DNA of 64,000 bases, taken from positions 1 to 64,000 of the forward strand of contig JAVJQW010000055.1 in NCBI GenBank assembly GCA_040218735.1, written 5' to 3'. The position numbers were made by a program, and so were the translations under genes. The DNA is from Deltaproteobacteria bacterium. Lineage in GTDB: Bacteria > Myxococcota > Kuafuiibacteriia > Kuafuiibacteriales > Kuafuiibacteriaceae. This document shows positions 1 through 64,000 of the stretch, in pieces (positions within the stretch are counted from its first letter, which is position 1; each line of letters opens with the position of its first letter). The notes beneath the pieces are model-generated. The model did not search any database, was not told where the DNA came from, and saw only the letters and a list, made by a program, of their open reading frames with translations.

Positions 1-95
1 TTGCTCACCACGTCGACGAGCTCCTCGATGAGCTCCACGCTCACCTCCAGAACGATGAACCGACCAGGAGAGGCTGCATTGTTTTTTCTGTTCAT
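1..95 (-). CDS. four-helix-bundle protein (IVP/Avd-like), 5' portion only; gene runs off the window edge
   Basis: Not in the ORF track. Minus strand from ATG at 95 reads MNRKNNAASPGRFIVLEVSVELIEELVDVVS, which aligns with [28 protein letters not shown] of 498..845. A purine-rich GGGGGGAGGT lies just upstream, and the leader motifs are shared with 498..845. Confidence 0.7.
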   Translation of the reverse strand, partial: MNRKNNAASPGRFIVLEVSVELIEELVDVVS

Positions 96-260
96 ACCTC
101 CCCCCGGCGCAGGCGGCGTGACGAACGGCCCTCCGTTCGGATGGCTACTTTCAGTGGAATCTATTCGATGGCTCGGTCGTGGCGGGGAATCAGAATCACA
201 AGCCGATCGGCGCGACGGTTGCGCCGCACATAAGGGATGAACAGAAAAAACAATGCAGCC
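72..260 (-). promoter_or_regulatory. structured leader of the minus-strand four-helix-bundle gene, closed by a perfect 24-bp inverted repeat
   Basis: 72-95 GGCTGCATTGTTTTTTCTGTTCAT is the exact reverse complement of 237-260. Inside are motif A (209-227), motif B (105-122) and the hairpin CGAACGG-CCCT-CCGTTCG (122-139). Confidence 0.7.
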
Positions 261-397
261 GTCGCCCGGTAGCTCGGTGTGTGCACCTCAACCAAGAGGA
301 CGGAGAGAGAGTCCTCCCCTTCAATCCCGCGGAAGAAAGAACCTCTCCGGTCAAAGTGCCTTAAGGAGCTGAAACCATCCCCAGTGCCACGACCCCC

Positions 398-521
398 GGC
401 CGAGTCCTTGGTTGGGTTCACACCCATGAAGCGGCGCAACAGTCGCGCCAAGGACCGCAGACGGTCCTTGTCACGCCTCCTGCGCCGAGAGGGGGGCATG
501 AACCCAACCAAGAACTCGACC
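398..521 (+). promoter_or_regulatory. structured leader of the plus-strand four-helix-bundle gene, closed by a 23-bp inverted repeat
   Basis: 398-420 pairs with 499-521 (21/23). Inside are motif A GCGGCGCAACAGTCGCGCC (431-449), the hairpin CAAGGACCG-CAGA-CGGTCCTTG (449-470) and motif B GTCACGCCTCCTGCGCCG (470-487). Confidence 0.7.
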
Positions 522-845
522 TACCGCTTCGTGGCGCTCGACGTGGCGCTGGAGATGATTCGTCAGCTCCGAGAGCCGCTTGCGAAGATTCGGAAGCACG
601 ATGCGGATTTGGCGAAGCAGATTAGGAAGGCGGCCGCGTCGGTGCCGTTGAATGTGGCGGAAGGGAGCCGGCGCGCCGGGGGCGACAGAGCGCACGCGTT
701 CCGAGTGGCGCTCGGGAGCGCCGACGAGGTGCGCGCCGCGTTGATGTGCGCGGATGCGTGGGGGTATGCGGCGGTGGATGACGAGCTGCTGGCGACGCTG
801 GATCGCTTGATGGGGCTCATCTGGGGGCTCGGCGGTAGGCGGTAG
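498..845 (+). CDS. four-helix-bundle protein (TIGR02436 / 23S rRNA IVP / Avd-like), 115 aa
   Basis: Family motifs [19 protein letters not shown] and [11 protein letters not shown]. Size is typical from ATG 498, which follows GAGAGGGGGGC. Confidence 0.88.
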
Positions 846-858
846 AGGAGGATGCTCG

Positions 859-878
859 GCGCCGTCGCGAGGCGGCGC
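859..878 (+). other. GC-rich hairpin with GCGA (GNRA) tetraloop
   Basis: GCGCCGTC-GCGA-GGCGGCGC: 8-bp stem with one G-U pair, lying between the stop codon and the repeat array. Confidence 0.55.
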
Positions 879-884
879 AGAGCG

Positions 885-1106
885 AATCGGACTCGGAATC
901 GGACTCGGAATCGGACTCGGAATCGGACTCGGAATCGGACTCGGAATCGGACTCGGAATCGGACTCGGACTCGGAATCGGACTCGGACTCGGAATCGGAC
1001 TCGGAATCGGACTCGGAATCGGACTCGGAATCGGACTCGGAATCGGACTCGGATTCGGTCACGGACTCGGATTCGGTCACGGAGTCGGATTCGGTCACGG
1101 ACTCGG
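885..1106. repeat. tandem hexamer array (NNNCGG x37)
   Basis: Mostly alternating AATCGG/ACTCGG, shifting to ATTCGG-TCACGG-ACTCGG triplets at the right end. 222 nt in uninterrupted hexamer phase between convergent genes. Confidence 0.95.
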
Positions 1107-1122
1107 ATCCGAATCCCATCCC

Positions 1123-4100
1123 CTAAAACATCACGTACACCGAGTCCCCGACCTCCTCCTCCAGCTCCCCACTCGTCCGGTACTCCTCGCCCAGCGCCAG
1201 CACCTCGCTCACGATCGACATCAGCGACGCCGCCGCGAAGCGCGGGTTCCAGTTCGAGGTGATCGCGCGCGCCATATCCCCAGGCCCCGCCGTGCTCGCC
1301 GCGGCGAGCTCGCTCGGGATCTCGAAGATCGGGCGTTTGTCGTCCGGCTCGTTGAGGTCGCGCCACGTCGAGGGGGCGTTGGTGAGCGCCTTCGAGATGC
1401 GGACGTCGCCGGACGTCGCGATGCGCGCCGCCGTCGGGAGGAAGCGCTCGAAGAACACTGCCTGGAGTTTGTCGACGAAGCCCGGGTCGAAGTTCTGCTT
1501 CGCCTCGACGTCGAACTCGACGTGGCCCTTCGCCTCCGGCCACGACGGCTGCTTGTCCTTGTAGAGGATGAAGTTCTCGAGGACGAGGACGTCCATCTCC
1601 GTGCGCATAAAACACCGGTACGCGTCGTACGGCGTGCACACGATCGGCTCGCCGCGCACGTTGAACGACGTGTTCACCACGACGCCGTAACCCGTCTTCT
1701 CCTTGAACGCCTTGATCAGCCGGTAGTACGTCGGGTGCTCGTCGCCGTTCACCGTCTGCACACGCGCCGAGTAGTCGACGTGTGTAATCGCCGGGACGTC
1801 CGAGCGCGGCCGCTTCACGACCTCCGTGAGGTCCTCGCCTTCCTTGCGCTCCGCGACGTCGAGCCGCCGGGACGCCTTCACCGGCGCGACCAACAACATG
1901 TACGGCGACCGGCCCTCCATCTCGAAGAACTCCGAGACGTCCTCCTCCAACACACTCGGCGCGAACGGACGGAACGACTCGCGGTACTTGATCTTGAGGT
2001 TCAGGTTGACCTGCATCTCCTGGTTGCGCGCGTCGCCGAGGATCGAACGCGCCCCCAGCGCACGCGGCCCGAACTCGAGGCGGTCCGCGAGGTGCCCGAC
2101 GACCCGGCCCGACGCCAGGACGTCCGCCACCTTCGACGCACGCTCCTCGGGAGACACACGCTCGAAGGGATAACCGTTCGACTCCAAGAAGCCCTGGATC
2201 TCGTCGTCCGAGAACGACGGCCCGAGGTACGAAGCGCCCTGCGACGAACGCCCGTCCGGACGCACCTTCCGCTCCTTGCCGAAGTACGAGTGGTACGCGT
2301 CGAGCGCCGCACCCAGCGAGCCGCCGGAGTCGCCGGCCGCGGGCTGGATGAAGATGTCGTCGAATGGCCCCTCGCGCAGGAGCTTGCCGTTCGACACGCA
2401 GTTCAACGCGACGCCGCCGGCCATGCAGAGGTTCTTCATGCCGGTCAGCTCTTGGGCGTGCTGCGCCATCTTCATCATCACCATCTCGGTGACGACCTGG
2501 ATGGACTTCGCGATGTCCATCTCACGCTCGGTGATCCACGCGTCCGGGTCACGGGCCGGCCCACCGAACAGCTCCGCGAACTTCGCGTTGGTCATCGTGT
2601 TCTCGTCGAGGAACGAGAAGTACGACAGGTCGAGCTCGATCGAGCCGTCGTCCTTGAGCTTCACCAGGTTGTCGAGGATCAGGTCGACGTACTTCGCCTC
2701 GCCGTACGGCGCGAGACCCATCATCTTGTACTCACCCGAGTTCACCTTGAAGCCGGTGAACTGCGTGAACGCCGAGTAGAGCAGCCCGACCGAGTTCGGG
2801 AAGTGCATCTCCTTCAGGATGTCGACGCGGTTGCCGCGCCCGACGCCGATCGATGCCGTTGCCCACTCCCCGACGCCGTCGATCGTCAGGATCGCCGCCT
2901 CCTCGAACGGCGACGGGTAGAACGCGCTCGCCGCGTGTGAGCGGTGGTGCGCCTCCTGGAGGATCAGGCCGTCGTAGTGCAGGTAGTCGCGGATCAGCCG
3001 CGGGATGTGGAGCTTGTAGAGCGTCCACGACGGGATGAACCGTCCCCAGTTGTCCGCGCCCTTCTCACCCGCCACCGCCTGCGTGTGCAGCAGCCGCTCG
3101 AACGTCAGCGGCGCGTTGTCGTAGTAGACGACCGCCGACAGGTCGCGCTGATCGATCTTCGCCTGCTCCAGGCAGAAGTTGATCGCGCTGTGCGGGAAGC
3201 GGCGGTCGTTCTTCTCACGCGTGAAGCGCTCCTCCTCCGCCGCCGCGATGATCTCTCCGTCCTTCACGATCGACGCCGCGCTGTTGTGATAGAACGCCGA
3301 GACCCCGAGGATGTACGTCCCCTCCGCGCGACGCCGCTTCGCGGGCTTCGGCGCGGCCGGCTTGGGCAACAAACTGCGCGAAGTGATCGCCTCCGCAATC
3401 TGAGTTGCAACGACCTCGTGCCCGTACGGCGAGAAGTGCACGTCCTCTTCGAACGGGATGCGCACACGATCTTCGCGCGACATCTTCATGATCGGCGCGG
3501 TGATGTCCGCGACGTGGACTTTGTTCTTCGGCGCCGCGACCCGCTCGAAGAGCGGCTGGTAGATCGGCTCCACCTCGTCCTTGATGTTGTGGTACGTCGG
3601 CAGCGGCACGATGAGCACCGGCGTCGGCGACGCCTCCGCCGCCCACTGCCGGAGGATGGCCTCCATCAGCCGCCACCCCTCGGTGTCCGCGCTCTTGTAG
3701 TCGGGGAAGGGCTGAAAGCCGGACGCCTTCATCACCGCGGGGCGCAGCCGGCCCACGACCGGTCCGAACAGCTCTCGCGCCTTCTTCGCGCGCGGGTCGT
3801 TTCGATAGAAGTCGACCGCCTTGTACGCGAGCTTCAGCCGCGGGTCCCGACGGTGCGAGCCGAAGCGATCGTCCTCCTCGGTGTCGACCGGCGGACGCTC
3901 CCAGGGGCAGGGCACGTTGCCGAGCTCCAGCTGAGATCCCTTCAGCGTGAAGAACGGCTTCGGCATCATCACCTTGTCGCCGGTGACGCGGTCGATCGAG
4001 ATGCGGCTCGAGACCTTGATGCGCTCGATGTTCTCGGAGAGCACCGAGATGACGATCAGGTCCGCCTCGATGTCCTTCGCGTAGTTCTTCCACGACAGGT

Positions 4101-4422
4101 ACTGCTGGTCGGTGCCGGAGCCCGACAGGCCGAAGTTGTACGTCTCGGCGTCGAGCTTCGCGCCGACGAGGTCCGAGAAGCGCTCGTGGTTCGAGCAGAG
4201 GTCGCCGGCGGTGTACGAGTCACCGAAGAAGAGGATGCGCGGGCGGTCGCCCTTCTTCTTCTCGAAGTCGATGTCGTTCCTGAAGCCTTGCGCGTTTGTC
4301 TTCACGAACGAGCCGCCGAGCTCGTTCGGGATGCGGGCTTCGAGGTTCTCGACGTAGCGGTGTCCGAGCTGCGGGTCGTGTCGGATCACCATGCGGTGGG
4401 TGGATTGCCAAATACGGAACAT
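1123..4422 (-). CDS. SGNH/GDSL hydrolase fused to NodU/CmcH-family carbamoyltransferase
   Basis: N-terminal FFGDSYT...[11 protein letters not shown]...DVHFSPYGH. Then [80 protein letters not shown] and [12 protein letters not shown]. Confidence 0.92.
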
Positions 4423-4435
4423 AGGTTGGTGCCCT

Positions 4436-5188
4436 TCAGAGCTTCAGTCGCTTGAAGACGGACTCGGGGATCGAGCGGATGGTCTTCATGATGCCGCGCC
4501 AGAACCACGGCGCGTAGATGACGTCGCGCTTGGCGCGGATGGCGGCGTCGATCGCGGCCGCGACGCGCTCGGGTGACGCGACGAGCGGCGAGCTCGGATC
4601 GAGGAGCCCGTGGGTCATCGGCGTGTCGACGAACCCGGGCCGCACTTCGAGGACGTGCACGCCGCTCTTGCAGAGGCGGTTTCTAAGGCCGCCGAGGAAC
4701 GCGGACAACCCGGCCTTCGAGGCGCCGTACGTATAGTTGCTCTGGCGCCCGCGGTCGCCGGCGACGCTGCCGATCGCCGCGATGTACCCGGCGCCGCGCG
4801 CCTCCATGTCGTTGGCGACGGCGCCGAGGATGCTGATCGCGCTGGTGAAGTTGACGTCGATCGTACGACGCGCGGCCTCGAAGTCCTGCTCCGTCTTCTC
4901 TTGGTCGGTCATGTAGCCGTAGCAGAGGACGACGCCGTCGATCGCGCCGCCGAAGCGTTCGCCGCACCGCGCCAAGAACGGGACGTGGTCGTCGAAGTCG
5001 AGCGCGTCGAACTTCTCCACGAACGCGTCTGCACCGGTGCGGACGCGGAGGTCACTCGCGATACGATCGAGCTCCTCTTCGTTGCGGCCTGCGACGATCA
5101 GTCGGCACCCGCGCTCGGCCATCACGAGACACAACGCCCGAGCAATGCCGGAGGTTGCGCCCAAGATGACGACGTTCTCACTCGCCAT
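4436..5188 (-). CDS. SDR oxidoreductase, DprE2-like (decaprenylphospho-ketopentose reductase family)
   Basis: ILGATSGIARA, SVAGDRGRQSNYTYGASKAG (YxxxK) and RPGFVDTPMT, plus proximity to a UbiA-type phosphoribosyltransferase. Confidence 0.85.
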   Translation of the reverse strand: MASENVVILGATSGIARALCLVMAERGCRLIVAGRNEEELDRIASDLRVRTGADAFVEKFDALDFDDHVPFLARCGERFGGAIDGVVLCYGYMTDQEKTEQDFEAARRTIDVNFTSAISILGAVANDMEARGAGYIAAIGSVAGDRGRQSNYTYGASKAGLSAFLGGLRNRLCKSGVHVLEVRPGFVDTPMTHGLLDPSSPLVASPERVAAAIDAAIRAKRDVIYAPWFWRGIMKTIRSIPESVFKRLKL

Positions 5189-5234
5189 GCCGTACCCAAC
5201 CCCGGTCGGTGGTTTTGTTCAACTATCGAGTGGC

Positions 5235-7601
5235 TCAGGGGTTCGCGCCCGAGGTCGACGTCGACGACGTGAAGACGGTGTGTGCGAGGCGCAGGATGTC
5301 CGGTGCGGGCGCCTGCCAGTCACCCCGCCCGGGCGCGACCGCGTCTCGAAGCGAAACACCCTCCGTCACGAGCTTCTTCGCGCGCTCGACGTCGGTGTTC
5401 CACAGCAGCCGCGCGAGCCGGGTCTCGGCCAACGCCAGGTCGCGCGCGCGACCGGTTTGGTCCTCGGGGAACGCGCGCCGCAACTTCAGGGACGATTCGT
5501 AGAAGCGCTGCGCCTGAGTCCCGTCGTTTTGGTCTCGGTAGAAGTCCCCGATGACCAGCGCCGTGACCGCGCGGTCGCGGTCGCTCGCGTCGAGCGCTTC
5601 GGCCTGCGCGAGGGCTGCCCGCGCGGCGTCGGGGTCCTTCGACATCCGTTTGGCGTCGGCGAGCCCGTGCCACGCCTCCCACTGGTCGCGGCGCGTGCTC
5701 GTATTCTCGTCGAACGCAGTGAGCGCGGCTTCGTAGGCGAGCGCGGCCGCCGCGAAGTCGCGGGTGGTGCGCAGCGCGTGAGCCCGCAACACGTGCGCGC
5801 GCCCGACCCGCGCGGGATCGTCGCTCGCCTTCGCGGCCGCCTCGGCGCGTCGGATCGCCTCGGCCTGGTCGCCGGTGACACGCTCGAGCTGCGCGAGCGT
5901 CGCGAGCAGATCCGAGCGGGTCGCAGGCGATAGGCCCTCCCGTTCGAGCGCCGCCTCGGCGCGGGACTGGAGCAGCCGCCGCAGGGCGCGGTCCGGCTCG
6001 AGGTGCTGCTCGGGGCGCAAGGCGTCCTTGCGCTCCAGGACGCCGAGGTTGTTCGGCTCGTCGAAGACGAGGAGCCGGAAGTGCTGGTCGACGATCGGCA
6101 TCTGCAGCCAGTCGGCCATCCCCCACCAGTCGAGCAGCAGCTCGATGCGCCCCTCCGCAACGTACCGACCCTTCCGCTGGTCGACGATCGCCTCGTAGGC
6201 CGCGATGTTCACCTTGCCGTCGAGGTTGATGGTGCGGTCGTGGAAGTAGTTCAGCGTGCCGGTTTGGATCGCCCCCACCCACATCGGCGCGGGGATGTGG
6301 CGCTCCGCCCAACGCACGACTTGGAAGTGCGGGTGTTTCTCGCCGTTGGCATACAGGCGGTAGTTCACCCCGGCGTTCATCAGGACGAGCGCCGCGCCGA
6401 CGACGGCCATCGCGATCGCCGGTGCACGTTTCAGGTAGTGCGCGCCCACCGCGACGAACCCGATCACGAAGAAGCCGCCGAGCGGGAACAGGTACCGCGA
6501 CATGAACCACCCCGCGCCGAACGCGAGGCCGTAGAAGATCGACAGGCCCGTCGCGTAGATCGCGACGAAGCCGATCAGGCTGCGCTCCATCGGCGTCCCC
6601 TGTCGCCACAGCCGCGGCGCCACGTAGAACACGACGATGGCGACCACGACCGCGCACAGGACCACGACGGGGAGCTTCACCTCCAGCGACTGCGGGATGG
6701 GGAGGAGCCCGAACAGGTACTCCACCAGGACGGGCGGGAGGTCGGCGAGGTTGCTGCCAAAGTGCCCGGTCAGGCTCTCCGCGCGACCGCTGACCGGCAT
6801 GATGTGGCCGAACTGCGTGTAGTTGTAAGCGAGCCACGGGGACGCGACGACGATCGAGGTCAGCCCGAATACGATCGAGCGCGAAAAGCGCGCGACGACC
6901 GCGCCGAGGTCGTGGGCGAACCCCGCGCCGACGTACGTGAGGCACGCGGCGAGGATGACGAACACGCTGTCGTTGCGCGCCCAGAATGCGACCCCGAGTA
7001 ACACGCCGACCGCGAGGCATCGGGGGATCGACCAGACCTTCCGCTCGGGGCCGTTCGGTTCGATGAACACAAACGCCACCGCGATCGCGACGAGCGCGTT
7101 GAAGCCCGTCTCCAACGTGTTCATCGAGTGGCGCACGCTGATCTGGCTCATGAACCACAGCGCGCCCGCGACCGCGGCGAGGCCGTCCGCGCCGTCGCGC
7201 TTCGCGAGCACGCGGCGCCCGAGGCGGTAGACTAGGTAACCCGCGACGCCGCTCAGGACGAGCTCGAGCACCAGCGTGAGGCGCACCCCCAGCAGACGGT
7301 CGCCCCCCGCGAAAACGTACAAAATCGACCACAAAAGCGTGGTTCCCGGCTGGGTGCCGTTCGTGGGGATCGCGCCGCCCGCGACGCTGAAGCCCTTCCC
7401 GATCGCGAGGTTTCGAGCGATGGACAGCATGAAGTAGCCGTCCTCCGTCGGGAACTGTTGGAACACCCGCGACCCGTCGCCGATGATGCCCGACAAGCGG
7501 GCCACCACGCCGACCACGATGGCCGCCACGACGAAGAGCTTCTGCCCGCGTGTCAAAGTGGCTCGGACCTTGGCCCGCGTCGCGATCGAGTGCAAGGCCA
7601 T
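5235..7601 (-). CDS. GT-C fold membrane glycosyltransferase (PMT/ArnT-like) with C-terminal TPR-like region
   Basis: EDGYFMLSIARN after TM1, TNGTQP, LETG and LAFWARND-type motifs, about 12 hydrophobic segments, and Ala-rich helical repeats at the C-terminus. Confidence 0.7.
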   Translation of the reverse strand: MALHSIATRAKVRATLTRGQKLFVVAAIVVGVVARLSGIIGDGSRVFQQFPTEDGYFMLSIARNLAIGKGFSVAGGAIPTNGTQPGTTLLWSILYVFAGGDRLLGVRLTLVLELVLSGVAGYLVYRLGRRVLAKRDGADGLAAVAGALWFMSQISVRHSMNTLETGFNALVAIAVAFVFIEPNGPERKVWSIPRCLAVGVLLGVAFWARNDSVFVILAACLTYVGAGFAHDLGAVVARFSRSIVFGLTSIVVASPWLAYNYTQFGHIMPVSGRAESLTGHFGSNLADLPPVLVEYLFGLLPIPQSLEVKLPVVVLCAVVVAIVVFYVAPRLWRQGTPMERSLIGFVAIYATGLSIFYGLAFGAGWFMSRYLFPLGGFFVIGFVAVGAHYLKRAPAIAMAVVGAALVLMNAGVNYRLYANGEKHPHFQVVRWAERHIPAPMWVGAIQTGTLNYFHDRTINLDGKVNIAAYEAIVDQRKGRYVAEGRIELLLDWWGMADWLQMPIVDQHFRLLVFDEPNNLGVLERKDALRPEQHLEPDRALRRLLQSRAEAALEREGLSPATRSDLLATLAQLERVTGDQAEAIRRAEAAAKASDDPARVGRAHVLRAHALRTTRDFAAAALAYEAALTAFDENTSTRRDQWEAWHGLADAKRMSKDPDAARAALAQAEALDASDRDRAVTALVIGDFYRDQNDGTQAQRFYESSLKLRRAFPEDQTGRARDLALAETRLARLLWNTDVERAKKLVTEGVSLRDAVAPGRGDWQAPAPDILRLAHTVFTSSTSTSGANP

Positions 7602-7642
7602 GCGCTTGACAGCGAGACCGGTTGGGCCGATGACCCGACGAG

Positions 7643-9091
7643 GTGAGCGGTGACGAGTCGAAACGCCCGTTGTGTGTCGACCTCGACGGGACGCTGATCG
7701 CGACCGACGCGCTCTGGGAGTCGTTCCTCCTCCTCATCAAGGCCAAGCCCTACGCGGTGCCCGCGGTGCCGCTGTGGTTGCTCGGCGGTAGGGCGAACCT
7801 GAAGCAGCGCCTCGCGGATCGGGTGCTCCCCGACGCCGCCGCGTTGCCGTACCGGGAGCCGGTCCTCGAGCGGGTGCGCCAAGCGAAGTCCGAAGGGCGG
7901 AAGGTGCTGCTGGTGACGGCGTCGGAGCAGCGCATCGCGGACCGCGTCGGTACGCACCTCGAGTTGTTCGACGAAGTGGTCGGGAGCAACGGCGACCTCA
8001 ACCTCAAGGGATCGAACAAAGCCAAGTTCCTCACCGACCGCTTCGGCGAAGGTGCGTTCGACTACATCGGCGACACCGACGCCGACTTCCCGCTGTGGAA
8101 GGCGAGCGGTCGTGCGTTCGTCGCGAACGCGAGCTCGTCGATGCTCGCGAAGGCGAAGGCCCAGGTCGGGGAAGTCGAAGCGGTCGGGACGCGCTCCGGC
8201 AGCAAGGCCAAGGCGATCGTCAAGGCGCTGCGTCCGCACCAGTGGATGAAGAACGTGCTGCTGTTCGTCGCGCCGCTGCTCGGTCACATCCGCGACATCG
8301 AGACCTGGGTGCACGTCTTGATCGCGTTCTTCGCGTTCAGCTTCACGGCGTCGTCGGTCTATGTCCTGAACGACCTCCTCGATCTCGACTCGGACCGTCA
8401 GCACCGCACGAAGAAGAACCGGCCGTTTGCGTCGGGTGCGTTGAGCATCCCGTTCGGCTTGTTGATGTTCCCGCTCGCGATGGGATCCGGGATCGGGCTC
8501 AGTCTGGTCTTCTTACCGCTGAAGTTCACCGGCGCGTTGCTCGGCTACCTCGTCCTGACGACCGCCTACTCGGTGTGGCTCAAGCGCAAGCTGATGGTGG
8601 ACGTGTTGATGCTCGCGTCGCTGTTCACCTACCGCGTCCTCTCCGGCGGTGTCGCGGCGGATGTGACCGTCTCGTTCTGGCTGCTCGGCTTCTCGATGTT
8701 CTTCTTCCTCGGCCTCGCGTTCGTGAAGCGCTTCTCGGAGCTGGTCGCGACGATGGAGAAGGACGTCGACAAGGTGCCGGGCCGCGGCTACTGGGTCTCG
8801 GACATCGACATCATCCGCTCCGTCGGTCCGTCGAGCGGGTTGATGGCGGTCCTCGTGTTCTGCCTCTACATGAACAGCCCGGAGGTTCAGTCCCTCTACG
8901 CGCAGCCGACCGCGCTGTGGGGGATCGCGCCGATCCTGCTCTACTGGATCATGCGCATCTGGTTCCTCGCGAGCCGCAACCAGCTGCACGACGACCCGGT
9001 GCTCTTCGCCGTGCGTGACAAGATCAGCATCTTCGCGGGCTTCCTCGCGGTGGGGTGTCTTGTCGCAGCCGCGATCCCCTGGCCGTTCTGA
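7643..9091 (+). CDS. HAD-like domain fused to UbiA-family prenyltransferase (decaprenyl-phosphate phosphoribosyltransferase-like)
   Basis: LCVDLDGTL (HAD), LRPHQWMKN, YVLNDLLDLDSDRQH..KKNRPFASG and a C-terminal DDPV. Confidence 0.9.
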   Translation: MSGDESKRPLCVDLDGTLIATDALWESFLLLIKAKPYAVPAVPLWLLGGRANLKQRLADRVLPDAAALPYREPVLERVRQAKSEGRKVLLVTASEQRIADRVGTHLELFDEVVGSNGDLNLKGSNKAKFLTDRFGEGAFDYIGDTDADFPLWKASGRAFVANASSSMLAKAKAQVGEVEAVGTRSGSKAKAIVKALRPHQWMKNVLLFVAPLLGHIRDIETWVHVLIAFFAFSFTASSVYVLNDLLDLDSDRQHRTKKNRPFASGALSIPFGLLMFPLAMGSGIGLSLVFLPLKFTGALLGYLVLTTAYSVWLKRKLMVDVLMLASLFTYRVLSGGVAADVTVSFWLLGFSMFFFLGLAFVKRFSELVATMEKDVDKVPGRGYWVSDIDIIRSVGPSSGLMAVLVFCLYMNSPEVQSLYAQPTALWGIAPILLYWIMRIWFLASRNQLHDDPVLFAVRDKISIFAGFLAVGCLVAAAIPWPF

Positions 9092-9131
9092 GAGCCAGGC
9101 CGCGCGAGCGCGACGTATAGTCGCCACCTCG

Positions 9132-11129
9132 ATGAGACTTCGTAGCGCCTTGGCCGCACTCCTGTTCGCGGCGTCCGCCTGTACCGGTGACGAGGAGGAG
9201 CCGTTCGTTCGGCCCCCCGTCGAGACCGACGTGAACCACCTCGACCAGAGCGCCGCGCGCAACTGGAACGAGGCGCTGTTGTCCGCGATTCGCCGGGACC
9301 TCGCGCGACCGACGGTGCACGCGCGCAACCTGTTCCACAGCTCCGCGATGATGTTCGACGCGTGGGGTGCGTACGGCGGAGGCACCTCCCCGTACTTCCT
9401 CGGGCGCTCCACGAACGGTGTCCCGTGTGCGTTTTCCGAAGGCGACCGTGAAGCGCTCGTCGAAGGCGCGGACGACGTCGACGCGCACCGCTCGATCGCG
9501 ATCGCCTACGCGATGCTGAGGTTGCTCACGCACCGCTTCGAGAAGTCGCCGGGCCGCTTCTACGCGCGCAACCGCTTCCTGAAGTTGCACGAGGACATGG
9601 GCTTCGACTCTTCGTACGCGACGACGGACTTCTCGGAGGGTGACAGCCAGCGCCGCGCCGCCGCGTTCGGCAACTACCTCGCCGAGTGTGTGATCGCGTA
9701 CGGGCTGCAAGACGGCGCGAACGAAGCGAACAACTACGCCAACACGGTGTACGCGCCGATCAACGAGCCTCTCAAACCGAACGAGCCGGGGACGCCGGGG
9801 ATGGACGATCCGAACCGCTGGCAGCCGCTCGAGCTGTTGATGGCGATCGACCAGGCCGGGAACGTCGTCGAGAACCAGCCGCGCTTCGTCGGTGCGGAGT
9901 GGGGGCGGGTGCTGCCGTTTGCGATCCCCGAGGAAGCGTTCACGCGCTTCCAACGCGACGACTTCGATTGGCCGGTTTGCCACGACCCCGGCGTGCCGGC
10001 GCTGCTCCGCGGGCCCGACGCGATGCCCGAGGAGTACCAATGGAACCACTCCGTCGTCGCTTACTGGTCGTCGCACCTCGACCCGGCCGACGGCGTGCTC
10101 TGGGACATCTCGCCGGCGAGCATCGGGAACACCGGAGCGCTCCCGCAGGACGTCCCGTCGTTGCAGTCGTTCTACGACGCGCTCGACGGCGGCGTGAACG
10201 ACCAGGGGCACACGATGAACCCGGCGACCGGTGCGGCGTACGAACCGAACATGGTGCCGCGCGGCGACTACACACGGGTGCTCGCGGAGTTCTGGGCGGA
10301 CGGGCCGGACTCGGAGACGCCGCCGGGGCACTGGTTCACGATCGTGAACGAAGCGGTGAACGATCATCCGCAGCTCGTGCGTCGTTACCGAGGTGAAGGG
10401 CCGACGCTCGACCCGCTGGAGTGGGACGTGAAGATCTACTTCGCGCTCGGCGGCGGCGTGCACGACGCCGCGGTCACCGCGTGGGGAATCAAGGGCTGGT
10501 ACGACTACGTCCGCCCGGTCTCGGCGATCCGTTTCATGGCGTCGCTCGGACAGAGCAGCGACGACCAGCTCCCGCGCTACGACCCCGAGGGGCTGCCGCT
10601 GGTCCCGGGTTACGTCGAGCTCGTGCAGAGCGGCGACCCCCTCGCGGGGCCCAACGACGAGAACGTCGACGAGATCAAGGTGCGCGCGTGGCGCGGGCCC
10701 GACTACGTCGAGGACCCCGAGACGGACCTCGCCGGGGTGGGTTGGATCCTCGCCGCGAACTGGTGGCCCTACCAGCGCCCGACCTTCGTGAGCCCGCCGT
10801 TCGCGGGGTACGTGTCGGGGCACTCCACGTTCTCGCGGACCGCAGCGGAGATCCTGACGGACTTCACGGGCGACGCCTTCTTCCCCGGCGGCATGGGTGA
10901 GTTCGTCGCGAAGAAGGACGAGTTCCTCGTCTTCGAGCAGGGGCCGAGCGTGGACGTCGTGCTCCAGTGGGCGACGTACCGCGACGCCTCCGACCAGACG
11001 AGCCTGTCGCGAATCTGGGGCGGCATCCACCCGCCGGTCGACGACGTCCCGGGGCGTCGCCTCGGCATCGTGATCGCGAGTGACGTGGTCGAGCTCGCCG
11101 ACGCACACTTCAAGGGGACGGCGCGATGA
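9132..11129 (+). CDS. vanadium-dependent haloperoxidase/PAP2-family lipoprotein
   Basis: Lipobox LFAASAC and vanadate motifs KGWYDYVRP, PFAGYVSGHS and SRIWGGIH. Confidence 0.85.
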   Translation: MRLRSALAALLFAASACTGDEEEPFVRPPVETDVNHLDQSAARNWNEALLSAIRRDLARPTVHARNLFHSSAMMFDAWGAYGGGTSPYFLGRSTNGVPCAFSEGDREALVEGADDVDAHRSIAIAYAMLRLLTHRFEKSPGRFYARNRFLKLHEDMGFDSSYATTDFSEGDSQRRAAAFGNYLAECVIAYGLQDGANEANNYANTVYAPINEPLKPNEPGTPGMDDPNRWQPLELLMAIDQAGNVVENQPRFVGAEWGRVLPFAIPEEAFTRFQRDDFDWPVCHDPGVPALLRGPDAMPEEYQWNHSVVAYWSSHLDPADGVLWDISPASIGNTGALPQDVPSLQSFYDALDGGVNDQGHTMNPATGAAYEPNMVPRGDYTRVLAEFWADGPDSETPPGHWFTIVNEAVNDHPQLVRRYRGEGPTLDPLEWDVKIYFALGGGVHDAAVTAWGIKGWYDYVRPVSAIRFMASLGQSSDDQLPRYDPEGLPLVPGYVELVQSGDPLAGPNDENVDEIKVRAWRGPDYVEDPETDLAGVGWILAANWWPYQRPTFVSPPFAGYVSGHSTFSRTAAEILTDFTGDAFFPGGMGEFVAKKDEFLVFEQGPSVDVVLQWATYRDASDQTSLSRIWGGIHPPVDDVPGRRLGIVIASDVVELADAHFKGTAR

Positions 11130-12130
11130 AACGTTACGGTGCGATGATCTTCCTCGCTGCGTTGGCCTGCACGGGCGGCGACGACGACGAGGAGCCGGGG
11201 CCGCTCCGGTTCGACGTCGAGCTCGAAGGCCTCGAACCGGCGATGCTCGCGATCCACCCGATCGAGGGGAGCGGTGATCTGCTCGCCGTCGGCGGTCCCT
11301 TCACCCAGGAGGGCGACCCCGCGCTGTACAGAAAGAGCGGCGCGGCGTGGTCCGAGGTCGCGTCGCCGCCGGCCTGGGAGGGCGCCGCGTGGTGGTCGTG
11401 GAGCGCGGCCGAAGACGACATCTGGGTCGTCGGGGACCGTGCGCAGATCGCACGCGGAGCGATCGGGTCGATGTCGATCGTACCGACGAACACCTCCACC
11501 GAGACCGTCTTCTACGGCGTGTGGGGCGCGGCGGCGGACGACGTGTGGATCGTCGGCGGCTCCGCGCGGCCTCCCCTCGGACCGCAGGGCGTGATTCTGC
11601 ACTGGGACGGCAGCGCGCTGTCGCGCGTCGAGCCGACGGGGACCGCGTCGGTCGCGCTCGAAGCAGCGATGTTCAAGGTCTGGGGCACCGGGCCCGACGA
11701 CGTCTTCGTCGTCGGGGCGTTCGGCGTCGCGATCCACTGGGACGGCAGCAGCTGGACGCGAACCGAGACGAACATCGAGGCGCAGCTCACCACGGTGCAC
11801 GGTCGCGCCAGCGACGACGTCTACGCGGTCGGCGGCTTCAACCAGGGCATCGTGCTGCACTGGGACGGCAGCGCGTGGACCGACATCGCCGAACCGTTCG
11901 TGCCGCGCATCTCCGGCGTCTACGTGCAGCCCGACGGTCCGGTGTGGGTCGCGGGCGACGGCGGCTACCTCGCGTCGTGGGACGGCAACACGTGGACCTC
12001 GATCGACACCCGCGTCCTCCAACAGTTCCACGCGGTCTACGCGGACGCGATCGACGTGTACGGCGTCGGCGGGATCCTCGCGATCTCCTCCGCACCGCGC
12101 GAGGGGTTCGTCGGGCGGTACGGCCGCTAG
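11126..12130 (+). CDS. lipoprotein with myxobacterial beta-propeller-like repeats
   Basis: Lipobox ALAC and repeated VWGxxxDDVWxVG...ILHWDG units. ATGA overlap with the upstream gene. Confidence 0.8.
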   Translation: MKRYGAMIFLAALACTGGDDDEEPGPLRFDVELEGLEPAMLAIHPIEGSGDLLAVGGPFTQEGDPALYRKSGAAWSEVASPPAWEGAAWWSWSAAEDDIWVVGDRAQIARGAIGSMSIVPTNTSTETVFYGVWGAAADDVWIVGGSARPPLGPQGVILHWDGSALSRVEPTGTASVALEAAMFKVWGTGPDDVFVVGAFGVAIHWDGSSWTRTETNIEAQLTTVHGRASDDVYAVGGFNQGIVLHWDGSAWTDIAEPFVPRISGVYVQPDGPVWVAGDGGYLASWDGNTWTSIDTRVLQQFHAVYADAIDVYGVGGILAISSAPREGFVGRYGR

Positions 12131-14535
12131 TTGTTGAGGTTCGTCGCGTTGTCCTCGTAGAGCACGCGGTTGGCGACGTTTTCGATCGGGAAGCCGGCGA
12201 GGAACAGGTTCGCGCCGATCGTGTTGTCCTTCACGACGCCGTCGCTCGCGTAGACACCTTCGCCTTCGTAGAGCTCCCCGATGTAGTTCTCGACCACGAC
12301 GCCCGCGCTCGGGTTCATCTCGAGCACGAAGTTACGAAGGTCGACGCGGCCGCCGTCGATCTCTCCGACCCCGTCGCCGAGGAGCGGGGAGCGGACACTC
12401 GTCGTGCAGGTCGGCGCGGGGAGGCTGGTGCGAACGACCACGTGCTCGATGTCGACCGTGGAGCCTCCGTCGCTCGCGTTGATCCCGCGACCGTGCGCGC
12501 GCTCCACGAGGATGCGCGCCCCCGTGATGCGCCCGCCGTGGTGTGCGCAGAGCCCGGCGCACACGAGACAGGTCTCGGAGCCGGCGCCTTGCACGGTGAT
12601 GTCGTGTACGCGCGCGAAGGCGCCGGAGTCCTCGACGTGGATCGCCTTGCCGGGGACGTCGATGAAGGCCACCGCGGCCGCATCGATCTTCGCGCCCTTC
12701 TCGGCGCGCAACGTGGTGACGGATCCCGAGTCGCGCAGCGAACCGATGTTCGTGAAGCGTGTGTCCCGGATCTTGAACAACGTCTCCGGGTCCTCCAGGA
12801 AGACCGCCGTGAAGTAGGTCTTGTCGACGACGCCGCGGGTCAGGTGCACCTGCGCGCCCTTCACCGCGCGGATGGCGTAGCCGTCGCCGCCGGAGTCCTG
12901 GCGCATCGCGCTCGTGAACACGACGTCCGAGAGCGTGGCGGTCGTGGTCAGCAGATCGTTACCGCCCGAGATCCAGAGGTGGTCGCTCCGGCTTCGATCG
13001 ATCCACGTGCGAGTCGCTTCGAAGGTCCCGCCGTTGACGATGTGGAAGGCGTCACCGCTTGCGTCGTCGCTCGCGCGGGGGAGGGTGTCCGAAACGACGC
13101 CGTCGACGATCGACAACCGTGATCCGACGCCGGACACGTACCCGGAGATGTTGCGCGCGCGGAGCGTGTACACGCGCTCTAGCTCGAGCGTGCCGCCCGA
13201 CTCGACGTCGAACGCGCGCCCGAAGCGGCCGTCGTCGGCGTCCGGCTGAACGTCGACGATCGACAGGTCCCGCACGGTGCCCTCGGCGCGGCCGAAGGCG
13301 GACAAGGCGAGGCGGCTCACCCGATCGATCACGACGCGGTCGAACGTGCCGATCGCGTCGTCGTCGAGTCGGATCCCGTGGGTCTCGGAGGGGCCGATGT
13401 AGATGTCCGAGCCGACGACCTCGCCGGCGGTGTCCACGTTGATCGCCGCGCTCCCCGTACCGTCGAGGATCGCGACCCCGTCGATGCGGGCGTAGGCGCC
13501 AGCGCCCTGTACGCGGATACCGTCGCCGCGCGCGCGGATGAAGACGTCGCGGATCTCGACGCGGCGACCGGTCGTGACCCGCACGGTGCTGAGCGTCGAG
13601 CCGCTCCCGTCGATCTGCGTCTGCTCGACGCACGCGCCAACGAGCGCGACGCCGTCGGGCAACGCGATCGTTCCGGCGTGGGTGCCCTTCGAGAGCGCGA
13701 TCGTCGATCCCGCCGACGCGGCGGAGGTCGCGGCCGACAGCGTCCCGTACGGCGCGCCCATCGTGCCGTCGCCGCCGGTCGCGCCGGGGCGCACGTACAC
13801 GACGTCGCCGGTCAGCCCCTCCGGCCACTCGCCGGCCGGGCACGAACGACCGGGGCTTCGGCACGACGCTTCACCCGGAAAGTGCGCGAGGAGGTTCGGG
13901 CAGTCGTCGGGGCCCGAGGGGAACGGCGTGCACACCGCGACGCCGTCGCCGAGGTCCGCGGTGGTCCACCCCGTCGGGCACACGTTGCGGGGGGCTTCGG
14001 GTTCCGCGGGTGCGTCCGGCGGCGCGGTCGGCGCAGGGCAGGGGACGATGCATGCCTTCGGGTCCTCCCCGTCGGCGTCGAAGCAGCCGCCGCGGTCCAG
14101 GCACTCGCTGCGCCGCGGGCCATCGAAGCGGAAGTCGGCGAGCGCAGGGCCGAGCGCCGACAGCTCCGCCCACGGTTCGACGTCCTCACCGCGCACCGTC
14201 GTGCCCATGATTCGGCCGGTGGCGGCGGGGAGCGGGGTGCCGTCCTCGACGCTTGCGATGATCCCCGGGGTCAGGCGGAGCGTCTCGAGGTCCGACACGT
14301 GCTCGATCGCGGTGAGGGTCACCGCGTAGCGGCCGATGTACGCGTCGAGCACGGGGAGCTCGACCTGCCCGTTCGTCAGGTCGATCGCGCGGACCTCGAC
14401 CTCGTTGCCGACCTCCACGCCGAGGAACAGCGAGCGCACGCCTTCACCGACGGCGAGCGACAGCCCGACGTCGGCGTGTCGACTGCAGCCGACGCCGACG
14501 AGCGCTACGCCGACGATGAGCAGGGGCCACCGCAC
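12127..14535 (-). CDS. lipoprotein with Cys-rich linker and right-handed beta-helix (DUF1565/pectin-lyase-like)
   Basis: Signal peptide VRWPLLIVGVALVGVGC from GTG 14535 (start estimated), VYVRPGATGGDGTMGAPYGTL, then regular beta-helix repeats. Confidence 0.7.
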   Translation of the reverse strand: MRWPLLIVGVALVGVGCSRHADVGLSLAVGEGVRSLFLGVEVGNEVEVRAIDLTNGQVELPVLDAYIGRYAVTLTAIEHVSDLETLRLTPGIIASVEDGTPLPAATGRIMGTTVRGEDVEPWAELSALGPALADFRFDGPRRSECLDRGGCFDADGEDPKACIVPCPAPTAPPDAPAEPEAPRNVCPTGWTTADLGDGVAVCTPFPSGPDDCPNLLAHFPGEASCRSPGRSCPAGEWPEGLTGDVVYVRPGATGGDGTMGAPYGTLSAATSAASAGSTIALSKGTHAGTIALPDGVALVGACVEQTQIDGSGSTLSTVRVTTGRRVEIRDVFIRARGDGIRVQGAGAYARIDGVAILDGTGSAAINVDTAGEVVGSDIYIGPSETHGIRLDDDAIGTFDRVVIDRVSRLALSAFGRAEGTVRDLSIVDVQPDADDGRFGRAFDVESGGTLELERVYTLRARNISGYVSGVGSRLSIVDGVVSDTLPRASDDASGDAFHIVNGGTFEATRTWIDRSRSDHLWISGGNDLLTTTATLSDVVFTSAMRQDSGGDGYAIRAVKGAQVHLTRGVVDKTYFTAVFLEDPETLFKIRDTRFTNIGSLRDSGSVTTLRAEKGAKIDAAAVAFIDVPGKAIHVEDSGAFARVHDITVQGAGSETCLVCAGLCAHHGGRITGARILVERAHGRGINASDGGSTVDIEHVVVRTSLPAPTCTTSVRSPLLGDGVGEIDGGRVDLRNFVLEMNPSAGVVVENYIGELYEGEGVYASDGVVKDNTIGANLFLAGFPIENVANRVLYEDNATNLNN

Positions 14536-14607
14536 GCGAGCGACAGGATACCCAATCTTCGAGCGCCTATGCACGGACCCCAACCGTAGTATCCTCCGCG
14601 CCGCCCC

Positions 14608-16182
14608 ATGCAGTCCGTGAAAGAGTCTGATCTCGTCGCGGCGATCGATCTCGGATCGAACAGCTTCCACATGATCGTCGCGAGGATGGAGCGCGGCCAG
14701 CTCCACATCGTGGACAAGATGCGCGAGCGTGTCCGTCTCGGGTCGGGACTCGACGACCGCCACCGCATCAGCGCCGTCGCCCAGGCCCGCGCCCTCGCGT
14801 GCCTGGAGCGGTTCGGCGAGCGCGTCCGCGACATGCCCTCCGCCCACGTCCGCGCCGTCGGCACCAACACCCTGCGCAAGGCCAAGAACGGGCCGTCGTT
14901 CCTGGAGCGCGCGCACCGGGCGCTGGGCCACCCGATCGAGGTCATCGCCGGCCGCGAGGAGGCGCGCCTCATCTACCTCGGTGTCATCCAGACGATGCCG
15001 AAGAACGTCGAGCAGCGCCTCGTCGTCGACATCGGCGGCGGCAGCACCGAGTGTGTGATCGGGTCGCGCCACGAGATCGTCGAAGCCGACAGCCTCTACA
15101 TGGGGTGCGTCAGCTTCTCGGAGCGGTACTTCCCGGGCGGCGCCATCACCGCGGAGGCGTTCGAGGCCGCGCGCATCAGCGCGAAGCTGGAGCTGCAGTC
15201 GATCGGCCGCCGGTACCGCGCGCTCGGCTGGGAGATCGCGTGCGGGTGCTCCGGCACCGTGCACGCCGTCAAGAAGATCGCGCGTCAGAACGGCTGGAGC
15301 AGCGGAGAGATCACACCCAAGGCGCTCGACAAGCTCGAGGCGGCGCTCATCGACGGCGGTCACATCGACGACGTCGACATCCCGGGCCTCGCGGAAGATC
15401 GACGCCCCGTGATCCCGGGCGGCGTCGCGATCCTCTCCGCGATCGTCGAGACGTTCGAGCTGTCCGAGCTCGTCCCCGCGCCGGGCGCGCTACGCGAAGG
15501 CGCGCTGTACGATCTCGTCGGCCGAATCCGCGACGAGGACGTCCGCGACCGCACCATCCGCTGGTTCTGCGAGCGCTACGGCGTCGACCTGGATCAAGCC
15601 GCGCGCGTGGAGCGCACGGCGTTGATGCTCCTGCACCAGCTCGTGCACGCGTGGCGCCTCGACGTCGAGCACGCCCGCCGCGTGTTGAGCTGGGCGTCGC
15701 ACCTGTTCGAGATCGGCTTGTCGATCTCCCATACCGGGTACCACAAACACAGCGCGTACGTGGTCGCGCACGCCGACATGGCCGGCTTCTCGCGGGACGA
15801 CCAGGCGATCCTCGCGGCCATCATCCACGGGCACCGGCGCAAGGTCCGCCCGGAGTCGTACCGCGACCTCCCGCCGGAGAACGAACACGACGTCCTCTAC
15901 TACACACTCATCTTCCGCCTCGCGGTGCTCCTGAACCGCAACCGCTCCGACGAGCCGACGCCGATGCTCGGCATCGACGCGACCTTCGATCGCCTCGCGA
16001 TCACGTTCCCGCCCGGCTGGCTCGAGGCGCACCCGCTGTCGACGGAGGATCTCGCGCAGCAGGTCGACCGCTTCCGGCGCGTGGGGATGGCGCTCGAGAT
16101 CGCGGAGATCGCGGGTGAGGCCGACAAGCCGAAGAAGAAGAAGAAGAAGAAGGACAAGAAGAAGAAGAAGGACAAACGTTAG
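14608..16182 (+). CDS. ppx: exopolyphosphatase / pppGpp phosphohydrolase (Ppx/GppA) with poly-Lys tail
   Basis: AAIDLGSNSFHM, AVGTNTLR, GREEARLIY, VVDIGGGSTE, ALREG and an HD-like C-terminal domain. Confidence 0.92.
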   Translation: MQSVKESDLVAAIDLGSNSFHMIVARMERGQLHIVDKMRERVRLGSGLDDRHRISAVAQARALACLERFGERVRDMPSAHVRAVGTNTLRKAKNGPSFLERAHRALGHPIEVIAGREEARLIYLGVIQTMPKNVEQRLVVDIGGGSTECVIGSRHEIVEADSLYMGCVSFSERYFPGGAITAEAFEAARISAKLELQSIGRRYRALGWEIACGCSGTVHAVKKIARQNGWSSGEITPKALDKLEAALIDGGHIDDVDIPGLAEDRRPVIPGGVAILSAIVETFELSELVPAPGALREGALYDLVGRIRDEDVRDRTIRWFCERYGVDLDQAARVERTALMLLHQLVHAWRLDVEHARRVLSWASHLFEIGLSISHTGYHKHSAYVVAHADMAGFSRDDQAILAAIIHGHRRKVRPESYRDLPPENEHDVLYYTLIFRLAVLLNRNRSDEPTPMLGIDATFDRLAITFPPGWLEAHPLSTEDLAQQVDRFRRVGMALEIAEIAGEADKPKKKKKKKDKKKKKDKR

Positions 16183-17174
16183 GTCTTCGTCGTGGGGGGG
16201 AACAGCGCGCCGACGCCCGCGATCGCCCCCATGAACACCAGCTGCACCGCGTGGGAGACGACGGCGACGACCGCGGCCGCGCTCGCGGGGACACCGAACG
16301 GCGCGAGCCCGAGCCGGTAGCCGGCCTCCAGCGTGCCGGCGAACGCGGGGCCCGCCGGGATCATCACCGCGAACACGGTGACGCCGACCGTGAACGGCCC
16401 GGCGACGAAGTCGACGTTCTCGACGTAGCTCGACGCGAGCATCCAGGTAGCGGCGCCGTTCACGCCCCAGTACACGGCGGTGGTCGCGAAGAAGCCGAGC
16501 AGCCGCGTCACGGAGCGAAGGCCCGCGAGCCCGTCGACGAACGTCGTCGCGAGGTGCGCGATCTTGTCGCCGAGCTTCGGGGAGATCGGCGCGAAGATCG
16601 CGGTCACCGTGCGCACGACGAGGTCGCGCGCGAAGTAGGTCGCGAACAGGAACGCCACCCCCGCGCCGAACCCGGCGAGGGCTACGTTGCTCAGCGTCGT
16701 CAGCTCGCTCGGGAGCGCGGCGGACTCGGGGAGCGCGCGGAGCAGGACGAAGAACACGCCGACGTTCACGATGCCGTCGGCCACGCGCTCGACGGCGACC
16801 GCCGCCATCGCGCCGGCGAAGGGGACACCGTGCCGCGCGCAGAAGGCCGGGCGCACGAACTCGCCGAGGCGGAGCGGCAAGAAGAACGCGGCGGGGATGC
16901 CGACGCTGATCGAGCTGAACGCGAGGCGAGGCGACGCGCCGAGCGGAGCGATGAGCAACGCCCAGCGCACCGTGCGCGCCGCGTGCATGACGACGTGCGC
17001 GCCCACGAACAGGAGCACCGCCGCGGTCGACGTGCGAGCGAGGTCCGACTGGAGGCGCTCGGTGTCGACGTCCGCGAAGGCCCACCACAGCGTCAGGGCC
17101 GTCACCGCGACCGCGATGACGGCCTTGAGCACGAGCGACGCGGCGCTCGGCTTGGCGGCGGCGGGCTCGGACAT
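16179..17174 (-). CDS. lysylphosphatidylglycerol synthase TM region / putative flippase (UPF0104)
   Basis: RTVRW, FLPLRLGEFVR, VAVERVAD and IPAGPAFAGTLE within multiple TM helices. Confidence 0.82.
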   Translation of the reverse strand: MSEPAAAKPSAASLVLKAVIAVAVTALTLWWAFADVDTERLQSDLARTSTAAVLLFVGAHVVMHAARTVRWALLIAPLGASPRLAFSSISVGIPAAFFLPLRLGEFVRPAFCARHGVPFAGAMAAVAVERVADGIVNVGVFFVLLRALPESAALPSELTTLSNVALAGFGAGVAFLFATYFARDLVVRTVTAIFAPISPKLGDKIAHLATTFVDGLAGLRSVTRLLGFFATTAVYWGVNGAATWMLASSYVENVDFVAGPFTVGVTVFAVMIPAGPAFAGTLEAGYRLGLAPFGVPASAAAVVAVVSHAVQLVFMGAIAGVGALFPPTTKT

Positions 17175-17186
17175 ACGCCGATGTCC

Positions 17187-19001
17187 TTACCGCGTCTCGA
17201 GGGTCGGCGCCGCAGCTTCCTTTCGGGCCGCGGGACGAGGCGCCGCGTCGAGCGCGGCGCGCACCGCGCCGAGGAGGTCCCGCGCGCTGAATGGCTTGGC
17301 GAGGAACGTCCGGCCGGGGCGCTCGAAGAAGGACTCGTCCAGGGTCTCCGGCGCGTAGCCGCTCACCACGATGAACGGGAGGTGTGGGGCGCTCGGCGCG
17401 ATGGCTTCGTGCATCCCCAGCGCGCCCATGTGCGGCATGACGACGTCGGTGACGACGAGGCGGATCGTGTCGGCGTTCTCGGTGAAGCGCTGGACGCCGT
17501 CGCGCCCGTCCCGCGCCACGACGGTGGTGTAGCCGGCACGTTCGAGCATGTGGACGAGCACGTCGCGGACGGCGTCGTCGTCGTCGACGACCAGGATCGT
17601 CTCGCCGCCGCCCCGGCTGTCGGGCCGTTCGACGAGGTCCGCGGAGATCGTTCGTTCACCGTGCGCCGCGAGGAACACGTCGAAGCGCGTCCCCACCCCC
17701 GGGGTCGACTCGACCTCGACGAACCCGCCGCACTGCTGCGCGAGCCCGTGGACGACGCTGAGCCCGAGGCCGGTGCCTTGTCCCAAGGCCTTGGTGGTGA
17801 AGAACGGATCGAAGATGCGCCGGAGGGTGTCGGGCGACATGCCGCAGCCGTCGTCGCGCACTGAAAGCAGCACGAAGTCGGCTTCGACCTCCTGGTGGGG
17901 CGCGCACCGCCGGACGTGCTCGGTGCGGATCTCGATCGTTCCGGTGTCCTCGATCGCGTCGCGCGCGTTGACGCAGAGGTTGAGGAAGATCTGCTCGACC
18001 GCCGTCGGTGGCCCCCAGACACGCGGGAGGTCGGTGCCGAGGTGTGTCTCGACGGAGATTCGCTCGGGGAGGACGCGCGAGAGGATACGCACCGACTCCG
18101 CCATGCTGTCGTCGACGTCGATCGGCGCACGGTGCTCGACGCGCTGTCGACCGAACGCGAGGAGCTGTTGGGTCAGCGCCGTGGCGCGCTCCGCCGCAGC
18201 CCCAATGTCCCGCGCGGCTTCCGCGACGTCTTCGTTTTCGGCGTCCTCGGTGATGAACTCGGCGTTGTTGAGGATGACGACGAGGAGGTTGTTGAAGTCG
18301 TGGGCGACACCGCCCGCCAGCGTGCCGAGCGCCTCGAGCTTCTGCGATTGCTCCAGCTGGACCTCGAGCTGACGTTGGTCGTGGAGCGCCGCGATGCGCT
18401 CGCCGGACTCGCGCTCGAGGGCTTCGACGAGCGCTTCGGCGTGGCGCGCAGAAGACTCCATCCGTGTGACGAGGTAGCGAACACTCGCGATCGTTCCCGC
18501 CGAGAGCGTCGCGTACACGACGAGGATGCGTACCCAGCTCGAGGGGAGCGACGGGTCGAGCGCAGGTTCGGACGGGTGCGTCTCGGTGACGACGCAGAAG
18601 GTCGCGACGCCCAACCACGCCGCGAGGGTGATGACCCAGGTCAGCCACGTTCCGCGGCTCTCCAGGAAGAGCGCCGCCCACACGCTGATCATCAGCGTCG
18701 CAACGAAGACGTTCGGGACGAGGAAGCCGGTGCGTGCCGCGCTCAGCGTGATTCCGAAGATGCAGCCCGCGACGAGGAGGATCTTTCGCGTCACCGGGGA
18801 GGCGCCGCGATGCAAGCAACCGACGGCGATCGCGACCCAAGCGGGCAGGATGAAGAAGGTCTCGACTCGGACTCCGTACGTGAGGTCCTCGGCGCCACGT
18901 GCGATCAGCGCGAGGGTGGTCGTCGCGAACGCGATCATCAGAACCGTGTCGAGGATTCGAGCTCGCCAACGCTCGATCGCACCGGACGTCCGTTCGGCCA
19001 C
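17187..19001 (-). CDS. membrane hybrid sensor histidine kinase with receiver domain
   Basis: GGVAHDFNNLL (H-box), NLCVNARDA, DDGCGM, FDPFFTTK, GTGLGLS and receiver LVVDDD...DVVMP...KP. Start estimated. Confidence 0.9.
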   Translation of the reverse strand: MAERTSGAIERWRARILDTVLMIAFATTTLALIARGAEDLTYGVRVETFFILPAWVAIAVGCLHRGASPVTRKILLVAGCIFGITLSAARTGFLVPNVFVATLMISVWAALFLESRGTWLTWVITLAAWLGVATFCVVTETHPSEPALDPSLPSSWVRILVVYATLSAGTIASVRYLVTRMESSARHAEALVEALERESGERIAALHDQRQLEVQLEQSQKLEALGTLAGGVAHDFNNLLVVILNNAEFITEDAENEDVAEAARDIGAAAERATALTQQLLAFGRQRVEHRAPIDVDDSMAESVRILSRVLPERISVETHLGTDLPRVWGPPTAVEQIFLNLCVNARDAIEDTGTIEIRTEHVRRCAPHQEVEADFVLLSVRDDGCGMSPDTLRRIFDPFFTTKALGQGTGLGLSVVHGLAQQCGGFVEVESTPGVGTRFDVFLAAHGERTISADLVERPDSRGGGETILVVDDDDAVRDVLVHMLERAGYTTVVARDGRDGVQRFTENADTIRLVVTDVVMPHMGALGMHEAIAPSAPHLPFIVVSGYAPETLDESFFERPGRTFLAKPFSARDLLGAVRAALDAAPRPAARKEAAAPTLETR

Positions 19002-19030
19002 CGGCGAGGACTCTACAACGGCTGCGCGGG

Positions 19031-20140
19031 TCAGAGCAGTATCAGGGGCCTTCGCCGCGACCGGCCGGCCCGATTCAGGAGCGCCGCCGCGATGATCCAG
19101 GCCTCCGACGACCACGACCCGGAGAACCGCTGCTGCAGCGCGCTGACGATCGCCGCGCACGCTGCGGCGGATCGGTCCGACGCGATGGCTGCCCGGCGGA
19201 TACGGTCCTCCGATTCGACGTCACCGCGCGCCGTCTCCCGGATACGTCGCGCGCAGAGCGCTGCGTCCGCTGGGCTCCGCTGGGACCACAGACAGAACGC
19301 AGCGACGTCGTCGTCCAACACACTCCGTTCGTCGAGCGCGGCCCGCACGTCTTCGACGGGGGCCTCGATCAGCAGCGCGACGGAGCGGACGATCGCGGTC
19401 CGGTCGGCGAACGCGTAGTGCCGCGCCTCGAGGTCGGCGCGGTCTCCATTCGCGGCGATGGCGGCGGGCAGGACCTCGGCGGGGAGCTCCGCCTCCCGCA
19501 CGAGGTCGGCCGCCTCGACGGGCTCTCGCTCCCCGAGCAAGAAGGCGGCCGCCAGCAGCGGGTCCTTCTTCTCCGAGCGTGCGAGGAACTTCTCCGCGTC
19601 CGCGATCGGTCTTCCGAATTCGGCCGCGGCAAGGAACACGCGGGGGTCCTCCGCGAGCGAGTGGGAGAGGAGCGCGGTCGCGTGCGCGATGGCGGTGTCG
19701 GCGTCGAGGTCCTCGTCGATCGCGAGCGCGACGGCGGCGGCCTTCGTCGGCCAAGACCCGGCGACGCCCCGCTGGATCTTGTCCGCCTTCAAGACGAGCT
19801 CGCGGAGGAAGGGCTCGACGTCGAACGCGGCGAGCCGCTCGTGCAGACGCTCGGCGCGGCGCTGTTGAACGCTCAGGGCGTCGAGTCGGGCCTGGGCTTC
19901 GTCGCGCGCGTCCGCGTTCGTCCGGCGCGCTTCGCTGAACGGATTGAGGCGGCCGAGGACACCGAGCTTCGAGGCGGAGCCCTCCGCCTCGTCGAGCGCG
20001 CGCCGCGCTTCGGTCCGCGCCTCGAAGATCGCGGCGTCGAAGAGCGCGAGGCTGCGTTCCACCTGTCGCCAGGCCGCATCCGACTCAGCGTCGTCCGCCT
20101 GGGCTTCGAGCGCATCGAGCTGCGCCGCGAAGTCGTTCAA
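19031..20140 (-). CDS. hypothetical helical protein
   Basis: Ala/Glu-rich coding-like frame filling the gap, with a TTG start overlapping the stop of the upstream gene (TTGA). Confidence 0.6.
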   Translation of the reverse strand: MNDFAAQLDALEAQADDAESDAAWRQVERSLALFDAAIFEARTEARRALDEAEGSASKLGVLGRLNPFSEARRTNADARDEAQARLDALSVQQRRAERLHERLAAFDVEPFLRELVLKADKIQRGVAGSWPTKAAAVALAIDEDLDADTAIAHATALLSHSLAEDPRVFLAAAEFGRPIADAEKFLARSEKKDPLLAAAFLLGEREPVEAADLVREAELPAEVLPAAIAANGDRADLEARHYAFADRTAIVRSVALLIEAPVEDVRAALDERSVLDDDVAAFCLWSQRSPADAALCARRIRETARGDVESEDRIRRAAIASDRSAAACAAIVSALQQRFSGSWSSEAWIIAAALLNRAGRSRRRPLILL

Positions 20141-20991
20141 CGGCGCCCTCGCTTCTCGAGATAGGCGATCAGCGCCGCAGGATCGTCGGTGATGATCCCG
20201 TCCACACCGAGGTCGAGGAGCCTCGCCCACGCGGCTTCGTCGTTCGCCGTCCACGGCACGACCCGCACGCCCGCGGCGTGCAGCGCTTCGACGTCGGCCT
20301 TCAGGATCCACTCGTGGTGCGGGGAGACGATCTCGGCGCGCAACGCCTTCGCGACGGGCACCAGCGGGACCAGCCCGTCCGGCTGCAGCATCGCGATCCG
20401 AATCTTTGGCGCCTTCGCTTTCACGGCTTCGAGCGTTCGGTAGTCGAACGACTGCACGATCGTGCGCGCGACCATGTCGTGACGCCGCACGCTCGCGACG
20501 ACCAGCTCCGCGAACTTCTTCGGCGTCGGTGTGAGCTCGGGGTGCGCGGGGAAGATCTTCGTCTCGAGGTTGAAGTGCACGCGCTTCGCGGCGCGGTGCT
20601 TCGACGCCTTCACGTGCGCGAAGACCTCGTCGAGCGTCGGGATCTTCGCGGGGGCCAGCACCTGTTTGGGGAAGCGAGGGTTCTTCAGCGAGCCACAGTC
20701 GTACGTCTTCACCTGCGCGACCGTGAGGTCGCGGATGGCGACTGGGGTCGCCAGGGCGACGCCCTTGGGACCGAGGCACCGCTCGGGGGTGAGGTGCGGG
20801 TCGTGCGAAACCACGACGACGTCGTCCTTCGTCACCGCCAGATCCAGCTCCAGCGTGTCCACACCGACCCCGAGCGCGTACGCAAACGCCGCGAGGGTGT
20901 TCTCCGGACGAACGGCGCGGGCGCCACGGTGCCCCTGCACCTCGATGGGGGTCGCGGTCACCAGCACGGTGAGGAGTCCAATCGCCGACAT
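20137..20991 (-). CDS. secreted glycerophosphodiester phosphodiesterase
   Basis: VQGHRGARAVRPENTL, ELD, SHD, NLETK, QSFD, PWTAND and GIITD, preceded by an N-terminal hydrophobic signal. Confidence 0.92.
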   Translation of the reverse strand: MSAIGLLTVLVTATPIEVQGHRGARAVRPENTLAAFAYALGVGVDTLELDLAVTKDDVVVVSHDPHLTPERCLGPKGVALATPVAIRDLTVAQVKTYDCGSLKNPRFPKQVLAPAKIPTLDEVFAHVKASKHRAAKRVHFNLETKIFPAHPELTPTPKKFAELVVASVRRHDMVARTIVQSFDYRTLEAVKAKAPKIRIAMLQPDGLVPLVPVAKALRAEIVSPHHEWILKADVEALHAAGVRVVPWTANDEAAWARLLDLGVDGIITDDPAALIAYLEKRGRR

Positions 20992-21074
20992 CGCGCCCCG
21001 CTCATACCGCAGCCGGCCCCTCGCGCGCATCGTATGGATGCGGTCGAGACGGGGGTGGTAGATTGTCGGACGTC

Positions 21075-23714
21075 ATGAAGCGGCGATCCCTCGTTGTGCT
21101 CCTCGCACTCGCGGCGTTCGGCTGCAAGGAGAGCATGCCGTCCGCGACGCAGACCGGCCTGCGCCTGACGGTCGAGTACGAATCCACGCTCGGCGTCGAC
21201 ACCTTCTCGGTGCTGATCGTCGACGAGGCCGGGACGCCGATGGAGGAGCCGATCGGCGTGCCTGCTCCCATCTTCCTCGAGCCGCCCGGCCTGCGCGTCG
21301 CCGCGGTCGTCGTCGAGACCCCCGGCGTGGAAGGCGCCGTCGGCCTGCGCGTCGACGGGCTCGCGGACGAGCGCGTCGTGGGCTCCGGCTGGGCGGAGGC
21401 GACCATCGAGCCGGCCAAGCTCGCCGACGCGACGGTTCGGCTCGGCGCACCCAACGCCTGCGGCGACGGTCGCGTCCACGCGACGCTCGAGCGCTGCGAC
21501 GACGGCAACGTCGAGGTCGGCGACGGGTGCAGCGACCTGTGCCTCCCCGAGTCGGGGTTCGTGTGTACGGGGGCGCCGTCCATCTGCGTCGAGTGCGGCA
21601 ACGGCGTCGTCGAGCAGGGCGAGACTTGCGACGACGGGAACCGAACCAACGGCGACGGCTGCAACACGGCTTGCGAGCTGGAACCCAACGACACCATCCA
21701 CGTCTACGAGCAGTCGTGTGTCGACCCGTTCCGGTCGGAGCAAGAAGGCTTCGTCGGCGTCACGGACTGCACCCTCGCGTTCACGCCCGGCGCACCCGAC
21801 GAGTCCTGGCTGGTGTTCGTCAGCGGCTCGGTCGGTTCGGATCTCGACGCCGAGCTCGCGGCGGAGGTGCGGGTCCTCCACGGCGACATCGAGCGCGATC
21901 ACTTCGGGCACCAGACGCTCCAGACCGCAGACCGCGTCGCGGGGTTCATGACGTTCTTCGTGGTGCGCGGTGAAGACGAGCAGCGCGTGACGATCGAGCT
22001 GGACGCCAAGGGCGCCCCCGCGATGGTGCGCGACGTACGTCTCGTCGCGGCGCGGGTGCCGGCGGACGCCGACCTGCACGAGGTCGACGTGTCCGAGATG
22101 GTGGAGCGTACGGGCGAACGGATGACGTTGGCTTCACTCGAGATGTCGACGTCCGAGGAGGGCGAGTACGTGTTCCTCGCGAAGGCCAACGCTTCGGAGG
22201 GCCCGGGGGACGACACGGTGCGGACCTGGGTCACCGGGCCGGACGGGGAGGCGCGGCCGAACATCAACGGTGTCGGCTGGACGAACGGTCGCAGCCCGAA
22301 CGCGCCGATGTTCATGGCGTTCACGTCGCCGGTGCTGGGCGACGCCAAGGTGTCGATCGAAGGCACCAGCAGCGGCGCGGGTGAGGTCGACGGTTGGTGG
22401 AACCGGAGCTACCGGTACCGCCGCCCGGTGCAGGCGGACTGGGTCGACGTCCCCGCGGGCGCGCCCACGCAGCTCGTCTTCTCCCACGCGGCGATGGTGC
22501 AGGCGGGGCGTTCGCAGCCCGACGGCGACGACGTCCGGCTCATTGCGACGCTCGGCCAACGGCAGATCGAGCTGCCGCGAGTGTTGGATCCGCAGTCGAG
22601 CTGGGACGCCGACGCGACGCACCTGTGGTTCGGTTACCGCCAGCTCCTCGCGGAGGGCGCCGTGGTGCACCTGTACTTCGGCAACGCCGACGCCGGGTCA
22701 CCGGGGAACCAGCCCTCGGATGTCTTCACGTACTACGACGGGGGCAACAGCCTCGACGGTTGGGTCGAGGAGAACGGCATGGCGAACGACGAAGGCAACG
22801 GGCGCATCCGTGTGCCGTCGCAGACGCGCGTGCGTTCGACGCAGTCGTTCGATCTGACGGCGGCGCCGCTGCTCTTCGAAGCGCGCCTCCGTTTCATCGA
22901 CCCGCCTCAGACCGGCAACGCGCTGTACTGGGGCATCGCGGGTGCGGAGCAGCTCGGCTCACCCGCCGGGTTCGCGGTGGCCGATGGTGTCCACGCGATC
23001 GTCGACGGGCTCAACCAGCGCCAGACCTGGGAGCCCGCCGCGGTGGATCAGTTCCAGCGCTACCTCCTCGCCTACGGGGGGGCGGGCACCTCCTACTACG
23101 CGCAGAACGAGGACTACGTCGGTGAGCTGACGTCGCCCGTGCAGCTCGCGCAGACCGCGTACCTCAACGTCGAGAACCAGACCAACCAGGACATCTTGAT
23201 CGACTGGGTGCGTGTCTACCCGGCGACGGAGCCTCGGTTTGCGACGCTCGCGGCGGTGGAAGGGCACACCGGGCTGTCCCCCTCCACGTGGTCGAACCTC
23301 CGCATCGTCGCGTTCCGGACCGACGCGTTCGAGCGCGTTCAGTCCGCGGCGAACCCGGAGCTGTCGACGACTACCTCGACGTTCACACAAGTCGTCACCG
23401 AGATCGAAACCGAAGCTCCGGGGCGTCGCGCGGAGTACCTCGTGTTGCAATCGGCGCGCATCGGCGGCGACTCGTCGGAAACCGCAGGCAAGAGCGGCGT
23501 GCTCCTCGCGGACGGAGACACGATCCTTCGTACAGACCATGTCATCAACCGCTCCGACGACGCCGATGGTGGCTATCACCACGTGGCGGGGGCGGCGTAT
23601 CGGCGTGAGACCGACGCGCCGATGCGCCTCGCGAACGGTGTGGCGTCGCCGGACGGCGCGCGTGTGTCGATCGCGGCGTCGAACATCCTCGTTCTGCGCT
23701 ACGCTCCGCGCTGA
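21075..23714 (+). CDS. lipoprotein with Myxococcus Cys-rich repeats (DUF4215) and a DUF2341-like module
   Basis: Lipobox AAFGC, two CGxG...ExCDDGN...GDGC repeats, and WWNRSYRYRRPV...DGDDVR...LWF...LYFGN. Confidence 0.8.
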   Translation: MKRRSLVVLLALAAFGCKESMPSATQTGLRLTVEYESTLGVDTFSVLIVDEAGTPMEEPIGVPAPIFLEPPGLRVAAVVVETPGVEGAVGLRVDGLADERVVGSGWAEATIEPAKLADATVRLGAPNACGDGRVHATLERCDDGNVEVGDGCSDLCLPESGFVCTGAPSICVECGNGVVEQGETCDDGNRTNGDGCNTACELEPNDTIHVYEQSCVDPFRSEQEGFVGVTDCTLAFTPGAPDESWLVFVSGSVGSDLDAELAAEVRVLHGDIERDHFGHQTLQTADRVAGFMTFFVVRGEDEQRVTIELDAKGAPAMVRDVRLVAARVPADADLHEVDVSEMVERTGERMTLASLEMSTSEEGEYVFLAKANASEGPGDDTVRTWVTGPDGEARPNINGVGWTNGRSPNAPMFMAFTSPVLGDAKVSIEGTSSGAGEVDGWWNRSYRYRRPVQADWVDVPAGAPTQLVFSHAAMVQAGRSQPDGDDVRLIATLGQRQIELPRVLDPQSSWDADATHLWFGYRQLLAEGAVVHLYFGNADAGSPGNQPSDVFTYYDGGNSLDGWVEENGMANDEGNGRIRVPSQTRVRSTQSFDLTAAPLLFEARLRFIDPPQTGNALYWGIAGAEQLGSPAGFAVADGVHAIVDGLNQRQTWEPAAVDQFQRYLLAYGGAGTSYYAQNEDYVGELTSPVQLAQTAYLNVENQTNQDILIDWVRVYPATEPRFATLAAVEGHTGLSPSTWSNLRIVAFRTDAFERVQSAANPELSTTTSTFTQVVTEIETEAPGRRAEYLVLQSARIGGDSSETAGKSGVLLADGDTILRTDHVINRSDDADGGYHHVAGAAYRRETDAPMRLANGVASPDGARVSIAASNILVLRYAPR

Positions 23715-23716
23715 GC

Positions 23717-24793
23717 ATGAACGTCGAGCAGCTGAACCAACTCCTGGAGATGGGCTTCAAGAGCGGAGCCTCCGACGTGCACCTGAAGGCCGGCACGCCG
23801 CCCGCGTTTCGCATCAACGGGAAGCTCCAGTACCTACAGGCGGATCGGCTGACGCCGACGGCCGCTCGGCAGGTCTGCTTGCACCTGATGCGCGACCCGA
23901 AGCACCGCGACAACATCGACGAGATCCAGGAGCTCGACACGTCGTACTCCCTCGCGGGCATTGGTCGGTTCCGCGTGAACATCTACCGGCAGCGCGGGTC
24001 GCTCTCGGCGATCCTCCGCATCATCCCGAGCGACGTCCCCAACCTCGAGCAGCTCGGCCTCCCGCCCCAGACCGTCCAGCTCGCCAACGAAGAGCGCGGG
24101 ATGATCCTCGTGACCGGTGCGTCGGGCTCGGGCAAGAGCACGACGCTCGCGTCGCTCGTCCACCACATCAACCACACCCGCAACACACACATCGTGACGG
24201 TCGAGGATCCGATCGAGTACCTGCACAAGAACGCGCAGTCCTCGATCAGCCAGCGTGAGATCGGGATCGACACCGCGAACTATCACGTCGCGTTGCGCGC
24301 GGCGCTCCGGCAGGACCCGGACGTGATCGTCGTCGGCGAGATTCGCGACCAAGAGGCCGTCGACATCGCGCTGAAGGCCTCCGAGACGGGGCACGTGGTG
24401 TTCTCGACGATCCACACCACCGATGCCCCGAAGACGATCGGCCGCCTGCTGTCCATGTTCCCGTCCAACGAAGAGGACTCGGTGCGGATGCGTCTCGCCG
24501 AGAATCTCCGCGGGACGATCAGCCAGCGGCTCCTCCCGCGCGCGGACGGGCGGGGGCGCATCGTGGCGGTCGAGCTGATGTTCGTGACGAAGACGGTGCA
24601 GCAGTACATCCGCGATCCGGCGCGGACGGCGGGGCTGCGCGAGGTGCTCGAGAAGGGGCGCACGCAGTACGGGATGCAGACGTTCGACCAGCACCTGATC
24701 GAGCTCCACCGCTCCGGGTACATCACGATCGAGGTCGCGATGAGCGCTGCGTCCAACCCGTCCGACTTCGAGCGCTCGCTCCACTTCAGCTGA
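23717..24793 (+). CDS. pilT: type IV pilus retraction ATPase (PilT/PilU family)
   Basis: ASDVHL, GRFRVN, GASGSGKST, VEDPIE, ALRQDPDVIVVGEIRD, ETGH..STIHT and GMQTFDQ. Confidence 0.92.
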   Translation: MNVEQLNQLLEMGFKSGASDVHLKAGTPPAFRINGKLQYLQADRLTPTAARQVCLHLMRDPKHRDNIDEIQELDTSYSLAGIGRFRVNIYRQRGSLSAILRIIPSDVPNLEQLGLPPQTVQLANEERGMILVTGASGSGKSTTLASLVHHINHTRNTHIVTVEDPIEYLHKNAQSSISQREIGIDTANYHVALRAALRQDPDVIVVGEIRDQEAVDIALKASETGHVVFSTIHTTDAPKTIGRLLSMFPSNEEDSVRMRLAENLRGTISQRLLPRADGRGRIVAVELMFVTKTVQQYIRDPARTAGLREVLEKGRTQYGMQTFDQHLIELHRSGYITIEVAMSAASNPSDFERSLHFS

Positions 24794-24797
24794 AAGG

Positions 24798-24851
24798 GAG
24801 ACGCCCCCCGACCCGCACGCAGGGGTCGAAGGGCGCCTCGGTTTTTCTGTT
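24798..24851 (+). terminator. probable intrinsic terminator
   Basis: Imperfect stem GAG.CGCCC..CGACCC / GGGTCG..GGGCG.CTC followed by GGTTTTTCTGTT, just after the pilT stop. Confidence 0.5.
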
Positions 24852-24869
24852 GGGGGCGAACGTTTCTGG

Positions 24870-25862
24870 TTACGGCTGCACGCGCGGGAGGCGACGGTTC
24901 GCCGACACCGAGCTGTCCGTGGACCAGGTGTAGTAGCGGTCGAGGACCTGGTAGGTGCAGACACCTTCGAAGCGCTTGCCGTCGTAGTTGCAGGCCATCG
25001 CGTGCAGGTTCTTCTCGGTGTTCTCGAACATGAAGCCGGACACGGCGTGGGGCTCGCCCTCGGCGGGGAGCACGCGCTCACCGTCGAAGTAGAGCATCCG
25101 CGCGGCGGAGTCGTACTGGTAGCTCACGACGACCTCGTCGACCTGCTGCGACTCGGCGCTGTCGATGTTGTGGAAGTAGGGATCGGTGCCGATGCCCTGC
25201 GGGTTCAGGCAACCCTCGAGGCACGCGAGCGACGCGGGGCCTTCGTCCTCGCCGACGGCGCGCGGGAAGTACGTGTCGATGCGTGCCTCGCGACGCGCGT
25301 CGCACGCGAAGCGGCCGTCGACGTCGGCGCGGCAGTCGTGCAGCTCGACGATGCCGAGCAGATCCGACCACAGGGAGATGGGGCGCTCGCGGCGCTCGAG
25401 CGCGACGTAGTCCTCACCGGACTCGCGCACCCAGGTGCCGTCGCGATCGTTCCAGCGCGCCCAGCGTACGAGGCGGCCTTCGTCGAAGTGAACCTGGAGG
25501 ACGTGGACCTCGTCGCCGCGGACCTCTTCGTAGAGCATCGGCATGAACTCGATCTGCGAGACCTGCAGCGCGCTGTGGTTCCACTCGGTGAGCACGGGGC
25601 CGGAGCGCTGCGCGGACGAGGACACCGGGTTCAGGTTCACCGGCGGCAGGCTGTGGCGGAGCGTCTGGACGTTCGTCAACCGAACTTGCGTCAACGCCGG
25701 GTGGCCCTGGATCTCGCTGACGTCGAGCTGCGGATCCAGAATGTTGTAGGAGAGCACCGGGTCTGGATCGGCGCCCGTGTTGATCTCCGCGCGGCCGCAC
25801 GCGAAGGACAACGCGGCGCCGGCCATCGCGGCGGTCATCGTGAGCTGGGTCTTCAGGGTCAT
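24870..25862 (-). CDS. hypothetical lipoprotein
   Basis: Signal peptide ending LSFAC, several paired Cys residues, and a GGAGG upstream. Confidence 0.75.
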   Translation of the reverse strand: MTLKTQLTMTAAMAGAALSFACGRAEINTGADPDPVLSYNILDPQLDVSEIQGHPALTQVRLTNVQTLRHSLPPVNLNPVSSSAQRSGPVLTEWNHSALQVSQIEFMPMLYEEVRGDEVHVLQVHFDEGRLVRWARWNDRDGTWVRESGEDYVALERRERPISLWSDLLGIVELHDCRADVDGRFACDARREARIDTYFPRAVGEDEGPASLACLEGCLNPQGIGTDPYFHNIDSAESQQVDEVVVSYQYDSAARMLYFDGERVLPAEGEPHAVSGFMFENTEKNLHAMACNYDGKRFEGVCTYQVLDRYYTWSTDSSVSANRRLPRVQP

Positions 25863-26067
25863 GGGTCTCGTAGCCTCCTGTGCTCAACATTCGACGGGGG
25901 CTCGGATTGCTGAATCGCGTTTGCTGTGAACAGCCGTGAAAGGCGGCCGCACGTCCCGATTCGCTTCAATGGAAGTGCGGGCGTGTCAGGCTGTGACGGT
26001 CGGTGCACGAACGCGAGACACCGGTGTCTCGAACGCCGCGCGCCCGTGTCTCGGTCCTTGGCAGGGG

Positions 26068-26784
26068 TCAGTGTCGGTGGAGTGCGGGGTCTACGGGGAT
26101 GCTGTTGCCCAACGCCATCTCTTCGAGGGTGAGCTGACACCTGCGCGCAACGAGTCGTACCCCGGCGCGCGCGGCGTCGGCGAGCGCGTCCGCGAAGTCA
26201 CGATCGATGTGGCGCGCGGCCATGACCTTTTCGGCGTCGATGCGCTGCACGAGGAACAGCGCTGTCGCGCCCCAGCCCGGTTGTTGAGCGATGTCGGCGA
26301 GCTCGCGCAGGTGTTTGACGGCGCGATCGGAGGGGGCGTCGGGGAACATCGCGATGCCCTGCTTCACCAGGGTCACGCCCTTCACCTCGAGCGCCATCTG
26401 CTCGCCGGAGACCGTCTCGAGGAGGAAGTCGAAGCGCGAGCGGCCGACCGTGGCTTCACGTTTGACGAGGGTCCAGCCGTCGATCTCCTCGAGCTCGTCC
26501 GCGGCGATCGCGGCGGCGACCAGCTCGTTCGGGAGGCGGGTGTCGACGGAGACGAGGACGTTGCTCTGTACGTCTTGCGCGACGACGGCCGTCCATTGCG
26601 TTTTTCGGGACGGATCGTTGACCTGCCGGAGCCAAATTCGCGCGTTTTCGACGAGAAGGTCGACGAGCCGCCCCGGATCTGGAAGATGGGCGAGGACGAT
26701 CTCGCCCGTCAGGTCGAGGCGCACGCGGAGCGTGAACTGATTGGGGCGCTGCAGATAGCGGCCGGGCTGCAGAGGCCCCGGCAT
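26068..26784 (-). CDS. sfsA: sugar fermentation stimulation protein / DNA-RNA nuclease SfsA
   Basis: RPNQF, AHLPDPGRL, SRFDFLL, EVKGVTL, FPDAPSDRAVKHLREL and LFLVQR. Start estimated. Confidence 0.9.
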   Translation of the reverse strand: MPGPLQPGRYLQRPNQFTLRVRLDLTGEIVLAHLPDPGRLVDLLVENARIWLRQVNDPSRKTQWTAVVAQDVQSNVLVSVDTRLPNELVAAAIAADELEEIDGWTLVKREATVGRSRFDFLLETVSGEQMALEVKGVTLVKQGIAMFPDAPSDRAVKHLRELADIAQQPGWGATALFLVQRIDAEKVMAARHIDRDFADALADAARAGVRLVARRCQLTLEEMALGNSIPVDPALHRH

Positions 26785-26853
26785 GGGAATGCTGACCGTC
26801 ACGACGTGACCGCGTAACGAAAACCACGGTTTCGACGTTTGGGGAAGACAAGG

Positions 26854-27582
26854 GTGACCGAGAAGTCTGAAGGAAATCCGCCGATGGTGCGGCTCGACTA
26901 CGAACGAATTTCGCCGGACGCGATGCGCGAACGTGCGCAGTCTTTTCTCGACGAGGTGTCCACGCGTCGCTCCGTTCGCGAGTTCTCGTCGGATCCGATC
27001 CCCGAAGGTGTGATCGAGACGTGCATCGCCGCGGCCGCGCAGGCGCCCTCCGGCGCGAACAAACAACCGTGGACGTTCGCCCTCGTTACGGACCCCGCGA
27101 CGAAGAAGAAGATCCGCGAGGCCGCCGAGAAGGAGGAGCGCGCTTTCTACGGCGGACGCGCGCCCGATCGGTGGCTACAGGATCTCGAGCCCTTCGGCAC
27201 CGGGCCCAACAAACCGTTCCTCGAGATCGCCCCCGCGCTGATTGTCGTGTTCGCGCAGCGCTCGGGCTCGACCAAGGACGAGCGGCACTACTACGTCGCC
27301 GAGTCGGTCGGCATCGCGGTCGGTTTCCTCCTTGCCGCACTGCATCGTGCCGGGCTGGTCGCGCTCACGCACACGCCGAGCCCGATGAGCTTCCTGGCCG
27401 AGATCCTCGGGCGTCCGGCCTCGGAGCGCGCCTATCTGTTGATTCCCGTCGGCTTCCCCGAGCCGGACTGCGAGGTGCCGGACATCGAACGCAAGTCGTT
27501 GGAGGAAGTCCTCATACGGACCGACGCGCCGACGTCGGGTCATGTAGTATCTTCGAAGGATGCTGAGGACGAAGGACGGTAG
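26854..27582 (+). CDS. nitroreductase-family protein, iodotyrosine deiodinase-like
   Basis: RRSVREFS, APSGANKQPWTF, IREAAEKEERAFY, KPFLE, HYYVAESVGIA and LTHTPSPM match the IYD branch. Confidence 0.85.
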   Translation: MTEKSEGNPPMVRLDYERISPDAMRERAQSFLDEVSTRRSVREFSSDPIPEGVIETCIAAAAQAPSGANKQPWTFALVTDPATKKKIREAAEKEERAFYGGRAPDRWLQDLEPFGTGPNKPFLEIAPALIVVFAQRSGSTKDERHYYVAESVGIAVGFLLAALHRAGLVALTHTPSPMSFLAEILGRPASERAYLLIPVGFPEPDCEVPDIERKSLEEVLIRTDAPTSGHVVSSKDAEDEGR

Positions 27583-28705
27583 CACCGGGCGATTACTTCA
27601 GCTCTGTGCGGGTTACTTCGTCTTCTACGTCATCACCGGCGTCACGGTGAAATACTTCCTCGGCCCGTTGGACCGAGGGCTCCCGCAGCTCAAGGGGATC
27701 GAGTTCCTCGTCTACAGCACCGCGGGCGGGATGATGGTCGGCACCACCGTCGTCCTCGTGTTGCGCTGGTATCGGCTGAAGTCGAACCGGACGTTCGAGC
27801 TCGGCGGTCGGCAGGTACCGGTCGAGCTGCTCTACATCATCCCGTCGGGCATCTGCACCGCCGTCGTCATCCCCACGACGACGCTGATGTACACGCTCCC
27901 GATCTCCGTGATGGTCGCGATGGTGATCATGCGCGGCTCCGTCATCGTCATCAGCCGCATCGTCGACGCGCTCCAGATCCGCAGCGGCATCCTCGACAAG
28001 AAGGTCTACTGGCAGGAGAACGTCGCGGTCTGCTTCGCGATCGGCGCGGTCGCGGTGCACCTCGTCTACGCGAGCTTCGTCGCGAGCGGGAAGGGCAACT
28101 TCGACTTCGTCGGCAACGCAGCGGCGATGACGATCCTGTCGAGCTACATCGCCGCGTACGCGATCCGCATCTACATCATGAACTACTACAAGAACACGCG
28201 GCCGAAGGGCGCCAAGAGCGACAACCGCGGGTTCTTCGCCGTCGAGCAGCTGTCGGCGGTCGTCGCGCTGCTCTTCATCTCGGTGTTCATCTACTTCGCC
28301 CCGTCGTTGTTCGGGGTGACGGGGGAGCGCATCGAGCTGTTCATCGGTGCGATCGATCGTCCGCGGCCAGAGTGGGCCAGCGCGATCGTCGCAGGGATGG
28401 CGTTCGGCGTCGTCGCGTTCTTCTCGGTGTTCATCTTCATGTACAAGGGGCGCACCGCGACGTTCGCCGGGCTCGTGAACCGCCTGACGTCGCTGATCGC
28501 CGGCACCGTGGCGACGCTGATCTTCGCCGTCGCCTACGGCGGGAAGATGCCGAAGGTGCAGGATTGGGTCTCGCTCGGCTTCATCTTCGTCGCCGTCGCA
28601 TTCCTCTCCCAGGCGGAGAAGCGTCGCTCCGCGGAGCTGATTCTGACGCACGAAGTCGAAGACGACGCGGCGCCGAGCACGCTCGCCGCGCCCGAAAAAG
28701 CTTGA
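27560..28705 (+). CDS. multi-pass membrane protein (about 10 TM, possibly DMT-like transporter)
   Basis: Regular hydrophobic helices. No specific family recognised. Confidence 0.75.
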   Translation: MLRTKDGSTGRLLQLCAGYFVFYVITGVTVKYFLGPLDRGLPQLKGIEFLVYSTAGGMMVGTTVVLVLRWYRLKSNRTFELGGRQVPVELLYIIPSGICTAVVIPTTTLMYTLPISVMVAMVIMRGSVIVISRIVDALQIRSGILDKKVYWQENVAVCFAIGAVAVHLVYASFVASGKGNFDFVGNAAAMTILSSYIAAYAIRIYIMNYYKNTRPKGAKSDNRGFFAVEQLSAVVALLFISVFIYFAPSLFGVTGERIELFIGAIDRPRPEWASAIVAGMAFGVVAFFSVFIFMYKGRTATFAGLVNRLTSLIAGTVATLIFAVAYGGKMPKVQDWVSLGFIFVAVAFLSQAEKRRSAELILTHEVEDDAAPSTLAAPEKA

Positions 28706-28737
28706 CCGCATCACGCGGCGCCGCGATTCCGGGCGCC

Positions 28738-29703
28738 ATGGTCCTCGATACCGTTCTGCTCCTCGCGCTCCCGGCCTCCGGTAAGTCCGAAGTGCGCAAA
28801 TACCTGGCGCACCTCTCGCCCGAGAGCGCGGCGAACGATTTTCACATGGGTCCCACGGTGCAGCTGGACGATTTTCCTTACGTTCACCTGATGCGCCGCG
28901 TCGACGACGAGCTGATGGCGCAGGGCCTCGCGCGCATCTACTTCGAAGCGCCCGACAAGTCGTTCTTCGATCGCCGGCACTGGGGCACGCTCATCGAGCT
29001 GCTCAACCAGGACTACGACGATCTGGTGGCGAAGCGTCAGCACGACGTTCAGTCCGCGGCGGCGTGGATGCTGGAGCGTTTCGACCGTGCGTCCGAGGTC
29101 GTCGGCGCCGACACGCGCACGTCCTCGATTCCTGACGCAGCGCGCGAGAAGGTGCTCGCGGCGATCGAGAAGGAGTGCCGCGATCAGCTCGATGCGCTCG
29201 TCGCGAACTACCCCGACACCCTCGACGGCAAGACCCTGGTCATCGAGTTCGCGCGTGGCGGTCCGGAGGGTTCGGACCTCCCGCTCCCCGAGCCGCACGG
29301 CTACAAATACTCGCTCTCGAAGCTCTCGCCCGCGCTTCTGGCGAAGGCGAAGGTCCTCTACATCTGGGTGACCCCCGAGGAGTCGCGTCGGAAGAACGAG
29401 GCGCGGGCTGACCCGGACGACCCGGGCTCGATCCTGCACCACGGCGTGCCCGAGTACGTGATGCGCAACGAATACGGGTGTGACGACATGGACTGGCTCG
29501 AGAAGAACGCGCGCCAGCCCGGGACGCTCCCGATCGACCGCGACGGCACGGCCTACGACCTCCCGATCGCGCGCTTCGACAACCGCGTGGACCGCACCAG
29601 CTTCGTGCGCGATGACGCGGCGTCCTGGAAGGAAGAGGACGTGCGCCCGTTGCACGACGGGCTCGCGGGGGCGCTCGCAACGCTTGCCAACTTCTCCGGT
29701 TGA
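28738..29703 (+). CDS. hypothetical P-loop-like protein
   Basis: N-terminal LLLALPASGKSE (Walker A-like, first Gly replaced by Ala) and VIEFARGG. Confidence 0.7.
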   Translation: MVLDTVLLLALPASGKSEVRKYLAHLSPESAANDFHMGPTVQLDDFPYVHLMRRVDDELMAQGLARIYFEAPDKSFFDRRHWGTLIELLNQDYDDLVAKRQHDVQSAAAWMLERFDRASEVVGADTRTSSIPDAAREKVLAAIEKECRDQLDALVANYPDTLDGKTLVIEFARGGPEGSDLPLPEPHGYKYSLSKLSPALLAKAKVLYIWVTPEESRRKNEARADPDDPGSILHHGVPEYVMRNEYGCDDMDWLEKNARQPGTLPIDRDGTAYDLPIARFDNRVDRTSFVRDDAASWKEEDVRPLHDGLAGALATLANFSG

Positions 29704-29721
29704 GGGCGAATCTCGCCGCGG

Positions 29722-30861
29722 ATGAGTGGCGATCTGTTCAACCCGACCGAGGAGCACCGGATGCTCCGGGACATGGTGGCGAACTTCACGACCCAGGAAG
29801 TGGAGCCCCAGGCGGAGACCTACGACCAAAAACAGTGCCTGAACGTCGAGCTGTTCAAGAAGCTCGGCGGGTTGGGGCTCCTCGGGATCACGGTCCCGGC
29901 GGAGGCCGGCGGTTCGGGGATGGACTCGGTCGCGGCGGTGATCGCGCACCACGAGCTGTCGAAGGCCGACCCCGGCTTCACGCTCGCGTACCTCGCGCAC
30001 TCGATGTTGTTCGTGAACAACTTCTTCTACGCGTCGAATGATGCGCAGAAGAAGCGCTACCTCGAGCCGGTGCTGACGGGGGAGTGGGTCGGCGGCATGG
30101 GCATGACCGAACCGGGGCACGGCACGGACGTGCTCGGCATGCGTACCGTCGCGGAGAAGAAGGGCGCGAAGTACATCCTGAACGGGACGAAGACGTACAT
30201 CACCAACGGGCCGGAGGGTTACGTGTTCCTGGTGTACGGGAAGGTCGACGGCAAGGTCACCGCGTTCATCGTGGACCGGGACTGTCCGGGCTTTTCGACG
30301 TCGAAGCCGATCAAGAAGATGGGGATGCGCGCGAGCACGATGTCGGAGCTGATCTTCGACAACTGCGAAGTGCCCGAGGACAACCTCGTCGGGACGGAGG
30401 GCAAGGGCCTCGTCCACATGATGCGCAACCTGGAGATCGAGCGCCTGACCCTCGCGGCGATGTCGGTGGGGATCGCGGATCGCTGCATGGAGATCATGAT
30501 CGACTACGCGCGCGAGCGCGTCGCGTTCGGTCAGTCGATCAACCAGTTCGGCCAGGTGCAGCGCTACATCGGCGACGGCTACGCGATGACGGAGGCCGCG
30601 CGCTGCCTCGTGTACAACGTCGCGCGCAGCGTCGGCCCGGACGTCCGCAACCGCGTCGGCTCGGACGCCGCGAAGCTGTTCGCGGCGCCGGTCGGGAAGA
30701 AGGTCGCCGACTACGCGATGCAGGTGCTCGGCGGTGCCGGGTACTGCACGGAGTACCCGGTCGAGCGGCTCTACCGCGACGCGAAGCTGCTGGAGATCGG
30801 CGGCGGCACGATCGAGTCGCACCAGAAGAACCTCGCCAAGGATCTCTCGCGTAGCGTCTAG
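29722..30861 (+). CDS. acyl-CoA dehydrogenase (isovaleryl-CoA dehydrogenase-like)
   Basis: GMGMTEPGHGTD, LNGTKTYITNG, KMGMRAS, LEIERL and RDAKLLEIGGGT. Confidence 0.92.
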   Translation: MSGDLFNPTEEHRMLRDMVANFTTQEVEPQAETYDQKQCLNVELFKKLGGLGLLGITVPAEAGGSGMDSVAAVIAHHELSKADPGFTLAYLAHSMLFVNNFFYASNDAQKKRYLEPVLTGEWVGGMGMTEPGHGTDVLGMRTVAEKKGAKYILNGTKTYITNGPEGYVFLVYGKVDGKVTAFIVDRDCPGFSTSKPIKKMGMRASTMSELIFDNCEVPEDNLVGTEGKGLVHMMRNLEIERLTLAAMSVGIADRCMEIMIDYARERVAFGQSINQFGQVQRYIGDGYAMTEAARCLVYNVARSVGPDVRNRVGSDAAKLFAAPVGKKVADYAMQVLGGAGYCTEYPVERLYRDAKLLEIGGGTIESHQKNLAKDLSRSV

Positions 30862-32607
30862 CTACTTGGAGAACTGGCGCTCGACGAGGCGGCGGTAGAG
30901 GCCGTCTTCGTTCATGAGCCCGTCGTGCGGACCGCTCTGCACGACGCGCCCGCCGTCCAACACCACGACCCGGTCGGCGTCGATCACCGTCGAGAGGCGG
31001 TGCGCGATGACGATCGTGGTGCGTCCCTCCATGAGGCGGTCGAGCGCCTCCTTCACGAGGTGCTCGCTCTCGGCGTCGAGCGCGGAGGTCGCCTCGTCGA
31101 GGATCAACACGCGGGGATCGCGGAGCACCGCGCGGGCGATCGCGATGCGTTGTTTCTGGCCGCCGGAGAGGCGGACGCCACGTTCCCCGACGAGCGTGTC
31201 GAAGCCCTCGGGGAACGCGTCGACGAACACCTCGGCGTTGGCGGCGCGGGCGGCGGCGCGGACCTGTTCGTCGGTGGCGTCGGCGCGGCCGTACCGGATG
31301 TTGTCGGAGATCGTCGTGGCGAACAGGATCGGCTCCTGGCTCACGGAGCCCACGCGCTCGCGCCACTGGCGTGGGTCGAAGCTCCGGATGTCGTGGCCGT
31401 CGACGGCGAGCGCGCCCGACTGCGGGTCGTAGAGGCGGAGCAGGAGCGACGCGACCGTCGACTTGCCCGCGCCGGACGGACCGACGAGCGCGACCAGCTC
31501 CCCCGGTTCGATCGCGAGGTCGAAGTCGTCGAGCACCGTGACGTCCGGGCGTGACGGGTAGGCGAACCGGACGTGGTCGAAGCGCACGCGGCCCTCGATG
31601 CGCTCCGGCGGTGTGTTGCCGTCCGCCATCTCGATCGCGGCGGTGAGATCCATCAGCTCGAACACCCGCTGCGAGGCGCCGACGGCGCGCATGAAGTCGC
31701 CGTAGAGCCCGGCGAGGGAGCCGAGCGATACGGCGACGATCATGGTGTAGACGATGAACGCGGTGAGATCGCCGATGGTCAGGCGCCCGTCGAGCACCAT
31801 GCGCCCGCCGTACCAGACGACCAACGCGAGCGCGCCGTACCCGAGGAAGCCGGCGATGCCCGAGAAGCCGCCGATCGCGAGCGCACGTTTCGCCGCGAGC
31901 GCAAAGGAGTCTTCGACGCGCTGACCGTAGCGATCGACTTCACTCGCCTCGCGCGCGAACGAACGCACGGTGCGGACGCCGGCGATCGTCTCTTCGGCGA
32001 CCTCCGTCGAGGCGGCGAGCGCGTCTTGAACCTTCACGGAGAGCCGGCGAATCAGGCGCCCGTAGAGCGCCGCGCCGACGGCAACCACCGGGACCACCGC
32101 CATCGAGACCCCGGCGAGCACGGGGCTCATCCACACGAGCAACACGACGCCGCCGAGCGTGCTCATGGTGTGGCGGAGCACCATCGAGACGTTCACGGTC
32201 ACCGCGTTCTGCAGGACCGTGGTGTCGGACGCGAGGCGGTTCGTGAGCTCCCCGGTCCGGCGCTCGTCGAAGAACGCGATGTCCTGCGAGATGATGGCGC
32301 GGAACAGGTTCTTGCGGAGGTCGGCGACGATGCGCTCGCCCGCCACGGTGAACAGCCACGCGCGCAGCATCGAGAAGACCGACTGCACGACGAACGCGCC
32401 GAGGAGGACGAGCGTCGCGAGGTCGACGGCCTCGAGTGACTCGCCCTCGACGACGGCGTCGACCATGTACCGAATGACCTGCGGGTACGCGAGCACCATC
32501 GACGAGCTGATGAGCAGCGCGATGGTTGCGACGACGAGGCGGGGGAGCTCGGGCCGAGCGAGCGAGACGAGTCGGCGTGTGTCGAGCCGGCCGCTGGTCG
32601 AAGCCAC
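30862..32607 (-). CDS. ABC exporter, fused permease/ATPase (MsbA/ABCB10-like)
   Basis: TM domain with FFDERRTGELTNRL, then GPSGAGKS, LSGGQKQR and LDEATSALD. Confidence 0.93.
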   Translation of the reverse strand: MASTSGRLDTRRLVSLARPELPRLVVATIALLISSSMVLAYPQVIRYMVDAVVEGESLEAVDLATLVLLGAFVVQSVFSMLRAWLFTVAGERIVADLRKNLFRAIISQDIAFFDERRTGELTNRLASDTTVLQNAVTVNVSMVLRHTMSTLGGVVLLVWMSPVLAGVSMAVVPVVAVGAALYGRLIRRLSVKVQDALAASTEVAEETIAGVRTVRSFAREASEVDRYGQRVEDSFALAAKRALAIGGFSGIAGFLGYGALALVVWYGGRMVLDGRLTIGDLTAFIVYTMIVAVSLGSLAGLYGDFMRAVGASQRVFELMDLTAAIEMADGNTPPERIEGRVRFDHVRFAYPSRPDVTVLDDFDLAIEPGELVALVGPSGAGKSTVASLLLRLYDPQSGALAVDGHDIRSFDPRQWRERVGSVSQEPILFATTISDNIRYGRADATDEQVRAAARAANAEVFVDAFPEGFDTLVGERGVRLSGGQKQRIAIARAVLRDPRVLILDEATSALDAESEHLVKEALDRLMEGRTTIVIAHRLSTVIDADRVVVLDGGRVVQSGPHDGLMNEDGLYRRLVERQFSK

Positions 32608-32647
32608 TGCTCGCCACTGCTACCACGCGGGTATGGCGAGCGGCGAT

Positions 32648-33799
32648 TCAGTCGTTCGGGTCGGGGTCCGACAGCGCTGGGTTGCTCACGAACGCGGGGT
32701 CGGTCAGCGATTCGAGGAAGGCGACGAGCGCGTCGATCTCCTCGTCGTCGGTGATGAAGCCCTGCACGAGCCCCGACTTGAGCGGGTTCGTTCGTCCGTC
32801 GCCGGCGTCGGGGCCGGACTCGATGATGCGGCCGCCGCGCGCGTAGTGTTCGGTGATGACTTCGCGCAGCGTCGCGATGCTTCCGTCGTGCATGTACGGC
32901 GCGGTCAGCTCGACGTTCCGGAGGCTCTGCGGTCGAAACAGGCCGCGGTCCTTCGGGTCGAGCGTGAGGTCGTAGAGGCCTTGGTCGCGGCTCGGGTAGT
33001 CGCCGTCGCCGCCGACGTTGTACAGGCCGGTGTTGAAGAACGGGAACTGGGTGCTGCCCGCGTCCGAGTCGTTGTCGCGGTAGGAGACCGTGAAGTTCAC
33101 GCCGTTGTGGCAGTGGAAACATTCGAAGCGTTCGCCGTTGAAGAGCCGAAGCCCGCGAACCTGCTGCGAAGTCAGCGCGGAGGTGTCGCCGGCGACGTAG
33201 CGATCGTACGGCGCGTTGCCGGTGACCATCGTCCGCAGGAAACTCGCGAGCGCGAAGATCACCTTGTTGAGCGTGGCGCCGGTGTCGCTCTCGGGGAACG
33301 CCTCGGCAAAGCGCGCGGCGTACGTCGGGTCGTCGTCGAAGCGCGCGAGGACCTCCTCGCGGACGCTGTCGGTGATGCCGAGCTCCACCGGGTTGTCGGC
33401 GGTGAGCGGCACGCGCAGCTGATCCTCGAGCTCTTGGAAGCCGTCGTTACTCCACGTGAGCGTGGAGTGATAGACGGCGTTGCCGAGCCCCTGGCTGTTG
33501 CGCACGAGGCGCTGCCCCGTGGAGCCCTCCGGGGTGTCGACGCCGTCCGCGAACGCGCGGGCCTGCTCGTGGCACGAGCTGCACGCTTGCGTCTCGTTCG
33601 CGGAGAGGCGCTTCTCGTAGAAGAGCCACCGCCCCAGCTCGATCTTCTCGGCGGTGGGGACGTTGAAGTCGGGGATGGGCGGGAGCGCCATGTGGTCCGG
33701 CACCCCCAAGAGCGCACGCAGATCCTCCTCCCCCGCGTCGACCGCGGGCGCGCCACCACATCCGGCGGCGAACAGGAGGAGGATCGCGAAGCGTCGCAT
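32648..33799 (-). CDS. mbnH: MbnH-family di-heme enzyme (MauG/bCcP-like), lipoprotein
   Basis: Lipobox FAAGC, CSSCH and CFHCH heme motifs, FFNTGLYN and LRNVELTAPYMHDGS. Stop/start overlap with mbnP. Confidence 0.85.
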   Translation of the reverse strand: MRRFAILLLFAAGCGGAPAVDAGEEDLRALLGVPDHMALPPIPDFNVPTAEKIELGRWLFYEKRLSANETQACSSCHEQARAFADGVDTPEGSTGQRLVRNSQGLGNAVYHSTLTWSNDGFQELEDQLRVPLTADNPVELGITDSVREEVLARFDDDPTYAARFAEAFPESDTGATLNKVIFALASFLRTMVTGNAPYDRYVAGDTSALTSQQVRGLRLFNGERFECFHCHNGVNFTVSYRDNDSDAGSTQFPFFNTGLYNVGGDGDYPSRDQGLYDLTLDPKDRGLFRPQSLRNVELTAPYMHDGSIATLREVITEHYARGGRIIESGPDAGDGRTNPLKSGLVQGFITDDEEIDALVAFLESLTDPAFVSNPALSDPDPND

Positions 33800-34746
33800 C
33801 AGCGCGCCGAGAAGACCGCGTTCGTTCCGGTGCTGTCGCCGGTCGACATGTCGAGGCCGAGGTTCGTGAAGATCGACATGCAGTCGTCTTGCATCGGCGA
33901 CGAGTGGCACGACACGCCGGGGCCCATGCCGATCACGTCGTGCGGCGGGTTCGGGTCGCGAACGGCGGTGATGAAGTCGACGCCGTCCAGCAGCTCGCCG
34001 ACGTCGATCATGACCTTGTCGTTCGCCGCGTCGAAGCTGCTCAACGTGATGTGCGGGTTGTTCACGAAACCGCAGCTGTCGCGGTCCGTCAGCGCGCGCG
34101 CGCCGTCACCGCCGCAGTCGCGGCTGCCGACGTGCACGTAACCTTCGCCGGCCGTCGTCCCCGTCTCGACCGTGAAGTTGAACACGAGGTGCCGGTAGCC
34201 GGAGGCCCACGACCAGTACAGCTCGCCGAGCGGGGAGGGGGCGTCCTCGGCCGAGTTGGTCGCGATGACGTCCTTCATGATCGCTTGCGGCAACCCGATG
34301 TCGAGCTCGACCGCGGCGATGTCGCCGTGGACCATGCCGGTGATGCGATCGTTCGTGCGCGCCGTGCCCTCGCCGCCCGCGAGCGCGGAGTCCGCGCACG
34401 TCCCGGACGTGTTGCCGGTCAGGTCGATCAGCGCGACCGACCCGGCGTCACTCGTGTACTGGAAGTCGTTGGTGTCGAGCGTCGCTTCGAGCTCGGTGCC
34501 GTCGGCGTCGAGGAGCCGGACGCCGCTGACGTAGAAGCGGATGTCGCTGATGCCGACCGCCGTCGCGCCGCCCGGGCCCATCCCGGCGATGTCGCTCGTG
34601 CAGTCGACTGCGTTGCCGCCGGCCATCGCGCCGAAGCTCAACGTGAACGCCTCCATCTCGTGGTGCATGTGGTCATCGCCGTCGGAGCCGGAGCAGGCCA
34701 CAAGGCCCACGGCGAGGGGGGCGGTGAGGAGGATGCGTCGAATCAT
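33799..34746 (-). CDS. mbnP: MbnP-family copper-binding lipoprotein
   Basis: Lipobox LVAC, DIRFYVS, LIDL, WxW motif YWSWASGYRH, HVGS..C and SCHS, plus a His-rich DHMHHEM. Confidence 0.82.
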   Translation of the reverse strand: MIRRILLTAPLAVGLVACSGSDGDDHMHHEMEAFTLSFGAMAGGNAVDCTSDIAGMGPGGATAVGISDIRFYVSGVRLLDADGTELEATLDTNDFQYTSDAGSVALIDLTGNTSGTCADSALAGGEGTARTNDRITGMVHGDIAAVELDIGLPQAIMKDVIATNSAEDAPSPLGELYWSWASGYRHLVFNFTVETGTTAGEGYVHVGSRDCGGDGARALTDRDSCGFVNNPHITLSSFDAANDKVMIDVGELLDGVDFITAVRDPNPPHDVIGMGPGVSCHSSPMQDDCMSIFTNLGLDMSTGDSTGTNAVFSAR

Positions 34747-34950
34747 GCCCTCCGTGATGCCGGCCGAAGCGCGGCGGCGGAATGCGGCACGATGACGCTG
34801 CGACGGTCTGCCGCAGCGGGAAAAGCCGAGCGTCTCGCCGTCCGCGTTACACCCGAACGCGGCCCTGCCTCCAACTCCCTCGAAACGCCGCGGACCGCGC
34901 GGGGAACCATCTGAGCGCCGCCTGGCGCCATCTTCGAGGAGCACAACACG

Positions 34951-36621
34951 ATGAACATCAACCTGACCTGCGCGGTCTCGCCGCGACGCCGTGGCCCGAC
35001 GCTGGCCTTGACCTTCGTGGCCGTGGCCGCATGCGGTGGTCCCGTCGACGGCGGGTCCGAGGCGCTGGGCCTCGATGACTCCGGTCCAGAGGTCGAGCTC
35101 GTGAACGCGTACCTGGCGCGGTCGGGCTACTTTCCGAACGACGAGATCGCCCAGCGTTGGTTGGACTGGGTGCCGGCCGTCGCCGAGGGACCGGCGGCGC
35201 CGGATGTCTTCGACGCGCGTACGCAGGAGGCCGTCGAGATCTTCCAGGCGGCCCATGGACTCGAGGTCACCGGCGTCGCCGACGAAGAGACGATCGCGAT
35301 GATGAACGCGCCCCGTTGCGGCAACCCGGTCCGTCACGCGGGCGCCGACGACGACAAGTGGCACCACGACGCGCAGTACTCGTCGCCCTACGCCTACGGC
35401 GCGACGTTCCTGTATCGCGTCGAAGGGATGCCGGGCCAGGGGTGGACCGTCGCGCAGCGCGATGCTGCGGTCGCCGCGGCGTTCGCGGTTTGGCACCCGC
35501 ACATCAGCGTGCGGTTCGTGCAGACCACCGGGAGCTCCCACGCCCTGATTCGTTTCCGGATGATCGATGGTCCGGGTGGGACGCTGGGCCTCACGTACAA
35601 CAACTACTGGGGCGGGTCCCGCCACTCGATCGACATGGACACCTGGGAGGGGTGGACGCCCAACGGCAGCGTCAACATGTCGAACACGTTGGTGCACGAG
35701 ATCGGCCACATGCTCGGCTTCGATCACTCCGGCATCGGCGGCGCCGTCATGTTCCCCACCGGCGGAACCTTCGGGACGGCGGTGCTGCACGACGACGACC
35801 TCGCGGCGACGACGTTCAGGTACCGACGTTGGAACACGACCTCGGGCCTGGCGCGCGACATCGACTCCGGTGCGGCGGGGACCTGGGTCGTGGGTGAGAT
35901 GTACGGGGGCCCGGGGGGCGCACCGATCTACCGTCGGGTCGGCAACGGGTGGTCGATGACGAACGGGCACGCCGTGCGGGTCGCCGTCGGTGACGTCCCG
36001 TGGGTGGTCAACGCAGGTGGCTACATCTATCGCCGCCTCGGCGTCACCTCCAGCAACCCGAGCGGCACGTCCTGGTACGACGTCAGCTACGGCCAGCGCG
36101 CGTTCGACGTGGGCGCGGGGTCGGCGCACAACGCTTGGATCGTATCGCGCACGCCGCGGGGCGCGGGTGGGTACGCGATCATGCGCTTCACCGGATCGAA
36201 CTGGGTCGAGGTCGGCGGCGCCGCGGTCCGTATCTCCGTCGGGGCCGACGGCACGGTGCACGTCGTCAACGCGGCCGGCTACGTGTACGAGCGCTCGGGT
36301 ATCACGGCGTCCAATCCGAACGGATCCTACTGGCGTCGCCTGACGAACCTCGCGCCGAACAGCTTCGGCAACGAGACGGGCGTCGCGGTCGACGTCTCGA
36401 CCTCGCGGACCGGCATCGCGTGGGCCGTGGGTACGGCCGACGGCGCTCCGTACACGTTCGTACGTCAGGAGCAGCCTTCCACCACGGCCGGGGGTGGCGC
36501 CTCCGCGTTCGACCGCTGGGTGCCGATCCCCGGGGGCGGCACGAACATCGGCGTCTACGATGCCCATGACCCGTGGATGGCGTACTCGAACTATGTGATT
36601 CGGCGCCGCGGGACGCAGTAG
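34951..36621 (+). CDS. matrixin (M10A) metalloprotease with PG-binding prodomain and tectonin-like propeller
   Basis: Signal ending VAAC, FQAAHGLEVTGVADEET, cysteine switch PRCGNP, HEIGHMLGFDHS, Met-turn AVMFP and C-terminal (W/H)VVNAxGYxYxR repeats. Confidence 0.88.
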   Translation: MNINLTCAVSPRRRGPTLALTFVAVAACGGPVDGGSEALGLDDSGPEVELVNAYLARSGYFPNDEIAQRWLDWVPAVAEGPAAPDVFDARTQEAVEIFQAAHGLEVTGVADEETIAMMNAPRCGNPVRHAGADDDKWHHDAQYSSPYAYGATFLYRVEGMPGQGWTVAQRDAAVAAAFAVWHPHISVRFVQTTGSSHALIRFRMIDGPGGTLGLTYNNYWGGSRHSIDMDTWEGWTPNGSVNMSNTLVHEIGHMLGFDHSGIGGAVMFPTGGTFGTAVLHDDDLAATTFRYRRWNTTSGLARDIDSGAAGTWVVGEMYGGPGGAPIYRRVGNGWSMTNGHAVRVAVGDVPWVVNAGGYIYRRLGVTSSNPSGTSWYDVSYGQRAFDVGAGSAHNAWIVSRTPRGAGGYAIMRFTGSNWVEVGGAAVRISVGADGTVHVVNAAGYVYERSGITASNPNGSYWRRLTNLAPNSFGNETGVAVDVSTSRTGIAWAVGTADGAPYTFVRQEQPSTTAGGGASAFDRWVPIPGGGTNIGVYDAHDPWMAYSNYVIRRRGTQ

Positions 36622-36626
36622 TCTAC

Positions 36627-37715
36627 GTGCCTCGGGCGGGTTGGCGCGGTGCGGCGCTGGTGGCGTTCGCTGTGCTCGCCGCGTGCGGTGAGCCGGCGAA
36701 CGTCGAGCGTGACGCCCGCGGCGTGATCTACGGGGACGACGATCGGGTCGAGCTGATCGATCTTCCGAACCCGGTCGTCCGCCGCGTCGGACGCTTCTCC
36801 GTCGCCGCGCTCGTGCGTAGCGACCGGTTGGAGGCGGGTACGCTCGTGGGGCCGAGCTGGGGCGCCGTCGAGGCGCTGTGTCCCGACGTCCGCTTCCGCG
36901 AGCAGCCCGTCGTCGCGGCCTGCACGGCCGTGCTCCTCGGCGCCGACGTCGTCGCGACCGCCGCGCACTGCGCTCGCCTGTGCGCGCACTCGAAGATCGT
37001 CTTCGGCGCGTACTTCGTCGACGAGGACGGCGTGCTCGCAATCTCGGACGGGGACGTCTACGCCTGTAGCGACGTCGTCGCGGAGCTCCGCACCGACGAG
37101 GACGTCGATGTCGCGTGGCTGCGCCTCGATCGCCCCGTCGAGGGCGCCCTCGTCCCCGCGCGCGCGAGGAGCGCACCGGCCTCACGCGACGAATCACTCA
37201 CCCTCCTGGGGTTCGGCGGCGGCCTCCCGATGAAGGCGGCTCCGAACGGACGTGTCATCGATGTCGGCAACGAGGTCCTTCGGACGTCACACGATGCGTT
37301 CGCGGGGGGCTCGGGCGGTCCGCTCGTCGATGCCCACGGCGACGTCGTCGCGATCTTCGGCGGCGGCGCAAACGACTTCGAGTACACCCCAGACGGTTGC
37401 CGCCGGCCGGTCGTTCACGCCGATGGCGGCTTCGAACGCGCGACGTCGATCGCGACGGCGGCCTCGTCGCTGTGCCGCGCGGACGCCTGTGATCCGCTCT
37501 GCGCCCAGTTCGGGCTCCAGGCGCTCTGCGCGAATGCGTCGGGCGGTTGTTCCGCGCACCCGGGGGCGCGCCGCGGCGGGCTGGGCTGGATCCTCGGCTT
37601 GGGGCTGCTCGTGTGCGCGGCGCGCGCGGCGGGTGAGGTCAGAGGCCCTCGAGCTGCAGCGGCTTCTTCGAGACGAGGCCCGGGAACATGTAGAGCTTCG
37701 CGCCCGACTCGCTGA
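36627..37715 (+). CDS. trypsin-like serine protease lipoprotein with MYXO-CTERM-like tail
   Basis: Lipobox VLAAC, VIYGDDDR, TAAHC, DVAWLRLD, GGSGGP and a GGCSA...WILGLGLL tail. Start estimated; the 3' end overlaps the convergent gene. Confidence 0.78.
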   Translation: MPRAGWRGAALVAFAVLAACGEPANVERDARGVIYGDDDRVELIDLPNPVVRRVGRFSVAALVRSDRLEAGTLVGPSWGAVEALCPDVRFREQPVVAACTAVLLGADVVATAAHCARLCAHSKIVFGAYFVDEDGVLAISDGDVYACSDVVAELRTDEDVDVAWLRLDRPVEGALVPARARSAPASRDESLTLLGFGGGLPMKAAPNGRVIDVGNEVLRTSHDAFAGGSGGPLVDAHGDVVAIFGGGANDFEYTPDGCRRPVVHADGGFERATSIATAASSLCRADACDPLCAQFGLQALCANASGGCSAHPGARRGGLGWILGLGLLVCAARAAGEVRGPRAAAASSRRGPGTCRASRPTR

Positions 37716-38130
37716 TGTCGACCTGCACGAAGCCGTCGTCCCGCATGCGCTCGAGCTGCTTCTCCGCGGCGCGCATGCTCAGCGTGGTCTTCGCGGCGAC
37801 GATGTCGACGGTGACCACGCCCTCCTCTTCGTGGGCGACGCGCAGGATCTGTTGCTCGGGGCTGAGGTCCCTCATGCGCGTCGTGTAGGAAGGGAGCGCG
37901 CCCGCGGTCTTCGCGGTGGCGAGCGCCGCGCCCGCGTTCTCGGCCTCGACCATGGTCTGCATGCGGATCAGATCGACGAGGGTGCCAAAGCCGAACAGAC
38001 CCCAGGTCACGATCCACAGGATGCCGGTGAGCGGGCGGTTCAGATAGAAGCGGTGGAGCCCCGCGACGGGGGTGAAGAAGCCAGCGATCGCCAGCGCGTA
38101 GCTGACGTTGAGGTTCTTGGTCGGCTCCAC
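37639..38130 (-). CDS. TM2-domain membrane protein with C-terminal winged-helix-like domain
   Basis: AGLHRFYLNR..TGILW..TWGLFGFG..VDL (TM2), then EQQILRVA...VTV...AEKQLERM...G...ISESG..LYMF. Confidence 0.8.
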   Translation of the reverse strand: MEPTKNLNVSYALAIAGFFTPVAGLHRFYLNRPLTGILWIVTWGLFGFGTLVDLIRMQTMVEAENAGAALATAKTAGALPSYTTRMRDLSPEQQILRVAHEEEGVVTVDIVAAKTTLSMRAAEKQLERMRDDGFVQVDISESGAKLYMFPGLVSKKPLQLEGL

Positions 38131-38137
38131 CTGGCCA

Positions 38138-40681
38138 TCATGGTCCCACGGGGAGGTCGGACAAGTCGAAGGTGATACGCGCCCGCCCGAACAGCTCCGC
38201 GTACGCACGATCCGCCGCGGCGCGCACCTCGTCCTCCGAGCCCGACAGGAGCGTGTCGAGGGGCCCTTCCCGCTCGAGCGCCACCCGCGCGACGTGACCG
38301 GCGAAGGCCTCGGGCGTCCGATCGCGCTGCGCCGAGATCGCGAGGAAGTGCACGAGCGCGAGGCGCGGCAGGTTCGAGTGCGCGACCTCCGCGAGGTACG
38401 CGGACAGCTCCGCGGTCGCGAACGCGATCGCGTCCTCCGAGTAACCCGCCATCGTCGCGCGCAGCGCAGCCGGGGCTTCGAGCGAACGACCGTCGATCAC
38501 GTGCTGCACCTCGTGCACCTCGACCTTGCGCGCGAGCACCTCCACGATGACGGGCTCGATGCGTCGTCGCACGTCCTCACATTCGGCGCCGCCTTCGCGC
38601 TTTGCCATCGGGGCCGGCTCGATGCGCTGCGCGAGGATCTCGACCGGCTCGGATCGCCAGCCGCCTTCGTAGGTGAGGGTGCCGTCTTCGATGCACGCGA
38701 CGAGCGCGGCGAAGCTGTCGCCGTCGACGCGTGGATCCGCGTCGAGCGCGCGCATCAGGTCGGCGTAGAGGAGGTACGCGTAGTCTTCGTAGATGCGGGC
38801 GTAGTGGGAGAGCGTCCCTCCGGCGAGCGCGGGCGCGAGGTCGTCGCGCCAGTAGTCACGCACCACGTCGAGGATCACCATGCCGCGCGGCTGGTCGCGC
38901 TTCGTCCAGCCGAGCTGACGCTCCACGACGTTGGTGTGATCGAGGCGGTCGACCCACAGCGCGGCGTAGGAGGCGTCGCCCGCGCGTGCGATGCGCGTGC
39001 GCCGGATGCGGTACGTCTTGAGGTAGAAGATCCACTGGTCGCGGCGTCGGTTCCCGAGCACGTTGACGTCGACGTAGAACGGGAGCCCCGCCTCGCGCGC
39101 CGCGACGTTGATCGCCTCGCCGCTGCGTCGCAACGTGCGCGCGTTGTCACGGACGTCGCGCGCCGCTCCCCCCATGCGCTCGATCGCGGCGGCGAGATCC
39201 GGGTGCCCGTCGGCGGCGGTCACCGCGCGCGCGGTGACTTCGTCGAGTAGCGCGTGATCGTCCGGCGCGGACTGACCCGCGGCGATCGCGATGCGCGGGA
39301 GGTGGTCGCGGTAGAGCGCGAGCGCCCACCCGGTGTCGTCGACGATGCGCCACGGCGCGGCGTGCGGCGTCGTGAGCCGGGCGGTGACCGTCGCGCCTAT
39401 CGCGAGGGTGACGATCCCGATCGCCGCCATCGTCTCGACCCGACGGCCCTTCGCGATCCAGCGGGCGATCGGGCTCGAGGGGGGAGGCGCGCGCGGTGGC
39501 TCGTCCTCGGAGGGCGGACGCGAGACGTCACCCCACAGCAGGCGCAGGACGTCGTCGCGCACGAGCCAGTACGGCGCGAGGTGGGAGTGATGATGCGCGA
39601 CCTCGCTGAACAACGCCGCGAACCGCTCCCGCACGATGCGGCGGACGATCGGCCGGTACTCGGGGAGGGCCTTCGCGAAGTCCGGGGCGCTGTCGCCGGC
39701 CTCGAGGAGCGCGCCATACAGAAGCTCGTCGCGGAGGAGTCGCGTGGGGTGGTGACAATCGGCGCCGAGCGGATCGAAGAGCTGCTCCAGGATCCCGGAC
39801 ACCGAGAAGGCGATCGTCATCGTCGCGGCGACGAAGACGGCGGCGGTCCGCGCGCCGAGGAGGACGTAGCCGTCGTCCCCGAAGGTCGCGGCGCCCTTGA
39901 GCCCGAGCGTCAGGAGGATGGCGGGGGGCAGCGCGAGGATCCACCCCGTCGCGCTCGACGTCGTGCCGGTCCGACGTAGGCTTCGCCACGCACCGAACGC
40001 CACCAGCGCCAACGGTAGCGAAGACGTCACGAGCTGCGTGAGCGCGGCGCGGCGGTGGTCGAGCGAGACGTCGAGCGACACGGCCGCGGCCAGTCCGTCC
40101 CACCACAAGACCGCGACGGGCCCGCCCGGGGATGGCCAGCTGAACGCGGCGACCGCGGCGAGGGTCGCGAGCCCGACGAGCGCCGCGGCGATGCGCGCCG
40201 AACGCATCAGCCCTTCGATCCCCGCGCGCCACCGGGTCGCGGCGGCGATGAGCCCGACGGCCAGGACCATGAACGGCGCCGTGCTCTGCATCGCGAGCGG
40301 TACGAGCACGACGAGCCCGGACGCGAGCGGACGTGAAGTGAGGAGCGCGACGCTCGCCACGGCGAGGAGCGCGAGGCCGAGCAGCCCGGTGCTCAGGCGC
40401 GAGCGGCGGCTGCGACCGAGGAGGATCAACCCGACGCTCGCGAACAACAGCGCGATCGCGTGTGCGAGGAAAGCTGGGTCGTCGATCAGGTCGACCGGCC
40501 ACACCAACCCCAGCGCCTCCATCTGGACGGGCCCGAGCGCGACGAAGAGGAGGAAAGCCCCCGCCCAAGCGAGCGCGCGTTTCGCGGCTGGGCGGATCCC
40601 CCCCAGCGTTGGCTCCCCCGCGGACACCCCCAACGCTATCCTGCAGTCCTCGGGCGCAGGATGGAAACCGCGGTCGCCCAT
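38138..40681 (-). CDS. hypothetical membrane protein with C-terminal HExxH (zincin-like) motif
   Basis: About 10 N-terminal hydrophobic helices, and VHEVQHVID...AELSAYLAE near the C-terminus. Confidence 0.65.
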   Translation of the reverse strand: MGDRGFHPAPEDCRIALGVSAGEPTLGGIRPAAKRALAWAGAFLLFVALGPVQMEALGLVWPVDLIDDPAFLAHAIALLFASVGLILLGRSRRSRLSTGLLGLALLAVASVALLTSRPLASGLVVLVPLAMQSTAPFMVLAVGLIAAATRWRAGIEGLMRSARIAAALVGLATLAAVAAFSWPSPGGPVAVLWWDGLAAAVSLDVSLDHRRAALTQLVTSSLPLALVAFGAWRSLRRTGTTSSATGWILALPPAILLTLGLKGAATFGDDGYVLLGARTAAVFVAATMTIAFSVSGILEQLFDPLGADCHHPTRLLRDELLYGALLEAGDSAPDFAKALPEYRPIVRRIVRERFAALFSEVAHHHSHLAPYWLVRDDVLRLLWGDVSRPPSEDEPPRAPPPSSPIARWIAKGRRVETMAAIGIVTLAIGATVTARLTTPHAAPWRIVDDTGWALALYRDHLPRIAIAAGQSAPDDHALLDEVTARAVTAADGHPDLAAAIERMGGAARDVRDNARTLRRSGEAINVAAREAGLPFYVDVNVLGNRRRDQWIFYLKTYRIRRTRIARAGDASYAALWVDRLDHTNVVERQLGWTKRDQPRGMVILDVVRDYWRDDLAPALAGGTLSHYARIYEDYAYLLYADLMRALDADPRVDGDSFAALVACIEDGTLTYEGGWRSEPVEILAQRIEPAPMAKREGGAECEDVRRRIEPVIVEVLARKVEVHEVQHVIDGRSLEAPAALRATMAGYSEDAIAFATAELSAYLAEVAHSNLPRLALVHFLAISAQRDRTPEAFAGHVARVALEREGPLDTLLSGSEDEVRAAADRAYAELFGRARITFDLSDLPVGP

Positions 40682-40896
40682 TCGACCGTTCGGACACCAC
40701 GTCGGGCCTCCGCGTTCCCCTGACCCGATCTGAAGGTAAAGGTATGTAAGTGTATTGTAATGTAGTCAAGTGCTGGATATCACTGCGCTTTTCTGCTTTT
40801 TTCGCGCAACGAGTGAGACGCGTGACCCGATAAGCTGGTCGTTGGTTTCGGGTGCCCAGGACGGCGCCTGGCCAACCACCGAAGGAGAAGCGTCCC

Positions 40897-41094
40897 ATGA
40901 GCTCGTTCATCCAGCAGTACAACCGTGACTCCGCCTTCATGCGCCTCGAGCGCGCGCGCTCGGCGACGCAGGAAGCGTCGTCGCGCTCGATGGAGGCCCA
41001 GCACATCATGGAGGGCCTCCTGAACATGGGCATGAAGCTCGGCGGGATGCTCCTCGGGATGCTCGGGAGCTGCGCGGGCTGCGCCGGCATGTAA
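40897..41094 (+). CDS. small protein (65 aa) with Gly/Met-rich C-terminus ending CAGCAGM
   Basis: Strong RBS AAGGAG before ATG 40897, high-GC3 codons, and an AT-rich promoter-like region upstream. Confidence 0.65.
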   Translation: MSSFIQQYNRDSAFMRLERARSATQEASSRSMEAQHIMEGLLNMGMKLGGMLLGMLGSCAGCAGM

Positions 41095-41119
41095 AGGCGC
41101 GCTAAGCTGACCGTCCCGC

Positions 41120-41626
41120 ATGAAGGACGACATTCTCGAGCAGATCGGGAAGTACAAGGCCCCGACCAAGCTCCCCAAGATCTCGCGGATCGCCCTCGCG
41201 CTCTACGAGGACGGCGGCTTCGAGCTGAACGAAGAGGCGGTGCTCGCGCTGCGCCTCGAGCTCGAATCCTACGAGGGCGACCTCAAAGCCCTGACCGACG
41301 CGAACATCGGCCTCGGTGTGTTCGCGCTCTACCTGCGCGACACCGAAAAGAAGCCCGAGCAGGCCGAGATGATCGCGGCGCTCATCCGCGAGACCGCGCC
41401 GAAGTACCAGTCGATCGGTGAGCGCATCGTCTCGGCCCTCCAAGACCTCGCGGTCAACGCGAAGGAGCTCCTCGATAAGTTCTCCGACCGCGACGACGCC
41501 GCGAAGGCACGCGCGCCGGTCTACGGCGAAGCTGGCCCCGAGGGGTCGCTCCCGCTGAAGAACCTGAAGCCGGTCGGCGAGCCGCCGCCGCGTCGCAACG
41601 TCAAGAAGCCGAAGCCGAAGTCGTGA
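41120..41626 (+). CDS. hypothetical protein
   Basis: Coding-like codon usage and a GTGA overlap with the P450 gene. Confidence 0.75.
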   Translation: MKDDILEQIGKYKAPTKLPKISRIALALYEDGGFELNEEAVLALRLELESYEGDLKALTDANIGLGVFALYLRDTEKKPEQAEMIAALIRETAPKYQSIGERIVSALQDLAVNAKELLDKFSDRDDAAKARAPVYGEAGPEGSLPLKNLKPVGEPPPRRNVKKPKPKS

Positions 41627-42945
41627 AGCGAAAGCGCCCGCCGGGCCCCACGTGGTTCACCGAGGCCCGTCGCCCGTGGGACGCGATCGTCTCCGACCAC
41701 ACCCGCGGCCTGCTCCCGATCGTGCGCAGCCGCTTCGAGCGGTTCGGCGATCTCGTCTACGCGACCGACATCACCGGTAAGCCGCTCATCTCGATGCGGC
41801 ACCCCGACCACGTCCACGAAGTGCTCGTCACACGCGCCGCCGACTTCACGAAGCGGAGCAAGGACCTCGAGGTGTTCCTCGGCCGCGGGTTGCTCACGAG
41901 CGACGGGGAGTTCTGGCGAAGCCAGCGCCGCAAGATCCAGCCGGCGTTCCGTCACGAGAAGCTCGCGAAGTACGCCGAGATCATGGTCGACCGCGCGCGC
42001 CGCATGGTCGACGGCTGGGTCGAGGGCGAGCTGTACGATCTCAACCGCGAGATGATGGAGGTGACGCTCTCCGTCGTCGCGAAGGCGCTCCTCGACTACG
42101 ACACCACCGACGACAACGACCACGTCGCGCGCGCGATGACGATCATCCAGGAGACCGCGGGCTACCCGAGCATCCTGCCGCGCTGGGTGTCGACGCCGCT
42201 GCACAAGAAGCAGCAGGAGGGGCTCGATGCGATCGACGGCATCGTCTTCCCGCTGATCGACGAGCGCGAAGTACCGGGCGAAGACCTGTTGTCGCAGCTC
42301 AAGTTCCCGGAGGAGGGGGAGTCGATGGAGCGTCAGCAGCTCCGCGACGAGCTCGTCACGATGTTCCTCGCGGGCCACGAGACGACCGCGCTCGCGCTGA
42401 CGTGGACGTTCTTCCTGTTGTCGAATCACCGGGACCAGGAGGCGAAGCTGCACGCAGAGCTCGACGAAGTGCTCGGTGACCGAGCGCCGTCATTCGCGGA
42501 CCTCGAGTCGCTCGTGTTCACGAAGAACGCGGTGCAAGAGGCGATGCGGTTGTTCCCGCCGCTGTACTTGTTGCCGCGCGTCGCGGTCCGCGAGACCGAG
42601 GTCGGCGGTTATCCGCTCGCCGCGGGCGACAACCTCCTCATCTGGATCTACTTCATGCACCGCGACGAGCGCTGGTTCCCGGACCACGCCGAGTTCCTCC
42701 CCGACCGCTTCCTCCCGGAGTCGGGCGGCGTGAAGCACCCGCACGCGTTCATCCCCTTCGGCGCCGGGCCGCGCGCGTGCATCGGGCGCCACTTCGGGAT
42801 GGCCGAGGCGACGCTGATGCTCGCGGTGATCGCGCAGCGCTTCAAACCGCGGCTCGCGCCGGGGCAAGAGGTACGCCTGCACGCTCGCGTCACGCTCGCG
42901 CCGCAGTTCCCGATCGAGATGGAGCTGGAGCCGAGACACCCCTGA
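41623..42945 (+). CDS. cytochrome P450
   Basis: AGHETT (I helix), EAMR (ExxR), PDRF and FGAGPRACIG heme ligand. Confidence 0.95.
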   Translation: MKRKRPPGPTWFTEARRPWDAIVSDHTRGLLPIVRSRFERFGDLVYATDITGKPLISMRHPDHVHEVLVTRAADFTKRSKDLEVFLGRGLLTSDGEFWRSQRRKIQPAFRHEKLAKYAEIMVDRARRMVDGWVEGELYDLNREMMEVTLSVVAKALLDYDTTDDNDHVARAMTIIQETAGYPSILPRWVSTPLHKKQQEGLDAIDGIVFPLIDEREVPGEDLLSQLKFPEEGESMERQQLRDELVTMFLAGHETTALALTWTFFLLSNHRDQEAKLHAELDEVLGDRAPSFADLESLVFTKNAVQEAMRLFPPLYLLPRVAVRETEVGGYPLAAGDNLLIWIYFMHRDERWFPDHAEFLPDRFLPESGGVKHPHAFIPFGAGPRACIGRHFGMAEATLMLAVIAQRFKPRLAPGQEVRLHARVTLAPQFPIEMELEPRHP

Positions 42946-43745
42946 TGCTGGAAGGTGTCTCGAAGACGGCGCTCTTCACGCTTCGCGCGCGCGCGGAGGA
43001 GCACGGGCGCGCCGACCGTCGCTTCGCGGATCCGGACGCGGTCGCTTGGCTCGAAGCGCTCGGGTGGCCGGACGAGTTGTCGAAGTTCTACTCGGCGTGG
43101 ATCCAGGCGAAGACCGCGATCCGCACGGTCCAGATCGATCGCATGGTGCGGCTGTGTCAGGAGCGCTTCGAGGTCACGCAGATCGTCGAGCTCGCTTGTG
43201 GGTTGTCGTCGCGGCGTCAGCGCCTGGGGTTCGAGGGGGCGTGGCTCGACGTCGACTTGCCCGCGGTGATCGCGGCGCGCACGTCGCTCGGGATCGAGGG
43301 GAGCGAACAGCTGGCTGCGTCCGCGTTGGATTTGTCTTGGATCGACCACGTCGAAGTGCCCGACCAGACGATCGTGATCGCGGAGGGCCTCGTCTACTAC
43401 CTGCCCATCGAAGATGTCGACGCGCTGTTCACGAAGATGCGCGAGCGCATCGCGGGTGCGGTCGTGGTGCTCGACGTGATCGGCGAGCTCGACTTCGACG
43501 CAGCGAAGCGCTTCTCCGCGCGCCTCGACGCGCCGATCCACTGGGCCGTCGCGCCCCCATTCGAAGCCGCGATGGATGCGATGGGGCTCGACACGATCGA
43601 AGGCCTCGAACCCGACGTGGTGCTCGACGAAGCGCTCTCAGAAATCCGAGGTTTGCTTCGGCCGGTGCTGTCGACGTTCGCCCGCGTCGGTGTGTTTCGT
43701 GATCGTCGAAGTGGAACCATGGTCGGTCGACTCCGCGCGACCTGA
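42945..43745 (+). CDS. class I SAM-dependent methyltransferase (LCM/TcmP-like)
   Basis: VSKTALFTLRARAEE, ELACGL, DVDLP and AEGLVYYL. TGATG coupling to the P450 gene. Confidence 0.88.
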   Translation: MLEGVSKTALFTLRARAEEHGRADRRFADPDAVAWLEALGWPDELSKFYSAWIQAKTAIRTVQIDRMVRLCQERFEVTQIVELACGLSSRRQRLGFEGAWLDVDLPAVIAARTSLGIEGSEQLAASALDLSWIDHVEVPDQTIVIAEGLVYYLPIEDVDALFTKMRERIAGAVVVLDVIGELDFDAAKRFSARLDAPIHWAVAPPFEAAMDAMGLDTIEGLEPDVVLDEALSEIRGLLRPVLSTFARVGVFRDRRSGTMVGRLRAT

Positions 43746-43823
43746 CGGCTGCACCCGTCACTGACGGATCGAACCCTCAGCGCCTTCGGGTTTCGACGTC
43801 GAGTCGCGACTGCGATCGGACGC

Positions 43824-43839
43824 TGGCCCCGGCGTTGCA
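43824..43839 (+). promoter_or_regulatory. candidate sigma54 (-24/-12) promoter
   Basis: TGGCCCCGGCGTTGCA has GG-N10-GC spacing with TTGCA, directly upstream of the lipoprotein-DUF1800-DUF1501 operon. Confidence 0.55.
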
Positions 43840-43852
43840 ATTCAACTTGCGC

Positions 43853-44161
43853 ATGGATGGACTACGCTTCCCGCTGCTCGCGGCCGTCTTGTTCACGGCC
43901 GCCGGCGCAATCACTACCGGCTGTCAAAATTCTGATGCAGAGCTCCAAGCGACCAAGCGCGCCGAGCTTCGGCGCAATTGTCTCGCTCGCTACGACGACG
44001 AGTCGATCCGCGGCGCACGGACCGAGCTCGCGGAGCTGATGCAGAAGGGCGAGCTCGAGCCCGAAGAGTGCCGAAACCGCGGCGAGCAGCTGGAGTCGAT
44101 CGACATCGTCGACTCGATGCTCATCGACGAGATGCCCGAAGAGCTGGAGGTCGAGCGATGA
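43853..44161 (+). CDS. small hypothetical lipoprotein
   Basis: Signal peptide ending TTGC and an ATGA overlap with the next gene. Confidence 0.7.
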   Translation: MDGLRFPLLAAVLFTAAGAITTGCQNSDAELQATKRAELRRNCLARYDDESIRGARTELAELMQKGELEPEECRNRGEQLESIDIVDSMLIDEMPEELEVER

Positions 44162-45984
44162 AGACCATGCTGTTCACCATCGCCGCGCTGACGCTCGTCG
44201 CGAGCCAGGCCGACGCGCAGTGCCTCACCGCGACCGAGCGCAACGCGTTCGAGACCGACGTGCGTCGCCTCCTCGGGACGAGCACGCTCAACAACCACGA
44301 GCTCCACCAGCACGTGTTCTCGCGGCTCGGCTTCGGCCACAACCCGGTGCGCGGGGACGCCTACGACCGGACGTCGACCGCCCAGCGCGCCGCGCTCGCG
44401 GAGCTGATCGCCACGCGCCTGTACCAGGGACGGAGCCTCCGGAGCTGGGTCGCGCAGCGCCTCGCGGGGTTGTCGGATCCGGCGCGCAGCGCGCCGCACT
44501 CGTCGTTTGTGTATCGCGCCGCGGACCAGACGATTCACGAGGCGTACACGGAGGTCCGAAACGCGAGCCTCGAGATCTCTCGGCTCAAGACCGTGCTCGC
44601 GAACGAGACGGACCCGGCGCGGCAAGCGCGCTTGCGGGACCGGATTCGCACGGCGCAGCAGATTCGATCGCGCATCAACGCCGACTCGCGCAACGCCGCC
44701 GCCGCCTATCGCATCGCGCTGATGACGAGCGCGCCGAACGTGGCGATCGGCGACCAGATCCACGAGTTCTGGCGCAACCACTTCAACATCGACGCGACGA
44801 AGACGTCGTGGGCCTCCGTCGACTACGACCGCACCCTCAAGCGGAACCAGTGCGGCACGTTCTACGAGCTGCTCGAGGCGTCGGCGAAGCACCCCGCGAT
44901 GCTGATCTACCTCGACAACTTCCGTTCGCGCCGCGGGCGCATCAACGAGAACTACGGGCGCGAGCTCCTCGAGCTGCACACCCTCGGCGACGACACACTC
45001 CAGTTCTACACGCAGGAGGACGTCGTCGACGCGGCCAACGCGCTCACCGGATGGGGCATTCGATTCACGGAGGTCACGCCCGGCGAGCACACGGCGGAGT
45101 TCGAGTTCTACCAGGGCGGCCACGTCGCCCGGGAGCTCGTGCTGTTCGACACCGCGCCGAAGGGGCGCGCGTTGACGCTCCCCGCGATCGTCAACGGCAG
45201 CGGCAACCCCACCGACGAAGCCGTGCAGCGCGGCGAGGCGCTCCTCCGCTACCTCGCGAACCACGGCTCGACGAAGCGTCACATCTGCAAGAAGCTGTCG
45301 ACCTGGCTGCTCGGCTACCGCGACTCGACGTCCATTCAAGGCTGCGTCGACGTCTGGGGTGAGGACGGCGACCTCGCGGCGATCTACCGCTACTTCCTGA
45401 CGCGGCCCGAGCTGTTCCACAGCAACGGCGCCACGCGCACCACGTTCCAGAACAAACAGCGCAACGCGCAGGAGCTCGTGGTCGGTGCCTACCGTGCCGC
45501 GGGTCGCCCGGTGTTCGACCTCGCGAACATTCGCCGCATCATGACCACCTCCGCGGAGCTCGGCATCCCGCCCGCGCGTTACCCGCCGCCGACCGGCTAC
45601 GACGACGGCAACGTGCACCTCTCACCCGGCGTCTTGATCGCGTACAGCGCGTTCCTGCACCAGTACCTCGACCCGACGAACCTGAGGCTCGAGCTCGCGA
45701 GCGGCACCCTCCGCGGCGAAGCGCTCGAGCAGTGGGTTCGGGATCGGCTGGTCAACGCCAACGCCGCGCCGACCGGAGCCGAGCGCAACGAGCGACTCCT
45801 CGCGCTGAGCGATCGCCTCGTGCGCGACGTCTACAAACAGTTCGGGCTGCCGGGCCGGAAGGCGCGCGCGCTGCACTACGCCTTCAACGAAGCGGACGTG
45901 AAGGACGACGACGGCACGACGCCGGACCCGTTCCGCACGCACTTCCATCTGCTCCTGGGACATCTGTCCGCCATGAAGAAGTGA
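44158..45984 (+). CDS. DUF1800 family protein
   Basis: SRLGFG, EFWRNHFN, HPAMLIYLDN, INENYGRELLELHTLG, YTQEDV..AA.ALTGW and PPTGY. Confidence 0.9.
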   Translation: MKTMLFTIAALTLVASQADAQCLTATERNAFETDVRRLLGTSTLNNHELHQHVFSRLGFGHNPVRGDAYDRTSTAQRAALAELIATRLYQGRSLRSWVAQRLAGLSDPARSAPHSSFVYRAADQTIHEAYTEVRNASLEISRLKTVLANETDPARQARLRDRIRTAQQIRSRINADSRNAAAAYRIALMTSAPNVAIGDQIHEFWRNHFNIDATKTSWASVDYDRTLKRNQCGTFYELLEASAKHPAMLIYLDNFRSRRGRINENYGRELLELHTLGDDTLQFYTQEDVVDAANALTGWGIRFTEVTPGEHTAEFEFYQGGHVARELVLFDTAPKGRALTLPAIVNGSGNPTDEAVQRGEALLRYLANHGSTKRHICKKLSTWLLGYRDSTSIQGCVDVWGEDGDLAAIYRYFLTRPELFHSNGATRTTFQNKQRNAQELVVGAYRAAGRPVFDLANIRRIMTTSAELGIPPARYPPPTGYDDGNVHLSPGVLIAYSAFLHQYLDPTNLRLELASGTLRGEALEQWVRDRLVNANAAPTGAERNERLLALSDRLVRDVYKQFGLPGRKARALHYAFNEADVKDDDGTTPDPFRTHFHLLLGHLSAMKK

Positions 45985-45994
45985 GGACGAAGCC

Positions 45995-47293
45995 ATGACC
46001 ATCGATAGACGACGATTCATTCAGCTCTCCGGTCTCGGCCTCGCGAGCCTGGGCCTCGGCGCCATCCCGCGGCGTGCGTTCGCCGCGGACAACGACCAAG
46101 TGCTCCTGACCGTGTTCCTGCGCGGCGGCGCGGACGGCATGTCGCTGCTCCACCCGCAGGTGGGGACACCGATGCGCGCGGTCTACGAGACGTGGCGCGG
46201 CAACGCGACGCGCGTCGCGAACAGCATCCCGATCGGGGGCCGCCTCGCGATGCACCCCGCGCTCGCGCCGCTGCAGACCGCGCTCGACAACCGTCACTTG
46301 ATGCTCCTCGGGGGCGTCGGCGGGGCGGCCTTCAACCGGTCGCACTTCGAGCAGCAAGATCTGGTCGAGACCGGCGCAGGCCCGGCGCAGACCCCGCGTC
46401 CCACCGGAGTGCTCGGTCGCGCGCTCGCGTCCCTCGGTCGCGCGGATGGCGTCCTCTCGGGAATCTCGCTCAACGCGACGCCGCCCGAGTCGATCAAGCA
46501 GGCCGGCAACCCGGGGCTGTCGATGCCGGACGTGCGGCGGTTCGGAGCGCTGCGTAGCGCGACCCACGCAAACGATCCGGACTACGACCTCGCGGAGCGC
46601 ATGCGGCGGCTCTACGTGCCCGGCAACGGCATGTGCAACCCAGGCGCGGTGATGTGTGAGAACGGTCGGCGCGCGTCGAGTGCCATCGAGGACATCGCGT
46701 CGCTGCGTGACACCGCGGGCGTGCCGAGCCGTGGCAAGGCGGCGAACCTCGGCGAGGTGCTGACGGACGTCGCGCAGCTCGTCGCGGCCGACAGCGCGAA
46801 CGCGTTCAAGTTCCTCACGCTCGACGTGGGTGGCTGGGACACGCACCTGGATCAGGGGAACGACGCGGTCTCGGGCTCGAGCTTCTCGGGCACGCTCGCG
46901 GGCAACCTGAACCGGCTCGCGGGGGCCCTGGCGACGTTCTACGGGGAGGCCCGGGACCTGGGCGTTTGGAATCGGATGAACGTGCTCGTCCTGACGGAGT
47001 TCGGTCGAACCACGCGGCAGAACGGGACCGGCGGTACGGACCACGGCTTCGGCGGGACGGCGCTCCTCATGGGGAGCGGTCTGTCGCGGAAGATCATGGC
47101 GCCCGGCTACTTCCCGAACAACACGTCCGCGGCGTTCTACGGCCAGGCAGAGTCCGAAAACGTGCTCCCGAGGCTGATCGAGCACCGGCACGTCTTCGCG
47201 GAGGTCCTCACCGAGCGGATGGGCGTCGACAACCTGGGCTCCGTCTTGTCGGGATTCTCGCTGGATCCGGCGATTCCGCGTTTCTACGGCTGA
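45995..47293 (+). CDS. DUF1501 family protein (Tat-exported)
   Basis: DRRRFI Tat motif, FLRGGADG, RSHFE, GGWDTH, TEFGRT and GTDHG. Confidence 0.92.
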   Translation: MTIDRRRFIQLSGLGLASLGLGAIPRRAFAADNDQVLLTVFLRGGADGMSLLHPQVGTPMRAVYETWRGNATRVANSIPIGGRLAMHPALAPLQTALDNRHLMLLGGVGGAAFNRSHFEQQDLVETGAGPAQTPRPTGVLGRALASLGRADGVLSGISLNATPPESIKQAGNPGLSMPDVRRFGALRSATHANDPDYDLAERMRRLYVPGNGMCNPGAVMCENGRRASSAIEDIASLRDTAGVPSRGKAANLGEVLTDVAQLVAADSANAFKFLTLDVGGWDTHLDQGNDAVSGSSFSGTLAGNLNRLAGALATFYGEARDLGVWNRMNVLVLTEFGRTTRQNGTGGTDHGFGGTALLMGSGLSRKIMAPGYFPNNTSAAFYGQAESENVLPRLIEHRHVFAEVLTERMGVDNLGSVLSGFSLDPAIPRFYG

Positions 47294-47331
47294 AACGGCT
47301 TGGGGCGCGACAGCGCGAGCGAAGTTTGGGT

Positions 47332-48663
<1,332 letters not shown>

Positions 48664-48664
48664 C

Positions 48665-50164
48665 GTGACCGACCGCTACGCACAGTATCGCGTGGAGCGA
48701 ACGCTCGGTCGCGGCGCGACCTCCGAGGTCTACCTCGCGGTCGTCGCAGGTGAGCACGGCTTCGAGCCGCGCGTCGCCGTGAAGTGCCTGCGACCGGACG
48801 CGCGCGACGAGGTCCAGATCGATCGTTTCATCGCGGAGGTCCAGGTGACCTGTCACCTCCGGCACCCGAATGTGGTGAGCACGATCGACTTCGGCGTGCT
48901 CGACGGGACGCCGTTCTCCGTCATGGAGTACGTGGAGGGCGCGAGTGTGCTGGAGCTTCTGCAGCTCGCGCGCTCGCGGCGGGAGAACGTGCCGCCGGCC
49001 ATCGCGCTGCACATCGTCCGTGAGGTCGCGGTCGCGCTCGACTACGTGCACCACGCGACCGACGCGAAGGGGGCGCCGCTCCGCATCGTTCACCGGGACA
49101 TCGGTCCGCAGAACATCCTCGTCGCGACCACCGGGCACGTGAAGCTCGCGGACTTCTCGGTGGCGCGTGCGTTCCGGCGGCCGCGCCTCACGCGCGTGGG
49201 GCAGGTGCGGGGGACGCTCGACTTCATGGCGCCCGAACAGCTGAAGATGGAGCAGATCACTTCGCAGAGTGATCTGTTCGGGTTGGGGTGTGTGCTGCAC
49301 GCGCTCCTGGTCGGAGAGAGCCCGATGGGTTCGGACGTTCAGCGCAACGAGGTCGTCACCGGCGGCGAGGCGCCGGTCGACCCGACCATCGACAGCGACA
49401 TCCAGGCGATCATCCGCCGGGCGATTCGGGTGCGTCCCAAGGATCGTTTCCAGAGCGCGGCAGTGATGGCGGACGCCTGTTGGGCTGCGCTGCGTGACCG
49501 AGCGGACCGCGAGCCGCGGTTACAGACGGCGTCGTGGATCACGTCGCTCGAGAGGACGGAGACGCCGTTCGCCGATGCGGCCCCGCGGACGAAGTTGATT
49601 CGCCTGGCTTCGAACACCGACGGCGTTCGGATGTTCACCGCGAAGCAGCCGCGCGCGCACGACCTCGACGAGACGAAGCACCTCGGCAAGATCCCCGGCC
49701 TCGATCGCACGACGGACCTCAAGCCGATCGGCCCGGGCATGGGCGACGGGCCGACGTCGCTGATCGCCCCCGAGAGCAAGCCCCAGCTCGACGCGATCGT
49801 CGCGGAGGACATCGTCGACCCGGTGCTCGGCGGACCGACGCTCTCCGAGCCCTTGGACGAGCCGCGTCGCTCGATGCGAGGCCCCGCGGTCGCGATGATG
49901 CTCGGTGTGGTGCTCGGCGGCATCATCGCGTTGGCGTTGGTTCCGGGGCACTGGTTGGGCCTGTCGGATCCGCCGTCGGTCGCGTCCGCTCCGCCGACGA
50001 CGCAGGAGCTCATGCGTCGCATCGAAGCACTCCGCTCCCGCAATCAGCCCGCTTTGGCATCGAGGCTCACGGAGCTGGAGCGACGCCTCGCGACGGGGGA
50101 CGCCGCCGAACGACGCGCCGTCGCGACGGCGCTGACGACGATCGAGCGCGAAGTCACGCCCTGA
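48665..50164 (+). CDS. Ser/Thr protein kinase (Hanks type) with C-terminal TM segment
   Basis: [29 protein letters not shown] and SDLFGLG. Confidence 0.9.
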
Positions 50165-51833
50165 CGCGCGGCGGCACGAGGCGGCCGGCGATCGCGGACT
50201 GCAGCTCGGGTCGACCGACCGGCTTCATCAGCACGTCGTCCATGCCGCACGCGGCGCAGAGTCCGATCTCTTCCTCGGTGACGCCGGCGGTGAGAGCGAG
50301 GATCGGAATGGTGAGGCCCGAGCTGCGGAGGCGTCGCGTCGCTTCGAAGCCGTCCATCACCGGCATCTGGCAGTCCATCAGGACGATGTCGAACGCTTCT
50401 TCCGCCGCGTGGCGCAGCGCATCTTCGCCGGAGCGCGCGGGGACGACGTCGCAACCCAGCTTGACGAGCATCTTGTGGGCCACGGCGAGGTTTACGGCGT
50501 TGTCGTCCACGAGGAGGACGCGGGTCCCGGCGGGGACCGCTTCGACCTCGGCGATGTCCATCGTTCTCAGCTCGCCGCGTGGCGCGTCGATTTCGAACGT
50601 GAAGACGCTCCCCACGCCGGGGGTGCTGCGGGCGCCGAGCGTTCCGCCCAACAGTTCGACGAGGCGGCGGCTGATCGTGAGCCCGAGCCCGGTGCCGCCG
50701 TGGACGCGCGTCGTGGAGACATCCGCCTGCGAGAAGGGCTCGAACAGCGCTTCGATCTGGTCTGCGTCGATGCCGCAGCCCGTGTCTTCGACTTCGACGC
50801 GGAGCCGGTCGTCCTTCCATCGCATCGCGACGCGGACGTGACCCTCCGCCGTGAACTTTACGGCGTTGCCCACGAGGTTGAGGAGGACCTGGCGCAGTCG
50901 CAGCGGGTCGCTCTCGATGACGTCGGGGACACCGTCGAGTCGGAAGCTCAGCTCGACGTCTTCGTCATCGCGGGCGGCGCGGATCAGCTCGAGGATGCCG
51001 CCCATCATCTCGTCGGGTCGGAACGGGATCCGCTCGATGGCGAGTCGCCCCGCCTCGAGCTTCGAGAGGTCCAGGATGTCGTTGATGATGGTCAACAGTG
51101 AGTGGCCGCTGTCGCGGACCACGCCGATCATCGAGCGTTGTTCTTCGTCGAGGTGGGTGTCTTCGAGGAGGCTGACCATGCCGAGGACGCCGTTCATCGG
51201 CGTTCGAATCTCGTGCGACATGTTCGCGAGGAAGGTTCGGCGCACTTCGAGGGCGTGTTCGAGGTGTTCGTTGTTCTGTGCGAGCTCGGCCGCCTGTACG
51301 TGCTGCGTCACCGTCGCGCGCACCAGCGGCACGTAGATCTGCGACACCGCGAAGGCGGTGAACGCCAGCGTGAGCAGCCCGGTGATCTGGGACTCGACGG
51401 TGGCGCCGGCGAGGAGGGACCCGACGATGATCCCACCGAATGCGCAGACGCGGGCGTAGAGACCGTGAAGTCGGGTCGGCATCAGGACGCTCGCGAAAGC
51501 GGCCGGGAGGGCGATGAGCCACGCGGGCGCGACGTCGCCCACGAGGAGGCCGATCGGAAAGATCGCGGCGAGGTTCCCGAGCGACCGAATGTGGCTGTCG
51601 GCGTCGAACGCGGGCTTTCGAATGATGGCCGCGGACAGTGCGATGTTGAAGACCACGTAGACGGCCAAGGCGAGGGCGGTCCAAGCCTTCGCTTCGGAGA
51701 GCCACAGCAACCAGAGGCAGAGGATGAACACGGGCACGGGCGTGGCCTGGTTCATTCGAATCAGCCACCGTCGTCTGAACGAGGCCTCGACGGCCTCCCG
51801 GTCGACTACGGCGTTCGTGAGCTGCTCCGACAC
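50154..51833 (-). CDS. membrane hybrid sensor histidine kinase with receiver domain
   Basis: [38 protein letters not shown] and DCQMPVMDG. Start estimated. Confidence 0.92.
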
Positions 51834-51924
51834 GATCGCTGTTGAGATCGGTCGAACGAATGGCGGGCTACACTCACGCCTCGACGTGAGCCGCCCGGTC
51901 GTATCGGCCGGGTCACGGCGTGCC

Positions 51925-53184
51925 TCAATGTGAAGCAGGCGGGGGGGCGTCGCGGTGATCGAGCGCCGCCTCGATCGCGTCCACGGCGCGGTTCGTGCCG
52001 TCCTCCGCTTCGACCTGGGGCCCCAGCGCACGCGCCGCTTCGACGTACTTCGGTTTCAGCGCGTCTTCGATTCGACGCGCGAGCCGCCTCGCCGTCAGGT
52101 CCTTGCGGAAGATCGGCTTCGGCGCGACGCCGCGCTCGTGGAGCATCCCGGCCCAGTAGTACTGGTCGAAGAGGTGGGGCACCGGGACCGACGGGACACC
52201 CGCGCGGCACGCGGCGGTCGACGTCCCGGCGCCGCAGTGGTGCACGATGCAGCCGGCCTGCGCGAACAAGAAGTGATGGGGTACGTAGCCGACGGAGAGG
52301 ATCGCGTCGCCCTCCGCGGCGAGACCCGAGTAGCCGCTCTGCACGATCGCGGGGCGCTTGGTCCTTGCGAGGGCCTCCATCACGATGGCGCTCGTCGCTT
52401 CGGCTTCACTGCCGCCCATCGATCCGAACGTGACGACGACCGGGCGCGGGTTCGCTTCGAGGAACGCGGCGAGCTCGGCGTCGGGTGTGTAATCCGGCGC
52501 GGCGTCGAGCCAGGCGCCGGTCATCTTCACCTGCGGCGGCCAGTCGCCGCGTTCGTGGCCGATGTGCGGTGAGGCGCCGACCAGGTGGAGTCGATCCGCG
52601 ATCGCCCCCGCGACGCCGAGGCTGCGGCGCGGCGCGCCGAGCGGTTCGAGGACGAGGCGCGTGCGGCGGTTGATGTCCTGCGCGAGCGCGTAGAGCGTCT
52701 TCCACGTCCCGCGGATCCACCAGTCGCCGAGGTTCGGGAGCGGGTACACCGGCGCTTCGTCCGTCGGGATGAGGTGCGGCATCAGCGTGACCGACGCCCA
52801 CGGAACGTCGTTTCGGATGGCGCCCTCTTGCCCGAGGAAGTCGAAGCCGTTCGACACCACGAAGTCGGCCCCCTTCGACGCCTCGACGTGGCGGTTGAAG
52901 CGCGGCTCGGCGCGTCGCAGGAAGAGTTTGTTGAGGAGGAGCTCGAACTGCTTCAGCGGCTCCTTCGTCACGCGCACTTCGTCGAGTACGGCGTTGAAAC
53001 GCTCCACCGTGCAGAAGTCCGACTCCGCGAAGAACTCCACGCCCTTCGAGCGCACGAGCTGCTCGTGCATCGCGTGGGTGACGAGCAGGGCATCGTGCCC
53101 CCGCGTGACGAGGGCGCGTGCGAGCGCGAGATACGGGACGACGTCGCCCGTGGTCCCGACCGTGGTGATGACGATGCGTGCCAC
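51925..53184 (-). CDS. GT1-family glycosyltransferase (sterol glucosyltransferase/rhamnosyltransferase-like)
   Basis: [35 protein letters not shown] and FDQYYWA. Confidence 0.9.
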
Positions 53185-53241
53185 GACGCTGTTTCTTCGA
53201 GTGCGTCGCATCGAGGCGAGCGTCAAGGGTAGGATCGGGGC

Positions 53242-54054
53242 GTGACGTCACCGTTCGTCCTGGAGCTCGACGGTCTCGAGCTGGAGTGCATCAACGACAT
53301 GGAGGGCGGCTTCCTGCGCGCCGACGTCGAGACCTACTTCATGGGGGGCATCGAGCTTTCGTCGGGCGCGACGGTGTTCGACGTGGGCGCGAACATCGGC
53401 GCCTTCACCGCCGCGGTGTGGTCGCGGTTGGGCGGTGACGTTCGGGTGTTCAGCTTCGAGCCCATGCCTCCCATCCGGGAGGTGCTGGAGCGCAACGTGG
53501 CGTCGCAGATGTCGGACGTCGTGACGGTGATGCCGTGTGGGCTCGGCGCCGAGGCGGCGACGCTCGACTTTTCGTACTTCCCGGGGATGACGGTGCTGTC
53601 CTCCGCGCTGCGGGACGAGGCCGCGCTCGAGGCCGAGCGGGTCCGCCTCGTGAAGACGGTGATGACGATGATCGACGAGGGGCGCGCGTATCCGTTGCTG
53701 CGCCCGCTCCCGCGTGAGCTCGTCGAAGCGATCGTGGAGGGGCACGTCATGCACATGACGCAGCCGCGGAAGTACCCGGCGACGATTCGCACCTTCGAAG
53801 AGGTGCGTTCCGAGCTCGGCGTGGAGACGATCGACCTGCTGAAGATCGACGTCGAGGGCGCGGAGCTGTCGGTGCTCGAGGGGGTCGACGACTGGAGCGT
53901 CGTGCGCCAGGTCGCGATGGAGGTGGAGCACTTCGAGGAGCGTTCGCCGATCGTGCAGGCGCAGCTGAGCGCAGCGGGCTTCGAGGTGTCGCTCCGCCAG
54001 GACGCCGTGGAGCGCTCCGGCGACTACGGCATGGTCTACGCTAGGCGCGTTTGA
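53242..54054 (+). CDS. FkbM-family methyltransferase
   Basis: VFDVGANIG, FEP and IDLLKIDVEGAEL.VL.G. Confidence 0.9.
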   Translation: MTSPFVLELDGLELECINDMEGGFLRADVETYFMGGIELSSGATVFDVGANIGAFTAAVWSRLGGDVRVFSFEPMPPIREVLERNVASQMSDVVTVMPCGLGAEAATLDFSYFPGMTVLSSALRDEAALEAERVRLVKTVMTMIDEGRAYPLLRPLPRELVEAIVEGHVMHMTQPRKYPATIRTFEEVRSELGVETIDLLKIDVEGAELSVLEGVDDWSVVRQVAMEVEHFEERSPIVQAQLSAAGFEVSLRQDAVERSGDYGMVYARRV

Positions 54055-56401
54055 TCGCGACCGAGCCGAGCGGCGCGAGCGACACTTCGATCGAGTACGG
54101 CTTGCCGTGCCACGGCGTCTTCTCCGCGGTGATCGCGGCGCCGTCCGGCTTCACGTGTCCGCCGTACTTTTGGTCGTTGGTGTCGAGCACGACGCGGTAG
54201 TCGCCCGGGCGGTCCACGCCGATGCGGTAGCGCTGGTGCTCGACGCCCCCGACGTTGTGTACGAACAACATCGGGTCGTCCTTGCCGCGCGCGAGGCCCA
54301 CCACACCATTGTCGGTGTCGCGGAACGTGTTCGCGAAGGCGGCCGGATCGAACTGGTCTACGTGGAGCGCCGGCTCGTCGATGTACAGGCCGTTGAGGTC
54401 GGCGACGAGGCGCTGCATGCCGCGTTGACGATCGTCGAGGTGCTCGGTCTGGAGCCCCTGGCGGAAGTCCCACTCGCTGCGCTGCGCGTGCTCCTGGCCC
54501 ATGAACAACAGCTTGTGCCCCGGGTACGACCACATGAAGCCGTAGAGGAGGCGGAGGTTCGCCGCCTTCTGCACGTCGTCGCCCGGCATCTTGTTGAAGA
54601 GCGAGCCTTTCCCGTGCACGACCTCGTCGTGGGAGAGCGAGCAGACGAACTGCTCGGAGTGGGCCCACATGAAAGTGTTGGTGAGGGTGTCGAGCTTGCC
54701 GCCCCGCCACATCGGGTCCTCTTTGAAGAACTCGAGCGTGTCGTGCATCCAGCCCATGTTCCACTTCGTGTCGAAGGCCAGGCCGTCCTTCGAGGTTACG
54801 CCGGGGAACGACGTCGACTCTTCTGCGATGCGCATGACGCCGGGGAAGCGCGCCTGCACGAGGTTGTTCGCCTTCTGGATGAAATCGATGGCTTCGAGGT
54901 TTTCGTTGCCGCCGAATTCGTTGGGGATCCATTCCTCGCGGGAGTAGTCGCGGTAGAGCATCGACGCGACGCCGTCCATGCGGACGCCATCGAAGTGAAA
55001 CTCCGAGAGCATGTGCTGCAGGCTCCCGAGCAGGAACGTACGAACTTCATTGCGTCCGTAGTTGAAGACTCTGGTATTCCAATCGCGCTGCTCGCCGAGG
55101 CGATCGTCTTCGTGGTCGAACAGGTGCGTGCCGTCGAAGCGCGCGATGCCGCCGCCGTCCTTCGGGAAGTGACCCGGCACCCAGTCGAGGACCACGCCGA
55201 TGCCGGCGGCGTGGAGTTTGTCGACGAGGTACTTCAGGTCGTCGGGCGAGCCGTGACGCGAGGTCGGCGCGTAGTAGCCGGAGACTTGATAACCCCATGA
55301 GCTGTCGAGCGGGTGCTCCATCAGCCCGAGGAGCTCGACGTGCGTGAAGCGGTGCTCCTCGAGATACGGGACGAGCTCGTCCGCGATCTCGCGGTAGCTC
55401 ATCGTCCGCTCCGCGGGGACCTCGTGGAGCTCGCGTGGGACGTCGTCGAGGTGGTTCAACGACTCGTGCGGTTTCTGGCGCCACGACGCGAGGTGGAGCT
55501 CGTACTTGCTGACGGGGCTGTGTTTCGGGTCCGTCGTCCGGCGTGTCTTCATCCACGCTTCGTCGTTCCATTCGAACGAATCGGCGCCGACGGTGACCGA
55601 GGAGGTCTCGGGGCGGACGGCGCTCTGTTTGGCGAACGGATCCGACTTGTAGTTCACGCCGCCCTGGCCATCGACGACGCGGAGTTTGTAGCTCGCGCCC
55701 GCTCCGACTCCCGGGACGAAGACCTCCCAGAGGCCGGAGTCACCGAGGCGACGCATGGCGTGTTGGCCATCGGCCCAGCCGTTGAAGTCACCGACGACCG
55801 AGATGCCTTGCGCGTTGGGCGCCCAGGTCACGAACGAATAACCGTCGACGCCGTCGACCGTGCGCGCGTTGGCGCCGATGTGTTTCGAGACGTTCTTGAG
55901 CGTGCCCTCGTTGAAGAGCCAACGCTCCTGCTCGCCGATCGTCACTTCGAAGCGGTAGGCGTCCTCGACCCGAACCGTTCGGCCGTTGGCGCCGAGGGTT
56001 TCGAAGCGGTGGTCCGCGGGGCGCTGGCGGCCGGTGAGGACGGCTTCGAACAGCCCGCCGCCGAGGTGGGCCATGGGGATACGTTTGGTCGTCCCGCCGT
56101 CGGCGTACGCGAGCGCGCACACCTGCTTGCCGGGGAGCATCGTGCGGACGACGGTACCCGTCGTCCCGTCGGGCAGCGCGATGTCGTGCACGCCGAGCTG
56201 GGTGTGCGGATCCGGGTGCCGCCCCTCCGCGAGCTGCGCGCGCGTCACCGCGTTCAGCGTGCCCTCGCCCTGAATCGGCAGGTGGCGCTGCGGGGCGATC
56301 GGTCCGGAAGGGGCGGAGGTCTTCTGTGGACGGGTTCGCCCTAGGCCCGCGGCTGAGGACCGGACCAGAAACCCTTGTCCCTGAGGGATCCTCCGTAACA
56401 T
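54041..56401 (-). CDS. glgB: 1,4-alpha-glucan branching enzyme (GH13)
   Basis: WAPNA..SVVGDFNGW, YELHLASW, SWGYQ, DWVPGHFP, and catalytic RMDGVASM, AEEST and SHDEVVHGK. Start estimated. Confidence 0.93.
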   Translation of the reverse strand: MLRRIPQGQGFLVRSSAAGLGRTRPQKTSAPSGPIAPQRHLPIQGEGTLNAVTRAQLAEGRHPDPHTQLGVHDIALPDGTTGTVVRTMLPGKQVCALAYADGGTTKRIPMAHLGGGLFEAVLTGRQRPADHRFETLGANGRTVRVEDAYRFEVTIGEQERWLFNEGTLKNVSKHIGANARTVDGVDGYSFVTWAPNAQGISVVGDFNGWADGQHAMRRLGDSGLWEVFVPGVGAGASYKLRVVDGQGGVNYKSDPFAKQSAVRPETSSVTVGADSFEWNDEAWMKTRRTTDPKHSPVSKYELHLASWRQKPHESLNHLDDVPRELHEVPAERTMSYREIADELVPYLEEHRFTHVELLGLMEHPLDSSWGYQVSGYYAPTSRHGSPDDLKYLVDKLHAAGIGVVLDWVPGHFPKDGGGIARFDGTHLFDHEDDRLGEQRDWNTRVFNYGRNEVRTFLLGSLQHMLSEFHFDGVRMDGVASMLYRDYSREEWIPNEFGGNENLEAIDFIQKANNLVQARFPGVMRIAEESTSFPGVTSKDGLAFDTKWNMGWMHDTLEFFKEDPMWRGGKLDTLTNTFMWAHSEQFVCSLSHDEVVHGKGSLFNKMPGDDVQKAANLRLLYGFMWSYPGHKLLFMGQEHAQRSEWDFRQGLQTEHLDDRQRGMQRLVADLNGLYIDEPALHVDQFDPAAFANTFRDTDNGVVGLARGKDDPMLFVHNVGGVEHQRYRIGVDRPGDYRVVLDTNDQKYGGHVKPDGAAITAEKTPWHGKPYSIEVSLAPLGSVAIKRA

Positions 56402-56497
56402 GGCGAATTCATTATCGGCGGGTCCCACCTGATGATGTGCGATATTTCGCGCAAAGCGCACACCTAGACCGACGCGGAACCGATAACGCTCTTTGCC

Positions 56498-58633
56498 ATG
56501 AACCCGCTTCGTCTGGGGCGTAGGAACGCCACCCGCCTGGAAGGCGGCACAGATGAGACCCCACGCACGCAGACCGGACGTCGCGGTCCCCACCTCGCGG
56601 TCACCGACGCGTGGACGCGCGCCGGCGGTCCGCAGATCGTCCGTTCGCTTCAAAAGAACGTCGGCGAGGCGGCCGGCGCCGCGGCGGTCCTCGCGCAGGC
56701 GCAGTTCAAGCAGTCGACGCACGTCGAGATCCCGAAGTCGGGGCCCGTCACGGACCAGCTCCTCGCGTTTCACCAGACGCGTCCGCCGGCGTCGGTGCGC
56801 AAGCAGCTCGATCGCCTCGCGTCGACGGAGCTCCATCGCCTCTTCGATCACCCGGTGCGCGACGCCGCCATCCGCGAGCACGCCGAGCTGGACCTCCGCA
56901 CGGTGCACGGCGCGTCGGACGCCGAGGTCGCGGCGGCGAGTGGTCGCCCGGAGATCGCGCTCCGTGAGGAGCAGAACCAGCGGCGCAACGCGCTGATCGT
57001 CGCGCTGTCGCGCCCGCGGATCTCCGACGGGTTCGTGAAGGCCGCGATCGAGAAGCTAGGTGAGGTCGGTCTGGTCGATGACGTCGCGCTCATCGCGAAG
57101 GCCGCGCGTCGCCGCGGGCCCGAGGTCGCCGAGGCAGCGAAGGTCGCGAAGACGAAGATCGAGAAGGCCGGCCGCATGACGATCGTCCTCGCCGCGTTCG
57201 AGTCCAAGCCGTACGTGAACGGCGGCGGGCTCGGTAACGTGATGAAGGAGCTCCCGCCCGCGCTCGCGCGTCAAGGTCACAAGGTTGTGGTGGTGATGCC
57301 GCGGCACTCGGTGATCGATCGCAGCCAGCTCGAAGAGACGGGCGAGGTCGGCACTGTCTACGGCCCGAAGACCGAGCAGTTCGGCCTGTTCAAGGACCAC
57401 CGCGAAGGCGTCGACTACTACTTCGTCGAGAACGACCGCTACTACTCGAGCGGGCGCGACGGCGTGTACCGCGACTCCTACGGCGACTACGGTGACCCCT
57501 TCGAGCGCTACGACTTCTTCGGTCGCGCGCTGCCGGTCGCGATTCGCCACATCCTCGGCGACGAGGCCCCAGACGTCGTGCAGCTCAACGACGCGCACAC
57601 CGCGTCGGGCGCGATGTATCTGAAGCGGGATCCCGCCTTCAAGGACACCGCCACCGTCATGGCGATCCACAACCTCGGTTGGGCGTACCAGGGGCGCTAC
57701 GAGGGGGCGAAGGCCGAGAGCTCACCGATCGGCGACCTCGGGATGTACTACCCGACGGGCCCGGCGGAGGCCTACGGTCAGGTCAACCTGATGAAGCTCG
57801 GGCTCGCCGAGTCGGACGGTGCGATCACCGTCAGCCGTCAGTACATGCAGGAGACGTTGACGGAGGCCGGCGGCGAAGGTCTGCACGGCGTGCTCCAGAA
57901 CATGCGCGCGAACGACAAGTTCTGGGGGAACCTCAACGGCATCGACAACGCCGCCTGGAACCCGGAGACGGACCCGCAGATCGCGGCCAACTTCTCGTTC
58001 GAGGATCAGTCCGGCAAGGCAGCTTGCAAGGCTTCGCTGCAGCAGCAGTACGGCCTCCCGGAGCGGTCCGACGTCCCGCTGTTCGGGGTCGTGGCGCGCA
58101 TGTCCGGTCAGAAGGGCATCGACGACATCATCGGTACCGCGCGTCGCGCGCTGGAAGCCGGCAAGGACCTGCAGCTCGTGGTGTGCGGGGAGGGCGAGGA
58201 AGCCATCCGCGATCAGATGAAGCAGCTCGCGGCCGACTTCCCGAAGAACGTCGCCTACGACGGCAAGTTCGCGCCCGAGAAGGAGCACACGATCCTCTCC
58301 GGCAGCGACTTCTTCCTGATGCCGTCACGCTTCGAGCCGTGCGGCCTCCCGCAGATGTACGCGCTCCGCTATCTGACCGTGCCCGTCGTGCGCGGCGTCG
58401 GCGGTCTCGAGGAGAGTATCTCCAACTTCGACGCGAACACCGGCGAGGGGAACGGCTTCAAGTTCACGGACGATCTGTTCGGCACGGTGGAGCGCGCGCT
58501 CGACTGGTACGGGCAGGGCGAAGAGGCGCGGCAGCCGCTGCTCGCGAACTGCGCTGCGTCCGACTTCTCTTGGGACAACGCGTCGGCGCTGGAGCAAATC
58601 GCGTTCTACCGGAAGATCATCAACGAGCGCTGA
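56498..58633 (+). CDS. glgA: glycogen/starch synthase (GT5) with long N-terminal extension
   Basis: GT5 domain begins at 57176, with IHNLGWAYQG, TVS..Y, NGID...WNP, VARMSGQKG and MPSRFEPCGL.QM. The KTGGL loop reads NGGGL. Confidence 0.88.
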   Translation: MNPLRLGRRNATRLEGGTDETPRTQTGRRGPHLAVTDAWTRAGGPQIVRSLQKNVGEAAGAAAVLAQAQFKQSTHVEIPKSGPVTDQLLAFHQTRPPASVRKQLDRLASTELHRLFDHPVRDAAIREHAELDLRTVHGASDAEVAAASGRPEIALREEQNQRRNALIVALSRPRISDGFVKAAIEKLGEVGLVDDVALIAKAARRRGPEVAEAAKVAKTKIEKAGRMTIVLAAFESKPYVNGGGLGNVMKELPPALARQGHKVVVVMPRHSVIDRSQLEETGEVGTVYGPKTEQFGLFKDHREGVDYYFVENDRYYSSGRDGVYRDSYGDYGDPFERYDFFGRALPVAIRHILGDEAPDVVQLNDAHTASGAMYLKRDPAFKDTATVMAIHNLGWAYQGRYEGAKAESSPIGDLGMYYPTGPAEAYGQVNLMKLGLAESDGAITVSRQYMQETLTEAGGEGLHGVLQNMRANDKFWGNLNGIDNAAWNPETDPQIAANFSFEDQSGKAACKASLQQQYGLPERSDVPLFGVVARMSGQKGIDDIIGTARRALEAGKDLQLVVCGEGEEAIRDQMKQLAADFPKNVAYDGKFAPEKEHTILSGSDFFLMPSRFEPCGLPQMYALRYLTVPVVRGVGGLEESISNFDANTGEGNGFKFTDDLFGTVERALDWYGQGEEARQPLLANCAASDFSWDNASALEQIAFYRKIINER

Positions 58634-58645
58634 GGGGACACGAAG

Positions 58646-59026
58646 ATGACCTGGGACTTCTCGATCAATCTGCCGCCGCTTCCGCCGCCGGAGCTCCCGG
58701 ACCCGCGCGTCGAGCAGGCGCGCCAGGCGCCGGGCACCCAGGGGCTCTCCGACAACGTCCTGCGCATGGTCTCCAACATGGAGGACATCGCGAACGCGCA
58801 GGCCTTCATGGCCGACTTCCAGCTCGGGCAGGGGCGCGAGGATCGCGCGGTCGCCGCGTTCGGCCAGGCGATCGTCGCGCTCTCGCACATCGCGGACCCG
58901 CGCGAGCGCTTCCACGCGCAGACGCGTGTGTTCAACCGCGTCGATCGAGACGCGCAGCAGTACGGCGCACGTCGTCTCGCCGACGCCGTCCGCCAGGCGC
59001 GCGTCGCGCGCATGAGTCAGCAGTAG
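58646..59026 (+). CDS. hypothetical protein
   Basis: RBS GAGGGG, Pro-rich N-terminus and coding-like codon usage. Confidence 0.7.
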   Translation: MTWDFSINLPPLPPPELPDPRVEQARQAPGTQGLSDNVLRMVSNMEDIANAQAFMADFQLGQGREDRAVAAFGQAIVALSHIADPRERFHAQTRVFNRVDRDAQQYGARRLADAVRQARVARMSQQ

Positions 59027-59027
59027 G

Positions 59028-60158
59028 TCAGCGCTGGAACGCCGCGACGAACGCGGCTTCGATCTCGGGATCCGACACGTAGACCTCTTCGACGTGGTCC
59101 GAGTCGAGGAGTGTCTTGCACAGGCGCTTGATCGCGTGGCGCGGTGAGTTGGCGTCGAGCGCCGCGAGCGTGAGCTCTTCGACGAGCGCCTTCTTCGACG
59201 CAGCCTCGACCTCGATTGCGCCGGCCTCTTCGAGCTTCGCGAGGACTGCGTCCACCACACGCATCAGCGCGCCCTGCATCGTGTCCTCGGGCGGCGTGTC
59301 GTCGGCGTTCTTCGCCTGCTCGAACCGCGCGAGCCACTCCCGCGCCTGCTGGGCGATGGCGGCGTCACTCGACTCGACCGCCTTCACGACGACGTCGGGC
59401 GCACGGTCCAGGCTCACCGCTGCGGTCAGGTCTTCGAGGTGCGCGAACAACGCGCGGTGTGCGTCGCTCATCGTCTCGGGTTTGCGACGCAACGCGACCC
59501 GCTGCGTCTCGAGCACCTGCATGACCGCCGAGAGCATCCCCACGCGCTCCGCGCCGGGGGCGTCGGGGGCGAGGTCGTCGATCACGAAGACCTCGATGTT
59601 CGGCCAGGTCTTGAGGGACCACGCCTGATAGGCGGCGTGCAGCGGGAGGTCGATGAAGTGCCCGAACACTTCGGCGCCGGACCAGCGCCAGTCGGCGGGC
59701 TCGGCGAGACCGTTCTGCACGGCCTCGACCTCGTCCTTCGTCGCGTCACCCTGTTTGTGCTGGATGATGACCGTCATGAAACGCAGCGCGTCGTCGAGGC
59801 TCGCGATGTCCTGTGACGGATAGCCGTCCGAGAACGGGTAGACGCGGTGCTCGCCGGCGGCGTCCGCGACGGTGTCGACGTACAGGACGTACGGTTCGAG
59901 CGCGGGCGACGCGATCGGCACGAGCTCGGCGACCTGCGCGGCCCACGTCTCCAGCGCGTCGTCCGGTTCCGGCGCGACGGCGATGACCGGGTACGGATCC
60001 TCGACGGCGAACGGGACGCGCGAGAACGCGACGTCGGACTTCGCGCCGTCGACCAGCGCGAGGAAGTCGGTCAGCGCTTCGCCGGTGGACTCCGGCGGGT
60101 TGGAATCAGGTGCGACGGCGGCCCAGTACGCTCGGGCCAACTCTGGATCGATCGGCAT
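59028..60158 (-). CDS. hypothetical protein
   Basis: Acidic, Ala-rich 376-aa frame filling the gap. No family recognised. Confidence 0.7.
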   Translation of the reverse strand: MPIDPELARAYWAAVAPDSNPPESTGEALTDFLALVDGAKSDVAFSRVPFAVEDPYPVIAVAPEPDDALETWAAQVAELVPIASPALEPYVLYVDTVADAAGEHRVYPFSDGYPSQDIASLDDALRFMTVIIQHKQGDATKDEVEAVQNGLAEPADWRWSGAEVFGHFIDLPLHAAYQAWSLKTWPNIEVFVIDDLAPDAPGAERVGMLSAVMQVLETQRVALRRKPETMSDAHRALFAHLEDLTAAVSLDRAPDVVVKAVESSDAAIAQQAREWLARFEQAKNADDTPPEDTMQGALMRVVDAVLAKLEEAGAIEVEAASKKALVEELTLAALDANSPRHAIKRLCKTLLDSDHVEEVYVSDPEIEAAFVAAFQR

Positions 60159-60327
60159 GACGGGAGAGGTGCGCGTGCGGCGCGGTGGCGTCTCTAGCGC
60201 GCGTCGGTCGACCTACGCAAGCACAGAGGCCGAACAGCAGCACGACGGTCCCGACGAAACACGCGGGGGCGACACCTTCGAGATCGAGGAGGGGAATCAT
60301 CCACGGGCTGAGCATGGCCTGGGGGAG

Positions 60328-60343
60328 AGCACAGGTCGGGCCA
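60328..60343 (-). promoter_or_regulatory. candidate sigma54 (-24/-12) promoter
   Basis: Minus strand reads TGGCCCGACCTGTGCT (GG-N10-GC), divergent from a sigma54 activator gene. Confidence 0.5.
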
Positions 60344-60462
60344 AGGCTTCGGAGCCGCCCGAGCGGGGCCGACAGGGCTTGAAAGAGCGCCCCTGAGGAC
60401 TCCGATGTACATTGAGTGCACAGCGGTGTGCATCAGATGTCCGAATCGGCGATGATGGCTCG

Positions 60463-61983
60463 ATGCCTCTCCTCACGGCCCGGGACCGACGCGCGGCCCG
60501 CGCGATTGCCCACCTGACGACCGCAAACCCCTTCTCGGAACGTCGTGTCGAGCTCGAGCGCGAGGCCCTGAAGAAGCAGTTCGTCGGGCCCGCCGTCGCG
60601 TGGTCTTTCGACCCGCTCGCGAAGGAGGTCCGCCCCAACGTGGCCGCGCTCGATCGCCGCGCGGAGGATCTGCTCGCGAAGATGAAGGCCGCGCTCGCGA
60701 CCGGGGCGCGCTTCGTCGACGACGAGGCGCGCCTCTTCGACGACCTCGCGTTGCACCTCGCGTTCGGTCGCTACGAGGACGCGTTCTTTCGGGTGCTCAC
60801 CGAGGGGGCGCCGGTCGACTTCTTCGACGCGTTCGAGACCACCCTCCGCGACGACCGCGCCGCGCCCGGCGTCGCGCCGTACGAACGCGCGGAGGTCACG
60901 CACCTGTTCAGCTTGTTCTTCCAGCTCCGGCGCGCGTTCCACTTCACGTACCGGCGAATCCTCGGCGCCTCGGCACCCGCGGCGCGACTCCGGGAGGAGG
61001 TGTGGCAGTCGATCTTCACGCACGACCTCGACCGCTACCGCGCCGTCCTCTACGACCGCATGCAGGACGTGCCCACGCTGGTCGTCGGCCCCTCGGGCAC
61101 CGGCAAGGAGCTGGTCGCCAACGCGATCGGCCGCTCGCGTTTCATCCCGTACAGCCGCGAGAAGGGCCGTTTCGAGGCCGACTACGACCAGATCTTCCTC
61201 GCGCTGAACCTCGCCGCGCTGTCGCCGACGCTGATCGAATCCGAGCTCTTCGGGCACCGCCGCGGCGCGTTCACGGGGGCGATCGCCGATCGCGAAGGGT
61301 ACCTCGAACGCCCCGCGCCCTACACGACGGTGTTCCTCGACGAGATCGGCGAAGTCGACCCCGCCGTGCAAGTGAAGTTGCTCCGCGTGCTCCAGACGCG
61401 GAACTTCCTTCGCCTCGGCGACGGCGCCGAGCGCACCTTCGGCGGAAAGATCGTCGCGGCCACGCACCGCGACCTCGCCGAACGAATCGCGGACGGGGCG
61501 TTCCGCGAGGACTTCTTCTATCGCCTGTGCGCCGACCGCATCGAGACACCGACACTCGCCGAGCAGCTCGCCGACGATCCGGACGAGCTCGCGCGCGTGG
61601 TTTTGGCCGTGGCCTATCGCGTCGCGGGCCCGCAGATCGCGGAGTCCCTCGCCGACGAGACGGTGGCGACCATCGGCCGGGATCTCGGCCTGGCCTACGC
61701 GTGGCCGGGCAACATGCGGGAGCTCGAGCAGTGTGTGCGGAGTGTCCTCGTCCGCCGCAGCTACCGGCCGTCGGTCGCGTCGCCCGACGACGGTCTGTTC
61801 GCCGACGCCCTCCGCGGTACCCTAACCGCGGAGGAGCTCCTCGTGAGGTACTGCACGCTCGTTTACGTGCAGACCGGCAGCTACGAGGCGGCGGCACGGC
61901 GGTTGCTGATGGATAGGCGTACGGTGAAGCGGAAGGTCGACGCTGAGTGGGCCGAACGCCTCCGAGAAGAGATCCATCCATGA
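60463..61983 (+). CDS. sigma54-dependent transcriptional activator with unrecognised N-terminal domain
   Basis: GPSGTGKE, ESELFGHRRGAFTGA, FLDEIGE, FREDFFYRL and WPGNMREL. Confidence 0.9.
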   Translation: MPLLTARDRRAARAIAHLTTANPFSERRVELEREALKKQFVGPAVAWSFDPLAKEVRPNVAALDRRAEDLLAKMKAALATGARFVDDEARLFDDLALHLAFGRYEDAFFRVLTEGAPVDFFDAFETTLRDDRAAPGVAPYERAEVTHLFSLFFQLRRAFHFTYRRILGASAPAARLREEVWQSIFTHDLDRYRAVLYDRMQDVPTLVVGPSGTGKELVANAIGRSRFIPYSREKGRFEADYDQIFLALNLAALSPTLIESELFGHRRGAFTGAIADREGYLERPAPYTTVFLDEIGEVDPAVQVKLLRVLQTRNFLRLGDGAERTFGGKIVAATHRDLAERIADGAFREDFFYRLCADRIETPTLAEQLADDPDELARVVLAVAYRVAGPQIAESLADETVATIGRDLGLAYAWPGNMRELEQCVRSVLVRRSYRPSVASPDDGLFADALRGTLTAEELLVRYCTLVYVQTGSYEAAARRLLMDRRTVKRKVDAEWAERLREEIHP

Positions 61984-63875
61984 GTCAGTGGAAACTCCTG
62001 AAACGCCGCGGCTTCTCGTCGCTCTTCTTCACGCAGCTCCTCGGCGCGTTCAACGACAACCTGTTCAAGAACGCACTGGTCATCGCGATCACGTATCGCG
62101 CAGCGAGCGTCGCAGGCCTCGGACCGGAGCAGCTCGTCGCGCTGTCGGGGGGCGTCTTCATCCTGCCGTTCTTCTTGTTCTCCGCGACCGCCGGGCAGAT
62201 CGCCGACCGGTTCGCGAAGTCGCGGGTCATTCGGTTCGTGAAGATCCTCGAGATCGGGATCATGTCGGTGGCCGCGTACGGCTTCCTCACGGATCAGCTC
62301 GTGCTGCTGCTGGTGGTGCTGTTCCTGATGGGGTTCCAGTCCGCGATCTTCGGCCCCGCGAAGTACAGCGTGCTGCCGGAGCTGCTGGAGGAGCGTGACC
62401 TCGTCGGCGGCAACGCGATCGTCGAGACCGGGAGCTTCGTCGCGATCCTGTTGGGCACGATCGCAGGCGCGCTGCTGATCTCGATCGAAGGCACCGGGCC
62501 CACGATCCTCGCGGTGGCGGTCGTCGTCGTCGCGGTGCTCGGCTTCGTGACGTCCACGTGGATGCCGAAGCTCGCGCCCGCCGCTCCGGATCTGGAGATC
62601 ACGCCGGACCCGATTCGCCCGACGCTGCAGACCTTCTCCGTCACGCGGAAGAACCGGCCGGTGTTCCTGTCGATCCTCGGCATCAGCTGGTTCTGGTTCC
62701 TCGGCGCTTCACTGATCACGCTGTTGCCCGCGTACTCGAAGGACGTCCTGCACGGCGGCGAGTCGGTGGTGACGACGTTCCTCGCGCTGTTCTGCGTGGG
62801 CATCGCGGTGGGGTCGCTGCTGTGCGAGCGCATGAGCCACCGGATGCTCGAGCTCGGGCTGGTGCCGTTCGGATCGATCGGCATGTCGCTGTTCCTCTTC
62901 GATCTCTTCCTCGTCGGCGCGCCGGAGCTGTCCGGGACCGAGCTGCGTTCGATCGGCACGCTCCTCGGCGAGGGGACCTCGGTGCGCATCGTGTTCGACC
63001 TCGCGGGCCTGTCGATCTTCGGCGGCTTCTACACGGTGCCGCTGTACACGATGATCCAGCAGCGGTCCGCGGCGTCGGAGCGGTCACGCGTCATCGCGGG
63101 CAACAACGTCCTCAACGCGGCGTTCATGGTCGCGGCGTCGCTGATGCTGATCGGCCTGTTCGCGGCCGGTTTCAGCATCCCGCAGATCTGGGGCGTGCTC
63201 GCGCTGTTGAACGCCGCGGTCGCGGTCTACATCTACACGGTCATCCCGGAGTTCCTGCTCCGCTTCGGCGCGTGGATCCTCGCGAACGTGATGTACCGCG
63301 TGCGCATCACCGGCCGCGACCACATCCCCACCGAGGGCCCGGCGGTGTTGGTGTGCAACCACGTCACCTTCATCGACTGGCTGATCGTCGCCAGCGCGTG
63401 CCCGAGGCCGGTGCGCTTCGTGATGTACCACGGCTACTTCGATCGCCCGGTGATCCGCACGCTCTTCCGTGACGCGAAGGTCATCCCGATCGCCCCCGCC
63501 CACGAGTCGGAGGCGGTCCTCGACGCCGCCTTCGATCGCATCGCCGCCGAGCTCGAGGACGGCGAGATGGTCTGCATCTTCCCCGAGGGCAAGCTCACGA
63601 AGGACGGCAAGATGAACCCGTTCCGGAGCGGCGTCGAACGCATCGTGCAGCGCACGCCGGTCCCCGTGATCCCGATGGCGCTCGGCGGCATGTGGGGGAG
63701 CTTCTTCTCGAAGGGCGGAGGCAAGGCGTTCTCGCGGATCTGGTCGAGGGTGTCGCTCGCGATCGGCGCGCCGGTCACGGCGGAGCAGGTGAGCGCCGCC
63801 GATCTGCAAGCTCGGGTGGGCGTTCTCGGCGCGGAGCACGACGAGCGCGGCGCGCCGCAGCCCGCGCAGAGCTGA
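61980..63875 (+). CDS. MFS transporter fused to PlsC-type acyltransferase (LplT/Aas-like)
   Basis: TQLLGAFNDNLFK, FGPAKYSVLPE, RSRVIAGNN, NHVTFID and IFPEG. Confidence 0.92.
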   Translation: MSQWKLLKRRGFSSLFFTQLLGAFNDNLFKNALVIAITYRAASVAGLGPEQLVALSGGVFILPFFLFSATAGQIADRFAKSRVIRFVKILEIGIMSVAAYGFLTDQLVLLLVVLFLMGFQSAIFGPAKYSVLPELLEERDLVGGNAIVETGSFVAILLGTIAGALLISIEGTGPTILAVAVVVVAVLGFVTSTWMPKLAPAAPDLEITPDPIRPTLQTFSVTRKNRPVFLSILGISWFWFLGASLITLLPAYSKDVLHGGESVVTTFLALFCVGIAVGSLLCERMSHRMLELGLVPFGSIGMSLFLFDLFLVGAPELSGTELRSIGTLLGEGTSVRIVFDLAGLSIFGGFYTVPLYTMIQQRSAASERSRVIAGNNVLNAAFMVAASLMLIGLFAAGFSIPQIWGVLALLNAAVAVYIYTVIPEFLLRFGAWILANVMYRVRITGRDHIPTEGPAVLVCNHVTFIDWLIVASACPRPVRFVMYHGYFDRPVIRTLFRDAKVIPIAPAHESEAVLDAAFDRIAAELEDGEMVCIFPEGKLTKDGKMNPFRSGVERIVQRTPVPVIPMALGGMWGSFFSKGGGKAFSRIWSRVSLAIGAPVTAEQVSAADLQARVGVLGAEHDERGAPQPAQS

Positions 63876-64000
63876 CGAAGTCCTAGGTTTCGGAGAGCTC
63901 GCCACCCTCCGACGGCGGAACGGAGAGCTGCCCGGCTGCGCGCTCGACTTCCTTCGTTCGGATCTCATCGTACTGGCGCTGCAGGTGTCGCGCGTCGGAG

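What the first reader, a model, noticed from the sequence alone, without database searches (positions are those of the whole stretch)
72..521. Each leader carries a gene-specific antisense copy of its own start region
Seen in sequence: 237-260 is a perfect 24-nt inverted copy of the first 8 codons of the minus-strand gene (72-95), with imperfect pairing continuing into the Shine-Dalgarno region. 398-420 is a 21/23 inverted copy of 499-521 in the plus-strand gene. The two stems share little sequence, so complementarity was maintained or regenerated separately in each paralogue. Inference: either an RNA stem that buries the start codon (a translational off-switch, as in type I toxin or autoregulated mRNAs, or an RNase III substrate resembling the stems that flank 23S intervening sequences), or DNA inverted repeats bounding invertible segments (96-236 and 421-498).
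Basis: partly seen in the sequence, partly recalled or inferred. Interest (0 to 1): 0.75.

Follow-up and report, generated by a model that had tools for sequence, protein, structure and literature searches.

The report
Leader hairpins that bury start codons
Two small back-to-back genes of the "ribosomal-RNA intervening-sequence protein" family each lie behind a long hairpin that pairs their own start codon with an upstream mirror copy, most likely a built-in translation lock like those of some jumping genes, though how the lock opens is unknown.

Summary
Arms 72-99/233-260 (28 nt, 96%) and 398-457/462-521 (60 nt, 75%) are the only long separated inverted repeats in the 64-kb window. They fold far better than shuffles (z -5.3 to -9.1).

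The two genes are divergent paralogues of the PF05635/TIGR02436 four-helix-bundle family. They form a cassette of about 1 kb that occurs three times in this 11.6-Mb genome, flanked by 6-nt-period tandem arrays. The scan has met this cassette type before on other DNA.

Read in register from the ATG, the two stems differ by 8 compensatory pairs out of 24. Opening the ribosome site costs 33-40 kcal/mol, against a maximum of 28.8 in 200 control genes. Among relatives in the phylum, 12 of 44 homologue clusters exceed the control 99th percentile, each with unrelated arm sequences.

Best reading (0.5): a cis translational lock of the kind seen in the IS200 leader. An invertible switch is not supported.

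What remains open:
- No transcript start is known.
- G-U pairs show no strand bias, and both window hairpins fold better on the antisense strand. A DNA-level or antisense role is therefore not excluded.

The parts
3..95 (-). First 31 codons of gene A (four-helix-bundle protein). It runs off the contig start. The full 117-aa copy is in C66 (L003:1489-1839, minus strand).
   Evidence: PF05635 at 2.8e-15; TIGR02436 at 56.3 bits against a cut-off of 24.
72..99 (-). 3' arm of leader hairpin A: start codon (93-95), the first 8 codons and the edge of the Shine-Dalgarno run.
   Evidence: (I2).
100..232 (-). Interior of hairpin A: the G-rich Shine-Dalgarno run (to 105), inner stems 105-129/202-226, and a variable apical part.
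   Evidence: (I4). In metagenome contigs, 17 of the 40 listed substitutions fall here.
233..260 (-). 5' (upstream) arm of hairpin A, the antisense copy of A's start region.
   Evidence: I2. Identical in all 3 genomic copies. No listed variant in 4 runs. Found nowhere else in the genome.
261..397 (.). Central spacer between the two leader hairpins. The promoters are presumed to lie here but were not found.
   Evidence: no sigma-70-like match better than 7 of 12.
398..457 (+). 5' half of leader hairpin B; 398-421 is the antisense copy of B's start region.
   Evidence: (I1).
462..521 (+). 3' half of hairpin B: the motif shared with leader A (470-495), the purine run 487-496, ATG 498-500 and codons 2-8.
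   Evidence: (I1, I3).
498..845 (+). Gene B, a 115-aa four-helix-bundle protein, 50% identical to A.
   Evidence: PF05635, 1.1e-12; TIGR02436, 52.4 bits. Copies differ by 14-19 synonymous against 4 nonsynonymous codons.
853..884 (+). G+C-rich hairpin just after the stop codon of B. It has no U tract, and a terminator role is not shown.
   Evidence: -25.5 kcal/mol, z -3.56. One search finds no consensus terminator. The same hairpin follows gene A in C13 and C43.
884..1115 (.). Tandem array (12-nt unit, 6-nt sub-period, 19.4 copies) that ends the cassette and reaches the stop codon (1123-1125) of the neighbouring gene.
   Evidence: Like arrays lie on the outer side of both genes in all three copies.

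Best explanation
The two inverted repeats are the basal stems of long leader hairpins (189 nt for gene A, 124 nt for gene B). They precede two divergent, paralogous four-helix-bundle genes of the 23S-rRNA-intervening-sequence-protein family (PF05635/TIGR02436). Genes and leaders together form a repeated cassette of about 1 kb bordered by tandem arrays.

In any transcript that carries the upstream arm, the Shine-Dalgarno region, the AUG and the first 8 codons are locked in a duplex that a ribosome cannot enter. The hairpin would then be a cis-acting translational lock. This is the logic shown for the IS200 transposase leader and, from recall, for read-through transcripts of IS10 and IS50. The 6-9 N-terminal codons in the 3' arm are a non-conserved extension of the protein that co-evolves with the upstream arm.

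Shown: the structures, their stability, the covariation, their recurrence in homologues, and purifying selection on the proteins. Inferred: that the arm is transcribed, that translation is blocked, and that some event relieves the block (a start inside the hairpin, RNase III or another nuclease, or a helicase).
For: 1. Stability. Folds give z -5.3 to -9.1, with 0 of 200 shuffles as stable.

2. Cost of opening -14..+12. It is 33.5 kcal/mol for A and 34.3-40.2 for the three B copies. In 200 control starts of the same genome the mean is 15.5, sd 4.4, 99th percentile 24.5 and maximum 28.8.

3. Covariation between the paralogues in register from the ATG: 8 compensatory, 13 unchanged and 3 broken pairs of 24; 8 of the 9 differences in the coding arm are compensated.

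4. Recurrence. Of 88 homologous genes, 21 exceed the control 99th percentile and 15 exceed the control maximum. By cluster at 70% identity this is 12 of 44 and 9 of 44. The cases lie in 12 genomes of 7 coded families, with unrelated arm sequences. Among Shine-Dalgarno-bearing members it is 16 of 58, Mann-Whitney p 0.008, though kin are not independent.

5. Close paralogues L093 and L094: a 33-pair stem in which both coding differences are compensated, 2 of 2.

6. In 9 related leaders the anti-Shine-Dalgarno pairing is kept, and 10 of 26 pairs show compensatory change.

7. In several single-gene cassettes the array and the hairpin fill the whole gap behind a co-directional host gene, so read-through RNA would carry the arm.

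8. Precedent. The IS200 5'UTR stem-loop sequesters the Shine-Dalgarno sequence and blocks 30S binding (PMC4513863, passages read).
Against: - No transcript start is known. No RNA run was available, and promoter scans found nothing usable.
- G-U pairs are equally common on both strands: 61 of 1068 pairs sense, 66 of 1072 antisense.
- Both window hairpins fold better as antisense RNA: B -94.4 against -74.9 kcal/mol, A -95.6 against -84.5. Selection on the sense mRNA alone does not predict this.
- Stems of 24-35 perfect pairs would be a permanent lock, yet both proteins are under purifying selection (14-19 synonymous against 1-4 nonsynonymous codon differences) and so must be made. An unlocking step has to be assumed.
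- 32 of 44 clusters lack the feature, and the family as a whole is not shifted (first test, p 0.15).
- The controls come from one genome, with start codons predicted by a simple rule.
Confidence: 0.5

Rival explanations
1. RNA-processing site. The long, nearly perfect stems are first of all RNase III substrates, as the terminal stems of 23S rRNA intervening sequences are. Cleavage would detach the cassette RNA from flanking RNA, or destroy or activate the mRNA. Occlusion of the start would be secondary. This overlaps with the best explanation.
For: The genes belong to the family encoded inside rRNA intervening sequences. In Coxiella a 28-bp terminal stem is cut by RNase III and the ORF's start lies close to the 5' cut (PMC4990558, passages read). 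Stems here reach 24-35 uninterrupted pairs. G-U pairs are few on either strand, at about 6%.
Against: The arms enclose only the leader and not the ORF, unlike an intervening sequence. A double-strand cut in the basal stem would fall inside the first codons. No cleavage data exist.
Confidence: 0.2
2. DNA-level palindrome. The hairpins matter as cruciforms or single-strand DNA hairpins, for spread or replication of the cassette, or they are merely kept perfect by template-switch repair of quasi-palindromes. The overlap with the start codon would be a by-product of a compact cassette.
For: There is no strand asymmetry in G-U pairs, and energies on the two strands are mixed across 20 hairpins. In one relative (L031, minus strand) the 3' arm in the coding region is an inverted copy of the fast-evolving upstream hexamer array, which suggests templated co-evolution. 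The cassette is multi-copy and breaks the assembly.
Against: The 3' arm always covers the ribosome site rather than a random place near the gene. The arms differ in sequence between lineages, so no sequence-specific enzyme site is conserved. In the window the more stable strand switches with gene orientation (plus strand for A, minus strand for B), which argues against a replication-strand effect. No transposase or recombinase lies in the repeated unit.
Confidence: 0.17
3. The functional hairpins are the antisense-strand RNAs: a plus-strand RNA over 72-260 and a minus-strand RNA over 398-521. They could be 5' stabilisers of long overlapping divergent leaders, or cis-antisense RNAs.
For: Both fold into more perfect rods on the antisense strand. 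Region 398-521 gives -94.4 kcal/mol (z -10.56) on the minus strand against -74.9 on the plus strand. Region 72-260 gives -95.6 (z -7.99) on the plus strand against -84.5 on the minus strand.
Against: Across 20 hairpins from other genomes the direction is mixed. Antisense is better by more than 2 kcal/mol in 11, sense in 4, and 5 are about equal; several of the 11 are copies of one cluster. There is no transcript evidence.
Confidence: 0.08
4. Invertible DNA switch: the arms bound the segments 96-236 and 421-498, which a recombinase flips to turn the genes on or off.
For: The only support is the presence of inverted repeats around the ribosome-site region.
Against: The orientation is the same in 3 of 3 genomic copies. 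Contigs of 4 runs from 4 studies bridge the arms, and the only joints are the two caused by A/B paralogy (1/3 to 587/585); contigs can, however, miss rare forms. Loop orientation is the same in 12 of 15 paralogue comparisons, with 3 uninformative. Segment 421-498 is itself palindromic. No recombinase gene lies in the cassette, and the neighbours differ between copies.
Confidence: 0.03

Closest known systems
IS200 transposase (tnpA) leader stem-loop (PMC4513863, passages read)
   Same: A selfish element whose own 5' leader folds into a stem-loop that sequesters a strong Shine-Dalgarno sequence and blocks 30S binding. The repression is built in and acts in cis.
   Different: The gene here is not a transposase. 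The stems are much longer (24-60 nt arms) and extend through the AUG into 8 codons. Transcript starts are unknown, and no antisense RNA or Hfq role has been examined.
Fold-back inhibition of read-through transcripts in IS10 and IS50
   Same: A sequence upstream of the gene's own start pairs with the ribosome site, so RNA that enters from outside cannot be translated.
   Different: That model needs the element's own promoter to lie between the arms. Hairpin B has a 4-nt apical loop and the G340 relatives have 16-17-nt loops, which leaves little room for one.
ORF-bearing intervening sequences of 23S rRNA (Coxiella burnetii, Leptospira; PMC4990558, passages read)
   Same: The protein family is the same. 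Long RNase III-type stems lie next to the ORF's start, short direct repeats lie upstream of the start, and translation is poor or absent in Coxiella.
   Different: The cassette is not in an rRNA gene. The arms enclose the leader only and not the whole ORF. There are two genes per cassette, and the flanking arrays are in direct orientation.
Hairpin- or array-bracketed four-helix-bundle cassettes noted earlier in this scan (AI notes e1-730272, e1-1105045, e1-1163789)
   Same: The gene family is the same. Short-period tandem arrays lie at the borders, the cassettes are multi-copy and sit between ordinary genes, and one subfamily has a copy of the repeat inside its coding sequence.
   Different: Those notes describe inverted arrays that enclose the gene. 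Here the arrays on the two sides are direct, and the hairpin is a separate, gene-specific leader element that includes the start codon.

Membership tests
PF05635 / TIGR02436 four-helix-bundle (23S rRNA intervening-sequence protein) family | Profile score above the curated cut-off over most of the model. | tested here: met
   B: Pfam 48.6 bits (cut-off 33.8) and TIGR02436 52.4 bits (cut-off 24). A, full copy from C66: Pfam 56.9 bits and TIGR02436 56.3 bits.
IS200-type leader lock (Shine-Dalgarno-sequestering 5'UTR stem-loop) | A stem-loop in the leader pairs the Shine-Dalgarno and start region. | tested here: met
   In silico only. The opening cost of 33-40 kcal/mol exceeds all 200 controls.
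IS200-type leader lock (Shine-Dalgarno-sequestering 5'UTR stem-loop) | The element's own mRNA starts upstream of the 5' arm, so it carries the lock. | not testable with these tools
   No RNA data were available, and promoter scans were empty.
IS200-type leader lock (Shine-Dalgarno-sequestering 5'UTR stem-loop) | Disrupting the stem raises translation and 30S binding. | not testable with these tools
   This needs reporter fusions and toeprinting.
IS200-type leader lock (Shine-Dalgarno-sequestering 5'UTR stem-loop) | The locked gene is the element's transposase. | tested here: not met
   The only genes in the repeated unit are the two PF05635 genes.
IS10/IS50 fold-back inhibition | The own promoter lies between the arms, so only outside transcripts fold back. 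| tested here: inconclusive
   No promoter-like site was found in 60-560. Hairpin B leaves a 4-nt apical loop, while hairpin A has 133 nt between its arms.
23S rRNA intervening sequence | It is inserted in a 23S rRNA helix. | tested here: not met
   No rRNA match was found in 1-1300. The neighbour is a carbamoyltransferase gene, and the other copies lie between other protein-coding genes.
23S rRNA intervening sequence | Terminal inverted repeats enclose the whole ORF. | tested here: not met
   The arms enclose only the leader. The flanking arrays are in direct orientation.
23S rRNA intervening sequence | The stem is cut by RNase III. | not testable with these tools
   This needs an in vitro cleavage assay or an RNase III mutant.
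Invertible promoter or ribosome-site switch (fim/hin type) | Both orientations are present among copies or in populations. | tested here: not met
   One orientation was seen in 3 of 3 copies, in contigs of 4 runs and in 12 of 15 paralogue comparisons, with 3 uninformative. Contigs can miss rare forms.
Invertible promoter or ribosome-site switch (fim/hin type) | A linked site-specific recombinase gene. | tested here: not met
   There is none within the repeated unit, and the flanks differ between the three copies. The rest of the genome was not searched for recombinases.
Type I toxin-antitoxin | A small hydrophobic toxin peptide whose mRNA start is buried. | tested here: not met
   The products are 115- and 117-aa members of a soluble four-helix-bundle family. 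They have no PADLOC match.

The most novel reading that the evidence does not exclude
The start-burying hairpin is a self-locking device typical of these intervening-sequence-type cassettes. On this reading the short, fast-changing N-terminal extension of the protein exists mainly to base-pair with the upstream arm. The lock would be opened by a specific event, such as RNase III cutting or binding of the cassette's own pentameric RNA-binding-type protein, which would give an autoregulatory circuit. This would explain why the ORFs of rRNA intervening sequences look untranslated, and it would give the first handle on what this very large 'unknown function' family does.
Probability: 0.15. Interest if true: 0.7.

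Novelty: new variant of a known kind. Interest (0 to 1): 0.45.

Why it matters
PF05635/TIGR02436 proteins are among the commonest small proteins of unknown function in bacteria. They are the ORFs of rRNA intervening sequences and relatives of the Avd accessory protein of diversity-generating retroelements. How they are expressed, and why they spread as cassettes, is not known.

About a quarter of the clusters sampled in this phylum carry a very stable, co-evolving hairpin over their own ribosome site, while the proteins stay under purifying selection. That points to tight, probably conditional, control of translation, and reporter fusions with compensatory mutants could test it directly. If the hairpins instead act at the DNA level or on the antisense strand, they bear on how these cassettes move.

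Tried and rejected
- RNA evidence. The look-up of sequencing runs listed no RNA holder, so expression and transcript ends could not be examined.
I used the genome search and the fetch from genomes instead.
- Rfam gave no family. The best hit, a plant microRNA precursor model, scored 34.9 bits against a gathering score of 268, which reflects only a long hairpin.
- Promoter and terminator consensus scans found 0 sites. A relaxed scan found nothing above 7 of 12.
- Counting paired bases in the minimum-energy fold does not discriminate in this G+C-rich DNA: Shine-Dalgarno pairing was seen in 39 of 88 family genes and 49 of 200 controls. I dropped it in favour of opening energy.
- A 'strongest local domain' measure was confounded by branched folds and was dropped.
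- The first opening-energy run used a -150 window that cut off A's upstream arm. It was redone with -200.
- The G-U strand-bias test meant to separate RNA-level from DNA-level selection was inconclusive.
- A search for a trans copy of either arm or of the shared leader motifs found none outside the three cassettes.
- An upstream in-frame ATG at 426 was rejected as the start of B because it is absent from the C66 copy.
- PADLOC gave no match.
- Literature searches returned no paper on leader hairpins of this family in the library held. Subscription journals are not covered.
- I did not look for empty insertion sites in relatives, nor test whether A and B bind each other.

Full report
**What is there.** The window is the first 64 kb of contig C33 of an 11.6-Mb, 70-contig genome; earlier notes of this scan call it myxobacterial. 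At its left edge lie two divergent small genes.
- Gene B (498-845, plus strand, 115 aa) matches PF05635 '23S rRNA intervening-sequence protein' and TIGR02436 'four helix bundle protein'.
- Gene A starts at 95 on the minus strand and runs off the contig after 31 codons. A complete copy in contig C66 is 117 aa and matches the same families. A and B are 50% identical.

The pair is a repeated unit:
- Window 1-1077 recurs at 91-92% identity in C66 and C70.
- Contigs C13 and C43 begin with the missing part of gene A and overlap C33 and C70 by 96 bases. The genome therefore holds three cassettes, and the assembly breaks in them.
- In all copies each gene is followed by a G+C-rich hairpin and then by a tandem array with 6-nt periodicity (window 884-1115).
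- The arrays on the two sides are in direct orientation, not inverted.
- The neighbours differ between copies: a carbamoyltransferase/GDSL fusion gene here, and other genes in C66, C13 and C43.

- One search reports arms 72-99/233-260 (28 nt, 96%) and 398-457/462-521 (60 nt, 75%, 4-nt loop).
- These are the only long separated inverted repeats in the whole window.
- As RNA, the leaders fold with z -5.3 to -9.1, and none of 200 shuffles does as well.
- The start of B is ATG 498. The upstream in-frame ATG 426 is absent from the C66 copy.

**The leaders are paralogous and the stems co-vary.**
- The two leaders share motifs in mirror orientation: 97-122 with 470-495, and 209-227 with 431-449.
- Aligned in register from the ATG, the 24 basal pairs split into 13 unchanged, 8 changed on both sides with pairing kept, 0 one-sided and 3 broken, all three in B. 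Thus 8 of the 9 differences in the coding arm are matched in the upstream arm.
- In the C70 copy one of B's mismatches is repaired by a change in the upstream arm.
- Contigs of four metagenome runs from four studies list 40 substitutions (63 more were not shown). Of these, 17 fall in the interior of hairpin A, 7 in the spacer, 1 near the apex of hairpin B, 15 in gene B or just behind it, and none in the basal arms. One single-base insertion behind 99 was seen in one contig.
- The arms occur nowhere else in the genome.

**Is this a property of the family?** I collected homologues from 401 genomes of the phylum; 64 had a match at E <= 1e-12. I also fetched 40 further regions.

*First test.* This used 47 non-redundant genes, after dropping 10 truncated, doubtful or duplicate rows. 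It compared the duplex between the start window and the gene's own upstream region with 100 dinucleotide shuffles.
- Seven rows had z <= -4.8: A, two copies of B, and genes of G010, G022, G046 and G078.
- One row had z -3.8.
- The other 39 lay between -2.7 and +1.4.

*Second test.* This measured the free energy needed to open -14..+12 within -200..+45. It covered 88 genes (8 fragments dropped) in 44 clusters at 70% identity, set against 200 control starts. The controls were long, high-GC3 ORFs of this genome with a Shine-Dalgarno-like motif.
- Controls: mean 15.5, sd 4.4, 99th percentile 24.5, maximum 28.8 kcal/mol.
- Family genes above the 99th percentile: 21 of 88. Above the control maximum: 15 of 88.
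- Clusters: 12 of 44 and 9 of 44.
- A scores 33.5 and the B copies 34.3-40.2.

*Where the positive clusters lie.* They come from 12 genomes of 7 coded families, with unrelated arm sequences.
- In G340 two close paralogues carry a 33-pair perfect stem, and both of their coding differences are compensated.
- In nine related leaders the pairing of the Shine-Dalgarno sequence with an upstream complement is conserved, and 10 of 26 pairs show compensatory change.

*The limits of the pattern.*
- 32 of 44 clusters lack it.
- The family as a whole is not shifted in the first run (p 0.15). It is only modestly shifted among Shine-Dalgarno-bearing members (p 0.008, with kin not independent).
- A count of paired bases in minimum-energy folds does not discriminate in this G+C-rich DNA.

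**How it most likely works.**
- If the upstream arm is part of the mRNA, the ribosome site is closed by a duplex far more stable than anything among the control genes. This is the logic of the IS200 transposase leader, whose stem-loop sequesters a strong Shine-Dalgarno sequence and blocks 30S binding (PMC4513863, passages). From recall, it is also the logic of fold-back inhibition of read-through transcripts in IS10 and IS50.
- In several single-gene relatives, an array and then the hairpin fill the whole gap behind a co-directional host gene. Read-through RNA would therefore carry the arm.
- The part of the protein encoded by the 3' arm is a non-conserved N-terminal extension, absent from the closest relatives. 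In one G022 gene this extension is an inverted copy of the upstream hexamer array.

**What speaks against a simple reading.**
- Both proteins are under purifying selection among the three copies (14-19 synonymous against 1-4 nonsynonymous codon differences). They must therefore be made, and a lock of 24-35 perfect pairs needs an opener that I cannot name.
- No transcript start is known.
- A test meant to separate RNA-level from DNA-level selection failed to do so. G-U pairs number 61 of 1068 on the sense strand and 66 of 1072 on the antisense strand.
- Both window hairpins fold better as antisense RNA: B -94.4 against -74.9 kcal/mol, A -95.6 against -84.5. Across 20 hairpins from all genomes the direction is mixed. 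In the window the better strand changes with gene orientation. That argues against a replication-strand effect but leaves an antisense or DNA-level role open.

**Rejected or weak readings.**
- Inversion. One orientation is seen in 3 of 3 copies. The contigs of four runs show no joints at the arms; their only joints reflect A/B paralogy, though contigs can miss rare forms. Loop orientation is the same in 12 of 15 paralogue comparisons, with 3 uninformative. Segment 421-498 is itself palindromic, and the unit holds no recombinase.
- Type I toxin. The products are ordinary four-helix-bundle proteins.
- A known RNA family. None was found.

**Comparison with what is known.**
- The genes are members of PF05635/TIGR02436.
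- The cassette is not an rRNA intervening sequence. It is not in rRNA, and the arms do not enclose the ORF.
- It shares several traits with the Coxiella element: the gene family, long stems beside the ORF's start, short direct repeats upstream of the start, and apparently poor translation (PMC4990558, passages).
- Earlier AI notes of this scan describe array-bracketed cassettes of the same gene family in many phyla. The present case adds a gene-specific leader hairpin that includes the start codon, and here the flanking arrays are direct.
- Two literature searches found no description of such leaders in the library held.

**Verdict.** The feature is real, non-random and co-evolving. It is best read as a cis translational lock in a selfish cassette (0.5). 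RNase III processing (0.2), a DNA-level palindrome (0.17) and antisense-strand RNAs (0.08) remain live rivals, and inversion is unlikely (0.03).

Noticed in passing
window 884-1115; C66 239759-239830 and 241117-241266; C13 about 400-612; C43 about 400-570; C70 about 910-1100: Tandem arrays with a 6-nt period border every copy of the cassette and run up to the stop codon of the neighbouring gene. A crude pattern search finds 21 such arrays in the genome, most of them not beside a PF05635 gene. Their role is unknown. Intergenic heptamer repeats of other bacteria are discussed in PMC4679880 (search listing and start of abstract only).
   Followed up: partly
window 72-260 and 398-521: Both leader hairpins fold into more perfect rods on the strand antisense to their gene, by about 11 and 20 kcal/mol. 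All three mismatches of B's basal stem are C-A in the sense RNA and G-U in the antisense RNA.
   Followed up: partly
G197, G194, G046, G080, G297 (convergent pairs); G271:C1:36128-37194 (divergent pair): Genes of this subfamily often come as adjacent paralogue pairs. Most are tail to tail, about 56-140 nt apart, or overlapping in G022. One other divergent pair has a gap of about 430 nt. This hints at a two-protein unit. Binding was not tested.
   Followed up: no
L031 (G022), minus-strand gene, hairpin L031:2138-2313: The N-terminal extension of this homologue is encoded by an inverted copy of the hexamer array that lies upstream. The array and the first codons therefore form the stem, and close paralogues have quite different N-termini.
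   Followed up: partly
window 1-96; starts of C70, C13 and C43: Four contigs end inside the cassette with identical 96-base overlaps. The repeat is what breaks the assembly here, and which of C13 or C43 continues C33 cannot be told.
   Followed up: yes
window 1123-4422, minus strand: A 1099-aa ORF fuses an N-terminal GDSL/SGNH hydrolase-like domain to a complete carbamoyltransferase (PF02543 and PF16861).
   Followed up: partly
window 237-272, plus strand: Because of the mirror symmetry, the plus strand carries a decoy start: an AAGGG-type purine run, an ATG, the same first 8 codons as gene A, and a stop after 11 codons. It is probably meaningless.
   Followed up: no

Follow-up and report, generated by a model that had tools for sequence, protein, structure and literature searches.

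A three-copy cassette of inverted PF05635 genes with start-site hairpins in a Myxococcota genome

The intervening sequences (IVSs) of 23S rRNA in Coxiella, Leptospira and others are regarded as selfish elements. We know of no function assigned to their PF05635/TIGR02436 (S23p) proteins since the family was discovered in these rRNA intervening sequences. A 2024 paper still describes the domain as functionally uncharacterized (PMC11270868). In Coxiella, RNase III cleaves the 28-bp terminal stem of the IVS and thereby removes the Shine–Dalgarno (SD) sequence of the S23p ORF, whose ATG is preceded by variable tandem heptamers (PMC4990558). The family is also related to Avd of diversity-generating retroelements (PMC10053308). 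A literature search, with most subscription journals and supplements outside its coverage, returned no paper on free-standing multi-copy PF05635 cassettes.

Here we describe such a free-standing locus at the start of the window, the whole 64,000-nucleotide stretch of DNA that was analysed. The window opens inside a cassette of ~1.65 kb and contains its right-hand two thirds. The complete order is hexamer array, GC hairpin, gene1, two hairpins, gene2, GC hairpin and hexamer array, of which the following lie in the window.

1–95, minus strand: 5' end of gene1 (31 codons), encoding a four-helix-bundle protein; remainder on contig C13, full length 117 aa
72–129, minus strand: 3' arm (mRNA sense) of the gene1 hairpin, an inverted repeat; 0 differences in 58 nt across the three copies
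130–201, minus strand: apical part of the gene1 hairpin, and the least conserved; a small local hairpin lies at 121–139
202–260, minus strand: 5' arm of the gene1 hairpin; 1–2 differences in 59 nt among cassette copies
261–397, no strand: central spacer between the two hairpins; 8–11 of 137 nt differ between copies, with a 13-nt indel in one copy
398–457, plus strand: 5' arm of the gene2 hairpin, comprising an inverted copy of the first codons (398–420) and motif A (431–449)
462–521, plus strand: 3' arm of the gene2 hairpin, comprising motif B (470–487), the SD-like GAGGGGGG (489–496), the ATG at 498 and codons 2–8
498–845, plus strand: gene2, encoding a four-helix-bundle protein of 115 aa; PF05635 48.6 bits, TIGR02436 52.4 bits
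853–882, plus strand: GC-rich hairpin directly 3' of the gene2 stop; terminator-like, without a T tract
884–1120, plus strand: hexamer array of GGACTC/GGAATC units, ending in a short inverted unit before the stop codon at 1123–1125

An earlier note on this DNA had proposed two divergent, related genes, and both are found as described, on the minus strand from the ATG at 95 (95–93, the ORF running past the contig start) and on the plus strand from the ATG at 498, with 50% identity to each other. Its TIGR02436 assignment is likewise borne out, as full-length gene1 (55.1 bits) and gene2 both score above the profile cut-off of 24, and gene2 matches PF05635 at E 1.1e-12 (cut-off 33.8 bits). The subfamily profile matches PDB 2gsc (XCC0516; E 1.2e-10), a solved four-helix-bundle relative. 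Among the cassette copies, dN/dS ranges from 0.01 to 0.08 across both genes (0.06–0.08 for gene2) at dS of 0.20–0.26. Judged from these substitution ratios, strong purifying selection keeps gene1 and gene2 intact, whereas the Coxiella ORF is decaying. PADLOC gave no defence-family match, and a complex prediction of gene1 with gene2 returned a score of 0.01, which is informative in neither direction. The central spacer presumably holds divergent promoters; a sigma-70 promoter scan found no consensus.

The leaders of the two genes are conserved as structures. Motif A (209–227 in reverse complement against 431–449, a 19-nt match at 95%) and motif B (97–122 against 470–495, 85% over 26 nt), both predicted from the letters alone, are real, as are the 86-nt and 20-nt spacers between them and the local hairpins that abut motif B (121–139 and 450–470). 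They are not separate boxes, however, but the arms of one inverted repeat, forming the two strands of a single ~60-nt imperfect hairpin per gene, and the proposed CGGCGCA/TGCGCCG pairing, although true, is merely one 7-bp helix of that hairpin. In each gene the outer helix pairs the ATG and codons 2–8 with an upstream inverted copy. The arms of gene2 (398–457 and 462–521) match over 60 nt at 75%, and those of gene1 comprise 72–99 with 233–260 (28 nt, 96%) together with 105–129 and 202–226. For gene1, the 3' arm contains codons 1–8, the ATG, a purine-rich SD-like stretch (about 97–104) and motif B (105–122), and the 5' arm is made up of motif A and an inverted non-coding copy of the ATG and codons 2–8 (237–260). 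The SD-like stretch faces an internal loop, followed by the 7-bp helix and further interrupted helices; that this stretch is not itself paired in the present cassette counts against occlusion.

The gene2 leader (385–535) folds at -86.1 kcal/mol (z -7.7) and the gene1 leader at -97.7 kcal/mol (z -5.3); for neither did any of 200 shuffles reach this stability. Among the 23 pairs of the outer helices compared between gene1 and gene2, 13 are identical, 8 are compensatory and 2 are mismatched in gene2, and the gene2 hairpin of the copy on contig C66 shows one further compensatory change from G-C to A-T. The structured leader that the earlier note had supposed is borne out by the folds, and the compensatory pairs show covariation. 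The apical region of the gene1 hairpin in the C66 copy differs from the other two at 12–13 of 72 nt. The inner part of the hairpin has the same mismatch pattern in gene1 and gene2, and because this pattern is common to both paralogues the hairpin is older than their split and its arms are not simply homogenised. These comparisons were made pairwise by script; MAFFT, applied to the six leaders, set the 5' arm of gene2 opposite the gene1 loop, and its alignment was not used. Palindrome-correcting template switching could keep such arms complementary without selection, which counts against the interpretation preferred below. An Rfam 15 scan of positions 1–1300 found no family at its gathering score, so that the leader matches no described family at threshold; the best match, MIR918 (34.9 bits against a gathering score of 268), is a generic long hairpin, and four others were weaker.

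Genome-wide (11.6 Mb, at most one mismatch), motif A has 4 matches and motif B has 6, all within the three copies of the cassette, and the motifs are therefore specific to it rather than dispersed. The two 8-mers put forward as recognition sites, GTCGCGCC and GTCACGCC, are not supported in that role, as they occur 4335 and 1415 times in the genome and the hairpins of homologues have unrelated sequences. This bears on an autoregulated protein–RNA module, in which the hairpin would be the binding site of the encoded proteins as Avd-like RNA-binding bundles, a reading of the sequence that we consider unlikely. Asymmetric internal loops and mismatches conserved across paralogues that have diverged by 50% are as expected for a recognised shape, and the gene pair and hairpin have been inherited jointly in three copies. 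The proteins are basic (pI 9.2 and 9.6) and, like Avd, small; Avd belongs to a related four-helix-bundle fold family (PMC10053308). Nonetheless, the NCBIfam Avd equivalog model NF033474 matches neither protein, and unlike Avd systems the cassette contains no reverse transcriptase (RT), template repeat or variable repeat; its family-matched ORFs are the two bundle genes only, none of its ORFs is RT-sized, and its neighbour is a carbamoyltransferase gene. Besides the sheer frequency of the 8-mers, the hairpins of homologues are alike in position and not in sequence, and recognition would for that reason need shape or co-evolution.

The family is unevenly distributed among relatives. PF05635 matches per genome range from 0 to 86 among 20 genomes of the bacterial family, with many copies in G006 carrying in-frame stops, and in a sample of the phylum the family is present, at E<=1e-12, in 27 of 151 genomes, where bursts and inverted gene pairs recur. 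Start-site hairpins, counted as inverted repeats scoring at least 17 with the 3' arm over the SD or start, were present in 9 of 28 gene rows of the family set (19 without) and in 19 of 39 rows of the phylum set (9 genomes, several rows being copies of one element; 20 without). None of 400 control ORF starts in this genome qualified, the maximum score being 13. That many PF05635 genes in relatives have no start-site hairpin counts against the interpretation preferred below. In many homologues an anti-SD motif, CTCC, lies in the 5' arm and pairs with the SD, and two paralogues in G015 are separated by 3 compensatory pairs, which alter N-terminal residues. In a Polyangiaceae MAG, both genes of a convergent pair have a perfect hairpin across the SD (21 and 29 bp), and the pair comes with direct (CTGACA)n arrays. 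The gene pair lies between direct repeats in four lineages, namely this genome, the L083 MAG, G106 (as 152-nt tandem repeats) and G060. A scan for the close subfamily yielded 5 loci in the genome collection, L083 included, and one in metagenome contigs that is the same element as L083.

The inverted repeats would be non-functional if they were by-products of inverted duplication or of quasi-palindrome template switching at a palindrome-prone locus. Inverted gene pairs did arise independently in different lineages, as gene1 and gene2 share 50% identity and L083A and L083B 53–54%, against 36–42% for cross-lineage pairs, and many loci carry palindromic arrays. Such an origin alone is nevertheless highly improbable, since conservation of the arms far exceeds that of the loop and of synonymous sites, the conserved mismatches show that the arms are not being homogenised, and the feature recurs with unrelated sequence in distant homologues and in none of the 400 controls.

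With moderate confidence, and from sequence comparison, we interpret the element as a selfish gene cassette of IVS type whose leader occludes translation and is probably sensitive to RNase III. The hairpin in the mRNA leader would be a cis element that occludes translation initiation, and the long leader duplex would probably also be cut by RNase III, an rnc-type gene for which is present in this genome. The leader hairpin would then correspond, in a free-standing gene, to the RNase III stem of 23S IVSs, which flanks the PF05635 ORF on both sides and takes in its SD. As in the IVS, the protein belongs to PF05635/S23p and the start of translation is embedded in a long duplex. Some relatives of the cassette genes are enclosed by inverted arms altogether, namely two other paralogues in this genome, on contig C9 (score 34) and, weakly, on contig C39 (12), and several in relatives; the best flank inverted repeat of the C66 copy scores 9, all of these being raw scores. 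The cassette differs from the IVS in lying between protein-coding genes, with no rRNA match in the Rfam scan of 1–1300, and in having two genes rather than one. Its duplex is confined to the 5' end of each gene instead of enclosing the whole ORF, and its outer repeats are direct hexamer arrays, not inverted termini. SD- or start-occluding and RNase III-processed leaders likewise cover the initiation region with a stable stem; here, however, the arms, at about 60 nt, are much longer than those of typical regulatory hairpins, and the 5' arm nearly duplicates the first codons.

The strand on which the hairpin acts deserves attention. The antisense folds, at -109.5 kcal/mol for gene2 (z -11.2) and -105.3 kcal/mol for gene1 (z -6.0), are more stable than the sense folds by 23 and 8 kcal/mol, and four A.C or C.A mismatches in the sense strand are G.U pairs in the antisense strand. 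Because the antisense strand folds better, the strand in play may not be the mRNA. One reading of this is that the hairpins act antisense and would terminate, insulate against or process transcripts that arrive from outside or from the partner gene. They would then shield each gene against antisense read-through and would allow the processing of host operon transcripts, rbfA–truB for example. All four transition-type mismatches wobble-pair in antisense alone, and one copy lies within an operon whose transcription would cross the gene2 hairpin antisense. We regard this role as distinctly unlikely, as four mismatches, two of them shared by descent, make for weak statistics, no T tract follows either hairpin, and an arm over the SD or start in many homologues would go unexplained. 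A terminator scan likewise found no terminator with a T tract.

The genome holds three copies of the cassette at 91–92% nucleotide identity with unrelated flanks, in keeping with the earlier proposal that leader, gene, hairpin and hexamer tail form a repeated unit. The contigs break at 96 nt common to the cassette copies, and it is this three-fold repetition that puts a contig end at the start of the window. Contig C13 was paired with the window's contig by elimination, as C43 joins C70 via rbfA–truB synteny. On the leftward extension gene1, too, ends in a GC hairpin, homologous to that at 853–882, and a hexamer array. One copy, arrays included, occupies 1646 nt between rbfA and truB (gene identities confirmed), and these genes are adjacent, without the cassette, in 17 of the 18 family relatives that have truB. 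In a congener, G001, the orthologous carbamoyltransferase 3' end (89% nucleotide identity) is followed by neither cassette nor array, a comparison that records absence of the cassette rather than a clean empty site, because the far-side gene of G001 has no counterpart here. The insertion at rbfA–truB and the copy-number bursts in relatives fit the small mobile cassette that had been offered as an option. The three copies are old, with dS about 0.2, which counts against mobility.

Similar features recall passenger insertion sequences of the IS630/Tc1-mariner type and their MITE-like derivatives, of which relatives provide examples. The gene of G012 is carried by a 1.77-kb element that has terminal inverted repeats and encodes a DDE_3/HTH transposase; from its Pfam architecture we take this element to belong to the IS630 family. 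In G003 it sits in a unit of ~0.5 kb whose copies are 99% identical and bounded by inverted repeats and inverted hexamer arrays. The present cassette resembles these in being multi-copy at unrelated sites, absent from orthologous sites in relatives and part of a patchy family. It differs in having no transposase among its ORFs, no convincing terminal inverted repeats or target duplication across the three copies, and copies that are old. Short G-rich units (12–16 nt), inverted copies of the left end, terminate two of the three copies, but they are array units.

The arrays beyond gene1 and gene2 share one orientation, that is, they are direct and not inverted. Tandem Repeats Finder (TRF) reports the array in the window at 884–1107, with a period of 12 (two hexamers) and 14.6 copies, and its end adjoins the stop codon of the convergent carbamoyltransferase gene (1123–1125). 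About 28 runs of the same hexamer type occur elsewhere in the genome, as do 420 arrays whose period is divisible by 6, some of them in coding low-complexity regions. The hexamer tail is thus present and part of the unit but not specific to it, and because such arrays are common elsewhere they may be unrelated to the cassette. The cassette may have inserted into existing arrays or the arrays may travel with it, and the data fit both. Four metagenome runs were compared, as contigs only, with the complete C66 copy. One contig bridges the left flank, the array and the gene1 3' end, with an array 72 nt shorter; among these contigs none spans the cassette end to end and none skips it, and no empty/occupied polymorphism or circle was seen. 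In metagenomes X1 and X2 the cassette bins have ~3x the word depth of the flanks, a value that is not a copy number.

The hairpins and arrays might instead work as DNA. Single-stranded folds or cruciforms could serve as copying or moving sites, as in attC or the ends of IS200/IS605, or the direct arrays could excise a circle that re-integrates into other arrays by homologous recombination. A multi-copy element with unrelated flanks, an rbfA–truB insertion that includes the arrays, the direct repeats that enclose gene pairs in four lineages, solo arrays built from this hexamer type, polymorphic array length and an mRNA strand that is not the better-folding one are all compatible with this. We nonetheless think it improbable, as the hairpins sit mid-cassette at gene starts and not at cassette ends, no recombinase was found in or adjoining the cassette, the two sites compared in relatives have neither the cassette nor a solo array, and the four metagenome runs yielded no circle or empty site; nor would it explain 3' arms over the SD or start in many lineages. 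Under the preferred interpretation of an IVS-like cassette with an occluding leader, the element would be a selfish, duplicative or mobile module and not a housekeeping locus, and recombination through the flanking direct arrays would be its simplest route of movement.

It is possible, and we suggest it tentatively from the comparison of sequences, that inverted PF05635 gene pairs with start-site hairpins between direct tandem arrays form an undescribed class of Myxococcota cassettes. These would be small, transposase-less, mobile, free-living relatives of the rRNA IVSs, spread by array recombination or by hitch-hiking on IS630-type elements, with two proteins that act on their own hairpin or array nucleic acids. 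The locus and its relatives give testable handles on the function of PF05635/TIGR02436: a conserved, covarying cis structure at the gene start, a recurrent two-gene unit, consistently associated tandem arrays, copy numbers that vary by orders of magnitude, and genomes in which an element with a transposase carries the gene. Should the hairpin prove to be a switch for RNase III or for translation, the free-standing genes would be linked mechanistically to the rRNA IVSs; if the cassette moves via its arrays, small gene modules would have a means of spreading that is new.

The element at the start of the window contains two divergent genes whose proteins belong to TIGR02436/PF05635. Against TIGR02436 they score 52.4 (gene 2) and 55.1 bits (gene 1; cut-off 24), gene 2 scores 48.6 bits against PF05635 (cut-off 33.8), and a subfamily profile search led to the solved structure 2gsc (E 1.2e-10). 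Both reading frames, the leader motifs A and B with their spacers of 86 nt and 20 nt, and the array downstream of gene 2 are as an earlier sequence-only note described them.

95 to 93, minus strand: ATG of gene 1, whose ORF continues past the window edge
97-122 and 470-495: motif B, 85% match across 26 nt
209-227 (reverse complement) and 431-449: motif A, 95% match across 19 nt
72-99 and 233-260: arms of the gene 1 inverted repeat (28 nt, 96%), extended by 105-129 and 202-226 (repeat finder)
398-457 and 462-521: arms of the gene 2 inverted repeat (60 nt, 75% complementary, loop 4 nt; repeat finder)
498-845, plus strand: gene 2
884-1107: hexamer array 3' of gene 2, period 12, 14.6 copies (TRF)
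1123-4422, minus strand: 1099-aa protein with an N-terminal SGNH/GDSL hydrolase-like region and a carbamoyltransferase (Carbam_trans_N, _C)

At up to one mismatch, motif A has four matches and motif B six in the 11.6-Mb genome, every one inside the cassette element. The suggestion that their 8-mer cores act as recognition sites is not supported, as these occur 4335 and 1415 times genome-wide.

The window is the beginning of its contig (C33), and positions 1-1077 recur at C66:240220-241289 (91.9% identity) and C70:1-1094 (91.1%) in a genome with eight PF05635 matches. Contigs C13 and C43 each end with an exact copy, in reverse orientation, of the window's first 96 nt, which places the assembly break within a repeat. 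The full unit consists in order of hexamer array, GC hairpin, gene 1, hairpin, spacer, hairpin, gene 2, GC hairpin and hexamer array; array to array, it measures ~1.62 kb in the complete copy on C66. Read leftwards through the contigs, gene 1 is thus found to end in a hexamer array as well, a question the earlier note had raised. The two outer arrays share one orientation (C66:239662-239913 and 241117-241283; window 884-1107); with direct arrays and divergent genes, the 3' tails of the mRNAs would be mutually complementary for up to ~200 nt if the arrays are transcribed. Copy-to-copy divergence in both genes amounts to dS 0.20-0.26 with dN/dS 0.01-0.08: these are old copies, and selection maintains both proteins. 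The three copies are almost invariant at the start of both genes, with one difference over the first 31 codons in gene 1 (window 1-129) and none over the first 18 in gene 2 (window 498-552), against 15-19 synonymous differences per copy pair in the remainder of each gene. Either an additional constraint or a tract of gene conversion around the cassette centre could explain these near-invariant starts.

In both leaders, the gene-proximal arm of the inverted repeat carries motif B, a purine-rich Shine-Dalgarno (SD)-like stretch, the ATG and codons 2-8, while the distal arm carries motif A and a non-coding inverted copy of the ATG and first codons. The pairing of A with B proposed earlier does exist, but it is merely one 7-bp helix within a hairpin of ~60 nt per arm, because both motifs sit in much longer inverted repeats. 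Folded in the mRNA sense, the gene 2 leader reaches -86.1 kcal/mol (z -7.7) and the gene 1 leader -97.7 kcal/mol (z -5.3), with 0 of 200 shuffles as stable in either case. An Rfam scan of the element found no family near its threshold.

Four lines of evidence indicate that the start-site hairpin is under selection. Among the copies, the gene 1 hairpin arms differ at 0/58 and 1-2/59 nt, against 12-13/72 nt in the loop and a synonymous divergence of ~0.2. Between gene 1 and gene 2, 13 of the 23 pairs in the outer helices are identical, 8 have changed on both sides with pairing kept and 2 are mismatched in gene 2; in the inner parts, both paralogues share their mismatches and the internal loop facing the SD-like stretch. 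It follows that the hairpin is older than the gene 1/gene 2 duplication and that its arms do not undergo simple homogenisation. The CGGCGCA/TGCGCCG helix shows one compensatory change from G-C to A-T in the C66 copy.

The fourth line is that start-site hairpins of unrelated sequence recur in other lineages. When ungapped inverted repeats with a 3' arm overlapping -25 to +45 of the start are scored, gene 1 obtains 25 and gene 2 17; the closest homologues, in G010 (41-45% identical), obtain 23, with a perfect arm over codons 2-8. Scores of 23 and 26 are found both for two paralogues in G015 and for the convergent gene pair of a Polyangiaceae MAG; the two G015 hairpins differ by three compensatory pairs that alter N-terminal amino acids. 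Scores of at least 17 occur in 9/28 gene rows of the family set, compared with none of 400 control ORF starts of this genome (mean 8.0, maximum 13). In a phylum sample they occur in 19/39 gene rows from 9 genomes, several rows being copies of one element, and many 5' arms begin with a CTCC anti-SD motif that pairs with the SD. For the cassette's hairpins, structure, conservation, covariation and position on the translation start are direct observations.

The antisense strand folds better than the sense strand for both the gene 2 hairpin (window 385-535; -109.5 kcal/mol, z -11.2, versus -86.1) and the gene 1 hairpin (window 60-275; -105.3 kcal/mol, z -6.0, versus -97.7), because four A.C/C.A mismatches of the sense strand become G.U in the antisense. 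With only four such events, of which two are shared by descent, there is no more than a hint that the hairpins could act as antisense RNA or single-stranded DNA.

The surroundings of the copies give evidence that the cassette was inserted. One cassette half on C70 lies beside the 3' end of infB, DUF503 and rbfA, and the other half on C43 beside truB, so that C43 joins C70; C13 joins the window's contig by elimination. Between rbfA and truB, cassette and arrays together take up 1646 nt. In the same-family relatives, 18/19 of which have truB, an orthologous-site comparison of the kind suggested earlier finds rbfA and truB abutting or overlapping, with no array, in 17 of 18; the eighteenth (L048, G017) holds an unrelated 280-aa ORF in the spacer where this genome has the cassette. 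The rbfA-truB spacer may be a permissive insertion site. No truB match was found in the 75% complete G001, the sole congener compared. At the window's own site, G001 shows neither cassette nor array: a 140-nt spacer containing a simple hairpin separates its orthologue of the carbamoyltransferase gene (89% nt identity) from a convergent methyltransferase gene. The site is not cleanly empty, because this genome lacks a counterpart of the methyltransferase gene. Among contigs from four metagenome runs, compared with the C66 copy, there was no cassette-less form. Array length varies: in one contig that reaches from the flank into gene 1, the array between them is 72 nt shorter.

The hexamer tail, proposed earlier as part of the repeated unit, accompanies the cassette but is not specific to it, because like arrays occur elsewhere in the genome and in relatives without PF05635 genes. 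The same hexamer type forms ~28 further runs of at least 6 units, some between convergent genes, some as palindromic pairs and some in coding low-complexity regions, and TRF reports 420 arrays in this genome whose period is divisible by 6. CGGAnT-type arrays lie at:

window 884-1120
C61:134943-135318
C55:113493-113873
C42:399345-399464
C8:143785-143898
C66:150650-150781

Coding-like arrays of this type give acidic Ser-rich stretches, and the unit can encode Asp-Ser-Glu-Ser on either strand. Tandem repeats accompany PF05635 genes with striking regularity. Inverted hexamer arrays enclose this genome's two other paralogues (C9, C39) and genes in G003, G006 and G010, placing the gene in the loop as in rRNA intervening sequences (IVS); enclosing inverted repeats score 27-57 in 10/31 rows, scores that have no null distribution. 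Inverted gene pairs lie between direct repeats in this genome, the MAG, G060 and G106 (152-nt repeats).

Neither the protein family nor the IVS principle is new, and the PF05635 domain is still regarded as functionally uncharacterized (PMC11270868; PMC10053308). The cassette is not a member of the rRNA IVS, DGR or Rfam families, and it may be related to IS and MITE elements. A search of largely open-access literature found no account of PF05635 cassettes that are free-standing, paired and multi-copy and that combine start-site hairpins with flanking arrays. In the Coxiella IVS, RNase III cuts a 28-bp terminal stem, so that the S23p ORF loses its SD; upstream of the ATG are variable tandem heptamers (PMC4990558). 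By this parallel, the leader-RNA hairpin would block translation initiation and serve as an RNase III substrate; an RNase III gene is present in this genome.

PF05635 match counts in the 20 genomes from the bacterial family are 86, 26, 14, 10, 8, 6, 1 and 1, with none in twelve, and many G006 copies contain in-frame stops. In the phylum sample, 27/151 genomes have a match at E<=1e-12 and more bursts are seen; at least 8 genomes contain divergent or convergent pairs. Such pairs arose more than once: identity is 50% within gene 1/gene 2 and 53-54% within the MAG pair, against 36-42% across lineages. In G106 (L105, L115-L118), a divergent pair of ~1.7 kb occurs in at least four copies (94-97% identical) within 152-nt tandem-repeat arrays, and its start-codon inverted repeats resemble those of the window. 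In G012, the PF05635 gene is a passenger of a 1.77-kb element with a DDE_3/HTH transposase and terminal inverted repeats, in copies 95-99% identical; the element at L081 (G012:C5:6362113-6365403, about 1212-2927) has a ~190-bp palindrome of short repeats and at least five near-identical copies. In G003, a ~0.5-kb unit around the gene (copies 99% identical; L062, L067, L072, L078) reads 29-nt inverted repeat and (CCTGGA)n, PF05635 gene, (TCCAGG)n and inverted repeat, thus ending in inverted repeats and inverted arrays. The ends of this unit have a 10-nt core that recurs, in opposite orientation, at the ends of the G012 element, and L067 and L078 have an adjacent 1.4-kb repeat in common. The PF05635 family behaves like a selfish element; the cassette, present in three copies and absent from orthologous sites, may be mobile, and its direct arrays would allow excision and re-integration by homologous recombination.
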